Shown piece after piece: positions 1 to 64,000 of a stretch of DNA of 64,000 nt (the stretch's first letter is position 1; the number at the start of each line of letters is the position of its first letter). Under the pieces are notes generated by a model. That model had not been told where the DNA came from, ran no database searches, and saw only the letters and a program-made list of their open reading frames with translations. This DNA is from an uncultured delta proteobacterium. GTDB taxonomy: Bacteria > Desulfobacterota > Desulfobacteria > Desulfobacterales > B30-G6. The stretch spans positions 96,001 through 160,000 of the forward strand of contig CAWGLD010000007.1 of NCBI GenBank assembly GCA_963823335.1. Direction: 5' to 3'. The position numbers and the translations under genes were made by a program.

Positions 1-668
1 AGAAGCTGTTCCTGGCCGATTTTCAGGTCCTCAAAGGAAAGCTCGCCGGTGTTGCAGCCACGCATACCCACTTTGTGCTCCTTGTGGGTGGGTCTCCAGC
101 CCGGCATGTCCCTGTCGATGACAAATGCGCAGAAAGCCTTGGGATTGTCGTCTGCCTTGGCCAGAATGGTAATCGTGTCGGCCAGATGTGAATTGGTGAT
201 AAAACATTTACGGCCGTTGACGATAAAGGTCTCTCCATCCTTGGTGTAGGCTGATTTGATACCGGTGGGATCCGATCCACCGGTGGCTTCGGTCACAGCG
301 GTAGTCGCCAGACGCTTTCCCGATGCCAGATCCGGCAGGTATTTACGTTTCTGCTCTTCAGAACCAAACTTGACGATGGGTTCGATACCCAGGGCAAAAA
401 CCTGCAACATCATGGCGGTTGCCACGGAGACCCGGCTGATCTCTTCCAGGGCGATCAGACGCTCGCTATACCCCAGCCCCAGACCGCCGTATTCCTCCGG
501 GATCGTAATGGCCATCATTTCAGCCTCAGCCAGGGCCGTGACCACCGCATCGCTGACTTCCCCGGTTTTCTCCATTTCATCTACCTGAGGGGCTATTTTA
601 GTTTCGGCAAATTCCCTGGCCGCTTTTCTGAACATTTCCTGCTCCTCGGTGAAAGTAAAATCGATCAT
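1..668 (-). CDS. acyl-CoA dehydrogenase (3' part runs off window start)
   Basis: Manual translation from ATG at 668 (AGGAGG RBS): MIDFTFTEEQEMFRKAAREFAE...IPEEYGGLG...TEATGGSD...NGRKCFITN, typical ACAD motifs. Confidence 0.92.
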   Translation of the reverse strand, partial: MIDFTFTEEQEMFRKAAREFAETKIAPQVDEMEKTGEVSDAVVTALAEAEMMAITIPEEYGGLGLGYSERLIALEEISRVSVATAMMLQVFALGIEPIVKFGSEEQKRKYLPDLASGKRLATTAVTEATGGSDPTGIKSAYTKDGETFIVNGRKCFITNSHLADTITILAKADDNPKAFCAFVIDRDMPGWRPTHKEHKVGMRGCNTGELSFEDLKIGQEQL

Positions 669-693
669 TGTCGGTATTCCTCCTGTTCTTTGG

Positions 694-1275
694 CTATTTT
701 AGTTTATCGAGATAATCAATCAGGGCGTTAATTGACTTGTCCAGGGCTCCTTGAGACTTGTCCACACTGTAACTCACGGAAGCCCCCAACATACCGTTAA
801 ATATAATTTCTGTAATTGAATCGGTTTGTATCCCCTTGTATGCGGCTGCCGCCGGATGACCATTGTCCAACAGCCTTTTGAGCATTGCCTTCAGACCTGT
901 AAAGCCTTTCTGGACTTCCCTGGACAAATGCGGACGAGCGTCACCAAGTTCAACCGCGAACATAATAAATATACATCCACCGGGAAAATTTTCAGCATCC
1001 AGCAGGTATCTGTTTTTATAATTTTCGAGTAGTCGTATTATTTTATCAATGGGGTCTTTTATATCATCTATTCCGTACAAATTTTTCTTGCGCCAGATTT
1101 TGCGGCCCTCATCCAGAACCTGAAAGAATAGATCCTCCTTGCTTGAAAAATGGTTGTAGAATCCACCTTTGGACGTTTTGGCAGCCGACAGGATATCTTG
1201 AATGGACGTACTCAAAAAACCATTCAAGGAAAAAAGTTTCATGGATTCGTGTACAATTGTTTCTTTCAGATTCAC
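694..1275 (-). CDS. TetR/AcrR family transcriptional regulator
   Basis: N-terminal HTH 'TSIQDILSAAKTSKGGFYNHFSSKEDL' and a 'GGC' C-terminal motif; GTG start at 1275 with GAGG RBS preferred over 1335. Confidence 0.9.
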   Translation of the reverse strand: MNLKETIVHESMKLFSLNGFLSTSIQDILSAAKTSKGGFYNHFSSKEDLFFQVLDEGRKIWRKKNLYGIDDIKDPIDKIIRLLENYKNRYLLDAENFPGGCIFIMFAVELGDARPHLSREVQKGFTGLKAMLKRLLDNGHPAAAAYKGIQTDSITEIIFNGMLGASVSYSVDKSQGALDKSINALIDYLDKLK

Positions 1276-1300
1276 GTGTATCGTTTCCTCGCAAAGGGCA

Positions 1301-1354
1301 GAGACAGACCGGTCGGTCTCACCCCCTATAGCCATCTTTGTATTCGCAAGTCAA
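1301..1354 (-). promoter_or_regulatory. probable TetR operator plus sigma70-like promoter
   Basis: Near-perfect 20-bp palindrome GAGACAGACCGGTCGGTCTC (1301-1320) just downstream of TTGACT-N18-TATAGG on the minus strand, upstream of the TetR gene. Confidence 0.6.
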
Positions 1355-1368
1355 GATATTTTTTAGAC

Positions 1369-2808
1369 TTATACAGACAAGCCGACCAGCTTGGTTTCCA
1401 GGTACTCGTTGATACCCTCTGAAGAACCTTCGCGTCCTATTCCACTTTCCTTCATCCCGCCAAACGGCGCTGCCGCCGACGTCGGATTGATGTCATTGAT
1501 CCCGATAATGCCAAAATGAAGACCTTCAAACAGCCGAAAGGCTTTTTTAAGATCCCGGGTGTATACATACGACGCCAGACCATAATGGGTGTCATTGGCC
1601 ATGGCCAGAAGATCGTCTTCGTTTTCGTATACAATGACGGGTGCCACCGGACCGAAGGTTTCCTCCCGGTAGATGGTCATATCTGAATTGACATCGGTCA
1701 GGATCGTAGGCGCATAAAAATGGCCCTTATCGAGACCGTTCTCCAGCAAACGTTGCCCGCCGGTAACGAGCTTGGCACCTTTTTTAATGGCATCCTGAAC
1801 CTGACGGTCTACTTTCTCAAGGGCTTTATCACTTACCAGCGGACCGATCCGGACCCCGGGATCGAATCCTGATCCGGATTTCATGACCGCCACCTTGCGA
1901 GTCAATTCTTCTATAAAAGGTTCCATGATATGCGCATGCACGAAGATGCGGTTGGGGCTGATGCAGGCCTGTCCTGTGTTCAGAAATTTAACGAGTGCAA
2001 GCCCTTTGGCAGCATGCACCGGGTCCGCATCAGGGCATACGATAAAGGGGGCATGACCGCCGAGCTCCAACGAAACACGTTTCAATTGGTCGGCTGCCCC
2101 CCGGGCCAGCATCTTTCCCACCTGTGTCGAGCCTGTAAACGTCAGTTTACAAACCCGGACATCGTTCAGGAACACTTCACCGATGGGTCCTGGATCCAAT
2201 GCCGTGACCAGGTTTACAACACCGGCTGGGATTGCGGCCTTTTCAAATATCTCGAAAACCGCTTTGGCACACAGGGGGGTGGCTTCAGCCGGTTTGAGAA
2301 CGATGGTACAACCGGCTGCCAGGGCCGGGGCAACTTTTCTTGTGATCATGGAAATGGGATAGTTCCAGGGGGTAATGGCACCTACGACACCCACGGGCTG
2401 GCGCAGAACAAGGAAGCGCTGATCCGCTCTGGCGGAGGGAATTGTCTGGCCGTAGACACGTTTGGCTTCCTCGGCATACCACAACAGAAAGTCGGCCGCG
2501 TATCTGACTTCATTGCGGGCCGCCTGAATGGGCTTGCCCTGCTCCTCGGTCATAACTTCGGCCAGTCGTTCCAGATCTGTCATCATCAGTGCATGGGCCC
2601 TGTACAGAAATTGAGCCCGCTGGTAAGCCGTTTGGGAAGACCATTCCTGAAAGGCCAGGTCCGCTGCATCGACGGCCTTGGTGGCATCGACACCCTCCCC
2701 GTCTGGAATCGTTCCCACGGTCTCACCGGTAGCAGGGTTGAACGATTGAAATTGACGACCGTTTTCAGCATCTCTCCATTTCCCACCAATAAACATTTTA
2801 TCCTCCAT
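1369..2808 (-). CDS. gabD: NAD(P)-dependent succinate-semialdehyde dehydrogenase
   Basis: ITPWNYP, FTGST, LELGGHAP, catalytic GQAC, EETFGP and APFGGMKESG motifs. Confidence 0.88.
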   Translation of the reverse strand: MEDKMFIGGKWRDAENGRQFQSFNPATGETVGTIPDGEGVDATKAVDAADLAFQEWSSQTAYQRAQFLYRAHALMMTDLERLAEVMTEEQGKPIQAARNEVRYAADFLLWYAEEAKRVYGQTIPSARADQRFLVLRQPVGVVGAITPWNYPISMITRKVAPALAAGCTIVLKPAEATPLCAKAVFEIFEKAAIPAGVVNLVTALDPGPIGEVFLNDVRVCKLTFTGSTQVGKMLARGAADQLKRVSLELGGHAPFIVCPDADPVHAAKGLALVKFLNTGQACISPNRIFVHAHIMEPFIEELTRKVAVMKSGSGFDPGVRIGPLVSDKALEKVDRQVQDAIKKGAKLVTGGQRLLENGLDKGHFYAPTILTDVNSDMTIYREETFGPVAPVIVYENEDDLLAMANDTHYGLASYVYTRDLKKAFRLFEGLHFGIIGINDINPTSAAAPFGGMKESGIGREGSSEGINEYLETKLVGLSV

Positions 2809-2826
2809 GACCGTAATAAATTTGTC

Positions 2827-3840
2827 TCATTTGGAAGTGCCCGACCGTGCGGTTGAGGTAACATAATCCGCTCTGTCGACCTTGCCCCTGATGGCTTTGT
2901 CTTCAAGAAAGCGGCGAATATTCTGCGCGGCCATTTTTGTGGCGGCTGTCATTTCACCCGGCACGTCATCGGCGTTGTGGGGTGATCCAACCAGGTTGGG
3001 CAGATCGAAAAACGGGTAGTCCAATTTGAACCCCGATGGATCACCCGGTTCGGACCACCACGTGTCGATACCGGCAGCAAAGGACGGCGTGGTCTTTAAA
3101 TGGGTATACAGCGCCTCTTGTTCCACTACCTTCCCGCGGGCGACATTGATAAGGATGCCATCCGGTTTCATGATCTGAAGTTCGCGACGCCCTATCAGAT
3201 GAAGGGTTTGCCTGGTCAGGGGAACCGTCAACACGACAACATCAGACCCTCTCAGTACCGCATCCATATCGGCGGTTGATCCCATAAAATCGAGGGGAAA
3301 AGACGATGTGGCGGATCGATTGATCCCATGGACTTCCATGCCCACAGCTTTCATCAGGCGTGCAATGGCGACACCGTTACCACCCATGCCGATAATCCCG
3401 CATATGCCGCCTCTCAGTTGTTTGTTATAAACTGTCTGGTTGAAGTTTCCCTGCCCAAGCTGTAGATGACGCGGTATAATCGCTTTGGCCAGGCACAAGG
3501 TCATGGCCAATACGTGTTCAGCCAGAGGTTCTGCAAAAGCTCCCACATTGCTGGCCACGATTATGCTTTCAGGGATGGCCTCAAATGGTATCTTGTCTGC
3601 CCCGGCAAAAATCAATTGAATGAACCGGGCACGTTTCAACTGAGCGATTTCCTGCAGCTTGATCTCGGCTCTGGCAAAGCCTTTGGACAGAATGACATCC
3701 GCCTTCCTCAAGGCCTGCTCCCGGTCTAACGCGTTCAGATCGGATAGATACAGGATGTCTGAAATATCATCCAGTACGGCATGGATTACCCGTCTTTCAC
3801 GTTCATTTGCGGGAAATGTTATGGCGATTTGATATGTCAT
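2827..3840 (-). CDS. D-isomer specific 2-hydroxyacid dehydrogenase
   Basis: Rossmann GIIGMGGNG, INVARG, D-x-W-W-x-EP and SPH motifs. Confidence 0.9.
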   Translation of the reverse strand: MTYQIAITFPANERERRVIHAVLDDISDILYLSDLNALDREQALRKADVILSKGFARAEIKLQEIAQLKRARFIQLIFAGADKIPFEAIPESIIVASNVGAFAEPLAEHVLAMTLCLAKAIIPRHLQLGQGNFNQTVYNKQLRGGICGIIGMGGNGVAIARLMKAVGMEVHGINRSATSSFPLDFMGSTADMDAVLRGSDVVVLTVPLTRQTLHLIGRRELQIMKPDGILINVARGKVVEQEALYTHLKTTPSFAAGIDTWWSEPGDPSGFKLDYPFFDLPNLVGSPHNADDVPGEMTAATKMAAQNIRRFLEDKAIRGKVDRADYVTSTARSGTSK

Positions 3841-4077
3841 TGTGCCTGCCTATGCCACTATATTTTTTGACACCTTAACGTAATAGAAACAGCATTTTCC
3901 TTCAACGACAGCAATAGAGAAACCTAACATATGGATACCAACCTGTATATCAGATAATTGCATAAAGTTAATTGGCATAGGGTATACGCATCGGGCAATA
4001 AAGTCACTCTTGATTTAAAACATTACTTCATATATTATTTGCTCAACTTTCGGGCTCGATGAACCCAGAAAGTTGAA

Positions 4078-4155
4078 CCGAAATAGCGAGCGCATTCCCC
4101 GTGGCTTCTGCCGTACGGCAGAACATTTCTCGCAGCTTGCTGCGAGGTTCTGCAA
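4078..4155 (+). mobile_element. non-autonomous IS200/IS605-like palindromic element (PATE-like), 78 bp
   Basis: Follows TTGAA; hairpins TTCTGCCGTACGGCAGAA and CTCGCAGCTTGCTGCGAG; homologous to copies at 23612, 57863 and 60343. Confidence 0.7.
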
Positions 4156-4353
4156 TTATTCAGTCCAACTGAAAAGGTGAAAAAAACATCCATGCCGCAT
4201 CATTTCGTTTATCTCCCCTTCACATAATTTCGATTCCTGAAAAACGATTTAATACTTTCACAAAAATATCTTAAATCTAATTTTTTTGGTTCTTCTCCAA
4301 TTTAGTTGGAGGAAAGGGCTCCAAAATTCGGGTCAAGAGAAATACAGCTCGGG

Positions 4354-4785
4354 CTATATCTTATCGAAATCGCTATCGGGATCGGGATCGGGATCGAATT
4401 CAGTATAGCCGTATTCCCCGAACCCTTCCTTTACGCTATAACCCCTGCCGCCCAATCGACTAAGCATTGCAGCAATGCGGTCCAATTCACCTTTGCGCTG
4501 CCGGCTTTCTACTTTATCCAAACCTTTTCCGACTACCAAGACATCTTGGATTGCGGCACACTCCAATGCCGACCCACGCGCTATTTCGAAATATCGCCGC
4601 CGATCAGCCTTCGCTGTCTTACCGTTGCCTTCTGCAATATTAAGCGCAATCGACTGGCTGGCTCGAAGCCACTGGTCTCTTGCTGAACGATGGACGCCTC
4701 TCAGCCTGGCACACTTTTCATAAACCCATGCGACATAGCCGATTGAAAGGCGGTAAACGTCTAATTTTTCATGACCTAATACCAT
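4354..4785 (-). CDS. four-helix-bundle protein (23S rRNA IVS / bAvd-like family)
   Basis: HEKLDVY...DQWLRASQSIALNIAEG...FEIARGSALECAA signature; start taken at MVLGHEKL (4785). Confidence 0.9.
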   Translation of the reverse strand: MVLGHEKLDVYRLSIGYVAWVYEKCARLRGVHRSARDQWLRASQSIALNIAEGNGKTAKADRRRYFEIARGSALECAAIQDVLVVGKGLDKVESRQRKGELDRIAAMLSRLGGRGYSVKEGFGEYGYTEFDPDPDPDSDFDKI

Positions 4786-4830
4786 CTCGATCCCGATCCC
4801 GATCCCGATAGCGATCCCGATTTCGACAAG
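4360..4830. repeat. inverted (GATCGG)n arms enclosing the four-helix-bundle gene
   Basis: 4360-4397 CTTATCGAAATCGCTATCGGGATCGGGATCGGGATCGA is the reverse complement of 4787-4830 apart from one extra hexamer and one mismatch. Confidence 0.9.
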
Positions 4831-4884
4831 GCTTCCACCAACAGCATTTCTACAACAAATCGAGAGAAAAGCCATTTTTTTAAG

Positions 4885-5244
4885 GTGAAATATTTTTTAC
4901 GTATCCTACAAGGGGGTATCAATCATATCGATACAGCTTTCTTTGGGGCTGGGTTTCAACTCGAAACCAACCCGCTTTCCGCAAAAAAAGTTTTCAGTTA
5001 CAGACTTCAGGTTGGGCTCGAAGCAAGGGAAATTGAGGATGACGATAACATGACCCTGGAGCTTGGCGGACTTGGAGTAGCCGGCGGTGCAAACTTTGGA
5101 GTTGGAAGCGGAAAAACGATTCTCACCACTACCATTGGCGTGAGGGTTTTTGGCTTTGCAGGCGAGTCAGAATGGTATGACGAGAAAGAGGATTTAGATG
5201 GCGGCACCACAGAGTTGTTCTTCTCTGTTGGAATCTTGTTTTGA
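4885..5244 (+). pseudogene. 5'-truncated outer-membrane beta-barrel protein fragment
   Basis: Amphipathic strands and C-terminal Phe (ELFFSVGILF); no signal peptide or RBS. Confidence 0.45.
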
Positions 5245-5315
5245 ACTGATATTTGGTTATATGGCAAGATGAACGAAAGCGTAGTACCTTTCTCGTTCTT
5301 GAAGGAGGAAGTTTT

Positions 5316-5405
5316 ATGACTGGATCATTATCGGTTAAAACCTGGAGGCCGCTTTCACTATTAATCGTTGCTGTAATGTTTGTTGGCTGCCCCGATCTTG
5401 TTTGA
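5316..5405 (+). pseudogene. lipoprotein signal-peptide remnant (29 aa)
   Basis: AAGGAGG RBS; MTGSLSVKTWRPLSLLIVAVMFVGC-PDLV* has a lipobox-like FVGC followed almost immediately by a stop. Confidence 0.4.
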
Positions 5406-6059
5406 TCATGACATCCTTTTCCTTATGGGACCGGCTTGAGCCTTTTCAGACAGATAGTGATGCCACAGCATTCTGGCCGCAACCGACCGAAAAGGGCGCC
5501 AGGTATCGGTAATATCGGATAGCGTCGATGGCGATGGATTGATCTGAAGCGACTTCACCTTTCGAAGGGTATTCATCAGCGCGACATCCCCGGGCGGCCA
5601 GACATCCGGTCTGCGCAGCGCCATCAAGAGGTAGATACTCGCCGTCCAGGGGCCGATACCTTTTATCCGCGTCAGCGTGTCAAGAACGGCAAGGTCCTCC
5701 ATCCTGGAAAGGGCGTTTAGATTGAGTTGGTCTTCAAGAATCGCGTTGGCAACATGGATGCAGTAGGCTGCTTTCTGGCGTGTGATACCCAGGGACTGCA
5801 GAGAGGATGGACCTACCGCGACAAAATATTCGGGTGTAAATGGAACCAGGTTATCCATGAGCCGGCAATACATCGCCTTGGCTGAAGCAAGGGATACCTG
5901 CTGCTCTAGAATAATATGGACCAGGGTCGAAAAACAGGGCTTTCTGGCCCACAGGGGCGGTACACCATCCGCCTGGAAGAGACGGGCAAGATCGTTGTCA
6001 CGGGCGGCTAAATAGGCTGTAGCTTCCTTTAGACGCTTTTGTGTCAACAACGGTGTCAT
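5406..6059 (-). CDS. DNA-3-methyladenine glycosylase (AlkA-like, HhH-GPD)
   Basis: ILEQQVS, HhH 'LTRIKGIGPWTA', 'DVWPPGD' and 'WRPFRS' motifs. Confidence 0.88.
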   Translation of the reverse strand: MTPLLTQKRLKEATAYLAARDNDLARLFQADGVPPLWARKPCFSTLVHIILEQQVSLASAKAMYCRLMDNLVPFTPEYFVAVGPSSLQSLGITRQKAAYCIHVANAILEDQLNLNALSRMEDLAVLDTLTRIKGIGPWTASIYLLMALRRPDVWPPGDVALMNTLRKVKSLQINPSPSTLSDITDTWRPFRSVAARMLWHHYLSEKAQAGPIRKRMS

Positions 6060-6080
6060 GGCTATTGAGGTGTTAGTTTA

Positions 6081-6851
6081 TCAACTGCTGGTGATTTCAG
6101 CGTAGGCACTGTGGTTGTGGATGGATTCGAAATTCTCGGCACTCACGGTAAACCAGGTGATATTGTCATCCTCCTTCAGCTTCATGGCGATATCACGGAC
6201 AATATCTTCGACAAATTTGGGATTTGCAAAGGCTTTTTCCGTGACATGCTTTTCATCGACACGCTTCAGGATGGAATAGACATCGCAGGATGCTGTACTC
6301 TCGATAAGCCCGATCATATCTTCCAGCCAGATAAATTTGTTAAACCGTGTACTGAGACGCACCTCACCCCGTTGATTGTGAGCACCGGCATCGCTGATCT
6401 CCTTGGAGCATGGGCAGACCGATGAGATGGGAACAATGACCTCGGATACGAGATCGATCTTGCCTTCCGAGTCACTGATACCGATAATTCGGCAGGTGTA
6501 GTCCATCAAACCCATTGATTCGCTTATCGGGGCTTTTTTTTCGATAAAATACGGGAACGTGACATCCACATGTGCCGATGCCGCGTTGAGGTGCCGCTTC
6601 ATTTCTTCCAGAATAACGGAAAAGTTTTTTAAGGAGACGGCCGGACGAAACAGGTGCAGCATCTCGACGAAGCGACTCATATGGGTGCCCCTGTCCCGGT
6701 GAGGCAGGCTGACATACATATTGATGGTGGCAACGGTCGGCTGATGGCCTTCGCGCTTGTCCCGGACAGTAATGGGGTATTTGAGGTTTTTGATCCCTAC
6801 CCGATCGATGGGAATGTTGCGATAATCACGCTGATTTTGAACGTCCTGCAT
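6081..6851 (-). CDS. folE2: GTP cyclohydrolase I, type IB
   Basis: GTHMSRF, CPCSKEIS, GAHNQR and ESIHNHSA motifs. Confidence 0.95.
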   Translation of the reverse strand: MQDVQNQRDYRNIPIDRVGIKNLKYPITVRDKREGHQPTVATINMYVSLPHRDRGTHMSRFVEMLHLFRPAVSLKNFSVILEEMKRHLNAASAHVDVTFPYFIEKKAPISESMGLMDYTCRIIGISDSEGKIDLVSEVIVPISSVCPCSKEISDAGAHNQRGEVRLSTRFNKFIWLEDMIGLIESTASCDVYSILKRVDEKHVTEKAFANPKFVEDIVRDIAMKLKEDDNITWFTVSAENFESIHNHSAYAEITSS

Positions 6852-6951
6852 TTACCTAATCTCCACCGATCCAAATATCGAATGTTCAATGAATGAGACA
6901 TAGTGCGCCGGTATAGACATTGGAATACTCGTTTTGATCATTTGATAGTGT

Positions 6952-7686
6952 TTAAGGTTTCAACATATACGACGACCGTACATGACTCATAGACCTGAAT
7001 ATATTGCCTTTTATTTTTTTATTGCCGGCATAGAGCTGTTTTAATAAAGATTTGATCTCCTGCCGTTTGGATGTTTTTGCCGTGGGGCACGGGTTGATAA
7101 ATTCAGGGAAGGCCTGCTCCCTGGCAAACCGTCTGATGCTGTCCTCATCAGCAAAAGAAAGCGGTCTGATCAGTTGAAAACTGCCGCCAAAAAAAGATTG
7201 CGAGGGCAACATGGTGCTGATTTCACCCGCATAGCACATGTTGATGAACAGTGTTTCAATGATGTCATCCTTGTTGTGGCCCAGGGCAACCTTGGTACAA
7301 CGCAGTTCTTCGGCAATTTCAAACAAGCGCTTCCGTCGCAGCCGGGAACAGAGAAAACATGGGTTCTCAAGATTTTCAGGGCCGTGGCTGATCACACCAT
7401 AGTCCGTGTATGCGATCCGAACCGCGTATCCGGATTTTTCACCATGTTCCCGCAGAGCATCACTGAAGCCACCTGGAAACCCCAGGTCCACATAAACGGC
7501 AAACAGCTCATAGTCGATGGGAACCCGGGTTCGCCGCTCGTTGAGCAGCCACATGAGTGAAAGGCTGTCTTTCCCGCCGGACAGTCCCACCAGAATTCGA
7601 TCGCCATCCGATATCATCTCGTATCGATGCAGCGCCTTCCCAACAGCCCTGTTCAGAGCCTTGTATGTGTAGCTGTGCTTCGGCAA
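6952..7686 (-). CDS. ttcA: tRNA 2-thiocytidine biosynthesis protein
   Basis: PP-loop SGGKDS; PCFLCSRLRR; GHNKDD. Confidence 0.85.
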   Translation of the reverse strand: MPKHSYTYKALNRAVGKALHRYEMISDGDRILVGLSGGKDSLSLMWLLNERRTRVPIDYELFAVYVDLGFPGGFSDALREHGEKSGYAVRIAYTDYGVISHGPENLENPCFLCSRLRRKRLFEIAEELRCTKVALGHNKDDIIETLFINMCYAGEISTMLPSQSFFGGSFQLIRPLSFADEDSIRRFAREQAFPEFINPCPTAKTSKRQEIKSLLKQLYAGNKKIKGNIFRSMSHVRSSYMLKP

Positions 7687-7695
7687 AACGGTCGG

Positions 7696-7968
7696 TTACA
7701 CTTCTGTTTCTTCTCTTTCTTCTGTTTCCGGTTCTACCGGCGTCTCCGGTTTTTCGTTGTGTTCTTCAAGTTCTGCCCCGACTATTTTGGCTCTTACCTT
7801 GTCTGCTGCAATTTCACGAAGCGCAACAACAATATCTTCGTTTTTAGGTGAGCTCACGAGATATTCAGAACCCTCCCGGATCTGTCTCACTCTTTTGGCT
7901 GCCATGTGAACCAGCTGAAAACGACTGGGTACTTTTTCCAAGCAGTCTTCGATTGTAATTCGTGCCAC
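7696..7968 (-). CDS. rpoZ: RNA polymerase omega subunit
   Basis: (M)ARITIEDCL...RFQLVHMAAKRVRQ...ALREIA; GTG start with AGGAGG RBS. Confidence 0.95.
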   Translation of the reverse strand: MARITIEDCLEKVPSRFQLVHMAAKRVRQIREGSEYLVSSPKNEDIVVALREIAADKVRAKIVGAELEEHNEKPETPVEPETEEREETEV

Positions 7969-8082
7969 TGTGTGCCTCCTGCAATTAACATGCATGTATA
8001 TTTTGTTTAAAAATGGTTGTTTAGGATGAAGACTGTTAGGCTTCGCTACAGCCTGCAGTCAAAAAACCTGTCTGTCTAAACA

Positions 8083-8556
8083 TTATTGTATTTCCACAAT
8101 CTCATAGGTGCGCTTTCCTGCCGGGGCTTGAACCAAGACTTCATCACCAACTTCCCTGCCGATGATGGCCAGTCCCAAAGGCGATTCAATGGAAATTCGT
8201 CCCTCCTCGATGTCTGATTCGTCCGGACCAACCAGCTGATATTCAACACTTTCCCCGGTGTCGACATTTTCCAATACAATATCACAACCGAAGACAGCCC
8301 GATCTTTGGGAAGATTATCCGGTTCAATTATATCGGCATTCCCCAGTTTGTATCCCAGCTCGCTGATACGGCCCTCGATGAAGGCCTGGCGTTCCTTTGC
8401 GGCATCAAACTCGGCATTTTCGCTGAGGTCACCATGCGCCCGGGCTTCTTCGATGGCTTTGATGTTTTGCGGTCGATCGACGGACTTGAGGTGTGTCAAC
8501 TCGCGTTTCAGCCTTTCGTATCCGTTTCTTGTTATCGGTATCCGTTCCATGATCAC
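8083..8556 (-). CDS. greA: transcription elongation factor GreA
   Basis: ARAHGDLSENAE and ISIESPLG motifs. Confidence 0.95.
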   Translation of the reverse strand: MIMERIPITRNGYERLKRELTHLKSVDRPQNIKAIEEARAHGDLSENAEFDAAKERQAFIEGRISELGYKLGNADIIEPDNLPKDRAVFGCDIVLENVDTGESVEYQLVGPDESDIEEGRISIESPLGLAIIGREVGDEVLVQAPAGKRTYEIVEIQ

Positions 8557-8559
8557 CTT

Positions 8560-9582
8560 CTATAAATAGTCCCTGGCCAGAAGTTCGGCAATCTGGACCG
8601 CGTTGGTGGCAGCCCCCTTGCGAATATTATCGGCAACGATCCACATGTTGATCCCGTTGGGAATGGAGAAGTCGTCGCGAATTCTGCCAACATACGTCAG
8701 ATCCTGGCCGGCGGCCTGGATGGGCATGGGGTAAATGTTCTGTGATGGATCATCCAACACCTTGACACCCGGCGCTTCCGCTAACATGGATCTCACGTCT
8801 TCTGCCGATATGGGTGCCTCCGTCTCGATGTTCACCGCCTCTGAATGACCGTAGAATACCGGTACACGGACCGTTGTCGCGGTAACCTGAATACTGTCAT
8901 CTCCCATGATTTTACGGGTTTCGTTGACCATCTTCATCTCTTCTTTGGTATAACCGTTCTCCTGGAAAACATCGATATGCGGCAAGCAGTTGAAGGCGAT
9001 GCGATGTGGATAGACTTTTGACTCTGATTCCGAAAAATTCATGATCGCGCGGGTCTGGTCAGACAACTCGTCCATGGCTTTTATGCCTGTTCCGGATACC
9101 GCCTGATAGGTAGATACCACCACCCGCTTGATCCGATACTTCTGATGGATGGGGTTCAGGGCAACTACCATTTGAATGGTAGAACAGTTAGGGTTGGCAA
9201 TTATCCCTTTCTTTGTATATCCGGCTACGGCATGTGAATTGACCTCCGGCACCACCAGGGGGACCTCCGGATCCATTCGCCATGCACTTGAATTGTCCAC
9301 CACGACACAGCCCGCTTTGGCAGCATACGGTGCAAAATATTGACTGGTGCCGCCCCCTGCCGAAAACAGTGCGATGTCCATCCCTTTAAATGACGTTTCA
9401 GTCATTTCTTCAACCTTGATCGGCCGATCCCTGAAAGAAAGCTCCCGCCCTTTCGAACGGCTTGATGCCAGCAGTTTTATCTTGTCGATCGGAAAATTTC
9501 TTTCTTCCAGGCAGGTTATCATCTGGTTCCCCACCGCTCCTGTTGCGCCGGCCAGCGCAACATTGAACTTCTTGGATCTCAT
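8560..9582 (-). CDS. asd: aspartate-semialdehyde dehydrogenase
   Basis: GATGAVG, IIANPNCST and DNIRKGAA motifs. Confidence 0.96.
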   Translation of the reverse strand: MRSKKFNVALAGATGAVGNQMITCLEERNFPIDKIKLLASSRSKGRELSFRDRPIKVEEMTETSFKGMDIALFSAGGGTSQYFAPYAAKAGCVVVDNSSAWRMDPEVPLVVPEVNSHAVAGYTKKGIIANPNCSTIQMVVALNPIHQKYRIKRVVVSTYQAVSGTGIKAMDELSDQTRAIMNFSESESKVYPHRIAFNCLPHIDVFQENGYTKEEMKMVNETRKIMGDDSIQVTATTVRVPVFYGHSEAVNIETEAPISAEDVRSMLAEAPGVKVLDDPSQNIYPMPIQAAGQDLTYVGRIRDDFSIPNGINMWIVADNIRKGAATNAVQIAELLARDYL

Positions 9583-9772
9583 CCTCTGTTCCTCCTTTTA
9601 GCCGCCAATTCTTTTTACGAATTTACTAATAAAGCCGTTACTATTTTGACACGATCAGTTATGACCTTTAAGATCCTTCTCCCTACATCCCCGATCTTTT
9701 CCTTGACTATTTATAATTTCGAAGCATCCCACCCGGGCCCTTCTTTTGGTTCAACCCTTCCGGCGATGATCT

Positions 9773-9813
9773 AAAAATGTTTACCCGCCTGTTTGTGGCG
9801 GGTAAACATTTTT
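9773..9813. terminator. bidirectional intrinsic terminator-like palindrome downstream of pssA
   Basis: AAAAATGTTTACCCGCC-loop-GGCGGGTAAACATTTTT perfect 17-bp stem. Confidence 0.65.
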
Positions 9814-9863
9814 GATTCTTTTCCCAAGACCCCCCGAACCTTTCATTATCCAAACACATATTG

Positions 9864-10646
9864 TCAGGTTCGATGCGAAGTGTTTTCTTTTCCCTTTATC
9901 TTCCCGGCTTCTTTCTGTCTGATATGCCTATAGCGCTTCAACATCACAACAGGCCCGGACAGAACGTAAATACTCCCACAAAGAAACAGCGCAATGGAAG
10001 GTTGGGAAGCAATAAAGATAAATATCAATATGGCAATTACCAACGAATTGAAATTCATCTTCCTGAACAGTTCCGGTTTTTTGAAGCTGTTGTACTTGAT
10101 GGAACTGACCATCAAAAAGGAAAGACTGTAGAGCATGATTAAAATAAGAATAGCGTTGGTATTCCCCACGATGTTCAATTTATGAAAGATCAGAACAGTG
10201 ACGGCATTCATGCCTGCACCCGCAGGTATCGGCAGACCGACGAAATGATCACTGTTGACCGTTTCAATCTGGGTGTTGAAACGAGCCAGGCGCAGGGCGC
10301 CGCATGCCATGAACAAAAAGGCCGCCAGCCAGCCGATTCTTCCCAAAGGTCTCAAGGCCCACAGATAAATCATCAAACCAGGGGCGATTCCAAAGGAAAT
10401 CAGATCAGCCAGAGAATCATATTCAATCCCGAATTTACTTGTAGTGCCTGTGGCCCGGGCGATTTTCCCATCGAGGTTGTCGAAGACGCCGGCAATGATA
10501 ATCGCTATGGCAGCGGCAACAAATTTACCGTCAATGGAGGCAATCACTGCATAGAAACCACAGAACAGGTTCATGGATGTAAACATGTTCGGTAAAATGT
10601 AGATGCCTCTGCGAAAGTTCTCTTTTCGAAATCGTCTATTTTTCAT
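9864..10646 (-). CDS. pssA: CDP-diacylglycerol--serine O-phosphatidyltransferase
   Basis: DG-x2-AR...G-x3-DSLAD-x2-SFG motif; RLARFN; adjacent to psd. Confidence 0.94.
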   Translation of the reverse strand: MKNRRFRKENFRRGIYILPNMFTSMNLFCGFYAVIASIDGKFVAAAIAIIIAGVFDNLDGKIARATGTTSKFGIEYDSLADLISFGIAPGLMIYLWALRPLGRIGWLAAFLFMACGALRLARFNTQIETVNSDHFVGLPIPAGAGMNAVTVLIFHKLNIVGNTNAILILIMLYSLSFLMVSSIKYNSFKKPELFRKMNFNSLVIAILIFIFIASQPSIALFLCGSIYVLSGPVVMLKRYRHIRQKEAGKIKGKENTSHRT

Positions 10647-11314
10647 GTCAATTTCCCTATGAGAGAAGTTCCTGCTTTGACCACATCACCGACAGTTACG
10701 GTGATCTGTGTATCAACCGGCAGGTATACATCGAGCCGTGACCCGAAACAGATCAGTCCAAATCGTTGACCCCGGATCATTGTATCGCCCTCCTGTATTC
10801 TGCAGATAATCCTTCGAGCCACAAGACCGGCAATCTGAACAAAACAGATGGTCTGACCATTTCCTGTTTTCAGAAAAACAGCATTGTGTTCGTTGAACCG
10901 GGAGGCTTTGTCCAGATTGGCCGAAAAAAATTTCCCGGGATAATAGTCCATTTTCGCTATACGCCCATCAAAAGGTACCCGGTTCACATGAACATTAAAG
11001 ACCGACATGAAAATGCTGATCTTCTGGCATGGACCTTCCACAAAATGCGTGTTCTCCAGACGCTCCACCTTGATGACCTTTCCATCGGCAGGCGACACGA
11101 CACCACCATCCAGAACGGGTGTCACCCTGTCCGGATCACGAAAAAAATAACAGATAAAGAACGTCACCAGCAAGCTCGGCAACGCCAGTACGGCAATTCC
11201 CAACAGAGCAAAAACAGCGGTGGTAAACGCGGCAACCCCTATGAAAGGGATTCCTGCCCTGTCTATGGGGAATGCAGACTGGCTGGGGTCTTCTGTCCGT
11301 GAAAATTTATTCAT
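10643..11314 (-). CDS. psd: phosphatidylserine decarboxylase
   Basis: FFRDP, SPADG, HVNR and FGS autocleavage motifs. Confidence 0.94.
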   Translation of the reverse strand: MNKFSRTEDPSQSAFPIDRAGIPFIGVAAFTTAVFALLGIAVLALPSLLVTFFICYFFRDPDRVTPVLDGGVVSPADGKVIKVERLENTHFVEGPCQKISIFMSVFNVHVNRVPFDGRIAKMDYYPGKFFSANLDKASRFNEHNAVFLKTGNGQTICFVQIAGLVARRIICRIQEGDTMIRGQRFGLICFGSRLDVYLPVDTQITVTVGDVVKAGTSLIGKLT

Positions 11315-11398
11315 TATTTACACCCACGCTCATGGGTTGTTTCTTGAAACTTTTTTTAATATCATTGATTCGATATCATGTCAATAATACACGGTATA

Positions 11399-12127
11399 TT
11401 ATCTGCCGTCTTGCACCTGAGCTTCAGACGCCTTGCAGGCAGGTATGTTTCCAGCATGGCGTTCAGCATCCGATCTGCGAATATAATACGGCAGCACCCC
11501 AGGCAGCTTTTGTGCTCCATTTTTCTGAAACTGCTTCAGGGCAAGTCTGGAGATGGTCTCGGCACGAATGGTGTCCCGACATGAATGCGAAAACTGAAAT
11601 AGCGGCCCCAGTGCCGCCTCAAATGTTTCCCTATAAAGACGAGCACCATTTCCGATGAACTGGCAGGACTCGCAAATATTCTTGACCAGCTCCGAGGGCG
11701 GGGCCACGCGATGCACACCAATCTGAGCCAGTTCTCCCTGTGCAGATTCATAAAGACCATAGTATACTTCGCTTCTGCGTGCGTCTATCACCGGGCAAAC
11801 TAATTTTGAGGGCAGGTCTGCCTGGGCAGCCAGAGCTGCCAGGCTGGTAACACCGACAACAGGTCTGGACAATGCATAGGCCAGACCCTTGATCGTGCCG
11901 ATACCGATACGCAGCCCTGTAAAAGTGCCGGGACCCGTAACCACAGCGAACCCATCGATTTCCTGAATAGAAATTCCGGAAGCGGCGAGGGTGTCATGGA
12001 TCATCCCCATCAGATGCCGCACATGCGTCTGGCCGTTGGCGTCGACAGATTCCGCAAGAACCTTGTCACCGTTGGCAACCCCCACGGTACAAGTAGATGT
12101 AGAGGTGTCAACTGAGAGTATCTTCAT
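11399..12127 (-). CDS. tsaB: t6A biosynthesis protein TsaB
   Basis: MKILSVDTS, GPGTFTGLRIG and DARR motifs; start overlaps the lon stop region. Confidence 0.93.
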   Translation of the reverse strand: MKILSVDTSTSTCTVGVANGDKVLAESVDANGQTHVRHLMGMIHDTLAASGISIQEIDGFAVVTGPGTFTGLRIGIGTIKGLAYALSRPVVGVTSLAALAAQADLPSKLVCPVIDARRSEVYYGLYESAQGELAQIGVHRVAPPSELVKNICESCQFIGNGARLYRETFEAALGPLFQFSHSCRDTIRAETISRLALKQFQKNGAQKLPGVLPYYIRRSDAERHAGNIPACKASEAQVQDGR

Positions 12128-14504
12128 GCTTTCCAATGCCACATGCAATTTCGAGCACCTGCTCCATCTGACGTACCTGGACAAAACGGATCTTTCGTTT
12201 GACATTATTGGGAATATCCACCAGATCAATTTTGTTCTTTTCCGGTATAATGATGGTTTTAATGCCAGCCCGTAATGCGCCCAACGCTTTTTCTTTCAGA
12301 CCACCGATAGGCAGTACCCTTCCCCGAAGGGTAATCTCGCCGGTCATGGCAACATTCTTGTCCACCGGATTGCCCGATAAAGTCGAAATCAGAGCGGTTG
12401 CCATGGCAATGCCTGCCGATGGACCATCTTTTGGTATGGCACCTGCCGGTACGTGGATGTGAACATCCGTATTCTCCAACGCTTCTTCATCAATACCGAA
12501 ACGTTTGAGATTTGCCCTGGCATAACTCAACGCTGCACGTGCGGATTCCTGCATAACTTCTCCCAGTTGCCCGGTAACGATCAGTTCGCCTTTGCCACCG
12601 ATAAGCGATGCCTCCACATAAAGAACCTCTCCACCCACCTGAGTCCAGGCCAGACCTGTAGACAAACCCACCTGGCTTTCCTCCTGATCCATTTCAGGAT
12701 AAAACTTTCGCACCCCCAGGTATCTATGAAGGTTGCCTCGGGTGATATTGAAGGGCTTTTTCTCGCCCTCGGCTATCTTGCGGGCAACCTTTCGACAAAG
12801 TGTACCGAGTTCCCGCTCAAGATTCCGAAGCCCGGCCTCGGAAGTATAGCCCTTGATGATATCCTCCAGCGCCCCGGAGCTCAGGGACAGCTGTTTTTTT
12901 CGTAAACCGTTCTCCTTGATCTGACGCTGCAGCAGATGCTTTTCGGCGATAACCATTTTCTCCTCTTCCGTGTAACCGGAAAGGGTCAGAATCTCCATAC
13001 GGTCAAGCAGAGCCGATGGGATGGTATCCACCATATTGGCAGTCAGGATGAACATGACATTCGACAGATCAAACGGAAGATTGAGGTAGTGATCACTGAA
13101 AGCATTATTCTGCTCGGGGTCGAGTGCTTCCAGCAGAGCCGATGACGGATCACCTCTGAAGTCCGAACCGACCTTGTCGATCTCATCCAGAATAAAAACC
13201 GGGTTTCTGGAGCCACACTGCTTCAGGCCCTGGAGAATTCTTCCCGGTAGTGCGCCCACATAAGTTCGCCGGTGGCCACGTATCTCAGCTTCATCCCGGA
13301 TTCCCCCCAGAGAAATCCGTGTAAATTTCCGTTTCATGGCCTTGGCAATGGACTGACCCAGGGATGTCTTCCCCACACCCGGAGGCCCCACAAAACAGAG
13401 GATCGGCCCTTTTGTTTTCTTGTTGAGCTTGCGAACGCTCAAGTATTCCAGAATGCGGTCCTTTATTTTTTCGAGTCCGAAATGATCCTTGTCCAGGACC
13501 TCTTTGGCCTTCACAATATCGATCATGTCTTTGGTGGATTTCTGCCATGGCATTTCCACCAACCAGTCCAGATAAGATCTCACAACGCCGGACTCGGCAG
13601 AATCCGGATGCATCTGCTCGAGCCTTTTCAGCTGTTTGAAGGCCTCCTGTTCGGCTTCTCTGGACATTTTCGCTTTTTTGATCTTGGCCTTGTATTCCTG
13701 AACCTCTTTGCCCTTTTCATCCAACTCGCCCAGTTCCCGGTGTATGGCTCTGACCTGCTCTCGAAGAAAATAATCCCGTTGACTCTTGGAAATCTCGTCC
13801 TTGACATCGGACTGGATTTTAGCCTGCATCGCCGAGAGTTCAAGCTCCTTGGCAATCAGATCATTGACTTTCCGAAGCCGCTCAATGGGGTTAATCAGTT
13901 CAAGAAGCTGTTGAGCCTCATCAATTTTCAATTTCAAATTGGAGGCCACCAGATCGGCTAACTTCCCGGGATCGTCGATACTTTCGAGTATGGCGCTGAC
14001 ATCGCCTGTCAATTCACCCCGGAGTGCCAGAATCTTTTCTGAATGATCACGGATAATACGCATCAGCGCTTTGGTCTCCAGATCAGGCTGCTCCATGGAC
14101 TCCTCTTTGAGGATGTCGATATTGACCCGAAAAAGTGATCGTTTGCGAACATATTTCTTGATTTTTGCCTTGGCAATACCCTGAACCAGCGCTTTAACCC
14201 GTCCATCCGGCAGTTTCAGCATGCGCAAAATTTTACAGACGGTTCCGATGGTATAGATATCGCCCTCCTTGGGGTTCTCGATACCGGGTTCTGTCTGCGT
14301 CGCCACCAGCAGAAAGCGCGTTTTGGAAACCGCCTCCTCTACAGCGCGCACCGACTTTTCTCTGCCGACAAAAAGCGGCAGCAGCATATCGGTAAAAATG
14401 ACGACATCCCGTACCGGCATCAAAGGAAGTGTTTTGGGGATCTCTTCCTCCAGCCCGTCATCCTCAATAATACTGATTAAATCGTCTTTATCTGTTTCAG
14501 CCAT
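12108..14504 (-). CDS. lon: ATP-dependent Lon protease
   Basis: GPPGVGKTS Walker A; catalytic PKDGPSAG; 798 aa. Confidence 0.97.
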   Translation of the reverse strand: MAETDKDDLISIIEDDGLEEEIPKTLPLMPVRDVVIFTDMLLPLFVGREKSVRAVEEAVSKTRFLLVATQTEPGIENPKEGDIYTIGTVCKILRMLKLPDGRVKALVQGIAKAKIKKYVRKRSLFRVNIDILKEESMEQPDLETKALMRIIRDHSEKILALRGELTGDVSAILESIDDPGKLADLVASNLKLKIDEAQQLLELINPIERLRKVNDLIAKELELSAMQAKIQSDVKDEISKSQRDYFLREQVRAIHRELGELDEKGKEVQEYKAKIKKAKMSREAEQEAFKQLKRLEQMHPDSAESGVVRSYLDWLVEMPWQKSTKDMIDIVKAKEVLDKDHFGLEKIKDRILEYLSVRKLNKKTKGPILCFVGPPGVGKTSLGQSIAKAMKRKFTRISLGGIRDEAEIRGHRRTYVGALPGRILQGLKQCGSRNPVFILDEIDKVGSDFRGDPSSALLEALDPEQNNAFSDHYLNLPFDLSNVMFILTANMVDTIPSALLDRMEILTLSGYTEEEKMVIAEKHLLQRQIKENGLRKKQLSLSSGALEDIIKGYTSEAGLRNLERELGTLCRKVARKIAEGEKKPFNITRGNLHRYLGVRKFYPEMDQEESQVGLSTGLAWTQVGGEVLYVEASLIGGKGELIVTGQLGEVMQESARAALSYARANLKRFGIDEEALENTDVHIHVPAGAIPKDGPSAGIAMATALISTLSGNPVDKNVAMTGEITLRGRVLPIGGLKEKALGALRAGIKTIIIPEKNKIDLVDIPNNVKRKIRFVQVRQMEQVLEIACGIGKHEDTLS

Positions 14505-14543
14505 CTGTGTTCCTGGTTCCTTTCTTCCAAGTTGAGCGCTTCA

Positions 14544-14650
14544 ATTTTATACCGCTTGTCATAATACTGGTCCGAAAATAGGATGGCGGCATAAGGGGTT
14601 GTAGCAGAAAAAAGGTCCTCAATCGGAACGTTTTTCTGACAACCCCTATA
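14544..14650 (-). repeat. about 107-bp dispersed repeat, copy 1
   Basis: Near-identical (reverse complement) to 35423-35529 and to 51486-51575. Confidence 0.9.
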
Positions 14651-14783
14651 AAGCAAATTAAACACACTACTATAAGACCGAAATCTTTTATTACAATACC
14701 CATCATAAAATCATCACAGGTATTGAGGGTCATACCATTATCATTTACAAAATTTGTAAATTATGGCATAGACACGCGGTAAT

Positions 14784-15545
14784 ATGATAGAATTTATTTT
14801 ATTCATTTTCGGAATTTGTGTCGGCAGTTTTCTAAATGTATGCATATACAGACTGCCCAATTCCAAATCGATCGTATATCCCCCGTCTGCCTGTCCCGGG
14901 TGCAATACCCCCATCCGCTTTTATGACAACATTCCCATCCTCAGCTTTCTTCTGCTCAGGGGGAAGTGCCGCACTTGTAAGGCGGTTATTTCAATTCGTT
15001 ATCCCCTGGTTGAATTGATGACCGGTCTGTTTGCCGTTTGTGCTTATCTTAAATTCGGCCTCACACTGGAAGCCCTGATCATGTATCTCTTTATTGCATC
15101 ACTGATCGTAATTACCTTCATTGATATCGATCACCGCATTATTCCCGATCTCATATCCCTGCCGGGCATCCCCATCGGTTTTGCCGCTTCCTTTTTTTCT
15201 CCGGCGATCACGTATATGGAATCCCTGCTCGGAATACTGGTGGGGGGCGGCAGTCTGCTGATCGTGGCGTGGGTTTACAAGCTGATCACACACAAAGAAG
15301 GCATGGGTGGCGGAGACATCAAACTTCTGGCCATGATCGGTGCATTTGTGGGGTGGCAGGGTGTGCTGCTGACGGTATTTCTTTCGTCGGCTATCGGAAC
15401 CCTCTGCGGCCTGCTGGTCATGGTCCGGTCAGGAAAAAACATGAAACTGGCAATTCCTTTCGGTCCATTTCTCGCCACGGGGACCATGATACATATTTTT
15501 TTTGGCAAGGAGTTGATTTTCTGGTATTTTTACACTTTGACCTAA
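14784..15545 (+). CDS. pilD: prepilin peptidase
   Basis: GSFLNV, two CxxC pairs, GMGGGDIKL and PFGPFLA motifs. Confidence 0.95.
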   Translation: MIEFILFIFGICVGSFLNVCIYRLPNSKSIVYPPSACPGCNTPIRFYDNIPILSFLLLRGKCRTCKAVISIRYPLVELMTGLFAVCAYLKFGLTLEALIMYLFIASLIVITFIDIDHRIIPDLISLPGIPIGFAASFFSPAITYMESLLGILVGGGSLLIVAWVYKLITHKEGMGGGDIKLLAMIGAFVGWQGVLLTVFLSSAIGTLCGLLVMVRSGKNMKLAIPFGPFLATGTMIHIFFGKELIFWYFYTLT

Positions 15546-15571
15546 ATTGAGCGCTTCCGGACCTGAATAAG

Positions 15572-16297
15572 ATGAGATTAGCAATCATATCCGATATCCA
15601 TGGCAATATGGACGCACTGGATGAAGTCTTTGCAGATATTGAAAAATCCAGTGTCGATGCCACCATATGCCTGGGTGATATGGTGGGATACGGCCCAGAA
15701 CCTGAAGCGGTGATCCAGGCAATCCGTGAACGGAACATTTCTACCCTGATGGGAAACCATGAACTATCCATTCTCGATCCAAAATACCTTGCCTGGTTCA
15801 ACCCCCTGGCCCGGCTATCGATACAGAAAACCATACCGATGCTCTCTGAAAAATCCCTTGACTTCATCGCCAGCCTGAAAACATTCGTCTCCCAAGGTCA
15901 GGCCAGGTTTGTGCATGGCTTCCCTCCGGATTCTGTCATTACGTATCTTTTCCAGATCGAAGAACCGGCCTTTTGCAGTGCTTTTGAATCCCTGTCGGAA
16001 AATTTGTGTTTTGTGGGCCACACGCACAAACTCGAATTCGTAAGCTACAAGGACGGTACTGTGATACGAGGCCCCTTGATTAAGGGCGTAATGCAATTGC
16101 GTAAAGAAAAAAAATATATTATCAATGTAGGCAGTGTGGGGCAGCCCAGAGATGGCAACAACACCGCCAAATACGCCATTTGGGATCAAACTGAAAACCT
16201 CATCCAGGTTAAATTTATACCGTATCATATCGCCAAGGTCACCAATAAAATCATTGAGGCGGGTCTGCCTGATGCCCATGCCGAGAGGTTGTGGTAA
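15572..16297 (+). CDS. metallophosphoesterase family protein
   Basis: SDIHGN, GDMVGYG, GNHE, GHTH and GSVGQPRD motifs. Confidence 0.9.
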   Translation: MRLAIISDIHGNMDALDEVFADIEKSSVDATICLGDMVGYGPEPEAVIQAIRERNISTLMGNHELSILDPKYLAWFNPLARLSIQKTIPMLSEKSLDFIASLKTFVSQGQARFVHGFPPDSVITYLFQIEEPAFCSAFESLSENLCFVGHTHKLEFVSYKDGTVIRGPLIKGVMQLRKEKKYIINVGSVGQPRDGNNTAKYAIWDQTENLIQVKFIPYHIAKVTNKIIEAGLPDAHAERLW

Positions 16298-16340
16298 TGA
16301 AATCGCTCTGCGATTTCATCTGGCGCGGCTTCGCCGCTTA
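16297..16340 (+). repeat. double-hairpin repeat, copy 1
   Basis: ATGAAATCGC-tct-GCGATTTCAT followed by GCGGC-ttc-GCCGC; homologous to 61755-61795 and 62017-62057. Confidence 0.7.
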
Positions 16341-16341
16341 T

Positions 16342-16398
16342 TAGAAGCCATCTCAAAAGTAGGATTTAGGCCAAAAGACATTTTTTAGATAGCTTCTA
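16342..16398. mobile_element. MITE, internally deleted (57 bp)
   Basis: Ends TAGAAGCCATCTCAAAA / TTTTTAGATAGCTTCTA shared with 58482-58627. Confidence 0.7.
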
Positions 16399-16505
16399 TA
16401 GACAAATGGCTGTAGGTTTTAACATAGAAAGCAATTAGCCCATATCTGGAAGCAATCAGTTCTGCTAACAGCCTATTGCTTACAGCTATCGAAGGAGTCA
16501 ATTGA

Positions 16506-17111
16506 ATGCAAAAAACAATCAAATCAATATATGTAATCATGATCCTGTCCATTGTCATGGCTGCTTCACCGGCCATGGCCAGATCTTATCATTTTGAGAT
16601 GTATGCCAATACCAATGATGTTGTACTGGGGCTTGAATCGGAAGCGCCCATAGCGGAGGAGGCCGTTCTCAATATCGGCGGCGGGCTCATCTTCAGCAAT
16701 GAGGACTACACTATCGGCAATCTACATTTTTCTCTGAAAGGAGAGGCCTTTAGGCCTGCCCTGACCCTTGGACTGGGTTTAAAAGGTGTTCTGGGAACGG
16801 CAGAGAATGGCAATGATGACTATGATCTGGCAGGCCTGGGATTTGTCGTTCTAGGCGAGTACGACTTCAGGAAAGTCTATTATAATTTCCCCGTCGTCGT
16901 GCTGAGCGATATCACTTTTGCACCCGCCACTTTGGCATTCGGGGATACGGACGACTACACCGAGTTCAATCTGCGTGCAAAGGGATATATTGTTCAATCT
17001 GCAGCCCTTGTTCTGGGTTATAAGAAAATCGTGGTCAATTTCGACAAAGGCTCCGATGATTACAAACTCTCAGATGATATGTTTTATTTTGGATTTGAAT
17101 TTGCGTTTTGA
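16506..17111 (+). CDS. YfaZ-like outer-membrane beta-barrel protein
   Basis: Signal peptide, amphipathic strands, 'FAPATLAFGD' and C-terminal Phe. Confidence 0.65.
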   Translation: MQKTIKSIYVIMILSIVMAASPAMARSYHFEMYANTNDVVLGLESEAPIAEEAVLNIGGGLIFSNEDYTIGNLHFSLKGEAFRPALTLGLGLKGVLGTAENGNDDYDLAGLGFVVLGEYDFRKVYYNFPVVVLSDITFAPATLAFGDTDDYTEFNLRAKGYIVQSAALVLGYKKIVVNFDKGSDDYKLSDDMFYFGFEFAF

Positions 17112-17117
17112 GGTGCC

Positions 17118-17172
17118 ATAAGCAGTAAGCAGTAAGCTCTAAACTGCTTACCGCTTACTGCTTACTGCTTAT
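17118..17172. repeat. solo hairpin of inverted (AGCAGTA)n heptamers between convergent genes
   Basis: ATAAGCAGTAAGCAGTAAGC...GCTTACCGCTTACTGCTTACTGCTTAT; overlaps the mrp stop codon. Confidence 0.8.
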
Positions 17173-18014
17173 TGGATCAACCGCGCCACCTTGTCGGCGA
17201 TGCTGGATATTGCCTTTGCCGCCTCCGAGTCTGCATATTTCTCCTGGATGGAACAGCCATCATCACTGCAGGCCACGACTTTGGGATCCATGGGTATTCT
17301 TCCCAGAAAGGGTATACTGGCCGCCGCCGCTGTTCTCTCTCCACCACCCGACCCGAAAATATCCACTTTCTCACCGCAGTGCGGGCATACAAATCCGCTC
17401 ATGTTTTCGATCATTCCAAAAATCTCCATTTTCACGGTATTGCAGAAACTGATGGATTTGCGGACATCTGCCAGGGAAACCTCCTGGGGCGTCGTCACGA
17501 TGATGGCCTTGGCATCCTTGATGGTCTGAGCAATGGTGAGGGGTTCATCACCGGTACCTGGCGGTGAATCGATGATCAAAAAATCAAGATTGCCCCATTC
17601 CACATCACCGATAAACTGTTTGATGGCTGAATACTTGATGGGTCCCCGCCATATAATGGCGTCATCCTTGCTCGCGGTCAGTGATTCAATGGAGATAACC
17701 TTTAGATTTTCCATGCGGCGCATGGGTTCAAGTTTTTTACCGCTGCTCAAATCGAGCATGCCCTTGAGCCCAAGCATTCTGGGAACATCCGGTCCATGCA
17801 GATCGACATCCATGATACCCACCTGATAACCTTTGTTGGCCAGCGCAATGGCAAGGTTGATGGACGTGCTGGTTTTACCGACCCCGCCTTTGCCGCTCAT
17901 GACGATGAGTTTGTGCTTGATATTTTTCAATGTTTTTTCTACGGCGGCATCCTGTTCCGCCTGAGGATTTTTTTTCTGACTTGCTGAGTTCATGCTTTCG
18001 TGTATCTGGGCCAT
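17169..18014 (-). CDS. Mrp/NBP35 (ApbC) Fe-S carrier ATPase
   Basis: SGKGGVGKT, DSPPGTGD and ENMS..CPHC motifs; start at MAQIHES with AGGAG RBS. Confidence 0.92.
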   Translation of the reverse strand: MAQIHESMNSASQKKNPQAEQDAAVEKTLKNIKHKLIVMSGKGGVGKTSTSINLAIALANKGYQVGIMDVDLHGPDVPRMLGLKGMLDLSSGKKLEPMRRMENLKVISIESLTASKDDAIIWRGPIKYSAIKQFIGDVEWGNLDFLIIDSPPGTGDEPLTIAQTIKDAKAIIVTTPQEVSLADVRKSISFCNTVKMEIFGMIENMSGFVCPHCGEKVDIFGSGGGERTAAAASIPFLGRIPMDPKVVACSDDGCSIQEKYADSEAAKAISSIADKVARLIQ

Positions 18015-18175
18015 GGTGACCTTCTCCTTTTTGATATGTCCCAAGCTGAGCAATTGCCGATCTACCGCATCTAGGGCATCAAATGCCACCCCATTGTTCA
18101 CTATAGCGGAACAGCATCTTCCTTGTAGCTACGGCAACCTCGACAATCCCTCAACTTAGGTTTGTCTTGGTGATT

Positions 18176-18598
18176 CTATTTCCGATTTTGAGTCGTTCGA
18201 TAAAAATCAATGCTCCTACATGACGGACAGTGATTCGGCCGCCCTGTGCCAAAGGGTTCTTTCCATTCATGGTGACAGGTCTGGCACTCAAATCGACGGA
18301 TGTCATCCATCATTTTATAAGAGCCGCCTTCCACCCGGACAGCTTTGCCGTTGATGATGGCATCGGCAATTGTTTTTCTGGCCCGCTGGACGATTCTGCC
18401 GAAAGTCGCCCTGGAAACGCCCATCTGACTGCCGGCCAATTCATGGGACATGTTTTCCAGGTCAGCCAGCCGAATGGACTCCCTTTCATCAACAGTAAGA
18501 CAGACCTCTTCCAAATCAAGTACCGGTATACCCCGTGGTTTGAAGTAATTGATTTTGGGGTTGAATCCAACCAGTCGATCCTTTTTTGGTCTTACCAT
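18176..18598 (-). CDS. DUF134 HTH protein with C-terminal Zn ribbon
   Basis: FKPRG..., MGVSRATF, CxxC...CPxC. Confidence 0.85.
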   Translation of the reverse strand: MVRPKKDRLVGFNPKINYFKPRGIPVLDLEEVCLTVDERESIRLADLENMSHELAGSQMGVSRATFGRIVQRARKTIADAIINGKAVRVEGGSYKMMDDIRRFECQTCHHEWKEPFGTGRPNHCPSCRSIDFYRTTQNRK

Positions 18599-18638
18599 GG
18601 CGTCTCCATTATAAGCAAATGCTCATTATAATCCTTTT

Positions 18639-19256
18639 TCATTCGAATGCAAATAAATAGTTGAGTCCGTCCCTCAGGAACAGCACCCCGAATCCGATCA
18701 GAACCAGTCCCAGTAATCTGATAATCATTTTATAGTGGCGACTTTTCAAAAGGTTTCGGGATCTTCCCGAAACAATTGCTATCACGATTTTGGATCCCAC
18801 CAGCAGCACATAAAAAGGAAAGATAAAGGCGGCAGCTGAAACAAGCGACGTGCTGGATGCTTTTAAAACAAGGGGTCCGCCGATGGATGTCCAAAACATA
18901 TAGGGACTAGGGTTCAGGAAATTGACCATCAGACCCTTTTTAAGGGATTTGGGATCGACATCTTCCTGGAGATTCACGGTCTTGAAACGGACACTGTTCA
19001 GGCCAAGATAAAACAGATACAGTCCTCCGAACATGGATATCACACCCAGGGCAGGTGCCATGTCTGAAAAAACGGATAGAAACAGTAGACATGCGATGAC
19101 AATCGGTGTGTCCGTCAACAAGGGGGCCAGAGCTACTTTGACCCCCTCCCGGATGCCATGTTTGAGGGTCTGGGAGATAACCAGGGTGAGCATGGGACCG
19201 GGGGACAATCCCGCACTCAGCCCCAATATCATTCCCGAAATAAACAGGGACTTCAT
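18639..19256 (-). CDS. LysE family exporter
   Basis: SPGP and NFLNP motifs; hydrophobic, about 205 aa. Confidence 0.85.
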   Translation of the reverse strand: MKSLFISGMILGLSAGLSPGPMLTLVISQTLKHGIREGVKVALAPLLTDTPIVIACLLFLSVFSDMAPALGVISMFGGLYLFYLGLNSVRFKTVNLQEDVDPKSLKKGLMVNFLNPSPYMFWTSIGGPLVLKASSTSLVSAAAFIFPFYVLLVGSKIVIAIVSGRSRNLLKSRHYKMIIRLLGLVLIGFGVLFLRDGLNYLFAFE

Positions 19257-20062
19257 TCTTTGATACCCTGATTCATGCTGCCCTGAACATACCCTGCCAG
19301 ATCGACAGCAATAAAGGAGAATCCGATCTTTTTCATTTTTTCCACCAGATTTCGGCGCAGGGCACTATCCTGAAAGCGGGGGATATCTGCCTCCGAAACC
19401 TCGATGCGGGCGATGGTATCATGATACCTGACCCGGCAGGAGCGAAAACCTTCCCTATGGAGCACCGTTTCAGCGGCGTCCACCATTTCAAGCCGCCTCC
19501 CGGTCAATCGGGTGCCATAGGGTATGCGGGATGCCAGACAGGCCATGGCCGGTTTATCCCAGGTACTCAGGTTGAGTTGTTTGGAAAGAACCCGGATCTC
19601 CTGTTTTCCGAGACCCGCCTCCAGTAAGGGTGCCACGATTCCCAACTCGTCGGCAGCCCGAAAACCTGGCCGAAAATCCTGCAGATCATCTGCATTGGCA
19701 CCATGGGCCACATGGGCCAAACCCAATTCTTGTGCCATGGACAATAAATCCTGAAAAAGAAATCGCTTGCAGCGATAACACCTGTCACGATCGTTCTTGA
19801 CGAAAACGGTGTCCTCCAGCGCCCGGCCTTTGATGGTGACATGCTGTACACCCATAGCTCTGGCCTGTTCCATGGCAGCTTCTTTTTCATGGGCCGGCTG
19901 AAGAGCAGATATCGCCGTAACGGCAACGACCCGGTCTTTTAGCACATCGTGTGATATCTTCAGCAGGAGTGTGCTGTCAACGCCTCCGGAGAAAGCAACC
20001 AGAACCGATTTCAAGGCAGTGATTCTTCTCATGAGGGCTGTTTTCTTTTGTGCTAAATCCAA
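19253..20062 (-). CDS. larE: ATP-dependent sacrificial sulfur transferase, LarE family
   Basis: AFSGGVDS, RCYRCK, RPG, ACLASRIPYG and RVRYH motifs. Confidence 0.85.
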   Translation of the reverse strand: MDLAQKKTALMRRITALKSVLVAFSGGVDSTLLLKISHDVLKDRVVAVTAISALQPAHEKEAAMEQARAMGVQHVTIKGRALEDTVFVKNDRDRCYRCKRFLFQDLLSMAQELGLAHVAHGANADDLQDFRPGFRAADELGIVAPLLEAGLGKQEIRVLSKQLNLSTWDKPAMACLASRIPYGTRLTGRRLEMVDAAETVLHREGFRSCRVRYHDTIARIEVSEADIPRFQDSALRRNLVEKMKKIGFSFIAVDLAGYVQGSMNQGIKE

Positions 20063-20174
20063 TGCCTGACTCTCATTAAAAAAATGTTTACAAAAAGGTC
20101 TTGATAATTTATAGTTTTTAACAATTCGAAACGTTCTTATACGTCAATTTCATTGTATTTTAAAGGGGTTTTTC

Positions 20175-21161
20175 ATGGGAAAAAACAGCTTGATCAAGTC
20201 CACCACCAAAAAGAAGCCTGCCACTGAAAAAGAAGACACCACCAATAAGGCCCAAAAGGACTCTGCCGCAGCAAAAAAAACGGCCAACCCAAAATCAGAT
20301 GTCAAGCCCGCAAAAAAGACAACCAAGGCCAAAGAAACCGCCAAGAAACAGCCGGCCGTAAAGGCGAAAGCCACCACCACCGATATAAAGAAAGCAGCAC
20401 CCGAGGCGAAAGCCCAGGCCCCGGCCAAACAGCCGCCCAAGGCCCGCATCGAGAAAAAAACCCTGCCGACGGAAAAGACATCCCCTTCGAGCGCACCGGC
20501 TTCCACCGACCACATGCCGCCCTCTGCAGCAAAACCGGCCGATCCAGCCGACAAGATGCTGTGTTACGGTGGGGCTGGATTTGTTCTTCTGGTACTGATC
20601 GTGGTGATTGCCAGCTGGATGAACACCCACAACTATTATGTCAAGTCCGGTAACGATGTCGTTGATATCTGGCAAGGTAAATTTTCACCCAAAGGAGCCA
20701 GACATCTCATCAGCTTTCCTGGATTGCAGCTGGCCGAACCCATCAAAGACACCTATACCGCCAAGGAAGTCTTTCCCATTATCTACCAGTACTATCTCGA
20801 CAAGGCCGATATGCTCCTCGATGTACCCGGGGTGCCCGATTTCGACGGCGTAAAAGGGAATCTCCACAAAGCCCAGGAATATGCCAGCACCCGGGAGATG
20901 AAAGCGGTCATCCAGAGCCGTCTCGACGCCATCAACCTCATGGTGCTGCTGTACAAGGCCGATGTCGCCGCCAGCAAAAACACCCCGGAGGATCTGAAAG
21001 CAGCCAGGGACTATCTCAAGGAGGCCCTTTCTTATCGGGTGGATGAACTGGAATCCACACGGATCAAACAGAAAGCCGATGCTGTCAAGATAAAACTGGA
21101 AGGTCTAAATTCCACGGCTGCCGGAACAGCTGCGGGTAAAGAAGATAAAAAGCAGCCCTAA
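20175..21161 (+). CDS. hypothetical membrane protein: Lys/Ala/Pro-rich N-terminus, one TM helix, helical C-domain
   Basis: 328-aa ORF; low-complexity basic first ~125 aa, TM at about aa 129-149. Confidence 0.7.
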   Translation: MGKNSLIKSTTKKKPATEKEDTTNKAQKDSAAAKKTANPKSDVKPAKKTTKAKETAKKQPAVKAKATTTDIKKAAPEAKAQAPAKQPPKARIEKKTLPTEKTSPSSAPASTDHMPPSAAKPADPADKMLCYGGAGFVLLVLIVVIASWMNTHNYYVKSGNDVVDIWQGKFSPKGARHLISFPGLQLAEPIKDTYTAKEVFPIIYQYYLDKADMLLDVPGVPDFDGVKGNLHKAQEYASTREMKAVIQSRLDAINLMVLLYKADVAASKNTPEDLKAARDYLKEALSYRVDELESTRIKQKADAVKIKLEGLNSTAAGTAAGKEDKKQP

Positions 21162-21191
21162 CGACCCTGTCGTGCTGAGATCGTTTCCACC

Positions 21192-22989
21192 ATGAAATAC
21201 AAGCAAGTCATCAGCGCATATATCCGCCTTTGGATGTGTGTTCCCATTGCGTTACTGATTCTGACCCCGATGATTGCCCGGGGTATGGAGTCTTTTCCCA
21301 AGCCGGGATGGCAGGATCGCCCGAATCCCATTGCCGGCAGCGATGCTGTTGTGGGAGGGGAGATCGCCATTTTCGCCGGGCAATACCCCAAAAGCCTCAA
21401 CTACTATCTCGACAACAACAGCTTTACAGTGGAAGTCTTTGGTGCCATGTTCGAGACACTGCTCTCCATGAATCCCATCACCCTTGAATACGAGCCCGGC
21501 CTGGCAGAAACATGGCGTATCTCCGATGATAAGAAAACATTCATTTTCTCGATTCACAAGAGCGCGCGCTGGAGTGACGGCCGCCCCATCACCGCCCATG
21601 ATGTCAAGTGGACCTTTGACACGATTCTGGATCCGAAAAACCTGACCGGCCCTCACAAGGTCAGTCTCGAGCGGTTTTCATCCCCCACGGTATTGGACGA
21701 GCACACCATTCGTTTCCAGGCCGAAGATGTGCACTGGATGAATCTGGGCGCCGTGGGTGGTTTTAATATCTTACCCAAACATGTGTTTGAAGGAAAAGAT
21801 TTCAACAAAATCAATTTTGAGTTCCCTGTGGTCTCCGGTCCCTATGAAATCGGTCTCATCGACGAAGGAATCTTTCTGACCCTGGAGCGCCGTGAAAACT
21901 GGTGGAACATCCATGCCCAGCGTTCACGGAACACCGCCAACTTTCAAACAATGAAATTCAGGTTTTATGCCGAGAGAGAGAATGCCTTCGAAGCCTTTAA
22001 AAAAGGACAGTTCGACCTGTTTCCCATCTACACCTCCCGGCTGTGGGTCAATGAAACCAAAGGTGAAAAATTTTCCAAAGACTGGATCGTAAAACAAAAA
22101 ATATTCAACCTGAATCCCATCGGTTTCCAGGGCTTTGCCATGAATATGCGCAAACCGCCCTTTGATGATATCCGGGTTCGAATTGCCATGGCCCATCTTC
22201 TGGACCGACCCAAGATGAACAGCACCCTCATGTACAGTCAGTATTTTCTGCATCGTTCCTACTTTGAAGATCTTTATGATAAAAACCACCCCTGCCCAAA
22301 CCGCCTGGTTGAATTTGACAAGGCCAGAGCCAGAGACCTGCTGAAACAGGCCGGCTGGGCGGTCAACCCGGCCACGGGAATTCTGGAGAAAGACAACCAG
22401 ACGTTCTCCTTTAAATTCCTGACCCGGCAAGCATCCACGGACACCTTTCTGGCCATCTATGCCGAAGATTTAAAAGACGTGGGCATCGAGTTGATCATCG
22501 ACAGGAAGGACTGGGCTGCCTGGGCCAAAGACATGGATGAGTTCAACTATGAAATGACGTGGGCCGCCTGGGGATCAGGGGTCTTCAAGAACCCGGAAAG
22601 CATGTGGTCCTCCAAAGAAGCCGAGAGAAAAAGCGGCAACAACATCACGGGATTCAAAAACACTGACCGTGGACACCCTCATTGAAAAGCAGAAAAGCAT
22701 TTTCGATGTTCAGGAGCGCAACGCCATTTACAGGGAAATAGACCGGATGATCTACGATGCGCACCCCTATGTACTGTTGTGGAATATCAACTATACGCGG
22801 CTCCTGTACTGGAATAAATTCGGTACACCCCAAACGGTTCTCTCCAAATACGGTGATGAAACCAGCGCGTACTGGTATTGGTGGATCGACAAGGATTCGG
22901 AGGCGGATCTGACCGATGCCATGCGCCAGGGATTGTCCCTGCCCCCCAAAGAACCCAACATTTTTTTTGATGAGATGTTTTCAGAATGA
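21192..22989 (+). pseudogene. ABC transporter peptide-binding protein (family 5, YejA-like), split by a frameshift at about 22668
   Basis: WSDGRPITAHDV, SGPY and RVRIAM motifs; ...NITGFKNTD continues as VDTLIEKQ in the next frame (GAC-C-GTG). Confidence 0.8.
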
Positions 22990-23014
22990 CAGTATTCTCG
23001 TATCACAGGTTTGG

Positions 23015-23033
23015 GAGACTGTCGAAAAAGTCC
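23015..23033. mobile_element. possible isolated IS terminal repeat
   Basis: GAGACTGTCGAAAAAGTCC resembles IS1182/IS5-type ends and marks the shift to AT-rich DNA; no partner end or transposase seen. Confidence 0.3.
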
Positions 23034-23111
23034 AAAAACAGTGGTTTAAGTAGTTTAATATTAAAATTTAAAATAGACGGGTTTCATGTGGATTTTAGTG
23101 CTTATCCGTAT

Positions 23112-23330
23112 TTACGGATAATTTTTCGAGTCTGAATCTCCAACGACAGATGTCTGATCTTCAACCCAGCGGATATCGCCCGTTTTTGTTAAAAAGCGAT
23201 ACTCCTGTGTGTATTCTTCAACATCCTCGAGATGTTTCTGCAAAGATTCTACTTCTGTGGATCGAATCCTCAGTGACTGCAACTCTTTTATAAGTTCTCT
23301 TTTTGATTTCTGCAGATCTGCTTTTATCAT
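23112..23330 (-). pseudogene. remnant of a PAS/PAC sensor protein
   Basis: Coiled-coil leader KSKRELIKELQSLR joined directly to the PAC motif EYRFLTKTGDIRWVEDQT, then a stop. Confidence 0.6.
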
Positions 23331-23420
23331 AGATCTCCTCCGAATCTAACATGACGTCCTATTTTGATTATACGCTTTCTCAAAAAAATTTGGCCCAATT
23401 TCTGTGTTGGCCCCTTGCTT

Positions 23421-23474
23421 CAACTACATATTGTATTTTTATTTCTTGACATACAACATATAGTATACTATGAT
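23421..23474 (+). promoter_or_regulatory. sigma70 promoter overlapped by tandem NrdR-box-like sites
   Basis: TTGACA (23446)-N17-TATGAT (23469); ACTACATATTGT (23423) and ACAACATATAGT (23453), 30 bp apart. Confidence 0.65.
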
Positions 23475-23558
23475 ACGAAAAAATATTTTAAATATTCAGC
23501 AAGCCTACCTCTGAACCGTGACAATATCATGATTATAGAGGTTCTAAAATATTATTTG

Positions 23559-23600
23559 AAACCTCCCAAAGAGATTCCTGGTCTCTCAAGAGGTTTTTTT
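23559..23600 (+). terminator. intrinsic terminator inside the leader of the parA-like gene
   Basis: AAACCTC..GAGAT-loop-GTCTC..GAGGTTT followed by a T-run. Confidence 0.55.
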
Positions 23601-23611
23601 ATTCTGGTATA

Positions 23612-23771
23612 TTGAAGAACCTCATAGCAAGCAACGAGAAATGTTCTGCCGTGCGCATTGCTTCCCAGCGACACTAAGGAATTCTGTCAGATTTTGATTC
23701 GTTGGCTAACCTCGCGACATGTGAAGCACTGCCACAGGCAGAACCCACGGGGAATACGCTCGCTGTTGCGG
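23612..23771 (-). mobile_element. PATE-like element, 160 bp, with an internal insertion
   Basis: Same ends (TTGAA|CCGCAAC ... GGTTCTTCAA) as other copies; about 80 extra bp in the loop of the TTCTGCC/GGCAGAA hairpin. Confidence 0.7.
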
Positions 23772-23834
23772 TTCAAGTTTGAACCATTTTTTTTCCGATT
23801 TTTCAAATCAAACAAAGTAGGAGGATTGGAGAAA

Positions 23835-24911
23835 ATGAGAACAATTTCGATTGCCAATCAAAAAGGTGGCTGTGGTAAGACGACCACCGCAATCAATCTA
23901 TCCGCCTGTCTTGCCCATAGGGGTAAAAGAGTACTTCTAATCGATATGGATCCTCAAGGTCACGTTGCGTTGGGGTTGAATATTGACAGCAACGATAAAG
24001 AGAATACAGTCTTTAGTGTCCTGGAGCCTTCCAACGGCAGCCGACTGTCGCTTGCCGATATTTCCGAAAACGTTGCAGAAAACTTCGATGCCGTGCCCGC
24101 AGATATTTCACTCAGCACCCTGGATCAGCACCTTTCAATGGTTGAGGGCAGAGAGACCCGCTTGAAACACGCAGTCAGCCGGCTTTATTCATTGTATGAC
24201 ATCATTATCATAGATTGCCCGCCGAGTCTTGGATTACTGACATTCAACGCCCTTATTGCCTCATCAGAAGTGATCGTGCCCATAGAGATGAGCTTGTTTT
24301 CTTTGCACGGGATCGGCAGACTCATGGAAATCATAGCGTCCATCAAGAAGAAAACCGGCCATGAAATCCATACAAGAGTTTTTGGAACAATGGTTGATAA
24401 GCGCACAAGAATCGCGAGGGAAGTGCTGGAAAATATTAGAAACCATTTTGGTGACACCATGTTTGAAGCGGTCATTCGTTCCAATGTCACCTTGAAGGAG
24501 GCCGCCGGGTTTGGGAAATCGATAATAGATTACTCAAAAAAGGCGAGCGGGTTCAAAGATTATATGATGCTTGCCGACGAAGTTCTTTTAGAGAAAGGAA
24601 CGGAGCATAGTCTGAACGTCGAGGATGACGAATCAATGTTCTTGGAATCGAATCTGGAAAAGCGCTTTTCCTATTATGGACCTGAAGCAAACTCCGTAAA
24701 GATCGGAGGAAGTTTTAACAATTGGAACCCATCCGATGAGTTTCGTATGGAACGTGATGAATATGGCACATGGACAAAGAAGATCTCTCTCAGACCGGGC
24801 ACCTATCAATACAGATTTATTGTCGATGGTGAATGGGTCGAAGATCACAATAATTCGAATTATATACATAATGCCTATGGTGGCCACAATTCGGTTTTGG
24901 AAATTCGGTAA
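23835..24911 (+). CDS. ParA/Soj-family ATPase fused to a C-terminal glycogen-binding CBM48 (AMPK-beta-like) domain
   Basis: NQKGGCGKTTT deviant Walker A, DMDPQG, IDCPPSLG; C-terminal GSFNNW...W...L.PGTYQYRFIVDGEW..D...NSVL; start MRTISIANQK after AGGAGG. Confidence 0.9.
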   Translation: MRTISIANQKGGCGKTTTAINLSACLAHRGKRVLLIDMDPQGHVALGLNIDSNDKENTVFSVLEPSNGSRLSLADISENVAENFDAVPADISLSTLDQHLSMVEGRETRLKHAVSRLYSLYDIIIIDCPPSLGLLTFNALIASSEVIVPIEMSLFSLHGIGRLMEIIASIKKKTGHEIHTRVFGTMVDKRTRIAREVLENIRNHFGDTMFEAVIRSNVTLKEAAGFGKSIIDYSKKASGFKDYMMLADEVLLEKGTEHSLNVEDDESMFLESNLEKRFSYYGPEANSVKIGGSFNNWNPSDEFRMERDEYGTWTKKISLRPGTYQYRFIVDGEWVEDHNNSNYIHNAYGGHNSVLEIR

Positions 24912-24924
24912 AAGGACATCCTAA

Positions 24925-25473
24925 ATGGAAAAAAAGAGTCTTGGCAGGGGTCTTGAGGACATTGCGGATATTTTTATATCACAGAACAAGCAAAATATTC
25001 CTACGGCTGATTCAACATCGGAAAACATGAGAAAGGTGGTCAATGAATCCTCTCCCGGACATTCTTTTGCAGCGTCGGAGGAAAGCGTGTCTTTTTCTGA
25101 AGACGATATTATAACGGTAATAAATGAAAGACTCAGGGTGAATAGGAATTGCCTCAACACCGAGCGGCCTTTGGAACATGATCGCTCAGAAAAGGATGAT
25201 AAGCTCCGGACCAGGAATATGGAAAAAACCCCGTCAGATGACCCGGACGTCTGTGAAGTCACGGAACATGTTACCAGCAAAAAGAAAATGGGTTACGTAA
25301 ATACCCCCGATGTTCAAAAAAACATCGTAAAATCGCTTTTCCAGCATCTTCGTCGGAACTACAACATAAAGAATATTGAGTTGGTAAAAGAGAACGAGGT
25401 GTCCCGTCCAGGAATGAAAATTACAATTGAAAAGAATATTTTGATTTATGTCAAGGAGCAAGAAAACCATTAA
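24925..25473 (+). CDS. hypothetical protein with ParB-like N-terminal 'LGRGL' peptide
   Basis: MEKKSLGRGLEDIADIF; starts 13 bp after the parA-like stop; AAGGA RBS. Confidence 0.75.
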   Translation: MEKKSLGRGLEDIADIFISQNKQNIPTADSTSENMRKVVNESSPGHSFAASEESVSFSEDDIITVINERLRVNRNCLNTERPLEHDRSEKDDKLRTRNMEKTPSDDPDVCEVTEHVTSKKKMGYVNTPDVQKNIVKSLFQHLRRNYNIKNIELVKENEVSRPGMKITIEKNILIYVKEQENH

Positions 25474-25479
25474 TTAATT

Positions 25480-25798
25480 TGGATCATCTCCCAAAGAGTT
25501 GATCCAAATTAAGGATTCAAGGATTCCAGGGGTCCAGGGTTCGAGTGAGATGAAGTAAGGCATCAGATAAATGCTTAAGCATTATAAAGAGTTAAAAGTT
25601 GTGAATTGGAAACGCAGCCTATGATATCCGGTGATTTGGATTATATGAAAAAGGAAAAGCTTCAGGAATTAAGAGATGAGATTGGGGATGTAAAGAGAAT
25701 GCTAAAAGCGATGATCAAATCCCTGGAAAACAAACACTTGAATCCTTGAATCCTGGACTCCTTGAACCCTTTCTCCCAACTTATTGGGAGAAGATCCA
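25480..25798. repeat. inverted-repeat cassette around the deleted four-helix-bundle gene
   Basis: Outer TGGATC(A/T)TCTCCCAA inverted repeats (25480 / 25798); inner octamer arms GGATTCAAGGATTCCAGGGGTCCAGGGTTCGAGTG and CACTTGAATCCTTGAATCCTGGACTCCTTGAACCC. Confidence 0.8.
25571..25749 (+). pseudogene. internally deleted four-helix-bundle gene
   Basis: MLKHYKELKV joined out of frame to CELETQPMISGDLDY...IGDVKRMLKAMIKSLENKHLNP*, the N- and C-terminal signatures of the family. Confidence 0.75.
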
Positions 25799-25805
25799 TT
25801 ATATT

Positions 25806-26777
25806 TCAGGTGAAGAGGTGACAACTCACGCTATGACCTGCCTTGTCCGTTTCTCTTGGGGCCTCTTTGCGGCAGACCTCCATAACGTCCGGGCATCGGG
25901 GATGGAAGCAGCACCCTTCCAGGGGGACGGATAGAGAGGGGGGGCCCTCCTCAATCGATGGCCATTGCGCCCTGTGTGATCCCGGACGCGGGACGGCTGA
26001 TATGAGCGCTTTTGTGTAGGGGTGCCTGGGGTGAAAAACGATGTCACCTGTCTTTCCAAACTCTACAATTCGTCCCAGATACATCACCGCAATCCGGTTG
26101 GAGATGTGACTGACAACACTCACATCGTGCGAGATAAACAGATAGGACAGGTGGTACTTCTCCCGGAGATCCAGAAGCAGATTGATAATCTGGGCCTGTA
26201 TGGACACATCCAGGGCACTGACCGGCTCATCGCAGACAATAAAATCAGGCTTCAGCGATATGGCCCGGGCGATGTTGATGCGCTGGCGCTGACCGCCCGA
26301 GAATTCATGGGGGTAGCGGTATAATGCATCGGCATCCAGACCCACATCTTTCAGGATGCCCCTGGCCGCTTCCTCACGGTCGCCACGGATCAATTTAAAT
26401 TCGGATATCCCTTCCGTAATGATGTCCAGAACATTCATGCGCGGGTTCAGGGACGACAGCGGGTCCTGAAAAATGATCTGAATTTTGCGCCGCAAGGCTC
26501 GCAGTTCTTTGCGGGACAGACCGGCCAGATCCCTGCCCTGGAACTTTATATGACCCGCATGAATCTTTTCCAGCCCCACCAGGGTCCTGCCGAGAGTCGT
26601 CTTGCCGCAGCCGGATTCCCCCACCAGACCGATGGTTTCCCCTTTCTGCAGCACAAAGGAGATACCGTCCACCGCCCGGACATGACCGATGGTCCGGGAC
26701 AGAATGCCCCTGCGAACAGGAAACCAGGTCTTGAGGCGGTCTACTTCAATCAGCGGGTAATGGTTTATTGAGTTCAT
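25806..26777 (-). CDS. oligopeptide ABC transporter ATPase (OppF/DppF-like)
   Basis: [20 protein letters not shown] and HPYT motifs; C-terminal Cys cluster. Confidence 0.93.
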
Positions 26778-26898
26778 TGCGTTTGTTGGGGTTACAATGC
26801 CAGGAAGCTGGGAGGCTGGGAAGCTATGATATTGCTATCAGCTACCCTTCAAACCTCCAACCCTTGTATCCCCCTTCAACCCTTTCTCGTCTGTTAGT

Positions 26899-27876
26899 TT
26901 ACTGGAATTTCCCCGCAATAAAACATGCCGCCCTGTGGTTGTCTGATACAGGAACCAATTCCGGCATCTCAGTTCTGCATTTTTCGAACGCAAAGGGGCA
27001 TCGATCACGAAACCGGCACCCAGACGGATAATGCTCCGGAGAGGGAACACTGCCGGGTATTACAGCCAGCCGATTTCCCTTGCCATCAGACAAACTGGGA
27101 ATCGATTTTAAAAGACTGTAGGTATAGGGATGCGACGGCGCCGAAAATATGTCCTCCATCCGCCCCTCTTCAACGATTCTGGATGCATACATCACCAGGA
27201 CCCGATCACACATTTCCCATACCACGCCCATGTCGTGCGTAATCAAAAGAATGGAAGTATGTTCCGTCTTCATCTCACGAATCAGTTGAAACACCTGGGC
27301 CTGTATGGTCACATCCAGGGCTGTTGTGGGCTCATCGGCAATGATCAGCTCCGGATTCATCATCAAGGCCATGGCGATCATGATGCGCTGCTGCATTCCC
27401 CCTGACAACTGGTATGGATAAGCATGCATCTTTTCCTCAGCATCGGGTATCTTTACCTTTCCAAGCCATTCAAGCGACATGTTCCAGGCCCTTTCTTTTG
27501 GTGTAGACTGGTGAATCTGGATCGTCTCCACCATCTGCTGACCGATTCTCTGCAAGGGGGACAGGGCTGATAATGGCTCCTGGAATATCATGCTGATTTC
27601 TCTGCCGCGTATCTTACGAACCGCCTCTATGTCGGCCATCAGAATATCGTTGTCTTTGAACAGAACCTGACCGCTCTCGATATTTCCCGGTGGAGAGGGG
27701 ATCAGACGCAGCAGGCTCAAAGCACTCACCGATTTCCCACATCCGGACTCCCCAACAAGACCGACGACCTCCCCGCGCTGAATGTCAAAGGACACATTGT
27801 CCACCGCGGTAAAATAAGCGTCATCGGTTTTGAATGACACCTTCAGATTCGATACGGAAAGAAGTGTCTGCTGCAT
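26899..27876 (-). CDS. oligopeptide ABC transporter ATPase (OppD/DppD-like)
   Basis: [16 protein letters not shown] and ADEPTTALD motifs. Confidence 0.93.
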
Positions 27877-29510
27877 CAGATCAGCCTCGTGTATCGCCTG
27901 GGATCATACGCATTGCGGACACCTTCACCCACAAACACACCCAGTAGCATGACAGTAAACAGAGCAAGGGATGGATAGAGAATCAGCCACCATGCCCATC
28001 GATACTGCTGGGCCTGATAAAGCAATTCCCCCCAGCTCGGCGTCGGGGACGGCAAACCGAAACCGAGATAGTCCAGCGCAGCCAGTGATCCGATAGCGCC
28101 CACCAGTGAAAAGGGGAAAAAGGTAATCACCGGAACCATGCCGTTGGGTAAAATATGCTTGAATATTATCTTAAAGGATGAGCCTCCCATGCATTTGGCA
28201 GCCTCCACAAAAGGAAGTTTTCGCAGACGCAGAAATTCCGCCCGAATGTAGTAGGATATCCCGATCCAGTTAAAGAGCCCGTAGCAGAACAACAGCAGGG
28301 AAAAACTCCGTCCGTAGATGGACCCCATGAGTATCATGATGTACAAAAACGGCAGGGCGCTCCAGATTTCAATGAACCGTTGACCTGATATGTCCAGTAG
28401 GCCGCCATAATAGCCTTGAAGTGCTCCGGCGGCAATACCCAGCGCCATGGACCCCACAACAAGCAGCAATCCAAAAGACATGGATGTTCTCAGCCCGTAA
28501 AGAATACGTGACAGAACATCGCGCCCGGCTGCGTCAATACCCATGAGGTGTCCCTTGACCGGTCGAAAAGGGAATCTGACGTCCTCCTTTAGAAATTCAA
28601 CGCGGTGCTTTCGACTGCCCATGGAAATCGTGAGGTTGTCCACGGGGCCATAATATCGATTCTGGACATTTTCTTTAATGACCGTCTGCTGAGCATCAGA
28701 GAGCGAGTCCCAGACATTTTTCGTCCCGGCCGTGGATACCTCCCCGAGCAGGGCCAGGTTTTCATCAAACCGAAGCTCGAAGGCATGTCCCTCGCCATCA
28801 ACACCCGGTGCTATCCCTTCCCTGAACGTAATTCTGACTGTTTTCGGCTTGCGCGCTTTTTGCGCGTGGGTCGACAGGGAGGCCTTGATATTGATGCCCT
28901 GGGGTCCTGTGGTCTCCATGGAAAGAAACGGTGCTTCTTTACCGTCAAACCTGAGCGCCATGGCAGCCCTGAGCTCCAATGGAATCTTTACATAATCGGT
29001 GATCGGCTTGTTCTGGAGGTCCTTGTCTGCCAAACCCACAAATGGGCCAAACCTGAAAGATTTCGCAATGGATAAATCATCTCGGATATCGGCTGTCCCC
29101 ACCATGGGAAGCAGTTTAAATGCGGCAATGACTTGATCGGATACATCGATAAGCGCCGGGTCGAGGCTTTGAAACGGGCCGTAGGGAATCGGTGGAAAAA
29201 CCATGAAATTCTCAGCTTTGTTCAAAAATTCAGAATTTGTATTCATCTGGTGGTAATCAGGCCGTGTATGCTTGCCGTTTCCCAAAAAGGTGTCTTCAGG
29301 ATAAAATTTGAGCACAGGAAAATAAGACTTGCCCTGAAACTTTACATAGAGGGGAACATTGTTGCAGATGATCTCGGAGCCCAGACTGAACAGATACAGA
29401 AGCGCAAGAATCCATAACGAAATATAGGCGCGCCTCATCTCCTTGAAGCGTGTAATTCGCCTGCGGGTCATAGGATTTTTAACAAGACGCGTTATCATCG
29501 GGATCTTCAA
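27876..29510 (-). CDS. ABC transporter permease (YejE-like) with a large extra periplasmic domain
   Basis: GRDVLSRILYG, EAA loop and SWGELL; 544 aa. Confidence 0.88.
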   Translation of the reverse strand: MKIPMITRLVKNPMTRRRITRFKEMRRAYISLWILALLYLFSLGSEIICNNVPLYVKFQGKSYFPVLKFYPEDTFLGNGKHTRPDYHQMNTNSEFLNKAENFMVFPPIPYGPFQSLDPALIDVSDQVIAAFKLLPMVGTADIRDDLSIAKSFRFGPFVGLADKDLQNKPITDYVKIPLELRAAMALRFDGKEAPFLSMETTGPQGINIKASLSTHAQKARKPKTVRITFREGIAPGVDGEGHAFELRFDENLALLGEVSTAGTKNVWDSLSDAQQTVIKENVQNRYYGPVDNLTISMGSRKHRVEFLKEDVRFPFRPVKGHLMGIDAAGRDVLSRILYGLRTSMSFGLLLVVGSMALGIAAGALQGYYGGLLDISGQRFIEIWSALPFLYIMILMGSIYGRSFSLLLFCYGLFNWIGISYYIRAEFLRLRKLPFVEAAKCMGGSSFKIIFKHILPNGMVPVITFFPFSLVGAIGSLAALDYLGFGLPSPTPSWGELLYQAQQYRWAWWLILYPSLALFTVMLLGVFVGEGVRNAYDPRRYTRLI

Positions 29511-30553
29511 TTCTCTTGAAAATTAATTCTCGGATCGATGAGAACATAACAAAAATCTGACAGGATATTGCCGATGAGCCCCAATATGGCGGTAATGGAA
29601 AGGATCCCCATGAAAACCGGATAATCTCTCCCCACAATGGCTTCGAGACTCAAGCGACCCATTCCGGGGATTTCAAAGACCTGCTCGATGATCACGGAAC
29701 CGGCAAACATGACCGTGAGGATGGATCCGAAACCGGTTGCAATGGGAACCAGGGAATTCCTCAGGGCATGTCCCCAGATGGCCCGGGAAAAACTGCCGCC
29801 CTTGGCCAGTACCGTACGGATATAATCTTTCCCGATCTGCTCAATGAGAGAATTTTTCATTAGCAGTGTCAGCACGGCGAAATTGCCGATCACATAGCAC
29901 AGGATCGGCAAGAACATGTGCTGGAAAATATCCTTTGTTTTGCCCCAATACGTGAGTTGGCCAAACTGGTCCGAATGAAAGCCTGAAATCGGAAATATAT
30001 CCCACAACCCTTCCACCGTACCGGCAAGAAGCATTTTGAGCACCATGCCAAAGGCAAAAGGCGGAATAGCATATCCCACAAAAACGACGATGCTCGAAAC
30101 AATGTCAAAAGATCGGTCGTGGTGTAAGGCCTTGAAAATGCCCAGAGGGATACAGACCAGATAAGATAGAATAAAACCGGTGATCCCAAAAACCAGGGAC
30201 ACCTTGAATCGTTCCTGGATCAACTGCCACGATGTTTTGTTGGGAAATCGATAGGATTCCATCTTCATACCCATACGATCCGTTACAAGCCACTTCCAGT
30301 ATCTTTTATAGAACGGCTGATCGAACCCGAAATGCGCTTCAATGGCTTTGCGCTGATCCGCTGAAATACTTGTGGCTGCCCCGGCACCTCCACCGGATTC
30401 CGAGGCACCGATACCACCACGCATCTGCATGATGGCCTGCTCCACAGGACCCCCGGGAACAAACTGAATGACGGCAAAACAGAGCAGCGTAATCCCCAGG
30501 AAAGTGGGAATCACGAGTAGAAACCGCCGGATGAAATAATCGATTCTTTCCAT
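29507..30553 (-). CDS. ABC transporter permease (YejB-like)
   Basis: YFIRR..IPT..GIT, QFVPGGPVEQ and HALRNSL motifs. Confidence 0.9.
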   Translation of the reverse strand: MERIDYFIRRFLLVIPTFLGITLLCFAVIQFVPGGPVEQAIMQMRGGIGASESGGGAGAATSISADQRKAIEAHFGFDQPFYKRYWKWLVTDRMGMKMESYRFPNKTSWQLIQERFKVSLVFGITGFILSYLVCIPLGIFKALHHDRSFDIVSSIVVFVGYAIPPFAFGMVLKMLLAGTVEGLWDIFPISGFHSDQFGQLTYWGKTKDIFQHMFLPILCYVIGNFAVLTLLMKNSLIEQIGKDYIRTVLAKGGSFSRAIWGHALRNSLVPIATGFGSILTVMFAGSVIIEQVFEIPGMGRLSLEAIVGRDYPVFMGILSITAILGLIGNILSDFCYVLIDPRINFQEN

Positions 30554-30705
30554 GCCTTGCTTATAGCACTAGGCGACTGACATTTTCAATAGGCTGTTAG
30601 GTTGTAGACTATTAGACTGTCTATCTATACTTGCCGCTTGCTTTTTTTCCTCAAAATCGAATAGACTCTTGTCACTATTTTATGAAACCAGCCTGAAAGG
30701 AAACC

Positions 30706-31935
30706 ATGACCGCTCCAGACCCTGCAACGCAGTTTCAGACCGATGATAACGTTCCAGCTATAGAACTGAAAACCCGTATTGCCGCACTGCAAAAGCGCCT
30801 TTCCCGCAACAAAGTGGATGCCGCGCTGATTCTTCAAAGCAGTGACCTTTACTACTTTTCCGGCACCACCCAGCAGGGCCACCTCTATGTACCGGTTGAC
30901 GCCCCGCCGATTCTGATGGTGCGCAAGAGTATCCATCGGGCCACAGCGGAGTCGAATCTGGATAGGATCCTTCCCATATCCGGTCTTTCCCGGCTTCGAT
31001 CCATTTTAAAAGACAATGGCTGCAAGGCGCCCCGGACCCTGGGCATGGAACTGGATGTGCTCCCTGTCAACCTGTATCACAAATACCGGGATCTTTTTGG
31101 TCAAGCCCGAATCGTCGATGTATCCCACGACATCCGGATGGTCAGATCCGTCAAATCCCTGTTTGAGATAGATCGCATAACCCAGGCTGCCGCGTTCTCA
31201 GATCAGGTGGCCTCTTTTGTAAAAGAAGAACTTCGGGAAGGGATCACCGAAATTGAACTGGCAGGCAAAGTCGAAGCCAGGGCCAGGAAACTAGGCCACC
31301 AGGGCATGGTGCGTATGCGCTTGTGGGGCAGCGAAATGTTTTACGGACACCTCATGTGCGGTGCATCGGCAGCCGTTCCCAGCGCCCTCGCCTCCCCCAC
31401 CGGCGGCATGGCCACGAGCCCGGCATTTTCCCAGGGCCCCGGTTTCAAAAAAATCCAGCGTCATGAACCCATTCTTTTCGACTATGTCTTTGCCTACAAG
31501 GGCTATCTGGCAGACCACACACGGATCTTTTCATTGGGCAGTCTTCCCGATGAGATGCTGAATGCGCATCAGGCCATGCTGGACCTGCAATCTCTGCTGA
31601 TAAAAAAGATGCTGCCGGGTGTCCCTGCCGGTCATGTCTACGACATGGCCATGGCCTTCGTCGACAAGTCCGGTCATGGTCGTTTTTTTATGGGTGCTGA
31701 AAAACAACGCATCCGTTTCATCGGACATGGTCTAGGGCTGGAGCTGGATGAATATCCATTCTTAGCCCAGGGGCAGCAACTCCGTCTCCAGGAAAACATG
31801 GTCATCGCCCTGGAACCGAAACTCGTCATTCCCGGAAAAGGGGTGGTGGGGGTGGAAAACACCCATGTGGTCACACCCGATGGATTGCGGTCCTTGACCA
31901 CCTATCCCGAGGAGATAGAAATTCTTCGATGGTAA
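30706..31935 (+). CDS. Xaa-Pro peptidase (M24 family)
   Basis: Creatinase-like N-domain; DHTR, GHGLGLE, EPK and GVENT motifs. Confidence 0.9.
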   Translation: MTAPDPATQFQTDDNVPAIELKTRIAALQKRLSRNKVDAALILQSSDLYYFSGTTQQGHLYVPVDAPPILMVRKSIHRATAESNLDRILPISGLSRLRSILKDNGCKAPRTLGMELDVLPVNLYHKYRDLFGQARIVDVSHDIRMVRSVKSLFEIDRITQAAAFSDQVASFVKEELREGITEIELAGKVEARARKLGHQGMVRMRLWGSEMFYGHLMCGASAAVPSALASPTGGMATSPAFSQGPGFKKIQRHEPILFDYVFAYKGYLADHTRIFSLGSLPDEMLNAHQAMLDLQSLLIKKMLPGVPAGHVYDMAMAFVDKSGHGRFFMGAEKQRIRFIGHGLGLELDEYPFLAQGQQLRLQENMVIALEPKLVIPGKGVVGVENTHVVTPDGLRSLTTYPEEIEILRW

Positions 31936-32020
31936 CAACAGCTCAATAAATCTGACGAGTCTCATATGAACCTTCCCTGAAAAACGGCTTGTTTTAATAC
32001 AGCTGAAAAGGAATCCACCC

Positions 32021-34687
32021 ATGGGACAATACAATCTAAACCGCATTTTCAAGCCCGATCACATCGCCGTTGTAGGAGCAAGTGAAAAGACCGGCTCCAT
32101 CGGCAATGCAATCATGACAAATCTCATCGAGGGAAACTTTTCCGGCAAACTGCTGCCGGTCAATCCGAAATACGAGACCCTTCATGGTCTGCAAGCCTTC
32201 AGATCTGTTTCCGATTTGGACACGGGTATCGACCTAGCGGTTATTTGCACACCCATACAAACAGTCCCGGATATTGTTAAAACCTGCGTAAATAAAAAAA
32301 TTGCCGGCGCCATCATCATTTCCGCCGGAGGCAAGGAGGCCGGGAAAAAAGGCAGATCCATCGAGCGAAAAATATTAAAAACAGCATATGATGGCGGTCT
32401 CAGAATCATAGGGCCGAATTGCCTGGGAATCATGCGGCCGGGAAAAAATCTGAATGCCAGTTTTGCATCCGAGATGCCGGCCTCGGGAAATCTTGCCTTT
32501 GTTTCACAGAGCGGCGCCATTTGCACGGCTGTCCTCGACTTGGCCTTTCGTGAAAATTTCGGCTTCAGCCATTTCGTCAGTACCGGTTCCATGCTGGATG
32601 TGGATTTTGGAGATATGATCGATTATCTCGGCAATGATTATGCAACCAAAAGTATTCTCCTGTATATCGAAAGCCTGTCAAATTTTCGTAAATTCATGAG
32701 CGCAGCCCGATCTGTATCACGGGTCAAACCCATTATCGTGCTGAAATCCGGCCGGAGTACCGCCGGGGCCAAAGCCGCAGCTTCCCATACAGGCGCCATG
32801 GCCGGCGAAGATGCGGTTTATGACGCTGCTTTCAAACGGGCAGGTATCGTTCGCGTTGACACCATTGAAGAATTATTTGACTGTGCCGAACTAACGGCCA
32901 AACAACCGCACCCTGCCGGCCCCAGACTTGCCATTGTAACCAATGGTGGCGGACCAGGTGTCATGGCGACGGACATGCTCGCCAGGTACACAAGGGAACC
33001 TGCCGCTCTGGAAACGGAAACCTTACAAAAGCTGAATGAATTTCTGCCGGAATTCTGGAGCCGCAGCAACCCCATCGACATTCTCGGGGATGCTTCACCC
33101 GACAGATATCGCCGGGTTTTGGAGATTTGTTTTCAAGCCAGGGAAATCGATGCGATTCTGGTGATTATGGCACCCCAGGCAATGGCCGATCCAAAATCGG
33201 TTGCAGAAGTACTTGCCGCCACCATGAAAGCACGCAAATATCCTGTATTTGCCTGCTGGATGGGAGGCAAAAGCATGGCCAGGGCTGTGGAAATTTTGAA
33301 CGAATCCGGCATTCCCACCTATGAAACACCGGAACGAGCGGTCAGGGCGTTTTTGTATATGTACGCCTATTCCAGAAATCTTATAACTTTGCGCGAAATA
33401 CCCCCCAGACTCTCCAACTTTTTGTCTTTCGACCGTGAACGTGCTCGCGATCTGATCTCACGCGCACCGGACAAGGGTTTCATGTTAGAATCCGATTCCA
33501 AGGAATTTCTGGCTGCCTATGGTCTGCCGGTTATTAGAACCGAGACCGCCAACACCGAAGCAGAAGCCGCTGAAATAGGAAAAGAGCTGGGATATCCCCT
33601 GGTCATGAAGCTTCATTCGCCGGACATCACCCACAAGACGGATGCCGGAGGTGTTTACCTCGATCTTCGATCTCAGGAAGATGTCCAGCATGCCTATCGC
33701 AATATCCTCCAGTCAGCCAGAAAGTACCAACCGCGTGCCCGAATAAACGGTGTTACAATCCAGCCGTTCTTTTCCAACCCGGATTACGAAATTCTGATAG
33801 GAGCCAAAAGAGATCCCAATTTCGGACCCGTCATACTTTTCGGAATGGGGGGCATTTTTACAGAAGTGCTCAAGGATAGGGCCCTGGGACTTCCTCCCAT
33901 GAACCGCCTTCTAGCCCATCGATTGATGCAGGAAACCAAGGCGTATTCTCTGCTGAAGGGATACCGGAACCGCCAGCCGGCCGATCTGGAACAACTCGAG
34001 GAAATGATTATTCGGCTGTCCCAGATCCTGATCGATTTACCCGATATATCCGAACTGGATATGAATCCCGTGCTGATAAAGAAGGGCAAAGCCGTTGCAG
34101 TGGATGCCCGGATACTCGTTTCTTCCCTGGACGTGCGTTCACCCAGACATTTGGTCATTAGCCCGTACCCTGAAGATCATGAATCTTATGAGACGACCAG
34201 GGAGAACATCCAAATATTCGTCCGTTCCGTCAAACCGGAAGATGCGCCACTTTTTATTGATCTGTTTAATACACTGTCTCCAACGAGTATTTACTACCGC
34301 TTTTTCGCCCCCGTAAAGGAACTGAAACCCGAGATGCTGGCCCGGTTCACCCAGATCGATTACGATAGAGAAATCGCCCTGGTAGCCATTCAGGAAAATG
34401 CCGGCAGCGACAGGCTGATCGGCGTTGCCCGAATCATAGGAGAACCGGATGGAAAACACGGAGAGTTTGCCGTTGTGGTGGGGGATCCCTGGCATGGAAA
34501 GGGCATCGGTGCGGTTCTGCTTAAGAAATGCCTCGATATCGCCAAATCGCGGGGATTTGAGACCATCATGGGCTGTGTCTTGAGAGAAAACAAGAACATG
34601 TTGGGCCTGGCAAAAAAATTGGGGTTTAAAGTCGAAAAACATTCTGCTGCAGGAGAATGCGAACTGACCTGTCATCTGGTTCCATGA
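32021..34687 (+). CDS. Pat/PatZ-type protein acetyltransferase (acyl-CoA synthetase-like + GNAT)
   Basis: GPNCLG, SQSGA, ASHTGA, NPIDILGD, ATP-grasp region and C-terminal GNAT 'WHGKGIG'. Confidence 0.9.
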   Translation: MGQYNLNRIFKPDHIAVVGASEKTGSIGNAIMTNLIEGNFSGKLLPVNPKYETLHGLQAFRSVSDLDTGIDLAVICTPIQTVPDIVKTCVNKKIAGAIIISAGGKEAGKKGRSIERKILKTAYDGGLRIIGPNCLGIMRPGKNLNASFASEMPASGNLAFVSQSGAICTAVLDLAFRENFGFSHFVSTGSMLDVDFGDMIDYLGNDYATKSILLYIESLSNFRKFMSAARSVSRVKPIIVLKSGRSTAGAKAAASHTGAMAGEDAVYDAAFKRAGIVRVDTIEELFDCAELTAKQPHPAGPRLAIVTNGGGPGVMATDMLARYTREPAALETETLQKLNEFLPEFWSRSNPIDILGDASPDRYRRVLEICFQAREIDAILVIMAPQAMADPKSVAEVLAATMKARKYPVFACWMGGKSMARAVEILNESGIPTYETPERAVRAFLYMYAYSRNLITLREIPPRLSNFLSFDRERARDLISRAPDKGFMLESDSKEFLAAYGLPVIRTETANTEAEAAEIGKELGYPLVMKLHSPDITHKTDAGGVYLDLRSQEDVQHAYRNILQSARKYQPRARINGVTIQPFFSNPDYEILIGAKRDPNFGPVILFGMGGIFTEVLKDRALGLPPMNRLLAHRLMQETKAYSLLKGYRNRQPADLEQLEEMIIRLSQILIDLPDISELDMNPVLIKKGKAVAVDARILVSSLDVRSPRHLVISPYPEDHESYETTRENIQIFVRSVKPEDAPLFIDLFNTLSPTSIYYRFFAPVKELKPEMLARFTQIDYDREIALVAIQENAGSDRLIGVARIIGEPDGKHGEFAVVVGDPWHGKGIGAVLLKKCLDIAKSRGFETIMGCVLRENKNMLGLAKKLGFKVEKHSAAGECELTCHLVP

Positions 34688-34751
34688 CACTTAAGCCCAA
34701 AGTGAGCGTTTCAAAACCCTTTAAGTAGACGGTTAAAGTTAGCAGACCCGA

Positions 34752-35357
34752 TCAGGTTTGTTGTATATCCTGCTTGAGAAGCCTTTTTGAACCCATACCG
34801 CAACCAATTACCGACTTGATCACTTCCTCAACGGGGACGTTTACAGGATGCACCATTTCCGGTTCCAAATGAAAAATAAACCCTGAGGTGGGGTTGGGGC
34901 CGGTCGGAACGAATACCGTATAACGGCCATCGTCATGGATATCGGTGATAAAGGCAGTCAACAGTGTTTTGTTCTCAAAGGGCCGCACAAGAGCCACTGA
35001 CGAAAATGGCGAATCCTTTTTGCCCAAAAACTGCATGACCACCGATTTAATAATTGAGTACCCGGGGGCCATCTGCAAAATTTTATCTTCCAGATTTTCC
35101 TGAACAAACCGACCGGCTTTGGTCTTCACTACAATACCGACGATAAAACAGATTGCCAAGATAATCGTCACAACGAGGATATCGGCAATTACTTCCTGAA
35201 ATTGACCGTTAGAGATAAAAAAATCCGTCAGTGGTTGAATGATTCCGGTGATCCATCTGAAAAGCCATCTGAACAAGAGGATCAGCAGAACAGATGGAAG
35301 AATGACAGCCAATCCACCCAAAATTGAAGTCTTTATGAATGTTTTTATTTTATCCAT
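34752..35357 (-). CDS. DUF502 family membrane protein
   Basis: VFVPTGPNPTSGF motif. Confidence 0.88.
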   Translation of the reverse strand: MDKIKTFIKTSILGGLAVILPSVLLILLFRWLFRWITGIIQPLTDFFISNGQFQEVIADILVVTIILAICFIVGIVVKTKAGRFVQENLEDKILQMAPGYSIIKSVVMQFLGKKDSPFSSVALVRPFENKTLLTAFITDIHDDGRYTVFVPTGPNPTSGFIFHLEPEMVHPVNVPVEEVIKSVIGCGMGSKRLLKQDIQQT

Positions 35358-35422
35358 TTGTCACCCCGCCATCAAGTTATACGTTATGATTTCATACTAC
35401 GGATGATTTTTTAAAACGCACA

Positions 35423-35529
35423 TATAGGGGTTGTCAGAAAAACGTTCCGATTGAGGACCTTTTTTCTGCTACAACCCCTTATGCCGCCATCCTATTTTCG
35501 GAACATTATTATGACAAGCGGTATAAAAT
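35423..35529 (+). repeat. about 107-bp dispersed repeat, copy 2
   Basis: TATAGGGGTTGTCAGAAAAACG...CTGCTACAACCCCTTATGCCGCC...GCGGTATAAAAT. Confidence 0.9.
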
Positions 35530-35530
35530 C

Positions 35531-35584
35531 AAAAAAAAAGCCGCCCCATTCCAAAATAAAACCCTTACTGGAATGGGGCGGCTT
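35531..35584 (-). terminator. rplM-rpsI intrinsic terminator
   Basis: AAGCCGCCCCATTCCA stem followed by a long T-run on the minus strand. Confidence 0.8.
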
Positions 35585-35610
35585 GAAAACGATATGGAAA
35601 TAAACCGGTT

Positions 35611-36006
35611 CTAACGCTTGGAGAACTGATAGCGGGCTCTGGCACCTTTTTGCCCGTATTTCTTGCGCTCCTTGACCCTGGCGTCACGCGTGATAAATCC
35701 GGCCTTTTTCAGCACCGGTCTCAGGTCCGGATCCACCTGGAGCAGGGCCTTGGTGATTCCATGGCGGATAGCACCCGCCTGACCGGTAATGCCGCCACCC
35801 AGCACACGCACCCTGATATCGTAGGCTTCCTGCGTATTGGTGAGTGACAGGGGCTGCAGCATGATAATTTTAGCCGTACCCACCTTGAAATAGTCATCAA
35901 GGGATCGGTCATTAACCGTAATTTTACCGGTTCCCGGTTCCAGCCATGTCCGTGCGATAGAGGTTTTTCGTTTGCCGGTTGCGTAATATACGTTTTGTTC
36001 TGCCAT
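35611..36006 (-). CDS. rpsI: 30S ribosomal protein S9
   Basis: [26 protein letters not shown] and QFSKR motifs. Confidence 0.98.
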
Positions 36007-36088
36007 AGGTTTCCTCAAATCTGGTCTTTTTACTATTTATTAATTTGTCTTCGGTTGATTGTCTGCCGCTCCTTGCTAAAGGCGCACA

Positions 36089-36526
36089 TCACTGGAACGC
36101 CAGCGGCTCAGGCTGCTGAGCTTCATGGGGGTGTGCATCGCCGGCATATACTTTCAACTTTTTGATCATGGCCCTGCCCAGTCTGTTTTTAGGCAACATC
36201 CCTTTCACCGCAAAACGGATCAGGTCTTCGGGCCGATCCTCAAGTAATTTCTTTGCGGGAATGGTTGTAAGACCACCGATATACCCGCTATGGCGGTAAT
36301 AATTTTTCTGATCCCACTTTCTGCCGGTGAGCACAATCTTCTCTGCGTTTATGACCACAACCGAATCCCCTGTATCCACATGGGGCGTAAACAACGGATT
36401 GTGTTTTCCTCTCAAGTGGGCCGCGATAGAAGAAGCCAGACGGCCAAGAATTTGCCCCTCTGCATCGACAACCCACCACTTATTGCTGTTGTCTTCTTTT
36501 TTTGCACTGTACGTATACTTTTTCAC
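36089..36526 (-). CDS. rplM: 50S ribosomal protein L13
   Basis: WWVVDA..LGRLA, GMLPKN and HPHEAQQP motifs. Confidence 0.98.
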
Positions 36527-36642
36527 ATCAATTCTCCCTGCAACATCGCCCTTGAGCGATGATTGGCGCTTTCACAAATTCTTAAAAATGAATCAGGATA
36601 TTTAAGTCATATACTTCAGGATGTCAAGCAATAATTTCAATA

Positions 36643-36721
36643 AATGACGCGCGCAGCGCTAATGTCGTCCGAAGGACAAATGTCGCACGGAGTGCAAATG
36701 ACGTCCGAAAGGGCAAATATC
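36643..36721 (+). repeat. 18-bp-period array of mini-hairpins
   Basis: Four AATG(A/T)C units, each followed by a different 4-bp stem with a GCA, GAA, GGA or GAAA loop. Confidence 0.8.
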
Positions 36722-36798
36722 ACCCTCCAACCCTTAAATCCTCCGACCCTCAGATCTATTTGACATGTCCCTATTTATTTCCTAAACTCCATCCCATC

Positions 36799-37638
36799 AT
36801 GCACCCTGACACTGACCACTTTTCCGTGATGACCTTTAACCTTCGTTTCGGTCTGGCAAAAGACGGGCCCGATGCCTGGAAACATCGCAAAAAACTGATA
36901 CCGGAGTTGTTTCGGTCATATCCGGCGGATTTTATCGCGTGCCAGGAGGTCAATGATTTTCAGGCCGACGATCTGGCATCCATTCTCAGCGATTATCGAC
37001 TGATCGGCCGTAGACAGCCTGCGCCCTCTTTCTGGCAGAACAATATCATTTTTTTCCGAAAAGACTGGCATGTTCAGAACACAGAACATTTCTACTTGAG
37101 CGAGATGCCTGACATACCGAGCCGTTCACTCAATAGCCAGTGGCCCAGGCAGTGCACCATCGGCACATTTCAGAGAAAGTCACGCAGGTTGACCTGTATC
37201 AACACCCATTTCGATTTTTCGTCTTCGGTTCAGATCTTCAGCGCCAGACTCATCATGCAGCGTCTCATGCAGCGCCCCGAACCTGTCCCTGCAGTTCTTA
37301 TGGGCGATTTCAACGCGCCTTTTGATTCGCCCCATTACCGGATCTTTGTGGATGAATCTGTCGCCAGGAAAGGTCCGGGCATCTCCTTTCACAATGCATT
37401 TGACGAAACACCGTGCGGGACCCATCATGGGTTTTCCGGAAAACCCGGCCAGGACTGCATCGACTGGGTTCTCCATACAAATGGGATCACACCTGAAAAT
37501 GTCGTGGTTGTCCGGGATCACGTGCAGGGGGCTTATTATTCCGACCACTTCCCGGTTGTTGCTTCTTTTTCTTCCCCCAGGACAAGCAGGCCTGAGGTAT
37601 CCAATATTCCTCGTTCGATATTGGACCCTTCATTTTAG
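36799..37638 (+). CDS. endonuclease/exonuclease/phosphatase family protein
   Basis: MTFN, QE, NTHFD, GDFN, IDW and SDHFPV motifs. Confidence 0.9.
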   Translation: MHPDTDHFSVMTFNLRFGLAKDGPDAWKHRKKLIPELFRSYPADFIACQEVNDFQADDLASILSDYRLIGRRQPAPSFWQNNIIFFRKDWHVQNTEHFYLSEMPDIPSRSLNSQWPRQCTIGTFQRKSRRLTCINTHFDFSSSVQIFSARLIMQRLMQRPEPVPAVLMGDFNAPFDSPHYRIFVDESVARKGPGISFHNAFDETPCGTHHGFSGKPGQDCIDWVLHTNGITPENVVVVRDHVQGAYYSDHFPVVASFSSPRTSRPEVSNIPRSILDPSF

Positions 37639-37712
37639 TCAACAAAGGAGACGGCACGTCTCCGTAAGTTCAGGTTCGGAACCGCGTGCCAAGCACGCGG
37701 TTTGTAGAACAA

Positions 37713-38048
37713 TCAATTCTTTGGAGACCCGCAACTTATTTCCCCATTCAATCTGCCACCTGGTTCCAGTTCCATATCCTGGCAGGTGACAGTACCGGAA
37801 CATGTACCAGTCGAGAGCAGAACCAATTTCCCGGCCACCGTGAGCCGCCCCCTGAAAATTCCCCCGATGGTGATAAAAGACGTCCTCGTTTCCGCCTCCA
37901 CCACACCTACCTCGGTAATAACGATATGATCACTCTCAAGGGATCCCTTGACCGTACCATTGATGATCAACTGCCCGTTGAACGATACCGTGCCATCAAT
38001 AGTCAGTCCTTTTTCAATGATGGATAGTTTCTTTTGTGGCTGCCGCAA
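37713..38048 (-). CDS. bactofilin (polymer-forming cytoskeletal protein)
   Basis: SII..G..I.G.V...G.L.I.G beta-helix repeats; TTG start after GGAG is inferred. Confidence 0.85.
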   Translation of the reverse strand: MRQPQKKLSIIEKGLTIDGTVSFNGQLIINGTVKGSLESDHIVITEVGVVEAETRTSFITIGGIFRGRLTVAGKLVLLSTGTCSGTVTCQDMELEPGGRLNGEISCGSPKN

Positions 38049-38061
38049 TAGATTTCTCCCG

Positions 38062-38931
38062 TTATGGACACATATGAATGGGTTCCAGGGCAAAATCTCT
38101 CTCGAATATCAGTTCACCCGAATCTTTAAAGATAAAGATGGTCGCCTGCACAAATACTCCGGGGTTTTGGTGTGCAACCTTGAATTTAATGGTCCTGTAA
38201 TTATAAATTCGAAATTTCTGTCCCGTTGATTGAACAGGTCTTCCATCCATCAGCATGGCGTTGGGTGCCACCAGCCATTGGTCCTGCTCTGCATGCGCAT
38301 CTTTCAGGATTATAAACGCATGCCCGGATACGGGCGCATTTCGGGTTCCCATGTTGATGACTTTGTACTCGATGTTCAGCAATGTATCGTCAGGGCTGGC
38401 GCAGATAAATAGATTGTCCGCGGTAATTTTTACGATGGCAGCATCCACATCGGTGTCGCCAGGAGTTTCTGACCTTACAGACGCATTGACGGTCTGTGTC
38501 GGCGCTTTTGCCTTAGGCGCTTTGGGCGAGTTGCCGGGATTGGTCTCTTTTTCAAGCGCTGCCCGCTCTTCTACTTCCACCGCCGGGAGTTCATTCTGTT
38601 TTTCCAATGCAGAGCCGGAAACAATTGCTTTCAGTTTTGACTCTGAAATGGCCAGACGGACCATGGCACCATCTTTCTCATTACGAATCGATTCCATGGC
38701 GCGGTTCTGCCTGAAGACATCTTCCTGGAGTGCCACCAGTCTTCCCCTGGTGTCCAGCCATTCAACCAGCAGCAACCCAATGACACCTGCCATGACAAAG
38801 ATCAAACCCGCCACGGACATGGCCAGACCTCTGAAATGAGCAAACGGTCTTAGGCTGCCGTTTTTCTCGACTCTCAGCAGGTGCCAGCGGGTCTCCCTGT
38901 ATGAGGGATGATCCTGTTTCAATTGTTTCAT
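38062..38931 (-). CDS. hypothetical membrane-anchored coiled-coil protein
   Basis: TM helix, coiled coil and beta-rich C-domain; start uncertain (38931 or 38961). Confidence 0.65.
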   Translation of the reverse strand: MKQLKQDHPSYRETRWHLLRVEKNGSLRPFAHFRGLAMSVAGLIFVMAGVIGLLLVEWLDTRGRLVALQEDVFRQNRAMESIRNEKDGAMVRLAISESKLKAIVSGSALEKQNELPAVEVEERAALEKETNPGNSPKAPKAKAPTQTVNASVRSETPGDTDVDAAIVKITADNLFICASPDDTLLNIEYKVINMGTRNAPVSGHAFIILKDAHAEQDQWLVAPNAMLMDGRPVQSTGQKFRIYNYRTIKFKVAHQNPGVFVQATIFIFKDSGELIFERDFALEPIHMCP

Positions 38932-38989
38932 ATAAACTTGAAACCTTTCAACCATAAGCACTAAGCCGCTTACAGCTTAATGCTTAACA

Positions 38990-40036
38990 TTAAAATAACG
39001 CCTGCTGCCCATCGATCTTGAGCCCCAGATGCCGGAAGGCGGCCTCGGAAGCCTTGCGACCCGATGAGGTTCTGATGAGCAGCCCTGTTTTAAGAAGAAA
39101 CGGCTCAACCACATCCACCAGGGTATCACTCTCTTCCTGCAGGGTTGCGGCAATAGCCTCGATACCGACAGGCCCTCCGTGGTAAAAATCGATGATCGTC
39201 TTCAGGTATTTCCGGTCCAGTTTTGTCAGTCCTTTGGCATCCACCCCTTCCAGGGACAAGGCCGCCTCCACAGTGTCAAATGTAATGACGCCATCAGCCC
39301 TCACCTGGGCATAGTCCCTGACCCGTTTGAGGAGGCGGTTGACAATTCTGGGTGTCCCCCTGGAGCGTTTGGAGAGCTCCTCTGCCGCCACTTTATCAAT
39401 TTGAATATCCAACAGCTTTGCAGATCGTGTTGAAATCTGAACCAGTTCCCGTTCATCATAAAAATCAAGATTCCGGAAAAGACCGAAACGATCTCTGAGG
39501 GGAGAGGAGAGAAGCCCTGCGCGTGTCGTAGCACCCACTATGGTGAATCGATTCAAACGGTATCGATGGCTCCTGGCATGAATGCCCTTGTCAAATACAA
39601 AATCAATGGCAAAATCCTCCATGGCCGGGTAGAGTAATTCTTCCACTGACTTCGGTGTACGGTGGATTTCATCGATGAACAGGATATCGCCTTCTTCGAG
39701 ATGTGTCAGCATACCGATGAGGTCCCCCCCTTTTTCAAGAGCCGGACCCGATGTGGTGGTCAGCTTACCCCCCATTTCGTTGGCGATAATATGTGCAAGG
39801 GTTGTCTTGCCAAGTCCGGGGGGGCCATGAAACAGTACATGGTCGATGGGCTCCCGGCGCCTGGTCGCCGCCTCGATAGCGATCTTCAATGTTTCTACAA
39901 TCTCACCCTGACCGATGTATTCAGAAAGTCTGGCCGGCCGAAGGGACAGTATTTCATTGTCCGCATCACAGGGAAGGCAATCACCGGAAATGATCTCCAG
40001 TGGTCCGATGGTGCCGCTTTTGAAATTATCTGTCAT
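38990..40036 (-). CDS. ruvB: Holliday junction helicase RuvB
   Basis: [20 protein letters not shown] and GGPVGI motifs. Confidence 0.97.
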
Positions 40037-40097
40037 AATTTGAGGTCCTGGCTATTCTTTAGCACATATATTAATATATGGTTCTTCTCCCAACCAG

Positions 40098-40195
40098 CCC
40101 TTTAGCAGTTTAGACTGAAGGCTGTTAGGTGCCTTTCGCTACTGGCTCTCAGCTACCCTCAGACCCTTGTATCACCCTCCAACCCTCAAACCCTC
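40098..40195. repeat. single copy of the 103-bp repeat unit between ruvA and ruvB
   Basis: TTTAGCAGTTTAGACTGAAGGCTGTTAGGTGCC...ACCCTCCAACCCTCAAACCC. Confidence 0.8.
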
Positions 40196-40818
40196 TATAT
40201 TGGATTGTTCTTTTGAATATGATACACCGCATCAAACAATTCCTCGGCCGTTGTATATGCCTGGCCGTGTTTGATCGCCAGCGTCACCATGGACCTGGCA
40301 TCCGTCATTGTGTGTCCCAACTGCTTTACGAGCACATCGATAACCTGCTTTTCCAGGTCTTCGATTTCGGGCAGATCCGGCTCGTCGTCTTCGCACATCA
40401 AGGCAAATTTTCCCATCTTACCTTCCAGGGAAGCGACAATCTTCTGGGCGGTACGGATACCGATTCCTTTCAGTTCTTTGAGCCGAGCGACATCCTTGGA
40501 CTCGATGGCGCTTGCTATTTCCCGAATTGGCCGGGTAAGAGCCCTGGCCGCCTTGAGAGGGCCGATGTCTTCCACAGAGATGAAGCGCTGAAAAAACTCC
40601 TTTTCCACTTCCAGATTGAAACCGATCAATATCGGTTTCGGCTGACGTTCCGTCTGCTGGTGGTAAATGTACAATGAAACCGTATCTCCCACCTGGGTGC
40701 CCTTCAGCGATCGCATGACCATCGCCGGGAGCAGGATCTCATACCCGATATGATTTGCCAGGAGCAGGATGTGATCTTCATCCCTGCGCATGAGAGTGCC
40801 TTCGATATATCCGATCAT
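40195..40818 (-). CDS. ruvA: Holliday junction DNA-binding protein RuvA
   Basis: MIGYIEG, GYE, and HhH motifs IGPLKA / KGIGIRTA; lies between ruvC and ruvB. Confidence 0.93.
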   Translation of the reverse strand: MIGYIEGTLMRRDEDHILLLANHIGYEILLPAMVMRSLKGTQVGDTVSLYIYHQQTERQPKPILIGFNLEVEKEFFQRFISVEDIGPLKAARALTRPIREIASAIESKDVARLKELKGIGIRTAQKIVASLEGKMGKFALMCEDDEPDLPEIEDLEKQVIDVLVKQLGHTMTDARSMVTLAIKHGQAYTTAEELFDAVYHIQKNNPI

Positions 40819-40979
40819 AATTCGCCTGTGTCTGTGTTGGTCTGGTTCCTTGAGTTCATTGAGTTTGTTGGGTTTGTTGGGTTTGTTGGGTTCAAGACGC
40901 TTGGAAGCTAGAAGGCTGGGATGTTGGGATGCGGCTATCAGCTACTTGCTCACAAATGAACCTAAAACCTGACACCTGA

Positions 40980-41417
40980 ACCCTTATAGCCTTTTAGCGG
41001 TTTAGACTGTAGGCTGCTAGGTGCCCTTCGCTATCAGCTGTCAGCCACCCTCCAACCCTCGTATCCCCCTCCAACCCTCAAACCCTTACAAGCCTTTTAG
41101 CGGTTCAGACTGTAGGCTGTTAGGTGCCCTTCGCTATCGGCTCTCAGCCACCCTCCAACCCTCGTATCCCCCTCCAACCCTCAAACCCTTACAAGCCTTT
41201 TAGCGGTTCAGACTGTAGGCTGTTAGGTGCCCTTCGCTATCGGCTCTCAGCCACCCTCCAACCCTCGTATCCCCCTCCAACCCTCAAACCCTTACAAGCC
41301 TTTTAGCGGTTCAGACTGTAGGCTGTTAGGTGCCCTTCGCTATCGGCTCTCAGCCACCCTCCAACCCTTGTATCCCCCTCCAACCCTCGAACCCTTGTAT
41401 CCCCCCCTCGAACCCTC
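40980..41417. repeat. 103-bp tandem repeat (about 4 units) between ruvC and ruvA
   Basis: Units start at about 40980, 41083, 41186 and 41289; central units identical; repeated ORFs at 41021/41124/41227 confirm the period. Confidence 0.95.
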
Positions 41418-41420
41418 TGT

Positions 41421-41897
41421 TCAGCCATACCTGTATAGCCCGATCAGCGCCAGTCCCAATGCATCCGATGCATGATACGGCTTAATGGGGTCATCCAGAT
41501 TCAATTTCTGACGGACCGCCTTTTCGAGTTGTTGCTTGGTTGCACGCCCGTTACCGGTCAATACTTTTTTTGCCTCCCTGACCGCTACTTCAGATACGGA
41601 AACACCGGCTTTGAATCCTGCCAGTAACAGAATCCCCGTGACCTTGCCCAACAGGATTCCCGATTTGGGGTAACTGTTCAAAGAAAACACATCTTCGACC
41701 ACCATGTGGTCGGGATGTTCTCTCCGCAGGATTTCGGTAAGTTTTGAATAGATTTTATCGAGGCGATGCGGCAAAGAGATATCTCTTGGGGTATGAATGG
41801 TACCATACGAATAGGCCTGAACCGAAAGCCCTTTACCTGTGACAACGCCGATACCGGTTGCAGACAAGCCAGGGTCTATGCCGATAATCTTTATCAT
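41421..41897 (-). CDS. ruvC: Holliday junction resolvase RuvC
   Basis: IIGIDPG, E, KK..TG.G.A.K and DAL motifs. Confidence 0.96.
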   Translation of the reverse strand: MIKIIGIDPGLSATGIGVVTGKGLSVQAYSYGTIHTPRDISLPHRLDKIYSKLTEILRREHPDHMVVEDVFSLNSYPKSGILLGKVTGILLLAGFKAGVSVSEVAVREAKKVLTGNGRATKQQLEKAVRQKLNLDDPIKPYHASDALGLALIGLYRYG

Positions 41898-41966
41898 GTT
41901 GCGTGCTTCAAGGTGCCGTAAATAATGCCGGGAAGGAGATGCATGACTGCGAGGTTCTTCAATATC

Positions 41967-42890
41967 CTATTGAAGTTCTTTTAATTTCTGAAGTGCTATT
42001 TTCCCTTCATTTGTTTCAGGGTATTTCTGGCTCAGCTCCTTCAATATCAGTCTGGAATTGGCCTTGTCCCCCAGCGAGATAAAGGCAAAACCTTGTTTCA
42101 GCAAGGACGCGGGGACCTTGTTCCCTTTGGGATAATTCTCGATGACTTTCTGATATTCCAGGATAGCTTTTTCATACCACTTTTCCCGGTAATAGATCTC
42201 ACCTATCCAGAATTGGGCATTGTCCGCATGTTCTGATTTCGGAAAATCCTTGATAATCGTTTCGAAAGCGGTACGGGCCGTCTCAAAATCACTCTGGTCA
42301 AAGGCCTGTTTGGCGGCAATATAGCGTTCCTGATCTGTTTGGTTTTTTTCGGCTGCTTGAGATTGCTTTTTTGGTGTGCTATGCGATCCTGTCGATTCCA
42401 GGTTCAGGTACTGTTCGATGTAGCGAAGACGGATCTCCATCTGGTTAAGATTAATGGACAGCCTGTCGAGCAGTATCTGGGTTCCCTTTTCTGCATTCTC
42501 GCTGGCAGTCAGTCTCTCCTGCATCATGAATTCCGATTCCTCGAGTCGACCGCTCAGCAACTGAACATCATCCTTGAGAACCTCTATACTCGCATTCAGT
42601 TTTGCATACTCGGTTCTGAGTTGGATGTCTTCGTTCCCGAGATCTTTTTCGAATTCGGAAAGCTTGGTGCTGAGATAGACTTTGCTCTGCTCGATTTCCT
42701 TGCCGCTGCTCTCGTTCACTCTTTCAAGGCTGACTGCTTTTGTCTCAAGCTCTGCCGCTTTTTGATCGAGTTTTTTCCCGAGGGCCTCCATTGTCCTTAA
42801 CCGCTGATCAAGGACAATGACATCTTCCTGAAGGGCACAGCCGAGAAACATGGCCAAGACAGCAATTGAGAGAATATATCTGAATCTCAT
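41967..42890 (-). CDS. cpoB: Tol-Pal system protein CpoB/YbgF
   Basis: Lipoprotein signal, coiled coil, TPR 'NAQFWIGE..Y'; downstream of pal. Confidence 0.9.
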   Translation of the reverse strand: MRFRYILSIAVLAMFLGCALQEDVIVLDQRLRTMEALGKKLDQKAAELETKAVSLERVNESSGKEIEQSKVYLSTKLSEFEKDLGNEDIQLRTEYAKLNASIEVLKDDVQLLSGRLEESEFMMQERLTASENAEKGTQILLDRLSINLNQMEIRLRYIEQYLNLESTGSHSTPKKQSQAAEKNQTDQERYIAAKQAFDQSDFETARTAFETIIKDFPKSEHADNAQFWIGEIYYREKWYEKAILEYQKVIENYPKGNKVPASLLKQGFAFISLGDKANSRLILKELSQKYPETNEGKIALQKLKELQ

Positions 42891-43095
42891 ATGAACAACT
42901 CTTCGTTTTTTTATTTCCGCTGCTCATCCAGGAGCCCGGTTTATCCCGGTTGTAGGATCCTCTTCAATCAAGGTGGAGCTGCAGGGATAAAAACATTAAC
43001 CTGCCATAAAGCAGGCGTGTAAAACGAGGCAAGCAGCAGCTCAGCCGCTACTTGCCTCTTGTCTTTGCAGGCGCTGAAAGAAGCACATGCCGGAA

Positions 43096-43719
43096 TTATT
43101 CGACCACAAAATGAGCGCGTCTGTTTTTGGCCCAGGATTCTTCGGTCTTTCCCATGTCTACGGGACGTTCCTCACCATAACTGATGGTGGACAACTGGTC
43201 GGCGTTAATGCCAAGATCCAAGAGAAAGGCTTTGGCGCTCTCTGCCCGACGGTCACCCAGGGCGATGTTGTAAGCACTGGTGCCACGATCATCACAGTGT
43301 CCTTCGATGATGACCGAAGCATCCGAAGCCATGCGAAGCCACTCAGCTTTTCGGGAAAGCACTTCTTTGGCCATGTCCCCAAGAGCGGAGCTGTCGAAAT
43401 CAAAGTAGACATCTTCGTTCATGAACATCTGAATGGCAGCCATTTTGGCTCTTTCCATTTCCGCCTCTTTTGCAGCCTGCTCAGCCATCTGGGTCTGCCG
43501 GAGTTCCTCTTCGGCCTTCATTTCCCACTGTCTGGCAGCTTCTTCCTGGGCGGCCTGTTCCTGTGCAGCCAGTTCGGCGTCAGCGACTCCCGGCGCTTGA
43601 TCTTCCATTGGCGCCTCGACTGGAACAGATTGAACAACTTTCTTGGCACAAGAAACCGTGAAGAGCAATCCCGGAACAATTACCATCAGGCTCATGAGTA
43701 CCCATAATTTTTTTCGCAT
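43096..43719 (-). CDS. pal: peptidoglycan-associated lipoprotein
   Basis: Lipobox VSC; VYFDFD, EGHCDDRG, ISYGEERP and NRR motifs. Confidence 0.95.
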   Translation of the reverse strand: MRKKLWVLMSLMVIVPGLLFTVSCAKKVVQSVPVEAPMEDQAPGVADAELAAQEQAAQEEAARQWEMKAEEELRQTQMAEQAAKEAEMERAKMAAIQMFMNEDVYFDFDSSALGDMAKEVLSRKAEWLRMASDASVIIEGHCDDRGTSAYNIALGDRRAESAKAFLLDLGINADQLSTISYGEERPVDMGKTEESWAKNRRAHFVVE

Positions 43720-43751
43720 ATTTTCCTCCTTTTTTGCTTTCGAACTCGGTT

Positions 43752-45074
43752 TTAATTGGGAATAACATTTGGAGACCATTTCGGATTTGTCTGCTCCCCC
43801 GGCATCGATATCAATCGACGCTGATCCGTTCCAAACGCCGTCATGATATATATTTTCGATCTGCCTTCACGGGTAGAATTGAACACAATCAGGCTTCCAT
43901 CGGGCGACCAGGATGGTGCTTCGTTATCTCCCTGATTTTCTGTCAACTGTACGTTACTTTTGCCATCCACCTCAATGGTATGAATATCAATCCTGCCGGT
44001 ATCCATGGAGGAGTAAACGATTTTATCCCCTTTAGGAGACCAATCCGGCTGTGTGTTGTATCTTCCCTGAAATGTCAACCTCCGGACACGACCCGATGCT
44101 ATGTCCTTTATATATATCTGGGGCGTCCCGGACCGTTTGGAAACAAAAGCCATTTGTTTTCCATCCGGGGACCAGGTCGGTTCAACATCGATTCCACGAC
44201 TGTTCGTCAATCTTTTAATAATTTTCCCTCCTCCGGTCAACAAATATATTTCCTGATCACCTGAAAAAGAGAGTGTCGCTGCCAGTTCAAATTTCCCCGG
44301 CACCCAGGCCGGCGTAATCTGGATACCCTTTATATCAAGGGTAGCAAGCCTGTTTTCTGTTATATTTCTTATATATAGGTCAGGATAACCCTTGGCATAC
44401 GAGGTGTAGGCCATCCATTTGCCATCTGAAGACCAGGCCGGGAAAAGCGTGATATCCTCATGATGACTGAACTGCTTCGAATTGTAGCCGTCAAAATCAC
44501 TGATAAAAATCTCTTTTTTACCGGCCACAGTCGATAAGAACGCAATTTTACTGTCGAAAACACCCCTGTGGCCTGTCAGGTGAACCATCACTTCGCCACA
44601 AAATCGTCGTATCATGCGCGTCGTGTCATCAGGCCCCCCTTTGTAGCGTTTACCGATAATCAGTTCTTCCTTGATCGTATCGAACAGACGAAGCTCCGTT
44701 TCCATGAGACCGTCCTTGACCAGAATCCCTCCTGTTATCAGCAGTTCGGCGCCAATGGCCGCCCAATTTCGAAAATTTATGCCCGAAGCTATAATATCGG
44801 GATTTTTTGGATCCATCAGAAATGCCTGCCGGTCAAGCATTTTAAAATAACCTGTGAATTCCAGCGTGTCAGATAAGAGATCCGGCAATTTAGTGGTCAG
44901 GGCTTCGACATCGGGCTCTCCTGAAATGTTTTTAAACCAGGGTACGGCCAAGGGAATTTTATGCAGAAAGGGGTTGCTGATGTCGATATAGTCATATTCC
45001 GCTGCATTGATGCTTGTCTGAGATACCATCAGGGCTACAACACATCCAATAATAGCACGTAAAACAATTTTCAT
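43752..45074 (-). CDS. tolB: Tol-Pal beta-propeller protein TolB
   Basis: Repeated P.WSPDG motifs; operon context. Confidence 0.95.
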   Translation of the reverse strand: MKIVLRAIIGCVVALMVSQTSINAAEYDYIDISNPFLHKIPLAVPWFKNISGEPDVEALTTKLPDLLSDTLEFTGYFKMLDRQAFLMDPKNPDIIASGINFRNWAAIGAELLITGGILVKDGLMETELRLFDTIKEELIIGKRYKGGPDDTTRMIRRFCGEVMVHLTGHRGVFDSKIAFLSTVAGKKEIFISDFDGYNSKQFSHHEDITLFPAWSSDGKWMAYTSYAKGYPDLYIRNITENRLATLDIKGIQITPAWVPGKFELAATLSFSGDQEIYLLTGGGKIIKRLTNSRGIDVEPTWSPDGKQMAFVSKRSGTPQIYIKDIASGRVRRLTFQGRYNTQPDWSPKGDKIVYSSMDTGRIDIHTIEVDGKSNVQLTENQGDNEAPSWSPDGSLIVFNSTREGRSKIYIMTAFGTDQRRLISMPGEQTNPKWSPNVIPN

Positions 45075-45104
45075 GGGTTTTAGGGTTTCAACTGGTTCCA
45101 TCTG

Positions 45105-45989
45105 TTATTTTATCCCCTCGGGAGTAAAACGTAATCCCATTTGAACATATGGCTCGGATACCGATTTGGGGTGTGGCTCCACAGGATCCGATTTCATAAC
45201 TGCACGAAAAGCCGATTCATCGAAATGGTTGTTCCCGGAACGATCTGTAAAAAAAAGATCTTTTATCTCCCCATTGGGCATTACCTTGAATACAAGCAGC
45301 GTCTGCAAATCAGATCGGCCATCGGCCAGCTGTTCGGGGAAAGCCCAGTTCTGCTGTATATCAATGGCAACTTCCATGCGATAAATATCAATGATCTCAG
45401 CCAGTTTTCCGCCACTGGCCGCACCGTCTGCCCCAAGCTGTTTCGATTCAGGCTCTTGGACCGCACTTTCCTTGGACGGCGCCCTGTCTTTTTCCTTGTC
45501 AACCTTGGCCTTGATCTCATCGATGGCCTTGGCGATTCTATCCGACGTGCTCGTCTCGATCTTTTTTTCCAGTTTTTGCAGGGTATTCTCTTTGACTTTT
45601 TCTGATTTATAGGTCTTTTTTTTGAGCGATACCTTTTTCTTGACCGTTTTAGGTGCAACTGACGGTTCGGCAGCCGGAGCCTTCTTGATGGGTGCACGTT
45701 TCGTCGTTGCTTTCTTTTCTCCTGAAACCGATGGTTTCGAAACCTGCCTGCTCGGTCCGGTATATTCCGGAAGAGAGACCAGACTGACGTTCATGACGAT
45801 AGGAGCGGGCCGTCGCTTGGGTTTATGGGTCTGTGCGTAAACCAATATCGAAAAAAGGATACAATGGCAGATCAGGGAAGCTGTAAAGGCCATCATGAGC
45901 AGGCGGTTTTGCCTACCCTCTCCGTAAAACGTGACCGGCGATGCCGAATCCTTCGGGTGGGACGCTCTATGGTTGTTTTTTTCGGTCAT
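45105..45989 (-). CDS. tolA: TolA-like cell envelope protein
   Basis: TM helix with SxxxH (SLICH), Lys-rich linker, TonB_C-like SG...FD.SA.RA; start uncertain. Confidence 0.85.
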   Translation of the reverse strand: MTEKNNHRASHPKDSASPVTFYGEGRQNRLLMMAFTASLICHCILFSILVYAQTHKPKRRPAPIVMNVSLVSLPEYTGPSRQVSKPSVSGEKKATTKRAPIKKAPAAEPSVAPKTVKKKVSLKKKTYKSEKVKENTLQKLEKKIETSTSDRIAKAIDEIKAKVDKEKDRAPSKESAVQEPESKQLGADGAASGGKLAEIIDIYRMEVAIDIQQNWAFPEQLADGRSDLQTLLVFKVMPNGEIKDLFFTDRSGNNHFDESAFRAVMKSDPVEPHPKSVSEPYVQMGLRFTPEGIK

Positions 45990-46401
45990 TTTCAGTGTCA
46001 TCAACTGGATCAGTTATCATGCCCAGCTTTTCGATCCCGGCGCCTTTTATCTCTGACATGACATAGACAACCGTGCCGTAAGCCACTGTCTTGTCTGCAC
46101 GCAGGTAGATCTCGTCGACTTTTTGATTCTTTGTGACCTGCATCAGTTTTTCCTTGAGATTCTCGATGCCGACACGAAAGTCGTTGATATAAACCTGATT
46201 ATTTTGGTCGATAGTTACGACCAGCTGCTCCTGCTTGGATTCCAGGGGGTTCGAGGTTGCCTCCGGCAACGACACGTCAACCCCTTGAATCATCATGGGG
46301 GCTGTCACCATGAAGATAATCAGCAGAACCAGCATGACGTCCACAAAGGGGGTCACGTTGATTTCCGACATCAACCGGTCATTATTCCCACCGATGGTCA
46401 T
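45967..46401 (-). CDS. tolR: TolR
   Basis: EINVTPFVDVMLVLLIIFMVTAP. Confidence 0.95.
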   Translation of the reverse strand: MTIGGNNDRLMSEINVTPFVDVMLVLLIIFMVTAPMMIQGVDVSLPEATSNPLESKQEQLVVTIDQNNQVYINDFRVGIENLKEKLMQVTKNQKVDEIYLRADKTVAYGTVVYVMSEIKGAGIEKLGMITDPVDDTENDRKKQP

Positions 46402-47123
46402 CGTCGCCCCCTTTCCATCAGCAGAATATCCCGCTCGATGATATTCAGAAAATCGGCGGAGAAGCTGTTCAACTCAGATTCCAGAATTTTGATCTTCTGC
46501 ATAAAATAGTTAAAAGCGATAACCGCCGGTATGGCAACCGCCAGCCCTGCAGCTGTCGCTACCAGGGCCTCGGATATCCCAGGTGCCACCACTGCCAGGC
46601 TGGCAGATCCCCGCAGACCGATGCCGTGAAAGGAATTCATGATCCCCCAGACCGTGCCGAACAGACCAATAAAGGGGGTGGTGTTGCCGGTTGTGGCCAA
46701 AAAGGGCACCATCTGTGTCATTCTGGTCGTCTCGGTGTTGATGGCTCTTCGCAATGCCCGTTTGATATTGTCCATTCCCGCAAATCGGGCGCCCAATCCC
46801 GAAGATCTTTCCGGACGGTCATCGCCACTTTCTGAAATTCCGCTCTGGCTGATTTTTTTAAGCTCCACATATCCTATCCGGAATATGCGCGCAATGGGAC
46901 TGCCCTCAAGCTCTTTAGCCTGCCGGTAAGCATTTGAAAGGTCCTTGCTTTTCCAGAACAGCTCCGTAAAAGCAGCTGATTCCTGGTAGGCCCTCTTGAT
47001 ATACCGGAATTTTATTAATATGATCGCCCAGGATGTAATTGAAAAAAAGAGCAGCATCAGCAGCACAAACTGCACCATCAATCCAGCGCTGCTGATCATG
47101 TTGATCAAGTTAATCTGTTGCAT
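46398..47123 (-). CDS. tolQ: TolQ
   Basis: PFIGLFGTVWGIM and VAPGISEAL motifs. Confidence 0.95.
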   Translation of the reverse strand: MQQINLINMISSAGLMVQFVLLMLLFFSITSWAIILIKFRYIKRAYQESAAFTELFWKSKDLSNAYRQAKELEGSPIARIFRIGYVELKKISQSGISESGDDRPERSSGLGARFAGMDNIKRALRRAINTETTRMTQMVPFLATTGNTTPFIGLFGTVWGIMNSFHGIGLRGSASLAVVAPGISEALVATAAGLAVAIPAVIAFNYFMQKIKILESELNSFSADFLNIIERDILLMERGRR

Positions 47124-47244
47124 TGTCAGTTCGCTCCACGTTTTAGATGTCGATAATTAGCCTTAATTAGAATTAATTATAAATCTGTTCAGTTTTATAC
47201 GAGCATCGCTAATGTGTCAAGAATTTTGCGCAAAGGAGAACTGC

Positions 47245-47799
47245 ATGAAAGATATCGCCAACCTGTTGTTTGAAGCAGCCCACTTGAAAAGGACACCCAG
47301 ATCCGGTTTTAATTTCCTGGGTGCCGGCAGGGAGTCCGTTGCCGAGCATACTTTCTGTACCCTGTTTATCGCCTGGGTCATGACCCGGATGGAACCGGGG
47401 ATCGATGCCTTGCGCCTGATAAGCATGTGCCTGGTGCACGACCTGCCGGAGTCGCGCATGGGCGATATCAACTATGTCCAGAAACAGTACGTGACAACCG
47501 ATGAAAACTCGGCCATGAATCATATGGGCGGTGATACATCGCTGGGGCCCGACATCTCGGACCTGGTGCATGAATTCAACAAGGGAGAGACACGGGAAGC
47601 ATGTTTGGCCAAAGATGCAGACCAGATCTCCCTGGTCATCGAATTGAAGTCACTCGCAGATATCGGGTTTAAACCACCCCTTAAATGGCTGCCATATGTC
47701 CTGAAAAGACTACAGACCGAAACCGGCAAACATATCGCCGAAGCCATCGCTAAAACCGATTGGGATGCATGGTGGCTAAAAAATTATGTTGACAGATAG
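47245..47799 (+). CDS. HD-domain hydrolase
   Basis: R.G, ESVAEH, HDLPE.R.GD and DAD motifs. Confidence 0.88.
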   Translation: MKDIANLLFEAAHLKRTPRSGFNFLGAGRESVAEHTFCTLFIAWVMTRMEPGIDALRLISMCLVHDLPESRMGDINYVQKQYVTTDENSAMNHMGGDTSLGPDISDLVHEFNKGETREACLAKDADQISLVIELKSLADIGFKPPLKWLPYVLKRLQTETGKHIAEAIAKTDWDAWWLKNYVDR

Positions 47800-47910
47800 G
47801 AGCTAACTCAATAAAAATTTGGATCCTTCTTATGGGAGAAAGTGGCCAAGGGGTCGAGGATTCCAGGATTGAAGAACTTCGTAAAGCGCTAAATTTTTAT
47901 TATGCTTGAA

Positions 47911-48039
47911 AACGAATGAACATCGAACATTGAACGCCCAACATCGAATTTTGAATTTGAAAAATAAAGAAACAGAAATAGTTCCGTATCGGATTTTTGC
48001 TTTCATTCGATATTGGACGTTCGATGCTGGACGTCCATC
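47911..48039. repeat. solo hairpin element with inverted (AACATCG)n arms, copy 1
   Basis: GAACATCGAACATTGAACGCCCAACATCGAAT ... ATTCGATATTGGACGTTCGATGCTGGACGTCC; homologous to 52661 and 57806. Confidence 0.85.
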
Positions 48040-48070
48040 TTTATAGCTCTGTATTTTGGGGGAGGCACGC

Positions 48071-48712
48071 ATGCAATGGATCGGTAATTTTTTCGGGTCA
48101 TCAATGGGGAAAAAGCTGTTAATGGCCCTGACGGGCTGTTGCTTCATCGGTTTCTTGTCTGCTCACCTTGCAGGCAACCTGACCTTGTACGGCGGTGGAG
48201 AAATGTTCAATTCTTATGCCGCGCACCTTCATGGACTCGGTCCGCTTCTCACGCTGGCCGAGTGGGGACTCCTGGCTCTGGCCCTTGTTCACATCACCAC
48301 CGGAACCCTCCTGTTTTTCCAGAATCTCATGGCCCGTCCGCAGCGCTACCACATGAACAAATGGGCCGGGGGGCGCACGATCAGCTCCGCAACCATGCCG
48401 TATACCGGTTTTGCCATTCTTGGCTTCGTCATTTTTCACCTGTTGAATTTTCATTTTGTCGACAAATCGACCACCACCATATACGAGATTGTGGTCAGCG
48501 CTTTTCAGAGCACCCCTTATGTCATTCTTTACATTGCGGCCATGATCATCGTTGCGCTGCATATCCGTCATGGTTTCTGGAGCCTGTTCCAGACGCTGGG
48601 CGCCAATCACCCCAAATATATGCCGCTGGTTATGGGGGCCAGTATCGTATTGAGCCTGCTTTTTGGATTCGGATTCGGCTACCTCCCGATATTTATTTCA
48701 TTTTCGGGATAA
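48071..48712 (+). CDS. sdhC: succinate dehydrogenase/fumarate reductase cytochrome b subunit
   Basis: GKK.LMALTG, haem His residues (HL.GN, H..HG.WS.FQTLG); operon context. Confidence 0.9.
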
Positions 48713-48723
48713 GGAGGATTTTT

Positions 48724-50637
48724 ATGCAGTTGGATGCACACATACCCGGTGGCCCGCTGGCCGATAAATGGGACAAGCATCGTTTTGACCTGAAACTGGT
48801 AAACCCGGCCAACAAGAGAAAATTCACCATTATCGTCGTCGGCACGGGTCTGGCAGGCGGTGCTGCCGCGGCCTCTCTGGCGGAACTCGGTTACTTTGTG
48901 AAAAACTTCTGTATTCAGGACTCCCCGAGGAGAGCTCACAGCATCGCGGCCCAGGGCGGTATCAACGCCGCCAAGAACTACCAGAATGAAGGCGACAGTA
49001 TCTGGCGTCTTTTTTACGACACCATCAAGGGGGGGGACTTTCGATCCAGGGAGGCAAACGTCTATCGCCTGGCCCAGATCAGTAATGCCATCATCGATCA
49101 GTGCGTCGCTCAGGGGGTCCCTTTTGCACGGGACTATGGCGGATTGCTGGCCAACCGATCCTTTGGCGGGGCGCAGGTTTCACGGACGTTTTACGCCAGA
49201 GGTCAAACAGGTCAGCAGCTGCTGCTGGGCGCATACAGTGCCCTCATGCGCCAGGTCTCTGCCGGGCGGGTGACCATGTTCCCCCGCCAGGAAATGCTGG
49301 ACGTGGTGATTGTCAATGGCCAGGCACGGGGTATCATCTCCAGGAACCTCATCACCGGGGATATCGAACGTCATGTTGCGGATGCCGTGGTGCTTTGTAC
49401 CGGCGGCTACGGAAACGTTTACTTTCTATCGACCAATGCTATGGCCAGCAATGTATCGGCCACCTTCCGTGCATACAAGAAAGGGGCCTGTTTTGCCAAC
49501 CCCTGTTTTACACAGATCCACCCCACCTGCATACCCGTGCATGGCACCTACCAGTCCAAACTGACGCTCATGAGCGAGAGCCTTCGAAACGATGGACGCG
49601 TGTGGGTCCCGAAAAAACCCGGAGATCAGAGACGCCCGAGCGATATTCCGGAATCCGAGCGTGATTATTACCTCGAAAACAAATACCCGAGCTTCGGCAA
49701 CCTGGTTCCACGGGATGTGGCTTCCAGAAATTCCAAGGATCAATGCGACATGGGCAAGGGTGTGGGTGAAACCGGTCTGGCTGTTTTTCTTGATTTCAAA
49801 GATGCCATCGAGCGGGACGGCAAGGATGTCATCGAAAAAAAATACGGCAACCTTTTTCAGATGTATGAAAAGATTACGGCGGACAACCCGTATGAGACAC
49901 CCATGATGATTTATCCGGCCGTCCACTATACCATGGGCGGTCTGTGGGTCGATTACAACCTGATGAGCAACCTCCCGGGACTTTTTGTGATGGGGGAAGC
50001 TAATTTTTCAGATCACGGGGCCAACCGGCTGGGCGCCAGCGCACTTATGCAGGGCCTGGCTGATGGTTACTTCATTATCCCCTATACCATTGGGGGCTAT
50101 CTTGCCGGAACGCACCTCGAACAGGTCAATGAAGACCAGACCGCGTTTGTGTCCGCCCTGAACCTGGCCCGGGAAAACACCGGCAAACTCCTGTCCATCA
50201 ACGGCAAACGGACCGTGGACGACTTCCACAGAGCCCTGGGCCTGATTATGTGGGATCACTGCGGCATGGCACGCAACAACGCCGATCTTGAAAAAGCCCG
50301 TAGTCAGATCCAGGTGCTGCGTGAAGAGTTCTGGGAAAACGTTACTGTCCCGGGCAAGGAAAGAGATTTCAACCAGAGTCTTGAAAGAGCCGGTAGAGTG
50401 GCTGATTTCCTGGAATTCGGAGAACTCATGGTCATGGATGCCCTGGAACGGCAGGAATCCTGCGGCGGTCATTTCAACGAGGCATATCAGACCGAAGAAA
50501 ATGAAGCCCAGCGAAACGATGAAAGCTATTGCCATGTGTCTGCCTGGGAATATAAAGGGCCGGACACAGATCCTGAAATGCACAAAGAACCCCTTGTCTT
50601 CGAGAATGTCAAATTAAGCCAAAGGAGTTACAAGTGA
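48724..50637 (+). CDS. sdhA: succinate dehydrogenase/fumarate reductase flavoprotein
   Basis: [24 protein letters not shown] and HGANRLG motifs; start MQLDAHIP after AGGAGG. Confidence 0.95.
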
Positions 50638-51398
50638 CAAAAGACATCCGCCTGACACTGAAAATATGGCGCCAGGAAAATTCCCATGCCAAAGGCCGTC
50701 TGGAAACATATTCTGCAGACAGTATCTCCACGGACATGTCGTTTCTGGAAATGCTCGATGTGGTCAACGAACAGCTGACACTCGCGGGCAAAGAACCCAT
50801 CGCGTTTGACTATGACTGCCGGGAAGGGATTTGCGGACAGTGCGGCTGCGTCGTCAACGGGCGTCCCCACGGGCCCGAAAAAACCACAACCCTGTGCCAG
50901 CTCCATATGCGCCATTTTTCAGATGGCGATACCCTCTATATCGAGCCCTTTCGCGCCAGAGCCTTCAAGGTGATCAAGGACCTCGTGGTGGACCGAAGCC
51001 CCTTTGACAAGATCATCCAGGCCGGCGGGTACATATCCGCCAATACCGGCGGCGCCCCGGATGCCAACACGATTCTCATCCCCCAGGACGTTGCCGAAAA
51101 AGCCATGGATGCTGCCGCGTGTATCGGCTGCGGCGCCTGTGTCGCAGCCTGCCCCAATGCCTCCGCCATGCTCTTTGTGGGGGCCAAGATCTCACATCTG
51201 GCGCTTCTGCCGCAGGGTCGTCCCGAGGCGGCCCAGCGGGTTCAGGCCATGCTGAAAGCCATGGACCAGCTCTGCTTCGGAAACTGTTCCAACGAACGGG
51301 AATGTGAAGCAGAATGCCCCAAAGAGATATCGATCGTCAACATCGCGCGCCTGAACCGTGAATATATCAAGGCAGGTCTTTTTTCCAGCGTTAAATAA
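50634..51398 (+). CDS. sdhB: succinate dehydrogenase/fumarate reductase Fe-S subunit
   Basis: [21 protein letters not shown] and C...EC...CP motifs. Confidence 0.95.
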
Positions 51399-51403
51399 AA
51401 ACA

Positions 51404-51483
51404 ATCACGAAAACACGAAACCTGAAAAGCACGAAGTTTTTCATTGTCTTTTTCGTGATTTCGTCCTTTCGTGATTTCGTGAT
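51404..51483. repeat. solo hairpin with inverted (CACGAAA)n arms, copy 1
   Basis: ATCACGAAAACACGAAA...GCACGAA / TTCGTGATTTCG...TTTCGTGATTTCGTGAT. Confidence 0.8.
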
Positions 51484-51485
51484 AA

Positions 51486-51575
51486 AGGGGTTGACAGAAA
51501 AACGTTCCGATTGAGGACCTTTTTTCTGCTACAACCCCTTATGCCGCCATCCTAATTTTCGGAACATTATTATGA
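51486..51575 (+). repeat. 107-bp dispersed repeat, copy 3 (truncated; supplies the mscS ATG)
   Basis: Matches the other copies up to ...ACATTATTATGA, which contains ATG 51572. Confidence 0.85.
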
Positions 51576-52681
51576 ACCTCTGGAATCAAATACAACAATA
51601 TGTCAATAAGTTGACGGGAGACCCGTCATCCTATTCGTCAGTTTTCATCAAAGCACTGATAGCCATTTTTCTGGCTTTCATGCTTTGGTTTCTGCTGAAA
51701 CTCCTGCTGGCGTTCCTTCAGAGAAAGGGCCGTCAATTCGAAATCATTCGTGACAATGCCATTATTTTTAAATCCTTTGGCCGGGCTGTCACCATCGTCA
51801 TCCTGTTTTCCACGGGTATTTATATTTTCCGGCTGGTGAATACGCCTATTTTAGAATCCGCCTGTCAGGCTCTGATGATGCTGTTTCTGGCTGCCCCGGC
51901 GGTAAGGGTCACCATCGTCATCCTGAAAACACTTGAAAAAAAAATTGTCAGCCAGACTGAGACCAAGGTGGACAATGTCATATTCGATCTTCTGACGCGC
52001 TTTGTAGGCGTGATTATATACACGATTGCCATCATCCTGGCCCTCGACCTCCTGGGTGTCAATGTAATGCCCTTTATCGCCGGTGCGGGCGTTTTAGGGC
52101 TCGCCATCGGTTTCGCGGCAAAAGACACCTTGTCAAATCTGATAGCCGGAGTGCTTCTGATCATCGACCGGCCCTTCGAGATTGGTGACCGCATCGAAGT
52201 CTGGACGGCTCCTTCCGGGAGCGCCACCTGGGGTGACGTCATCGATATCGGCATCCGGGCTACCAAGATAAAGACCACCGACAATATCGTCATCATCATT
52301 CCCAACAACGAGATCATGAAAAGAGATATCATCAATTACACGATCATATCTTCCAAAATCCGTGTGCGCATCAATATCGGCGTCGCTTACGCTACCGACC
52401 TGTCCAAAGCCAAGAAAGTCATCCTCGATATTGCCGATGGCATCGAATGGATTGCCAAGAATCCCAAACCGAAAGTAGTGGTCAGAGTGTTTGGTGAATC
52501 CTCTGTCGATCTCCAGGTGCGCGTCTGGATCAAGGATGCCAGAAAACGGATGGACACCATTTCCGAGATGACGGACAGGGTCAAAGAGGCCTTTGACCGA
52601 CAGGGTATCGAGATACCCTACCCCAAAAGGGATATCGTCATTACGCATCGGCAATCTGAGCCGGTGCAAAAAAACGAATGA
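51572..52681 (+). CDS. MscS-family mechanosensitive channel
   Basis: GLAIGFAAKD.LSN, RPF..GD, IPN and IEIPYP motifs. Confidence 0.92.
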   Translation: MNLWNQIQQYVNKLTGDPSSYSSVFIKALIAIFLAFMLWFLLKLLLAFLQRKGRQFEIIRDNAIIFKSFGRAVTIVILFSTGIYIFRLVNTPILESACQALMMLFLAAPAVRVTIVILKTLEKKIVSQTETKVDNVIFDLLTRFVGVIIYTIAIILALDLLGVNVMPFIAGAGVLGLAIGFAAKDTLSNLIAGVLLIIDRPFEIGDRIEVWTAPSGSATWGDVIDIGIRATKIKTTDNIVIIIPNNEIMKRDIINYTIISSKIRVRINIGVAYATDLSKAKKVILDIADGIEWIAKNPKPKVVVRVFGESSVDLQVRVWIKDARKRMDTISEMTDRVKEAFDRQGIEIPYPKRDIVITHRQSEPVQKNE

Positions 52682-52809
52682 ACATCGAACATCGAACGTC
52701 CAACATCGAATTTTGAATTTAAAAAAATGAAGAAACAGAAATAATTCGGTATTGGTTTTTTGTTTTCATTCGACATTGGACGTTCGATGTTGGCTGTTGG
52801 ACGTTCATC
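52661..52809. repeat. solo hairpin element with inverted (AACATCG)n arms, copy 2
   Basis: Homologous to 47911-48039; provides the last codons and stop of mscS. Confidence 0.85.
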
Positions 52810-52885
52810 TTTTGATAAAAAAAAGGGCCCCGAAAGTCCGGGGGGTCGCAATCGGTATGCAACCCCTTGGACCCTTGGACCCATA

Positions 52886-52988
52886 TTAGCCTTTTAGCGT
52901 TTTAGACTGTAGACTATCAGGTGCTCTTTGCTAACAGCCGTCAGCTACCCTCGAACCCTTGTATCACCCTCGGCCCCTCGAACCCTTT
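52886..52988. repeat. diverged single copy of the 103-bp repeat unit
   Basis: AGCCTTTTAGCGTTTTAGACTGTAGACT...TCAGCTACCCTCGAACCCTTGTATCACCCTC. Confidence 0.75.
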
Positions 52989-52993
52989 ATTTC

Positions 52994-53950
52994 TCATTTG
53001 TACTTCACCAGATCGTTGGGGTTGAAGCCGGCACCCGATTTTATGGTGGCCACAGATCCATCGTTGCCGAAATATCCTGTAACCATAAGCTCGCCTTTGA
53101 CCTGTCCCGGGGCCCTGCCCAGGGATACGTTTGTCTGAGGATCGATAATCTCCTCTCCCAGTTCCTGCACCATCAGAAGGTCGCCCACTTTCAAACCGGT
53201 TTTCTGCCCGGCGTTCAAGTAGACCGTCCGGCCTTTGACGCTGGCGATTCGACCACTCCACTCCTGACGTTCAAACTGTGGCAGCATGTTCACCATGGCT
53301 TTGGTCAATGCATCCCGCAAGGCACCGTCCCGCAGGTCGGCGTCGTAGCTCGCCTTTGAGCCTAACCCAAGTGCGCCACCGGTTTGCTTTTCATAAACAC
53401 CCTGCCCGGAATCGGCGACCATCTGGATCCCTGTTGTCGTGTCGACGATCCGGTAATCCACGGTGACCCGGGCAATCTGTTTCTTCTTTTTGTAAACCAG
53501 ATAGTCGGCTCCCTCTTCAGCCTCGGAATAGGCCGTAATTGCACCGGTGACCATGGCATTCAATCCCAGTATCTTACCCATTTTTGCAGCAGTGGCCGGA
53601 TTTACGGCGCCTGAAGCGCCCATCGCCTGCTGATCCAGTATTGAGGAGACATCCTGCTGTGGGATAATGATGAACCGGCCGGTCTTTTGAAGAATGGTTC
53701 CCAGAATATCCGCCGCTGCTTCACCAATACCGATATGTTTCGAGGGTGTCTTGTTCAGGAAATTAACGACCCCCACCCGAAGTTTCGGGCCGGTATAATC
53801 TCCCGCGGGAGCCAGCTGATCTGAAACACCTGTAAGCGAAGAATCGTCACGCACCGCCCCGGATGTCTTTACAGCACATCCATTGAAAACCAATACGGCT
53901 GCCATGAGAAGTAACGCCCCCAGCAGATAAATGTTTTTAGTCTTGATCAT
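52994..53950 (-). CDS. CsgG/HfaB-family lipoprotein with FlgT-like C-terminal domain
   Basis: Lipobox FNGC; CsgG-like core (GKILG...GAITAYS...VDYRIVDTTTG); C-terminal VYLNAG..GLKVGD. Confidence 0.75.
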   Translation of the reverse strand: MIKTKNIYLLGALLLMAAVLVFNGCAVKTSGAVRDDSSLTGVSDQLAPAGDYTGPKLRVGVVNFLNKTPSKHIGIGEAAADILGTILQKTGRFIIIPQQDVSSILDQQAMGASGAVNPATAAKMGKILGLNAMVTGAITAYSEAEEGADYLVYKKKKQIARVTVDYRIVDTTTGIQMVADSGQGVYEKQTGGALGLGSKASYDADLRDGALRDALTKAMVNMLPQFERQEWSGRIASVKGRTVYLNAGQKTGLKVGDLLMVQELGEEIIDPQTNVSLGRAPGQVKGELMVTGYFGNDGSVATIKSGAGFNPNDLVKYK

Positions 53951-53978
53951 GTTTTGCCTCCTAAATTAGGTTTCAATG

Positions 53979-55337
53979 TTATTCCATGACTATTTCCAAA
54001 AAGTTGCTGGTTTCCGTGAAATCTCCCGGCACTTCAAAGAGGTCTGCCGGCGGCGTCCCCATGACGATACCCGTTAAGGTGGATGTCATCTTGACGGTCG
54101 CGTTGTCGATTTCACTTCGGATCGTCATGCCACCCAGGTCCGTTGCATTCCAGATGAGACCCTGCTGTGTTTCCTGTCCCTGGTAGGTTACCGTTATCCG
54201 ATATTTCTCGGTGGGATGGCCATCGATGGTCTCGTTGGCCACAAAGGTTTTTTTAATATCCGGTTCCGCGTAGTAGCCTTCGTCCGTTTCATCACTGACC
54301 ATATACTTCTTCTTATTTGTGTAAAGAGAGTAGGTGCGTTTTTCCTCCCCCCGGTGGATCATCACCACACTGCTCATGGCCGGCGGCATGCCCTGGGCCC
54401 CTGACATCTTGGTGTAGTCCATTTCCATGCGGAATTTTTCACCGGCCTTGGCGATGGGCATCTCAAAAGAAAATTCCCGCCCCTGCGACTTGTCCAGGGT
54501 TGTCGACACCATGACAGCCTTGAAATCCTTATCGCCATAATTCATGTGACCCATAGCGGGCGGTGGCGGCATCTGAATATTGGGCATGGCAATGGCCGGT
54601 ACCGCCATCAGAATGGGAGCCACGGTATCCCCTGCGCCCCAGGGCAGGTTTTGCACGAGTCGCCATATCATTTCGTCGGTTTCCTCGGCCAGATGGATAC
54701 CCACGGCTTTTGAAATCAGCTTCCCGGCCAGTCCCGATGCAAGTCCCTCCAGGACGCTCTGGTTACTCGATGTATTCTCGACGACGACCCATGGAACCTC
54801 TTCATCACGGCTGCCGGTACTCGCGATTGCACCTGTAAGACTCCCTACAATACCGCCTGATGTGTCCTGACTTTTGATCCCGATACCATTTTCCCAGAAA
54901 ACCGACAAAGTACTTGTTTCTATTATCTGGAACTTGCCCCGGACTTTGCGCACGTTGACGAGACCGGTGGTGGTCTCCTCAAAATTCATGAGGGTCCCAT
55001 AGAGAAGCCCTTCCACCTGGAGTGCTTCACGGAGCTGGGCCGTCGTCGCCAGACCCAACTGACCCCCGAGGGTGATTCCCAGTTGATCTCTCAGAATGCG
55101 ATCCGTCTCCTCCAAAGGCTGTACATTATAAAATCGTTTCTGCATTGCCGCAGCCAGTTTTTCACGCACAAAGTCTGGTGCCTCGACATCCATCGTGTCG
55201 TTTTTAAGGGGCAGCATTGCCAGGCGTTTGATGGGATTGGTGGAATCGGGTGTCGGCCCCATGACGGGCATGCCGGTACAGCCCCCCAGAAGCACCAGCA
55301 GCAGAAAGAGCATCATCAACAGGTGGAATCTTCTCAT
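53979..55337 (-). CDS. lipoprotein, DUF799/GNA1162-like N-domain plus DUF4412-like C-domain
   Basis: Lipobox LGGC; LAMLPLKNDT; C-terminal ETIDGHPTEKY...LFEVP.DF. Confidence 0.6.
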   Translation of the reverse strand: MRRFHLLMMLFLLLVLLGGCTGMPVMGPTPDSTNPIKRLAMLPLKNDTMDVEAPDFVREKLAAAMQKRFYNVQPLEETDRILRDQLGITLGGQLGLATTAQLREALQVEGLLYGTLMNFEETTTGLVNVRKVRGKFQIIETSTLSVFWENGIGIKSQDTSGGIVGSLTGAIASTGSRDEEVPWVVVENTSSNQSVLEGLASGLAGKLISKAVGIHLAEETDEMIWRLVQNLPWGAGDTVAPILMAVPAIAMPNIQMPPPPAMGHMNYGDKDFKAVMVSTTLDKSQGREFSFEMPIAKAGEKFRMEMDYTKMSGAQGMPPAMSSVVMIHRGEEKRTYSLYTNKKKYMVSDETDEGYYAEPDIKKTFVANETIDGHPTEKYRITVTYQGQETQQGLIWNATDLGGMTIRSEIDNATVKMTSTLTGIVMGTPPADLFEVPGDFTETSNFLEIVME

Positions 55338-55410
55338 GGTTACCTCCGGACAAATTAATGAAGAAAAACGGCCATGCCGCGTTCGATAAATTTGTGTAAC
55401 GAATTTATTT

Positions 55411-56613
55411 CTACTTCATTTTCAAGTTGACACTGTTCTGCGTGACGTTGGTGATGTCAATCGCAAATCCGCCGTAATCGATCACCACCAGCTCGTCGGC
55501 CAGCTTTTGGGATGTCATCGGAACATTCAGGTCCAGTGTTGCTGTCCCGGCATTGAAATCGCGCTGGTACAATCCACCGACCCCCCTGATCCGTTTCTGA
55601 ATCATCTCCTTGAGTTTCACCAGGTGGTTGTACGATGGAATATCGGACACCACCAACCGTATCAGGCCACCACTGCCGACATCCTGTGACCATTGGTTTA
55701 CGATCTGGGTGAGAAGCTGGTCGGCAATGCCATCTGCCGCGAGCTTGAGCGCATCCGCCCCGGCCGTAATCTCGTTGGGATGCACAGCTGCCGCATGATG
55801 CGTGGACGATGCAATGACCCGGCCGGTATCGGTATTGACAACACGTAGAGAAATGTCCGCCTGGGCGGATTTCATGGATGATCCCAAGACCGAACCTGCC
55901 AGCTTGGAAAGTGCTTTACCATAAATCACGACTTCGGCATCATAGAGGTTGCCGATGCTTCTAAGAGCGTCATTGCTGAGGGACTCGATCTTGTAGGGGG
56001 CTTCGATTTCCAGTGTTTTTGACGTCATTGCGTGATCTACGACATGAAACCCCTTGCCGTTCAGTTTTTCCATCAGAACATTTTCGGTAATGCTGAGATC
56101 TGCGGTGCCGGCTTTGACCCCCCACCAATAACTGTAGTAATGCATCCCGACATTCTGCTCAGCCACCATGATCATGACCCGGGGCATATTCTTCCTGGCC
56201 ATGAGCAACCCCAGAGCCTGGATGTCATTTTTCAAGTTCCCTGCCGCCACGGAAGCCTGAATCGTCACCTTGTACAGATTGCCCTGGATTGACTCGTTTG
56301 TCACCTCATAGCGCTGGATATAGCCCTGGCTCTTTGAATAGACCTGATCCCGCAGTACTTCGTAATTTTGAACCAGGGTTTCTGACGACACCATGGTACC
56401 GGCAGCTTGCTCCACGACCAGTCGGAGTGCATCCTGGATCGCCTGATCTCTTGCCAGGGCCTTATTGTCGTCGACAATCACGCCAACGCCTTCTGCCGAG
56501 GCGTTGATTGCTTCAGCCGATTGACTGGCAGATGCCGCTGTTGCAGAAAAAAGGTGGAGTAAAACAGACGATACACAAAGAATTGACAGAAAAAAATAGA
56601 CAAATGGCTTCAT
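55411..56613 (-). CDS. exported protein with FlgT N-terminal-like domain
   Basis: Signal peptide; AEG.G.....ARDQAIQDALR..VEQ..G. Confidence 0.65.
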   Translation of the reverse strand: MKPFVYFFLSILCVSSVLLHLFSATAASASQSAEAINASAEGVGVIVDDNKALARDQAIQDALRLVVEQAAGTMVSSETLVQNYEVLRDQVYSKSQGYIQRYEVTNESIQGNLYKVTIQASVAAGNLKNDIQALGLLMARKNMPRVMIMVAEQNVGMHYYSYWWGVKAGTADLSITENVLMEKLNGKGFHVVDHAMTSKTLEIEAPYKIESLSNDALRSIGNLYDAEVVIYGKALSKLAGSVLGSSMKSAQADISLRVVNTDTGRVIASSTHHAAAVHPNEITAGADALKLAADGIADQLLTQIVNQWSQDVGSGGLIRLVVSDIPSYNHLVKLKEMIQKRIRGVGGLYQRDFNAGTATLDLNVPMTSQKLADELVVIDYGGFAIDITNVTQNSVNLKMK

Positions 56614-56733
56614 GATCCGCCCTCCGATTAATATCTGTGTATCTGCTGAGGTGTGTTGAAAAACCCGTAAACGATGGCATAATTCATGGGGTGTGTCAAG
56701 CACGGAACGCGCGTAAGCAAGCGTTGCCGCTGT

Positions 56734-57153
56734 TCAAGGGTCTCTGCTGGAGAGTGTCTTTTTTACCATGGCTTTGATCCCATGGGGTGGGGCCTTTCTA
56801 TTCATTCCGGGGCACATGGATGCCATGATGTTCCAGTTGTCGAAGTCGATCAGAAGGCTCTCGATATAGGGCCACTTGCGACACAGTTTGGGTTTTACAG
56901 GATGAATCGTACATACCTTATCCCAGAACACGCAATGACCATCAACCTGCTGAGCCAGAACCGGTCTGCCTCCAGACAGGCAGCAGAATTTTTCCACAAA
57001 CCGGTGTGGGTCGACACCGATATGGATTGAGATTTTCTCGATATCCTGGTCGGTGACAAAGGTACCGCCATAACCGATACAACACTCTCCACATTGTGTG
57101 CAGGAAAAAGCCGAGGCGTCGGAATCCTTTTCCAGATCTTCATCAGAGGGCAT
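56734..57153 (-). CDS. YkgJ-family cysteine cluster protein
   Basis: CTQCGECC, CVF, CTIH..KP..CR.WP motifs. Confidence 0.88.
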   Translation of the reverse strand: MPSDEDLEKDSDASAFSCTQCGECCIGYGGTFVTDQDIEKISIHIGVDPHRFVEKFCCLSGGRPVLAQQVDGHCVFWDKVCTIHPVKPKLCRKWPYIESLLIDFDNWNIMASMCPGMNRKAPPHGIKAMVKKTLSSRDP

Positions 57154-57742
57154 GCCGTGTCTCCATGGCCCGCCGCAGGGTTACCTGATCCACGTACTTG
57201 AGATCCCCACCGATGGGAACACCGGATGCAATGCGGGTGACTTTGACGGGCGACAATCGCAACTTTTCCGCGATAAAACCGGCCGTGGACTCCCCTTCAA
57301 CGCTGGTGCTGGTTGCCAGAACCACCTCCGTAACCGTGCCCGAGGCAAGGCGTGCCAGCAATTCTTTGATGTTGATATCATCCGGGCCGATATTGTTCAT
57401 GGGCGAGAGAACTCCCTGCAAAATGTGGTAAAGCCCGCGGTATGCGCCGGATTTTTCGATGGATGCCATATCGCCCGGCTGCTCCACTACGCACACCAGA
57501 GCAGCATCTCTTGACGGGTCGCTGCATACTTTGCATGTCTCTGTATCGCTCAAGGCAAAACACATGGAGCAAATCTGGATGGTATCCTTCAATGCCAGGA
57601 TGCTTTGTGACAAGTGTTCAGCATCTCTGCGAGACATTTTCAGGATGTGCATGGCCAATCGCTCGGCCGTTTTTTCCCCAATGCCCGGAAGCCTGGAAAG
57701 GTGTTTAATCAGATTCAGAACCGAAGGGGGATAGTGATACAT
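57143..57742 (-). CDS. recR: recombination mediator RecR
   Basis: LPGIGEKTAERL, C4 zinc finger, Toprim domain. Confidence 0.97.
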   Translation of the reverse strand: MYHYPPSVLNLIKHLSRLPGIGEKTAERLAMHILKMSRRDAEHLSQSILALKDTIQICSMCFALSDTETCKVCSDPSRDAALVCVVEQPGDMASIEKSGAYRGLYHILQGVLSPMNNIGPDDINIKELLARLASGTVTEVVLATSTSVEGESTAGFIAEKLRLSPVKVTRIASGVPIGGDLKYVDQVTLRRAMETRHAL

Positions 57743-57805
57743 GATTTCATATCCTCATCGTGTTGGTTTGTAGGTATCCGGAGCTATAAGTATCTACACA
57801 ATAAC

Positions 57806-57940
57806 CCGGTGCAAAGAAACGAATGAACATCGAACATCGAACGCCCAACATCGAATGTTGAACCGAAAAAGCGGACGCATTCCCCGTAGCTTGCTGCGAG
57901 GTTCTTCAATTTAAAATATGAAGAAACAGCTATCGGTATT
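57806..57940. repeat. (AACATCG)n element, copy 3, interrupted and truncated
   Basis: Left arm and AAATATGAAGAAACAG core present, split by a 47-bp insert. Confidence 0.8.
57863..57909 (+). mobile_element. PATE-like element, minimal 47-bp form
   Basis: Inserted after TTGAA and ends in TTCAA with no target duplication, compared with the empty site at about 52721-52730. Confidence 0.8.
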
Positions 57941-57979
57941 GAACGGCAATAACGTGCACATTCCTCGTAGCGATCGGAT

Positions 57980-58291
57980 TTAAACGAGCCCCGGAATATT
58001 CATCCCACCGGTCAGCTTGTTCATCTCGCTCGACATCATTTCCTGTGATCGTGTCAAGGCATCATTGACTGCTGTGAGAACGAGGTCCTGGAGCATCTCC
58101 ACATCATCCGGATCCACGACTTCCTGCTTGATTTCAATGGTCACGATCTGTTGCCTGCCGTTGGCCACAACTCGGATCACACCGCCACCGGCGCTGGCTT
58201 CCACGGTTTTGTCCGCAAGTTCTTCCTGCACTCTCAGCATCTTTGTCTGAAGCTGCTGAGCCTGTTTCATCATTTTACCCATACCCTTCAT
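57980..58291 (-). CDS. ybaB: YbaB/EbfC nucleoid-associated protein
   Basis: MMKQAQ, AGGG and D.EMLQDL motifs; lies between dnaX and recR. Confidence 0.95.
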
Positions 58292-58335
58292 CCTATGCCT
58301 CCCAGCCCGGATAAACCGGAGAAAAAGATCTTTTA

Positions 58336-58436
58336 CCACGCAATCACGAAAGGTCGAAATCACGAAGAAACCCATGACATTTTTCGTGTTCTTCGAATTT
58401 ATCCTTTACGGATACTTCGTGCGTGTTTTCGTGATT
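58336..58436. repeat. solo hairpin with inverted (CACGAAA)n arms, copy 2
   Basis: GCAATCACGAAAGGTCGAAATCACGAAG ... TTTCGTG ... TTTTCGTGATTGC. Confidence 0.7.
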
Positions 58437-58481
58437 GCTTTTTTTTCTTACGAAACACACAACCTTTTACACTTAAAGAAC

Positions 58482-58627
58482 TAGAAGCCATCTCAAAAAA
58501 AGGGTTTTGGCTCAAGTTCAAGGCGGGCCCGAACTTCAACCCGCAGACATACTGAAGTATTCCGAGGAGTTGAAGCAAGGGACCAACACAGAAATTGGGT
58601 CAAAAAACTTTTTTGAGATAGCTTCTA
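58482..58627. mobile_element. MITE, 146 bp
   Basis: TIRs TAGAAGCCATCTCAAAAA / TTTTTGAGATAGCTTCTA; its end supplies the dnaX TAG stop. Confidence 0.8.
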
Positions 58628-60292
58628 TCCTGATTTTATATCCACCAGCTTGCCGTTGAAGATCTCGATGGCATCAGCCACCAGTGGATGGTGCAGAAGA
58701 TCCTTTTTCAACCGGTTTGCTGCCTTGATCTGTTCTCTTTTGGGTTGGCCGTTCATGTTTACCCCGGCATGGATCACGACGCTCATCTTCCGGTCGTAAA
58801 AAGAGTTGGAAATCTGTTCTAAAATTTTGATATTTTCTTTGCGCTTCATCCGTTTGTAATTAAAGTCACTCCCGTTGACCTCTATTTCAAGCGTGTTCCC
58901 GGACAGCTTTAGCAGCCTGGAATGGGCCAAGTTGGGAGCCAGAGACGGATACCGTTCCGAAATAACATCCAGGATCGCCTGCCATGGGTCTGATTTGTCA
59001 GTGGAGGCTGATAAAGCCGGATCCGACGAAGATAGTTCTGCCGGGGATGCATGCTCCTGCCGGTCTGTCTGCGGCTCCAGGACAGCTGAATCACCATTAG
59101 CGTCAAACCCTTTTTGCGTTTCAGACAGGCAGAGATCCTGCCCCGATGAAAATTGTTTCTGAATGTCATCGAGCTTTTCAATCAGATCATTGATGGGCAG
59201 CGCCGGTCTGATATTGAGCAGTTTGATCATCACCACCTCAAACGCCATATGAGGTCGCGATGACCACTTAATGGTACGTTCTTCTCTGAAAAGCACGTCC
59301 AGAACTTGACTCAGATGCAACGGGGAAACCCCCTGCACCTGCTTCTTCAGGATATCGATCTCGTGAGAGGGCAGATCCATGAGATTATGAGAATCCGAGC
59401 TCAGTTTGATCACCAACAGGTTTCTGAAATGTTCCATCAAACGGGTGTACAGGTCAACGATGCTATGGCCGTGCCGGTAGACCGTATCGATAATTTTCAA
59501 AATCCGTGGGGCATCACCTTTGAAGGTCGCATGGGCCAGTTCGTGGACAACCGCTCGATCGACGACCCCCAGGACATCGATAACCTCACTGTGTGTCACA
59601 GTACCGCTGGTGCCGGTCGTCACCTGGTCGAGAAGACTCAGGGCATCCCGCATGCTGCCGTCGGCTTCCCTGGCGATGAGATCAAAACTCTCGTCGGGGA
59701 TGTCAATACCTTCTTTGCGGCAGATGGATATCAAATGCCCGGTGATGTCGGAAGTCTCGATACGTTTCATGTCATACCGCTGGCACCGGGACAGAATGGT
59801 AATCGGAATTTTTCTCGGCTCTGTTGTTGCAAACAAAAAAATGACATGGGCGGGCGGTTCTTCCAGGGTTTTCAACAAGGCGTTGAAAGCGGCAGCGCTC
59901 AACATGTGGACTTCATCGATAATATATATTTTATAAGAACTGTGCGCCGGCAGGTACTTGATATTTTCCCGGATTTCCCTGACCTGTTCCACGCCATTGT
60001 TCGATGCACCATCGATCTCGAAAACATCTGTGGCGTTGCCGGAAGTAATTTCGGAACATGAACTGCAGGTATTACAGGGTACCGGTACCGGGCCTGCCTC
60101 GCAGTTCATCGCCTTGGCAAGTATTCGTGCAATGGTTGTTTTTCCGGTACCCCTGGGTCCGGTAAACAGGATCGCATGCGCCAGTCGGTTCGATGAAATT
60201 GCATTTTTCAGTGTCTGGGTGACATGGGTTTGTGCCACAACCTCATCGAATGTTTGCGGGCGGTATTTTCTTGCAAGAACCAAGTAAGACAT
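58625..60292 (-). CDS. dnaX: DNA polymerase III subunit gamma/tau
   Basis: MSYLVLARKYRP, GPRGTGKT, IIDEVHML and SRC motifs. Confidence 0.97.
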   Translation of the reverse strand: MSYLVLARKYRPQTFDEVVAQTHVTQTLKNAISSNRLAHAILFTGPRGTGKTTIARILAKAMNCEAGPVPVPCNTCSSCSEITSGNATDVFEIDGASNNGVEQVREIRENIKYLPAHSSYKIYIIDEVHMLSAAAFNALLKTLEEPPAHVIFLFATTEPRKIPITILSRCQRYDMKRIETSDITGHLISICRKEGIDIPDESFDLIAREADGSMRDALSLLDQVTTGTSGTVTHSEVIDVLGVVDRAVVHELAHATFKGDAPRILKIIDTVYRHGHSIVDLYTRLMEHFRNLLVIKLSSDSHNLMDLPSHEIDILKKQVQGVSPLHLSQVLDVLFREERTIKWSSRPHMAFEVVMIKLLNIRPALPINDLIEKLDDIQKQFSSGQDLCLSETQKGFDANGDSAVLEPQTDRQEHASPAELSSSDPALSASTDKSDPWQAILDVISERYPSLAPNLAHSRLLKLSGNTLEIEVNGSDFNYKRMKRKENIKILEQISNSFYDRKMSVVIHAGVNMNGQPKREQIKAANRLKKDLLHHPLVADAIEIFNGKLVDIKSG

Positions 60293-60342
60293 GGATGGGA
60301 AACCCTCGGGAACAACGCTGATATATTTGAAATTATTACTAA

Positions 60343-60420
60343 TTGAAACACCTCGCAGCAAGCTACAAGGAATGTCCTGCCTTACGGCAGAACCTACGGG
60401 AAATGCGCTCGCTGTTGCGG
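60343..60420 (-). mobile_element. PATE-like element, 78 bp
   Basis: TTGAA|CCGCAACAGCGAGCGCA ... GCTTGCTGCGAGGTGTTTCAA; same length and layout as 4078-4155. Confidence 0.75.
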
Positions 60421-60481
60421 TTCAAACATTCTTAAAGTATGAAAAACTCACTTCAGGCCCTGTTGGTTCACAGATGATTTA

Positions 60482-60575
60482 TGGCGGAGAGAGAGGGATT
60501 CGAACCCTCGGTGCCGCTATTAACAGCACACACGATTTCCAGTCGTGCTCCTTCAGCCAGCTCGGACATCTCTCC
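60482..60575 (-). tRNA. tRNA-Ser(GGA)
   Basis: GGAGAGA acceptor, CACGA-CTGGAAA-TCGTG anticodon arm, long variable arm, TTCGAAT, GCCA end. Confidence 0.97.
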
Positions 60576-60873
60576 GTATTTTTCGTGGGTCATCGATTTG
60601 TACAAGGGTGGTTTTATAATGCTTTTATATTGATTGATCAATGAATATGTTTCGTTTTTTTTCACAACCACAAATCCACAGCTGTCGCAAATAATTTAAT
60701 TAATAATTACGAGATATTATCCCATTGCCCATAAACGACTTCCCTTGATATTCCCACCGTATTGCCCGTCAAAATGCCACAACCTGAAAAATATGTCAAG
60801 ATTGGCTCCACCGGTCTTGACAATCCGCTGAGATGTTCTAAGCTTGCCAAATTATTTCTTTTGGAAAACTTCC

Positions 60874-61755
60874 ATGAATGCGGATGCAAAAAAACATACC
60901 CGAAAACTTGGTACTGTTGGCGATATCATTCGAAATCTCTGTTTGATCGGTCTTGGCAACACACTGATCGCCATAGCCGTCAACGGCATCGTCATCCCCC
61001 ACGCGTTTCTGAGCGGCGGCGTCACCGGCACGGCCCTCCTGATTCATTACCTGTTTCCCTTTCTACCGGTGGCAGCGCTCTATCTACTGCTGAACATACC
61101 CCTGTTTGCAATTGGCTGGGCTTTTGTGGGTCGCCGTTTCTTTATTTACAGTATTGTCGGCATGCTTTCCCTGACCGGTACCCTGGAATGGGTGCATGTG
61201 AGTGTTCCTTTGCAGGACAAATTTCTTGCCGCTCTTTTTGCCGGTATCCTAACTGGAATTGGCGGGGGGCTGACTCTCCGGTCCCACGGTTCTGCCGGTG
61301 GGTTGGATATTCTCTCGGTAATTCTTTTAAAGCGATTTTCCATATCGATTGGAAAAACGTTTCTTTCCATCAACGCCGTCGTCCTCGTGGTAACAACCTT
61401 TTTGTTTTCCCTTGAAACAGCCCTTTTTTCATTTGTTTATATCTATATAACCACACGCATGATGGAGCTTGTCATCACGGGCATCAGCAAACGCAAGGCT
61501 GTGCTCATCATCTCGGATCAGTGGGTTAAAATTTCAGAAGAAATCCTGTTCAGGCTGGAGCGTGGGGTCACGCAACTTCACGGGCAGGGTGGGTATAGCG
61601 GTAAGGCCCAAAGAATCCTGTATGCCGTTGTGAGCATACGTGAACTGCACCGCATCAAGCGCATTGTTCAGGATATTGACCCCGCGGCCTTCTTGGTGGT
61701 TCAGGATACCCTCGAGGTGATGGGATACGGAATTGGAAACCAACCGCACTGGTAA
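60874..61755 (+). CDS. YitT family membrane protein
   Basis: SGGVTG, NIPLF, GS.GGLD, RGVT...G.G.YSG and DP.AF motifs. Confidence 0.92.
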   Translation: MNADAKKHTRKLGTVGDIIRNLCLIGLGNTLIAIAVNGIVIPHAFLSGGVTGTALLIHYLFPFLPVAALYLLLNIPLFAIGWAFVGRRFFIYSIVGMLSLTGTLEWVHVSVPLQDKFLAALFAGILTGIGGGLTLRSHGSAGGLDILSVILLKRFSISIGKTFLSINAVVLVVTTFLFSLETALFSFVYIYITTRMMELVITGISKRKAVLIISDQWVKISEEILFRLERGVTQLHGQGGYSGKAQRILYAVVSIRELHRIKRIVQDIDPAAFLVVQDTLEVMGYGIGNQPHW

Positions 61756-61795
61756 TAAAATCGTTGCACGATTTTATCGAACGCGACGTTGTCGC
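61755..61795 (+). repeat. double-hairpin repeat, copy 2
   Basis: ATAAAATCGT-tgc-ACGATTTTAT followed by GCGAC-gtt-GTCGC. Confidence 0.8.
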
Positions 61796-61874
61796 TCTTA
61801 TTTAGGGCCGATTTTGGGGACGTACCTTGATTTATAAGTTACCAATTGGAAAGGTACCTGGTTGACAAGCGGAG

Positions 61875-61964
61875 TGGCCGAAGGGGTGGGATTTGAACCC
61901 ACGGAACGCTTGCGCGTTCACCGGTTTTCGAGACCGGCTCCTTAAGCCGCTCGGACACCCTTCG
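61875..61964 (-). tRNA. tRNA-Ser(CGA)
   Basis: CGAAGGG/CCCTTCG acceptor, CCGGT-CTCGAAA-ACCGG anticodon arm, long variable arm, TTCAAAT, GCCA end. Confidence 0.93.
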
Positions 61965-62016
61965 GAACGTGATTTTTTTTACCCCTACAATTGATGAAGC
62001 GAAGATGTCAATACCA

Positions 62017-62057
62017 ATAAAATCGTTTCACGATTTTATCAAACGCGACCTTGTCGC
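62017..62057 (+). repeat. double-hairpin repeat, copy 3
   Basis: ATAAAATCGT-ttc-ACGATTTTAT followed by GCGAC-ctt-GTCGC. Confidence 0.8.
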
Positions 62058-62137
62058 TTTTTTTATGCATGCGTTTGCGCGTTAAAGTCGCTGATTACCC
62101 CCTCCCAATCCAAAACGATTGAAAACTCCCCGACCCT

Positions 62138-62884
62138 TTAAAAAGTTGGAACGATCAACTTAGGAAGGAACATGGCTTCCACTTCTTCCGTATATGTACC
62201 ATCTTCAGTGTAAATAATGATCGGCGGACCCACTTTCAGCCCCGGCCTCCCCTGCTTGACACCCTCTATCATCATGAGCTTTGAATCAGCCCCCCTTCTT
62301 GAATGGATAAAACGCACATTTTTAGGCTCGAGCCCGCAGGATTTCATATGATGGACCAACTCCGGTAGGCGCTCGGAAGTATAAACAAGCACAAACAGCC
62401 CGGCCCTTTTCAAAATGTCACTGGCGGTCTTTACAACATCAAGAAGGGTTACCTTGATTTCATGCCTTGCCACGGCCCGCTGCCGGTTCGGATTGATTCT
62501 TCCGGATGCAGCCTTGCGAAAAGGAGGATTGCTGACCACAATATCGACGGGTCCCTGAAACATGGCGGGTTGGATGGTGCGCATATCCCGACAGAAAATC
62601 CGGATACTTCCTTCCATCCTATTCTCCCTGACATTGACATCCGCTATGTCCGCCAGTTCTTTCTGGATCTCTATACCGAACATCTGGATCTCAGGGTGTC
62701 GAAAACCGGCGATCAGCGGCACAATACCGCAACCCGTTCCCAGGTCCACAACCCGCTCACCCAGTTTGGGTCTGACACGGTGTGCCAGAATAACAGCATC
62801 GATGGAGAACCGATATCCCACCCGCTCCTGCCTGACCGTCAGCTTGCCGTTAAAAAATGTATCCTGGGAAAATCTGGCTGGCAT
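62138..62884 (-). CDS. tRNA1(Val) A37 N6-methyltransferase-like protein
   Basis: GYRFSIDAV.L, DLGTGCG, NPPF and ARHE motifs. Confidence 0.88.
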   Translation of the reverse strand: MPARFSQDTFFNGKLTVRQERVGYRFSIDAVILAHRVRPKLGERVVDLGTGCGIVPLIAGFRHPEIQMFGIEIQKELADIADVNVRENRMEGSIRIFCRDMRTIQPAMFQGPVDIVVSNPPFRKAASGRINPNRQRAVARHEIKVTLLDVVKTASDILKRAGLFVLVYTSERLPELVHHMKSCGLEPKNVRFIHSRRGADSKLMMIEGVKQGRPGLKVGPPIIIYTEDGTYTEEVEAMFLPKLIVPTF

Positions 62885-63204
62885 CAGTCCACCGGACCGA
62901 TTTTAAATTTGATATCCTGCACCGAAACCTCTTTCAGTGCATGGTTGATCTTCCGGATAATCTCCGGCTTCAGAAATCTGAGTTGCTGCAGCCAGCTGGA
63001 ACTGGTGGCATTCACGATCAACAGATCACCCTTGAATGCTGCCGGACGCGTATTTGCCGCAATCACTTCTCCCACGGACGCTTCCCAGATATCCCAGACC
63101 TGGATCAGAGATGTGTCCGTTGCCAGACGATGATTCTTAAGCATCTCCCGGATCACACTGCCTAGATGAACAAACGCTCGTTTTTCTTTAACTGGTCTGG
63201 TCAT
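62884..63204 (-). CDS. DciA/DUF721 family protein
   Basis: W...VG..IA..T.P......L.V...SS.W.QQL pattern. Confidence 0.85.
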   Translation of the reverse strand: MTRPVKEKRAFVHLGSVIREMLKNHRLATDTSLIQVWDIWEASVGEVIAANTRPAAFKGDLLIVNATSSSWLQQLRFLKPEIIRKINHALKEVSVQDIKFKIGPVD

Positions 63205-63215
63205 GCGCCTAACGT

Positions 63216-63268
63216 TTTTGTGTTTGGTGTTTTGTATTTTGTGTTTGGTGTTTGGTGTTTGGTGTTTT
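63216..63268. repeat. (TTTGGTG)n heptamer tract
   Basis: About 7 degenerate heptamers immediately upstream of the DciA-like gene. Confidence 0.8.
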
Positions 63269-63341
63269 TACATATTTAAGACCAGGTTCGTCAATAAAAA
63301 CCCCTGCCGTTCCTGTCAAGATCTCATTTGTCCGTTTTTCC

Positions 63342-63370
63342 TTGACTTGGAGACCCTGGGATATTAGATT
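63342..63370 (+). promoter_or_regulatory. putative sigma70 promoter for hflK
   Basis: TTGACT-N17-TAGATT. Confidence 0.4.
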
Positions 63371-63453
63371 AATAACTTACATTTCATGTCGAATTCACCT
63401 ATAGCCGTATACATATTTAAAATCATCTATCACCCTATGACAAGGTAATTATT

Positions 63454-64000
63454 ATGAATTGGGATTGGGAAAAATTAAAAGAACAGCAACAGGATGGCAG
63501 AGGCATTCCACCGCAAGTGGACGAACTGTTCAAACAGTTCAAGAAACTCAAGCTCCCCGGGGGGGCTTTGATGATTCTGATCCTCGCGGCATTGTTTTTT
63601 GGGTCCTCGGTGGTCTTCACGATAAAGCAGGATGAGGTCGGGGTGATACAACGTTTCGGGAAATACGTACGTACCGAAGAGCCCGGCCTGAATTTCAAGC
63701 TGCCGGCAGGTATTGAAAAGGTCACCAAGGTCAATGTCAAACGTGTCAACACAGAAGAGTTCGGGGTTGCCACCACCAGCGGGGCTCAAAACTCCCGCTA
63801 CGTGACCACCAACGAAAACATGAACGTCGCCCTGATGCTGACCGGTGATCTGAATGTCGGCCTGGTCCCGTGGATCGTCCAGTACCGGATTAAAAACCCG
63901 TTCGATTATCTCTTCAAGGTCAAGGAACCCCGGAACCTGCTGATCGACATGTCAGAGGCAGCCATGAGACTGGTTGTGGGGGATCGAAGCATCAACGAGG
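63454..64000 (+). CDS. hflK: FtsH modulator HflK (runs off window end)
   Basis: Manual translation MNWDWEKL...PPQVDEL...EVGVIQRFGKY...PGLNFKLP..IE...MLTGDLN...W.VQYRI (SPFH domain). Confidence 0.9.
   Translation, partial: MNWDWEKLKEQQQDGRGIPPQVDELFKQFKKLKLPGGALMILILAALFFGSSVVFTIKQDEVGVIQRFGKYVRTEEPGLNFKLPAGIEKVTKVNVKRVNTEEFGVATTSGAQNSRYVTTNENMNVALMLTGDLNVGLVPWIVQYRIKNPFDYLFKVKEPRNLLIDMSEAAMRLVVGDRSINE

Follow-up and report, generated by a model that had tools for sequence, protein, structure and literature searches.

A ParA ATPase fused to an AMPK-beta-type CBM48 and encoded beside a ParB-like-peptide partner: a possible glycogen-granule positioning module

The two-gene module and its surroundings

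The window (the whole stretch of 64,000 nucleotides that was analysed) carries a gene in which a ParA ATPase and a C-terminal CBM48 are encoded in a single 358-codon open reading frame (ORF), both domains scoring above their Pfam cut-offs. It is followed after 13 bases (24912-24924) by a gene for a 182-aa partner protein, which, as the initial annotation had described, opens with an LGRGL-type peptide and has no ParB_N or HTH domain. The features of the module, all on the forward strand, are as follows.

23446..23474, + strand: predicted sigma-70-like promoter (TTGACA, 17-nt spacer, TATGAT; score 11/12)
23500..23604, + strand: structured leader, with hairpin 1 and its invariant loop, then a terminator-like hairpin and a U-run
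23835-24911, + strand: fusion gene, 358 aa plus stop codon; translation begins MRTISIANQKGGCGKTT
23835..24590, + strand: Soj/ParA-type ATPase domain, residues 1-252 (AAA_31, 186 bits)
24591..24665, + strand: acidic linker, residues ~253-277, length-variable and gapped in alignment A3
24666..24911, + strand: AMPK-beta-type CBM48 plus stop codon, residues ~278-358 (AMPK1_CBM and CBM_48 profiles)
24925-25473, + strand: partner gene, 182 aa; begins MEKKSLGRGLEDIADIFIS
24925..24984, + strand: predicted ParB-like ParA-binding/activating peptide, partner residues 1-20, KKSLGRGLEDIADIFIS
24985..25257, + strand: variable acidic stretch with predicted disorder, partner residues 21-111 (variable columns in alignment A1)
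25258..25473, + strand: small conserved domain plus stop codon, partner residues 112-182 (conserved in A1)

A Shine-Dalgarno-like GGAGGA lies immediately 5' of the fusion start. The HMM scan that the initial annotation had proposed matched AAA_31 (186.1 bits, E 7e-55, residues 1-178; cut-off 27), CbiA (76.3 bits; cut-off 25.4) and AMPK1_CBM (PF16561; 53.7 bits, residues 284-358; cut-off 26.8), and CBM_48 (PF02922) was matched as well (32.3 bits; cut-off 22.4). The short motifs on which the domains had been recognized (KGGCGKTTT, TMVDKRT, GSFNNW and YQYRFIVDGEW) are each present in the translation, and the acidic linker between the two domains is seen at residues ~253-277. The CBM48 extends to the stop codon, and the fusion has no MinD-style C-terminal amphipathic membrane-targeting helix. 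The two-domain architecture is full length in all of at least 120 relatives among the matches listed, and the fusion-partner pair is retained across phyla; the architecture is therefore far beyond what chance would produce.

The promoter block is conserved in all eight sequences of an alignment (A5) of the region that precedes the module in related loci. A pattern search located the leader ahead of the parA-CBM gene at 23 of 80 loci as well as in the window (alignment A6), and the terminator hairpin appears in 5/5 single-sequence folds, with z-scores of -2.5 to -3.9. RNAalifold recovered only three pairs from A6 because MAFFT had set the 3' arms of two clades out of register. No Rfam family matched between 22900 and 25900 at E <= 0.1. 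The leader could be an attenuator, a riboswitch-like element or a small RNA, and a conserved structured leader ahead of the operon suggests that expression is regulated.

The scan on either side (19253-30550) showed genes for a PP-loop ATPase and a Lys/Ala-rich protein, an SBP_bac_5 gene that is broken, a PAS fragment and genes for opp-type ABC transporters; parB is not among them, as had been noted from the sequence. The same genome carries a canonical parA-parB pair on contig C1, which bears out the description of the fusion as an orphan and answers the concern that it might be the only parA of the genome: the fusion ParA is an extra one. The genome's ParB_N genes are on contigs other than that of the fusion. 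The module itself sits on a contig of ~409 kb, and G+C falls to 0.44 over 22-26 kb of the window, compared with ~0.47-0.53 elsewhere.

The fusion is found in several phyla, and its carriers include records with the cultured-species labels Desulfosudis oleivorans and Desulfocicer vacuolatum. At least one plain ParA is encoded in each of 10 further fusion genomes. In a quick tree built from the ATPase domain only, 40 fused and 18 plain ParAs were split at a single branch (SH-aLRT 99), so that the fused proteins form one group, distinct from the plain ParAs that the same genomes also encode. Within the order, a fusion-length frame was present in only 4 of the 121 genomes sampled and absent from two genomes of the same family, and even the closest loci do not share their flanks. 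A relative without the CBM (L043) has a partner of the same type.

Conserved residues of the ATPase, the CBM48 and the partner

All statements of invariance refer to an alignment of 37 fusion proteins (A3). The deviant Walker A motif (K10-G-G-C-G-K15-T16) is invariant in 37/37, as are D37, D39, the Walker B residue D127 and R190. The stacking residues of the CBM, W297 and W334, are likewise invariant (37/37), together with G292, F294, N295, Y326, D337 and G349. With key residues of both the ATPase and the CBM invariant across the 37 proteins, both halves of the fusion are under selection.

Among solved structures, the ATPase domain is closest to a ParA family protein (8ray_B, 170 bits) and to Thermus thermophilus Soj (146 bits), compared with 57 bits for MinD and 55 bits for solved McdA. 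A study of Myxococcus xanthus ParA names D58, D60 and N64 as the catalytic residues of motif 2 (PMC12462528); mapped through the alignment to a solved ParA, the Asn position (N64) is occupied in the fusion family by an invariant His (H43). The positions of the DNA-binding patch were located by alignment to T. thermophilus Soj and a solved ParA, using residue lists from PMC6393308 and PMC12462528. Among the positions so listed, R190, R202 and K236 are basic in the window protein, and S216 and T219 are non-basic. At the position of S216, a Lys or Arg is termed highly conserved in the HpSoj paper (PMC6393308), and T219 occupies the place of an Arg whose substitution by Glu gives a DNA-binding-deficient M. 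xanthus ParA (PMC12462528); most other members of the fusion family have Lys there. The initial annotation had placed TMVDKRT where Soj has a DNA-binding Arg; the motif is indeed present, but the Soj Arg itself is kept (R190) and is invariant in the family. The non-basic S216 and T219 weaken the half of the earlier model that tethers the module to the nucleoid, and as the patch is only partly retained, the granule could itself be the working surface.

Mapping through the 8ray_B/Soj alignment further indicates that three of the six hydrophobic-pocket residues listed for M. xanthus ParA in the same source are retained (L132, L134 and F137), the other three positions being Q98, S169 and T174 in the fusion ParA. 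The acidic site described there for the ParB Arg is lost, with S61, S92 and H99 in its place.

As to the CBM48, its likeness to AMPK beta, first noted by eye, holds on alignment to the AMPK beta1 and beta2 CBM chains: both stacking Trp residues align, and GSFNNW and DGxW are identical (DGQW in AMPK beta). The nearest CBM matches are all alpha-glucan-binding modules, namely, those of pullulanase, AMPK beta, branching enzyme and SEX4. According to PMC4339375, the two AMPK beta Trp residues are key to glucan binding, and mutation of the equivalent Trp in another CBM48 protein abolished starch binding. A glycogen synthase domain (PF08323) was found in all 14 fusion genomes tested, which agrees with the expectation that carriers of the fusion should make glycogen. 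Glycogen synthase also occurs in 93 of the 121 genomes of the order sample and in 12/14 control genomes, and its co-occurrence with the fusion is thus weak evidence because the synthase is common anyway. The window's own genome has a glgA-like gene adjoining a 707-aa CBM_48 frame. No glg genes were found within 4 kb of the fusion among the recurrent neighbour clusters of the 80 loci.

The partner matched no family in Pfam or NCBIfam (best E values, 0.17 and 0.037, far under the cut-offs), and its profile retrieved only 99 relatives, of 45 to 215 aa, from 1.84 billion proteins. As the initial annotation had anticipated, it is conserved beside the fusion: a downstream ORF bearing the motif was found at 63 of the 73 intact loci, including two (L010 and L014) at which the intact peptide is read in a different frame that overlaps a ParA ORF lacking its stop codon. 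Of 60 partners, 58 retain the N-terminal peptide, and 57 of these have its central basic residue; the consensus opening of the downstream gene is KK-x-LGRGL-[ED]-D-I-S-x-x-F-L-S. The spacing L6-x-R8-x-L10-x-x-I13 is that of L11, R13, L15 and L18 in M. xanthus ParB, residues that bind and activate ParA according to the mutagenesis reported in PMC12462528; the fifth position of that motif (I19) is Ala in the window partner. The genome's own ParB has LALGKGLGALI at the equivalent N-terminal place. Judged from its sequence, the window partner has the amphipathic ParB-type motif, with hydrophobic residues around a central Arg or Lys.

Past the peptide, the remainder of the partner depends on lineage: it is a helix-hairpin domain in the window's clade and an FlhG/MinD-like or NucS-like nuclease-fold domain elsewhere. 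In the window partner, AF2 gave pLDDT values of <50 for residues 1-112 and modelled the C-terminal domain as a helix (128-143) and a hairpin (150-175) at pLDDT 76-85. A sister clade has a Cys-rich insert within the variable stretch (A1). Searches with the C-terminal domain gave no match to the PDB by Foldseek at E <= 0.001, best Z scores at noise level in VIA-align wide (3.0 overall and 2.1 for a MinE chain) and no usable match in the ESM Atlas; the domain may be a dimerisation or cargo module. The possibility that it is a shortened NucS-like domain gained no support, as hhalign comparisons of A1 with A2 and of A1 with A4 aligned the peptide only. The FlhG-like partners, from other phyla, matched 4rz2 (E 1.4e-17) and 5j1j (E 8.6e-14) in a profile search of the PDB; they have no evident Walker A by eye, and hhalign gave a probability of 54 against the ParA profile. 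The peptide is the sole region common to the partner types (hhalign probabilities, 92.9 and 94.8). One activating peptide carried on three unrelated partner scaffolds points to modularity in such systems. A prediction of the complex (2 ParA-CBM, 2 ATP, 2 Mg and partner residues 1-45; score 0.01, mark 0.32) was run without controls and has no bearing either way.

Candidate functions of the module

Taking these features together, we favour, tentatively and with chances that we put a little short of even, the reading that glycogen granules are positioned or partitioned by this module, acting as a system of the ParA type. Glycogen binding, DNA binding, stimulation of the ATPase and the positioning outcome are all predictions from the proteins' sequences, and the scheme may be put as follows. 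The two genes would form a cargo-positioning module with the cargo link built into the ATPase. The 358-aa Soj-like ATPase would dimerise on ATP, and the flexibly attached C-terminal CBM48 of each subunit would bind alpha-glucan (glycogen). The ParB-like peptide of the 182-aa partner would dock at the ParA dimer interface and bring about ATP hydrolysis, and the small C-terminal domain of the partner would probably pair two peptides or anchor them. ATP-dependent attachment, most likely to the nucleoid, would thus alternate with partner-triggered release, and through such cycling glycogen granules would become dispersed in the cell and be divided between its daughters. In classical systems the cargo is bound by the partner, not by the ATPase, and hence the proposed mechanism is no plain copy of them. 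No described ParA-glycogen system was found in the freely accessible papers searched; one paper that came up names glycogen only in a list. Since the fusion-partner pair recurs in many bacterial phyla, it may represent an undescribed machine for handling glycogen granules.

The incomplete DNA-binding patch raises a different reading, which we regard as unlikely, in which the matrix is the glycogen granule instead of the nucleoid. Dimerisation would pair two CBM48s, and only the dimer would bind the polysaccharide firmly, much as MinD does on the membrane; the partner peptide would then trigger hydrolysis and release, and the outcome of the cycle would be a patterned granule surface, or gated access to it, with no transport of granules along DNA. 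The CBM lies at the extreme C-terminus past a flexible linker, where MinD has its membrane helix, and the partners in other phyla are FlhG/FleN/MinD-like. The window partner resembles MinE in layout only (an activating peptide, a linker and a small alpha/beta domain), without homology. These points are weighed against the invariance of R190 and the majority Lys at the T219 position, which fit retained DNA binding, and against an ATPase nearest to chromosomal Soj, not MinD; moreover, the reading assumes that a single CBM48 binds too weakly. If it were true, glycogen would join the nucleoid and the membrane as a third kind of surface used by this ATPase family, in many phyla, with an ATP dimer bivalent for glycogen and reset by a ParB-like peptide on an FlhG-like, NucS-like or minimal partner.

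We consider it improbable that the CBM48 is regulatory, as in AMPK, with glucan tuning a ParA cycle that has some other cargo or target, set by the partner or the nucleoid. Such a carbon-status sensor would suit the AMPK-beta type of the CBM, the lineage-variable C-terminal modules of the partners (which could define the cargo), the CBM-less relative and the leader ahead of the operon. However, the gene neighbourhood, with flanks that vary between close relatives, points to no other cargo, and the long flexible linker fits tethering better than allosteric control.

CBM folds can be re-purposed for other ligands. A CBM48-like domain that binds another glycan or a protein, in a module that positions another cargo, would also agree with the lack of a recognisable cargo domain in the window partner, yet we find this quite improbable, given that the glucose-stacking residues known from AMPK beta are invariant in all aligned members and that every nearest CBM match binds alpha-glucan. 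Finally, the Soj-like ATPase, the G+C dip, the non-syntenic flanks and the patchy distribution would be expected of a conventional ParA that partitions the DNA of a mobile element or secondary replicon and bears an incidental extra domain, but this is very improbable in view of a partner with only short relatives and no match to ParB_N, HTH or any other DNA-binding family, flanks of transporter genes from which genes for replication or transfer are absent, the length of the contig and a CBM conserved across phyla.

Significance and comparison with known systems

ParA-family systems are established for chromosomes, plasmids, carboxysomes and chemoreceptor arrays. To our knowledge, the placement and sharing of glycogen granules in bacteria are largely unexplored, and a conserved ParA with a built-in module predicted to bind glycogen would offer a genetic and biochemical handle on granule placement. 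It would also be a natural case in which the cargo link resides on the ATPase, not on the partner.

The module shares with chromosomal ParABS the Soj-type ATPase domain, the deviant Walker A motif and the Soj Arg (R190). It differs in that its partner has no ParB_N/CTPase or HTH domain, its ATPase bears a CBM48, the motif 2 Asn is replaced by His and, in the window protein, two of the DNA-patch positions taken from the published residue lists are non-basic. Like McdAB and other orphan ParA/MinD cargo systems, it consists of an extra ParA-family ATPase and a small, partly disordered partner encoded alongside, and, as in the positioning of carboxysomes by McdAB, what it is presumed to carry is not DNA but a storage or metabolic body in the cytoplasm. 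Unlike in McdAB, it is the ATPase that bears the module predicted to bind cargo; the ATPase has little similarity to solved McdA, and the window partner matches no family.

MinD (with MinE) and FlhG (with FlhF) belong to the SIMIBI class of ATPases; a C-terminal element anchors each of them to a surface, and a partner's short N-terminal peptide acts as the switch. MinD binds the membrane only as a dimer, through a C-terminal amphipathic targeting helix. The fusion ATPase is likewise of the SIMIBI class, and its partners in other phyla are homologues of FlhG/FleN/MinD; in contrast to MinD/MinE, it has no membrane-targeting helix, and the window partner has no detectable homology to MinE. PTST and AMPK beta (PMC4339375) offer a parallel for the second half of the fusion, a non-catalytic CBM48 with two key Trp residues that serves as a targeting module for starch or glycogen; these proteins are eukaryotic, however, and combine the CBM48 with coiled coils or kinase-scaffold regions and not with an ATPase.

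The fusion protein and its two halves

The fusion and its partner are encoded in tandem.

23835-24911, + strand: parA-CBM gene, ORF of 358 aa
24925-25473, + strand: partner gene, ORF of 182 aa, starting 13 bases 3' of the fusion

ORF translation and Pfam and NCBIfam scans bore out the coordinates, lengths, and motifs that the initial annotation had assigned to both proteins. The N-terminal part of the 358-aa protein matches AAA_31 (186.1 bits, residues 1 to 178) and CbiA (76.3 bits) in Pfam, and its C-terminal end matches AMPK1_CBM (53.7 bits, with a cut-off of 26.8; residues 284 to 358) and CBM_48 (32.3 bits). NCBIfam returned ParA, RepA, and MinD matches to this protein, all of them subthreshold, and no family match for the partner was found in Pfam or NCBIfam.

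The nearest solved relative of the ATPase is the ParA family protein 8ray_B (170 bits); the scores were 146 bits for Thermus thermophilus Soj, 123 bits for Helicobacter pylori Soj, 57 bits for MinD, and 55 bits for McdA. In an alignment of 37 fusion proteins drawn from different lineages, N8 to T16, D37 to H43, D127, and R190 are invariant in the ATPase half, and Cys13, within the deviant Walker A motif, is a family-specific residue. Functional residues described in excerpts of PMC12462528 and PMC6393308 were transferred onto the window protein via alignments to solved relatives. By this mapping, the catalytic residues D37 and D39 are retained, and the motif 2 Asn position is occupied by the invariant H43. 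Three of the six hydrophobic positions of the ParB-binding pocket are retained (L132, L134, and F137) and three are changed (Q98, S169, and T174), while the acidic site for the ParB Arg is not retained, with S61, S92, and H99 in place of acidic residues and an aromatic residue at F60. Five positions of the Soj patch for DNA binding were compared: three hold basic residues (R190, R202, and K236) and two do not (S216 and T219). The Arg equivalent to T219 yields a DNA-binding-deficient Myxococcus xanthus ParA when changed to Glu (excerpts of PMC12462528), and most other members of the fusion family carry Lys there; the family may thus plausibly bind DNA, but whether the window's own protein does so is uncertain.

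In a search of solved structures, the last 103 residues matched a pullulanase CBM (41 bits) and the AMPK beta1 and beta2 CBM chains (approximately 31 bits; E value of about 2e-6), followed by branching enzymes and SEX4. The GSFNNW and DGxW motifs are identical between the window CBM and the aligned AMPK beta chains. The two AMPK beta Trp residues are described as key glucan-binding residues, and mutation of the equivalent Trp residues abolished starch binding by another noncatalytic CBM48 protein (both from excerpts of PMC4339375). The CBM residues G292, F294, N295, W297, Y326, W334, D337, and G349 do not vary among the 37 fusion proteins; N352 and S353 are retained in at least 90% of rows. 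Judged by these residues, the ligand site is conserved from Desulfobacterales to Planctomycetes. The window's own genome also holds three small stand-alone AMPK1_CBM ORFs, of which the 98-aa one scores 62 bits.

C6:68491-68751 (L089:1471-1767): stand-alone AMPK1_CBM ORF
C1:1181736-1181906: stand-alone AMPK1_CBM ORF
C1:1259612-1259854: stand-alone AMPK1_CBM ORF

A shared peptide on lineage-specific partners

Scanning species genomes yielded 508 confirmed relatives, the best 80 of which form our locus set; a script recovered the fusion as a single ORF in 73 of these 80. Conservation of the partner beside the fusion, as had been proposed, was upheld: in 63 of the 73 loci, a same-strand ORF starting near the ParA stop codon carries the N-terminal motif. 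The partner is homologous with a degraded motif in one locus (L042), the contig stops at the fusion in another (L022), a third has a long, unrelated downstream ORF (L045), and seven, all from Planctomycetes, have no same-strand downstream ORF. In two close relatives, L010:3992-5119 and L014:848-1975, the ParA-CBM stop codon has become a sense codon, extending the ORF by 18 codons across the intact partner start.

Of the 60 partners collected, 58 fit the consensus K-K-x-L-G-R-G-L-[E/D]-D-I-S-x-[I/L]-F-L-S, and 57 of these 58 have a central Arg or Lys. The ParB of the window's genome starts with a related stretch, LALGKGLGALI. Partner residues L6, R8, L10, and I13 are spaced as are L11, R13, L15, and L18 in the M. 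xanthus ParB motif, in which binding requires the hydrophobic residues and activation of the ATPase requires the Arg (excerpts of PMC12462528).

Partners of the window clade (122 to 191 aa) comprise the peptide, a variable acidic stretch, and a conserved C-terminal domain of approximately 65 aa; in a sister clade, a Cys-rich insert replaces the acidic stretch. AlphaFold2 gave pLDDT values below 50 for residues 1 to 112 of the window partner and predicted one helix and a hairpin at residues 118 to 177 (pLDDT of 76 to 85). No more than 99 relatives emerged from an exhaustive profile search with this partner type, all of 45 to 215 aa and none of them a fused form. A sister clade has a conserved third gene 3' of the partner (226 to 245 aa; L015:5686-6420 and 15 other Desulfobacterales loci) with no Pfam match; the window lacks it, and a minus-strand ABC ATPase gene stands there instead.

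Nitrospirae, Omnitrophota, Auribacterota, and others have a partner of approximately 300 aa homologous to FlhG/FleN/MinD (profile against structures: 4rz2, E value of 1.4e-17; 5j1j, 8.6e-14; 1hyq, 4e-6). No Walker A motif was seen by eye in these partners, which therefore look like pseudo-ATPase partners of a ParA. The Acidobacteria partner (approximately 213 aa) has a predicted core with pLDDT above 88 and a NucS/EndoMS-like nuclease fold (2vld and 5gke, both with E values of 6e-6); the Lys of the E-x-K motif is absent by eye. Long Planctomycetes partners show weak similarity to FlhG-like and NucS-like modules in one chain, the latter C-terminal.

L051:5109-6014, L046:3187-4101, L087:3673-4575, and 14 others: FlhG-like partners with N-terminal peptide
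L047:5157-5798 and 8 others: NucS-like domain fused to the peptide, Acidobacteria
L041:5938-6612, L046:4106-4783, L087:4575-5234: NucS-like domain as a separate third gene

The peptide is the sole region common to the partner types (profile comparison, probabilities of 92.9 and 94.8). As the peptide alone is shared and the scaffolds are lineage specific, the system amounts to one ATPase and one peptide on interchangeable scaffolds. Upstream of the fusion, a MerR_1 regulator gene lies directly 5' in seven loci from Nitrospirae, Chromatiaceae, and a gammaproteobacterial MAG (L051:3468-3938 and six others), and a gene for a bifunctional nuclease domain (BFN_dom) lies 5' in five Auribacterota-type loci (L054:3364-3897 and four others).

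Orphan status, spread, and upstream leader

The window ParA had been proposed to be an orphan, and it is not the sole parA of its genome (11 contigs, 4.37 Mb in total, completeness of 93.9%): contig C1 carries a plain parA with a 292-aa parB (114 bits against ParB_N) behind it, a third ParA-like gene lies on C5, and a second, weak ParB_N match lies on C4. One or more plain ParAs are likewise encoded in all 10 of the fusion genomes examined from other lineages. A maximum-likelihood tree was built by a quick search from residues 1 to 250 alone (67 rows minus 9 identical, leaving 58 distinct); in it, one branch separated all 40 fused from 18 plain ParAs (SH-aLRT of 99), and the fusion may have arisen once.

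The 120 close relatives listed in the protein collection are all full length with both domains (58 to 99% identity), under source names of only "chromosome partitioning protein," "AAA family ATPase," or "hypothetical." Titles of the best 80 of 508 relatives name Desulfobacterales, Nitrospirae, Acidobacteria, several Planctomycetes classes, Omnitrophota, Auribacterota, Margulisiibacteriota, and Chromatiaceae. Within the window's order, the CBM query (E value of ≤1e-10) matched in 33 of 121 sampled genomes, with frames of at least 350 aa in only four (G000, G047, G111, and G119); the remaining matches are stand-alone CBM proteins of approximately 100 aa, and neither same-family genome in the sample has a fusion-length frame. 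The distribution within the order is thus patchy. Similarity between the window and its closest loci is confined to about 23414-25600, with unlike flanks, and G+C drops to 0.44 across 22 to 26 kb; the module thus has the character of a portable cassette. A related 321-aa ParA without CBM48 (L043:4001-4963) is paired with an FlhG-like partner bearing the LGRGL peptide (L043:4989-5897); this suggests that the CBM either joined a ParA-partner pair that already existed or was lost in L043.

Beside the module, an SBP_bac_5 solute-binding gene is broken into 497-aa and 106-aa frames (21192-22989, overlapping at 22669-22685) and a 71-aa PAS_3 fragment is isolated at 23112-23330 (minus strand); this pattern resembles the decay of genes locally, beside an inserted module in the G+C dip. 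A 328-aa protein at 20175-21161 (plus strand) has a long Lys/Ala/Pro/Thr-rich N-terminal half, one hydrophobic stretch, and no Pfam match.

Both the window and 23 of the 80 loci (best 80 of 508) have a conserved promoter and leader ahead of parA-CBM.

23421-23610: conserved block of promoter and leader
23446-23474: putative promoter, strongly conserved
23500-23604: RNA-like element of two hairpins, the second a terminator-like stem with U-run
23770-23785: another terminator-like hairpin, with eight consecutive T's, approximately 50 nt 5' of the parA-CBM start codon

By eye, the terminator stem is altered on both sides between the two clades. The loop of the first hairpin, which includes an ATG, is invariant. 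No Rfam family matched the leader, which may act as an attenuator or in the manner of a riboswitch or may instead be a small RNA. In the alignment, the stretch holding the second terminator-like hairpin belongs to an insert missing from most related loci.

A candidate positioning cycle for glycogen granules

That carriers of the fusion make glycogen, as had been predicted, gained weak support: all 14 carriers tested encode the glycogen synthase domain PF08323 (10 from other lineages and 4 with fusion-type frames in the order sample), and yet the domain is common in general (93 of the 121 order-sample genomes and 12 of 14 controls). In the window's genome, this gene (Glyco_transf_5, 119 bits) adjoins a 707-aa CBM_48 frame. 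No recurrent glg gene was found within 4 kb of the fusion among neighbor clusters of the best 80 of 508 loci.

Given a conserved switch, a tethered glucan module, and an activating peptide, these sequences would most simply be read as a positioning cycle of the ParA type that is coupled to glycogen granules. The conserved ATPase part would serve as an ATP-dependent dimerizing switch, the CBM as a flexibly tethered module that binds glucan, and the partner as the source of a ParB-like activating peptide. ATP dimers on the nucleoid would hold granules there until the partner triggers release, so that granules would be spread and partitioned. By analogy to MinD on the membrane, the granule itself might instead be the surface, with dimerization producing bivalent binding; the partly eroded DNA patch of the window protein is consistent with this arrangement, but R190, which never varies, and the Lys that most members have at position 219 favor the nucleoid for the family, and we consider the granule-surface alternative the less likely of the two. 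The C-terminal domain of the partner might pair two peptides, an idea drawn by analogy that would fit the need of ParB tails for juxtaposition indicated by a section title of PMC12462528.

Our literature searches on ParA-glycogen systems found no description of a ParA family protein acting on glycogen granules. Positioning systems of the ParA/MinD family are known; what would be new here is the built-in cargo module and the partner family.
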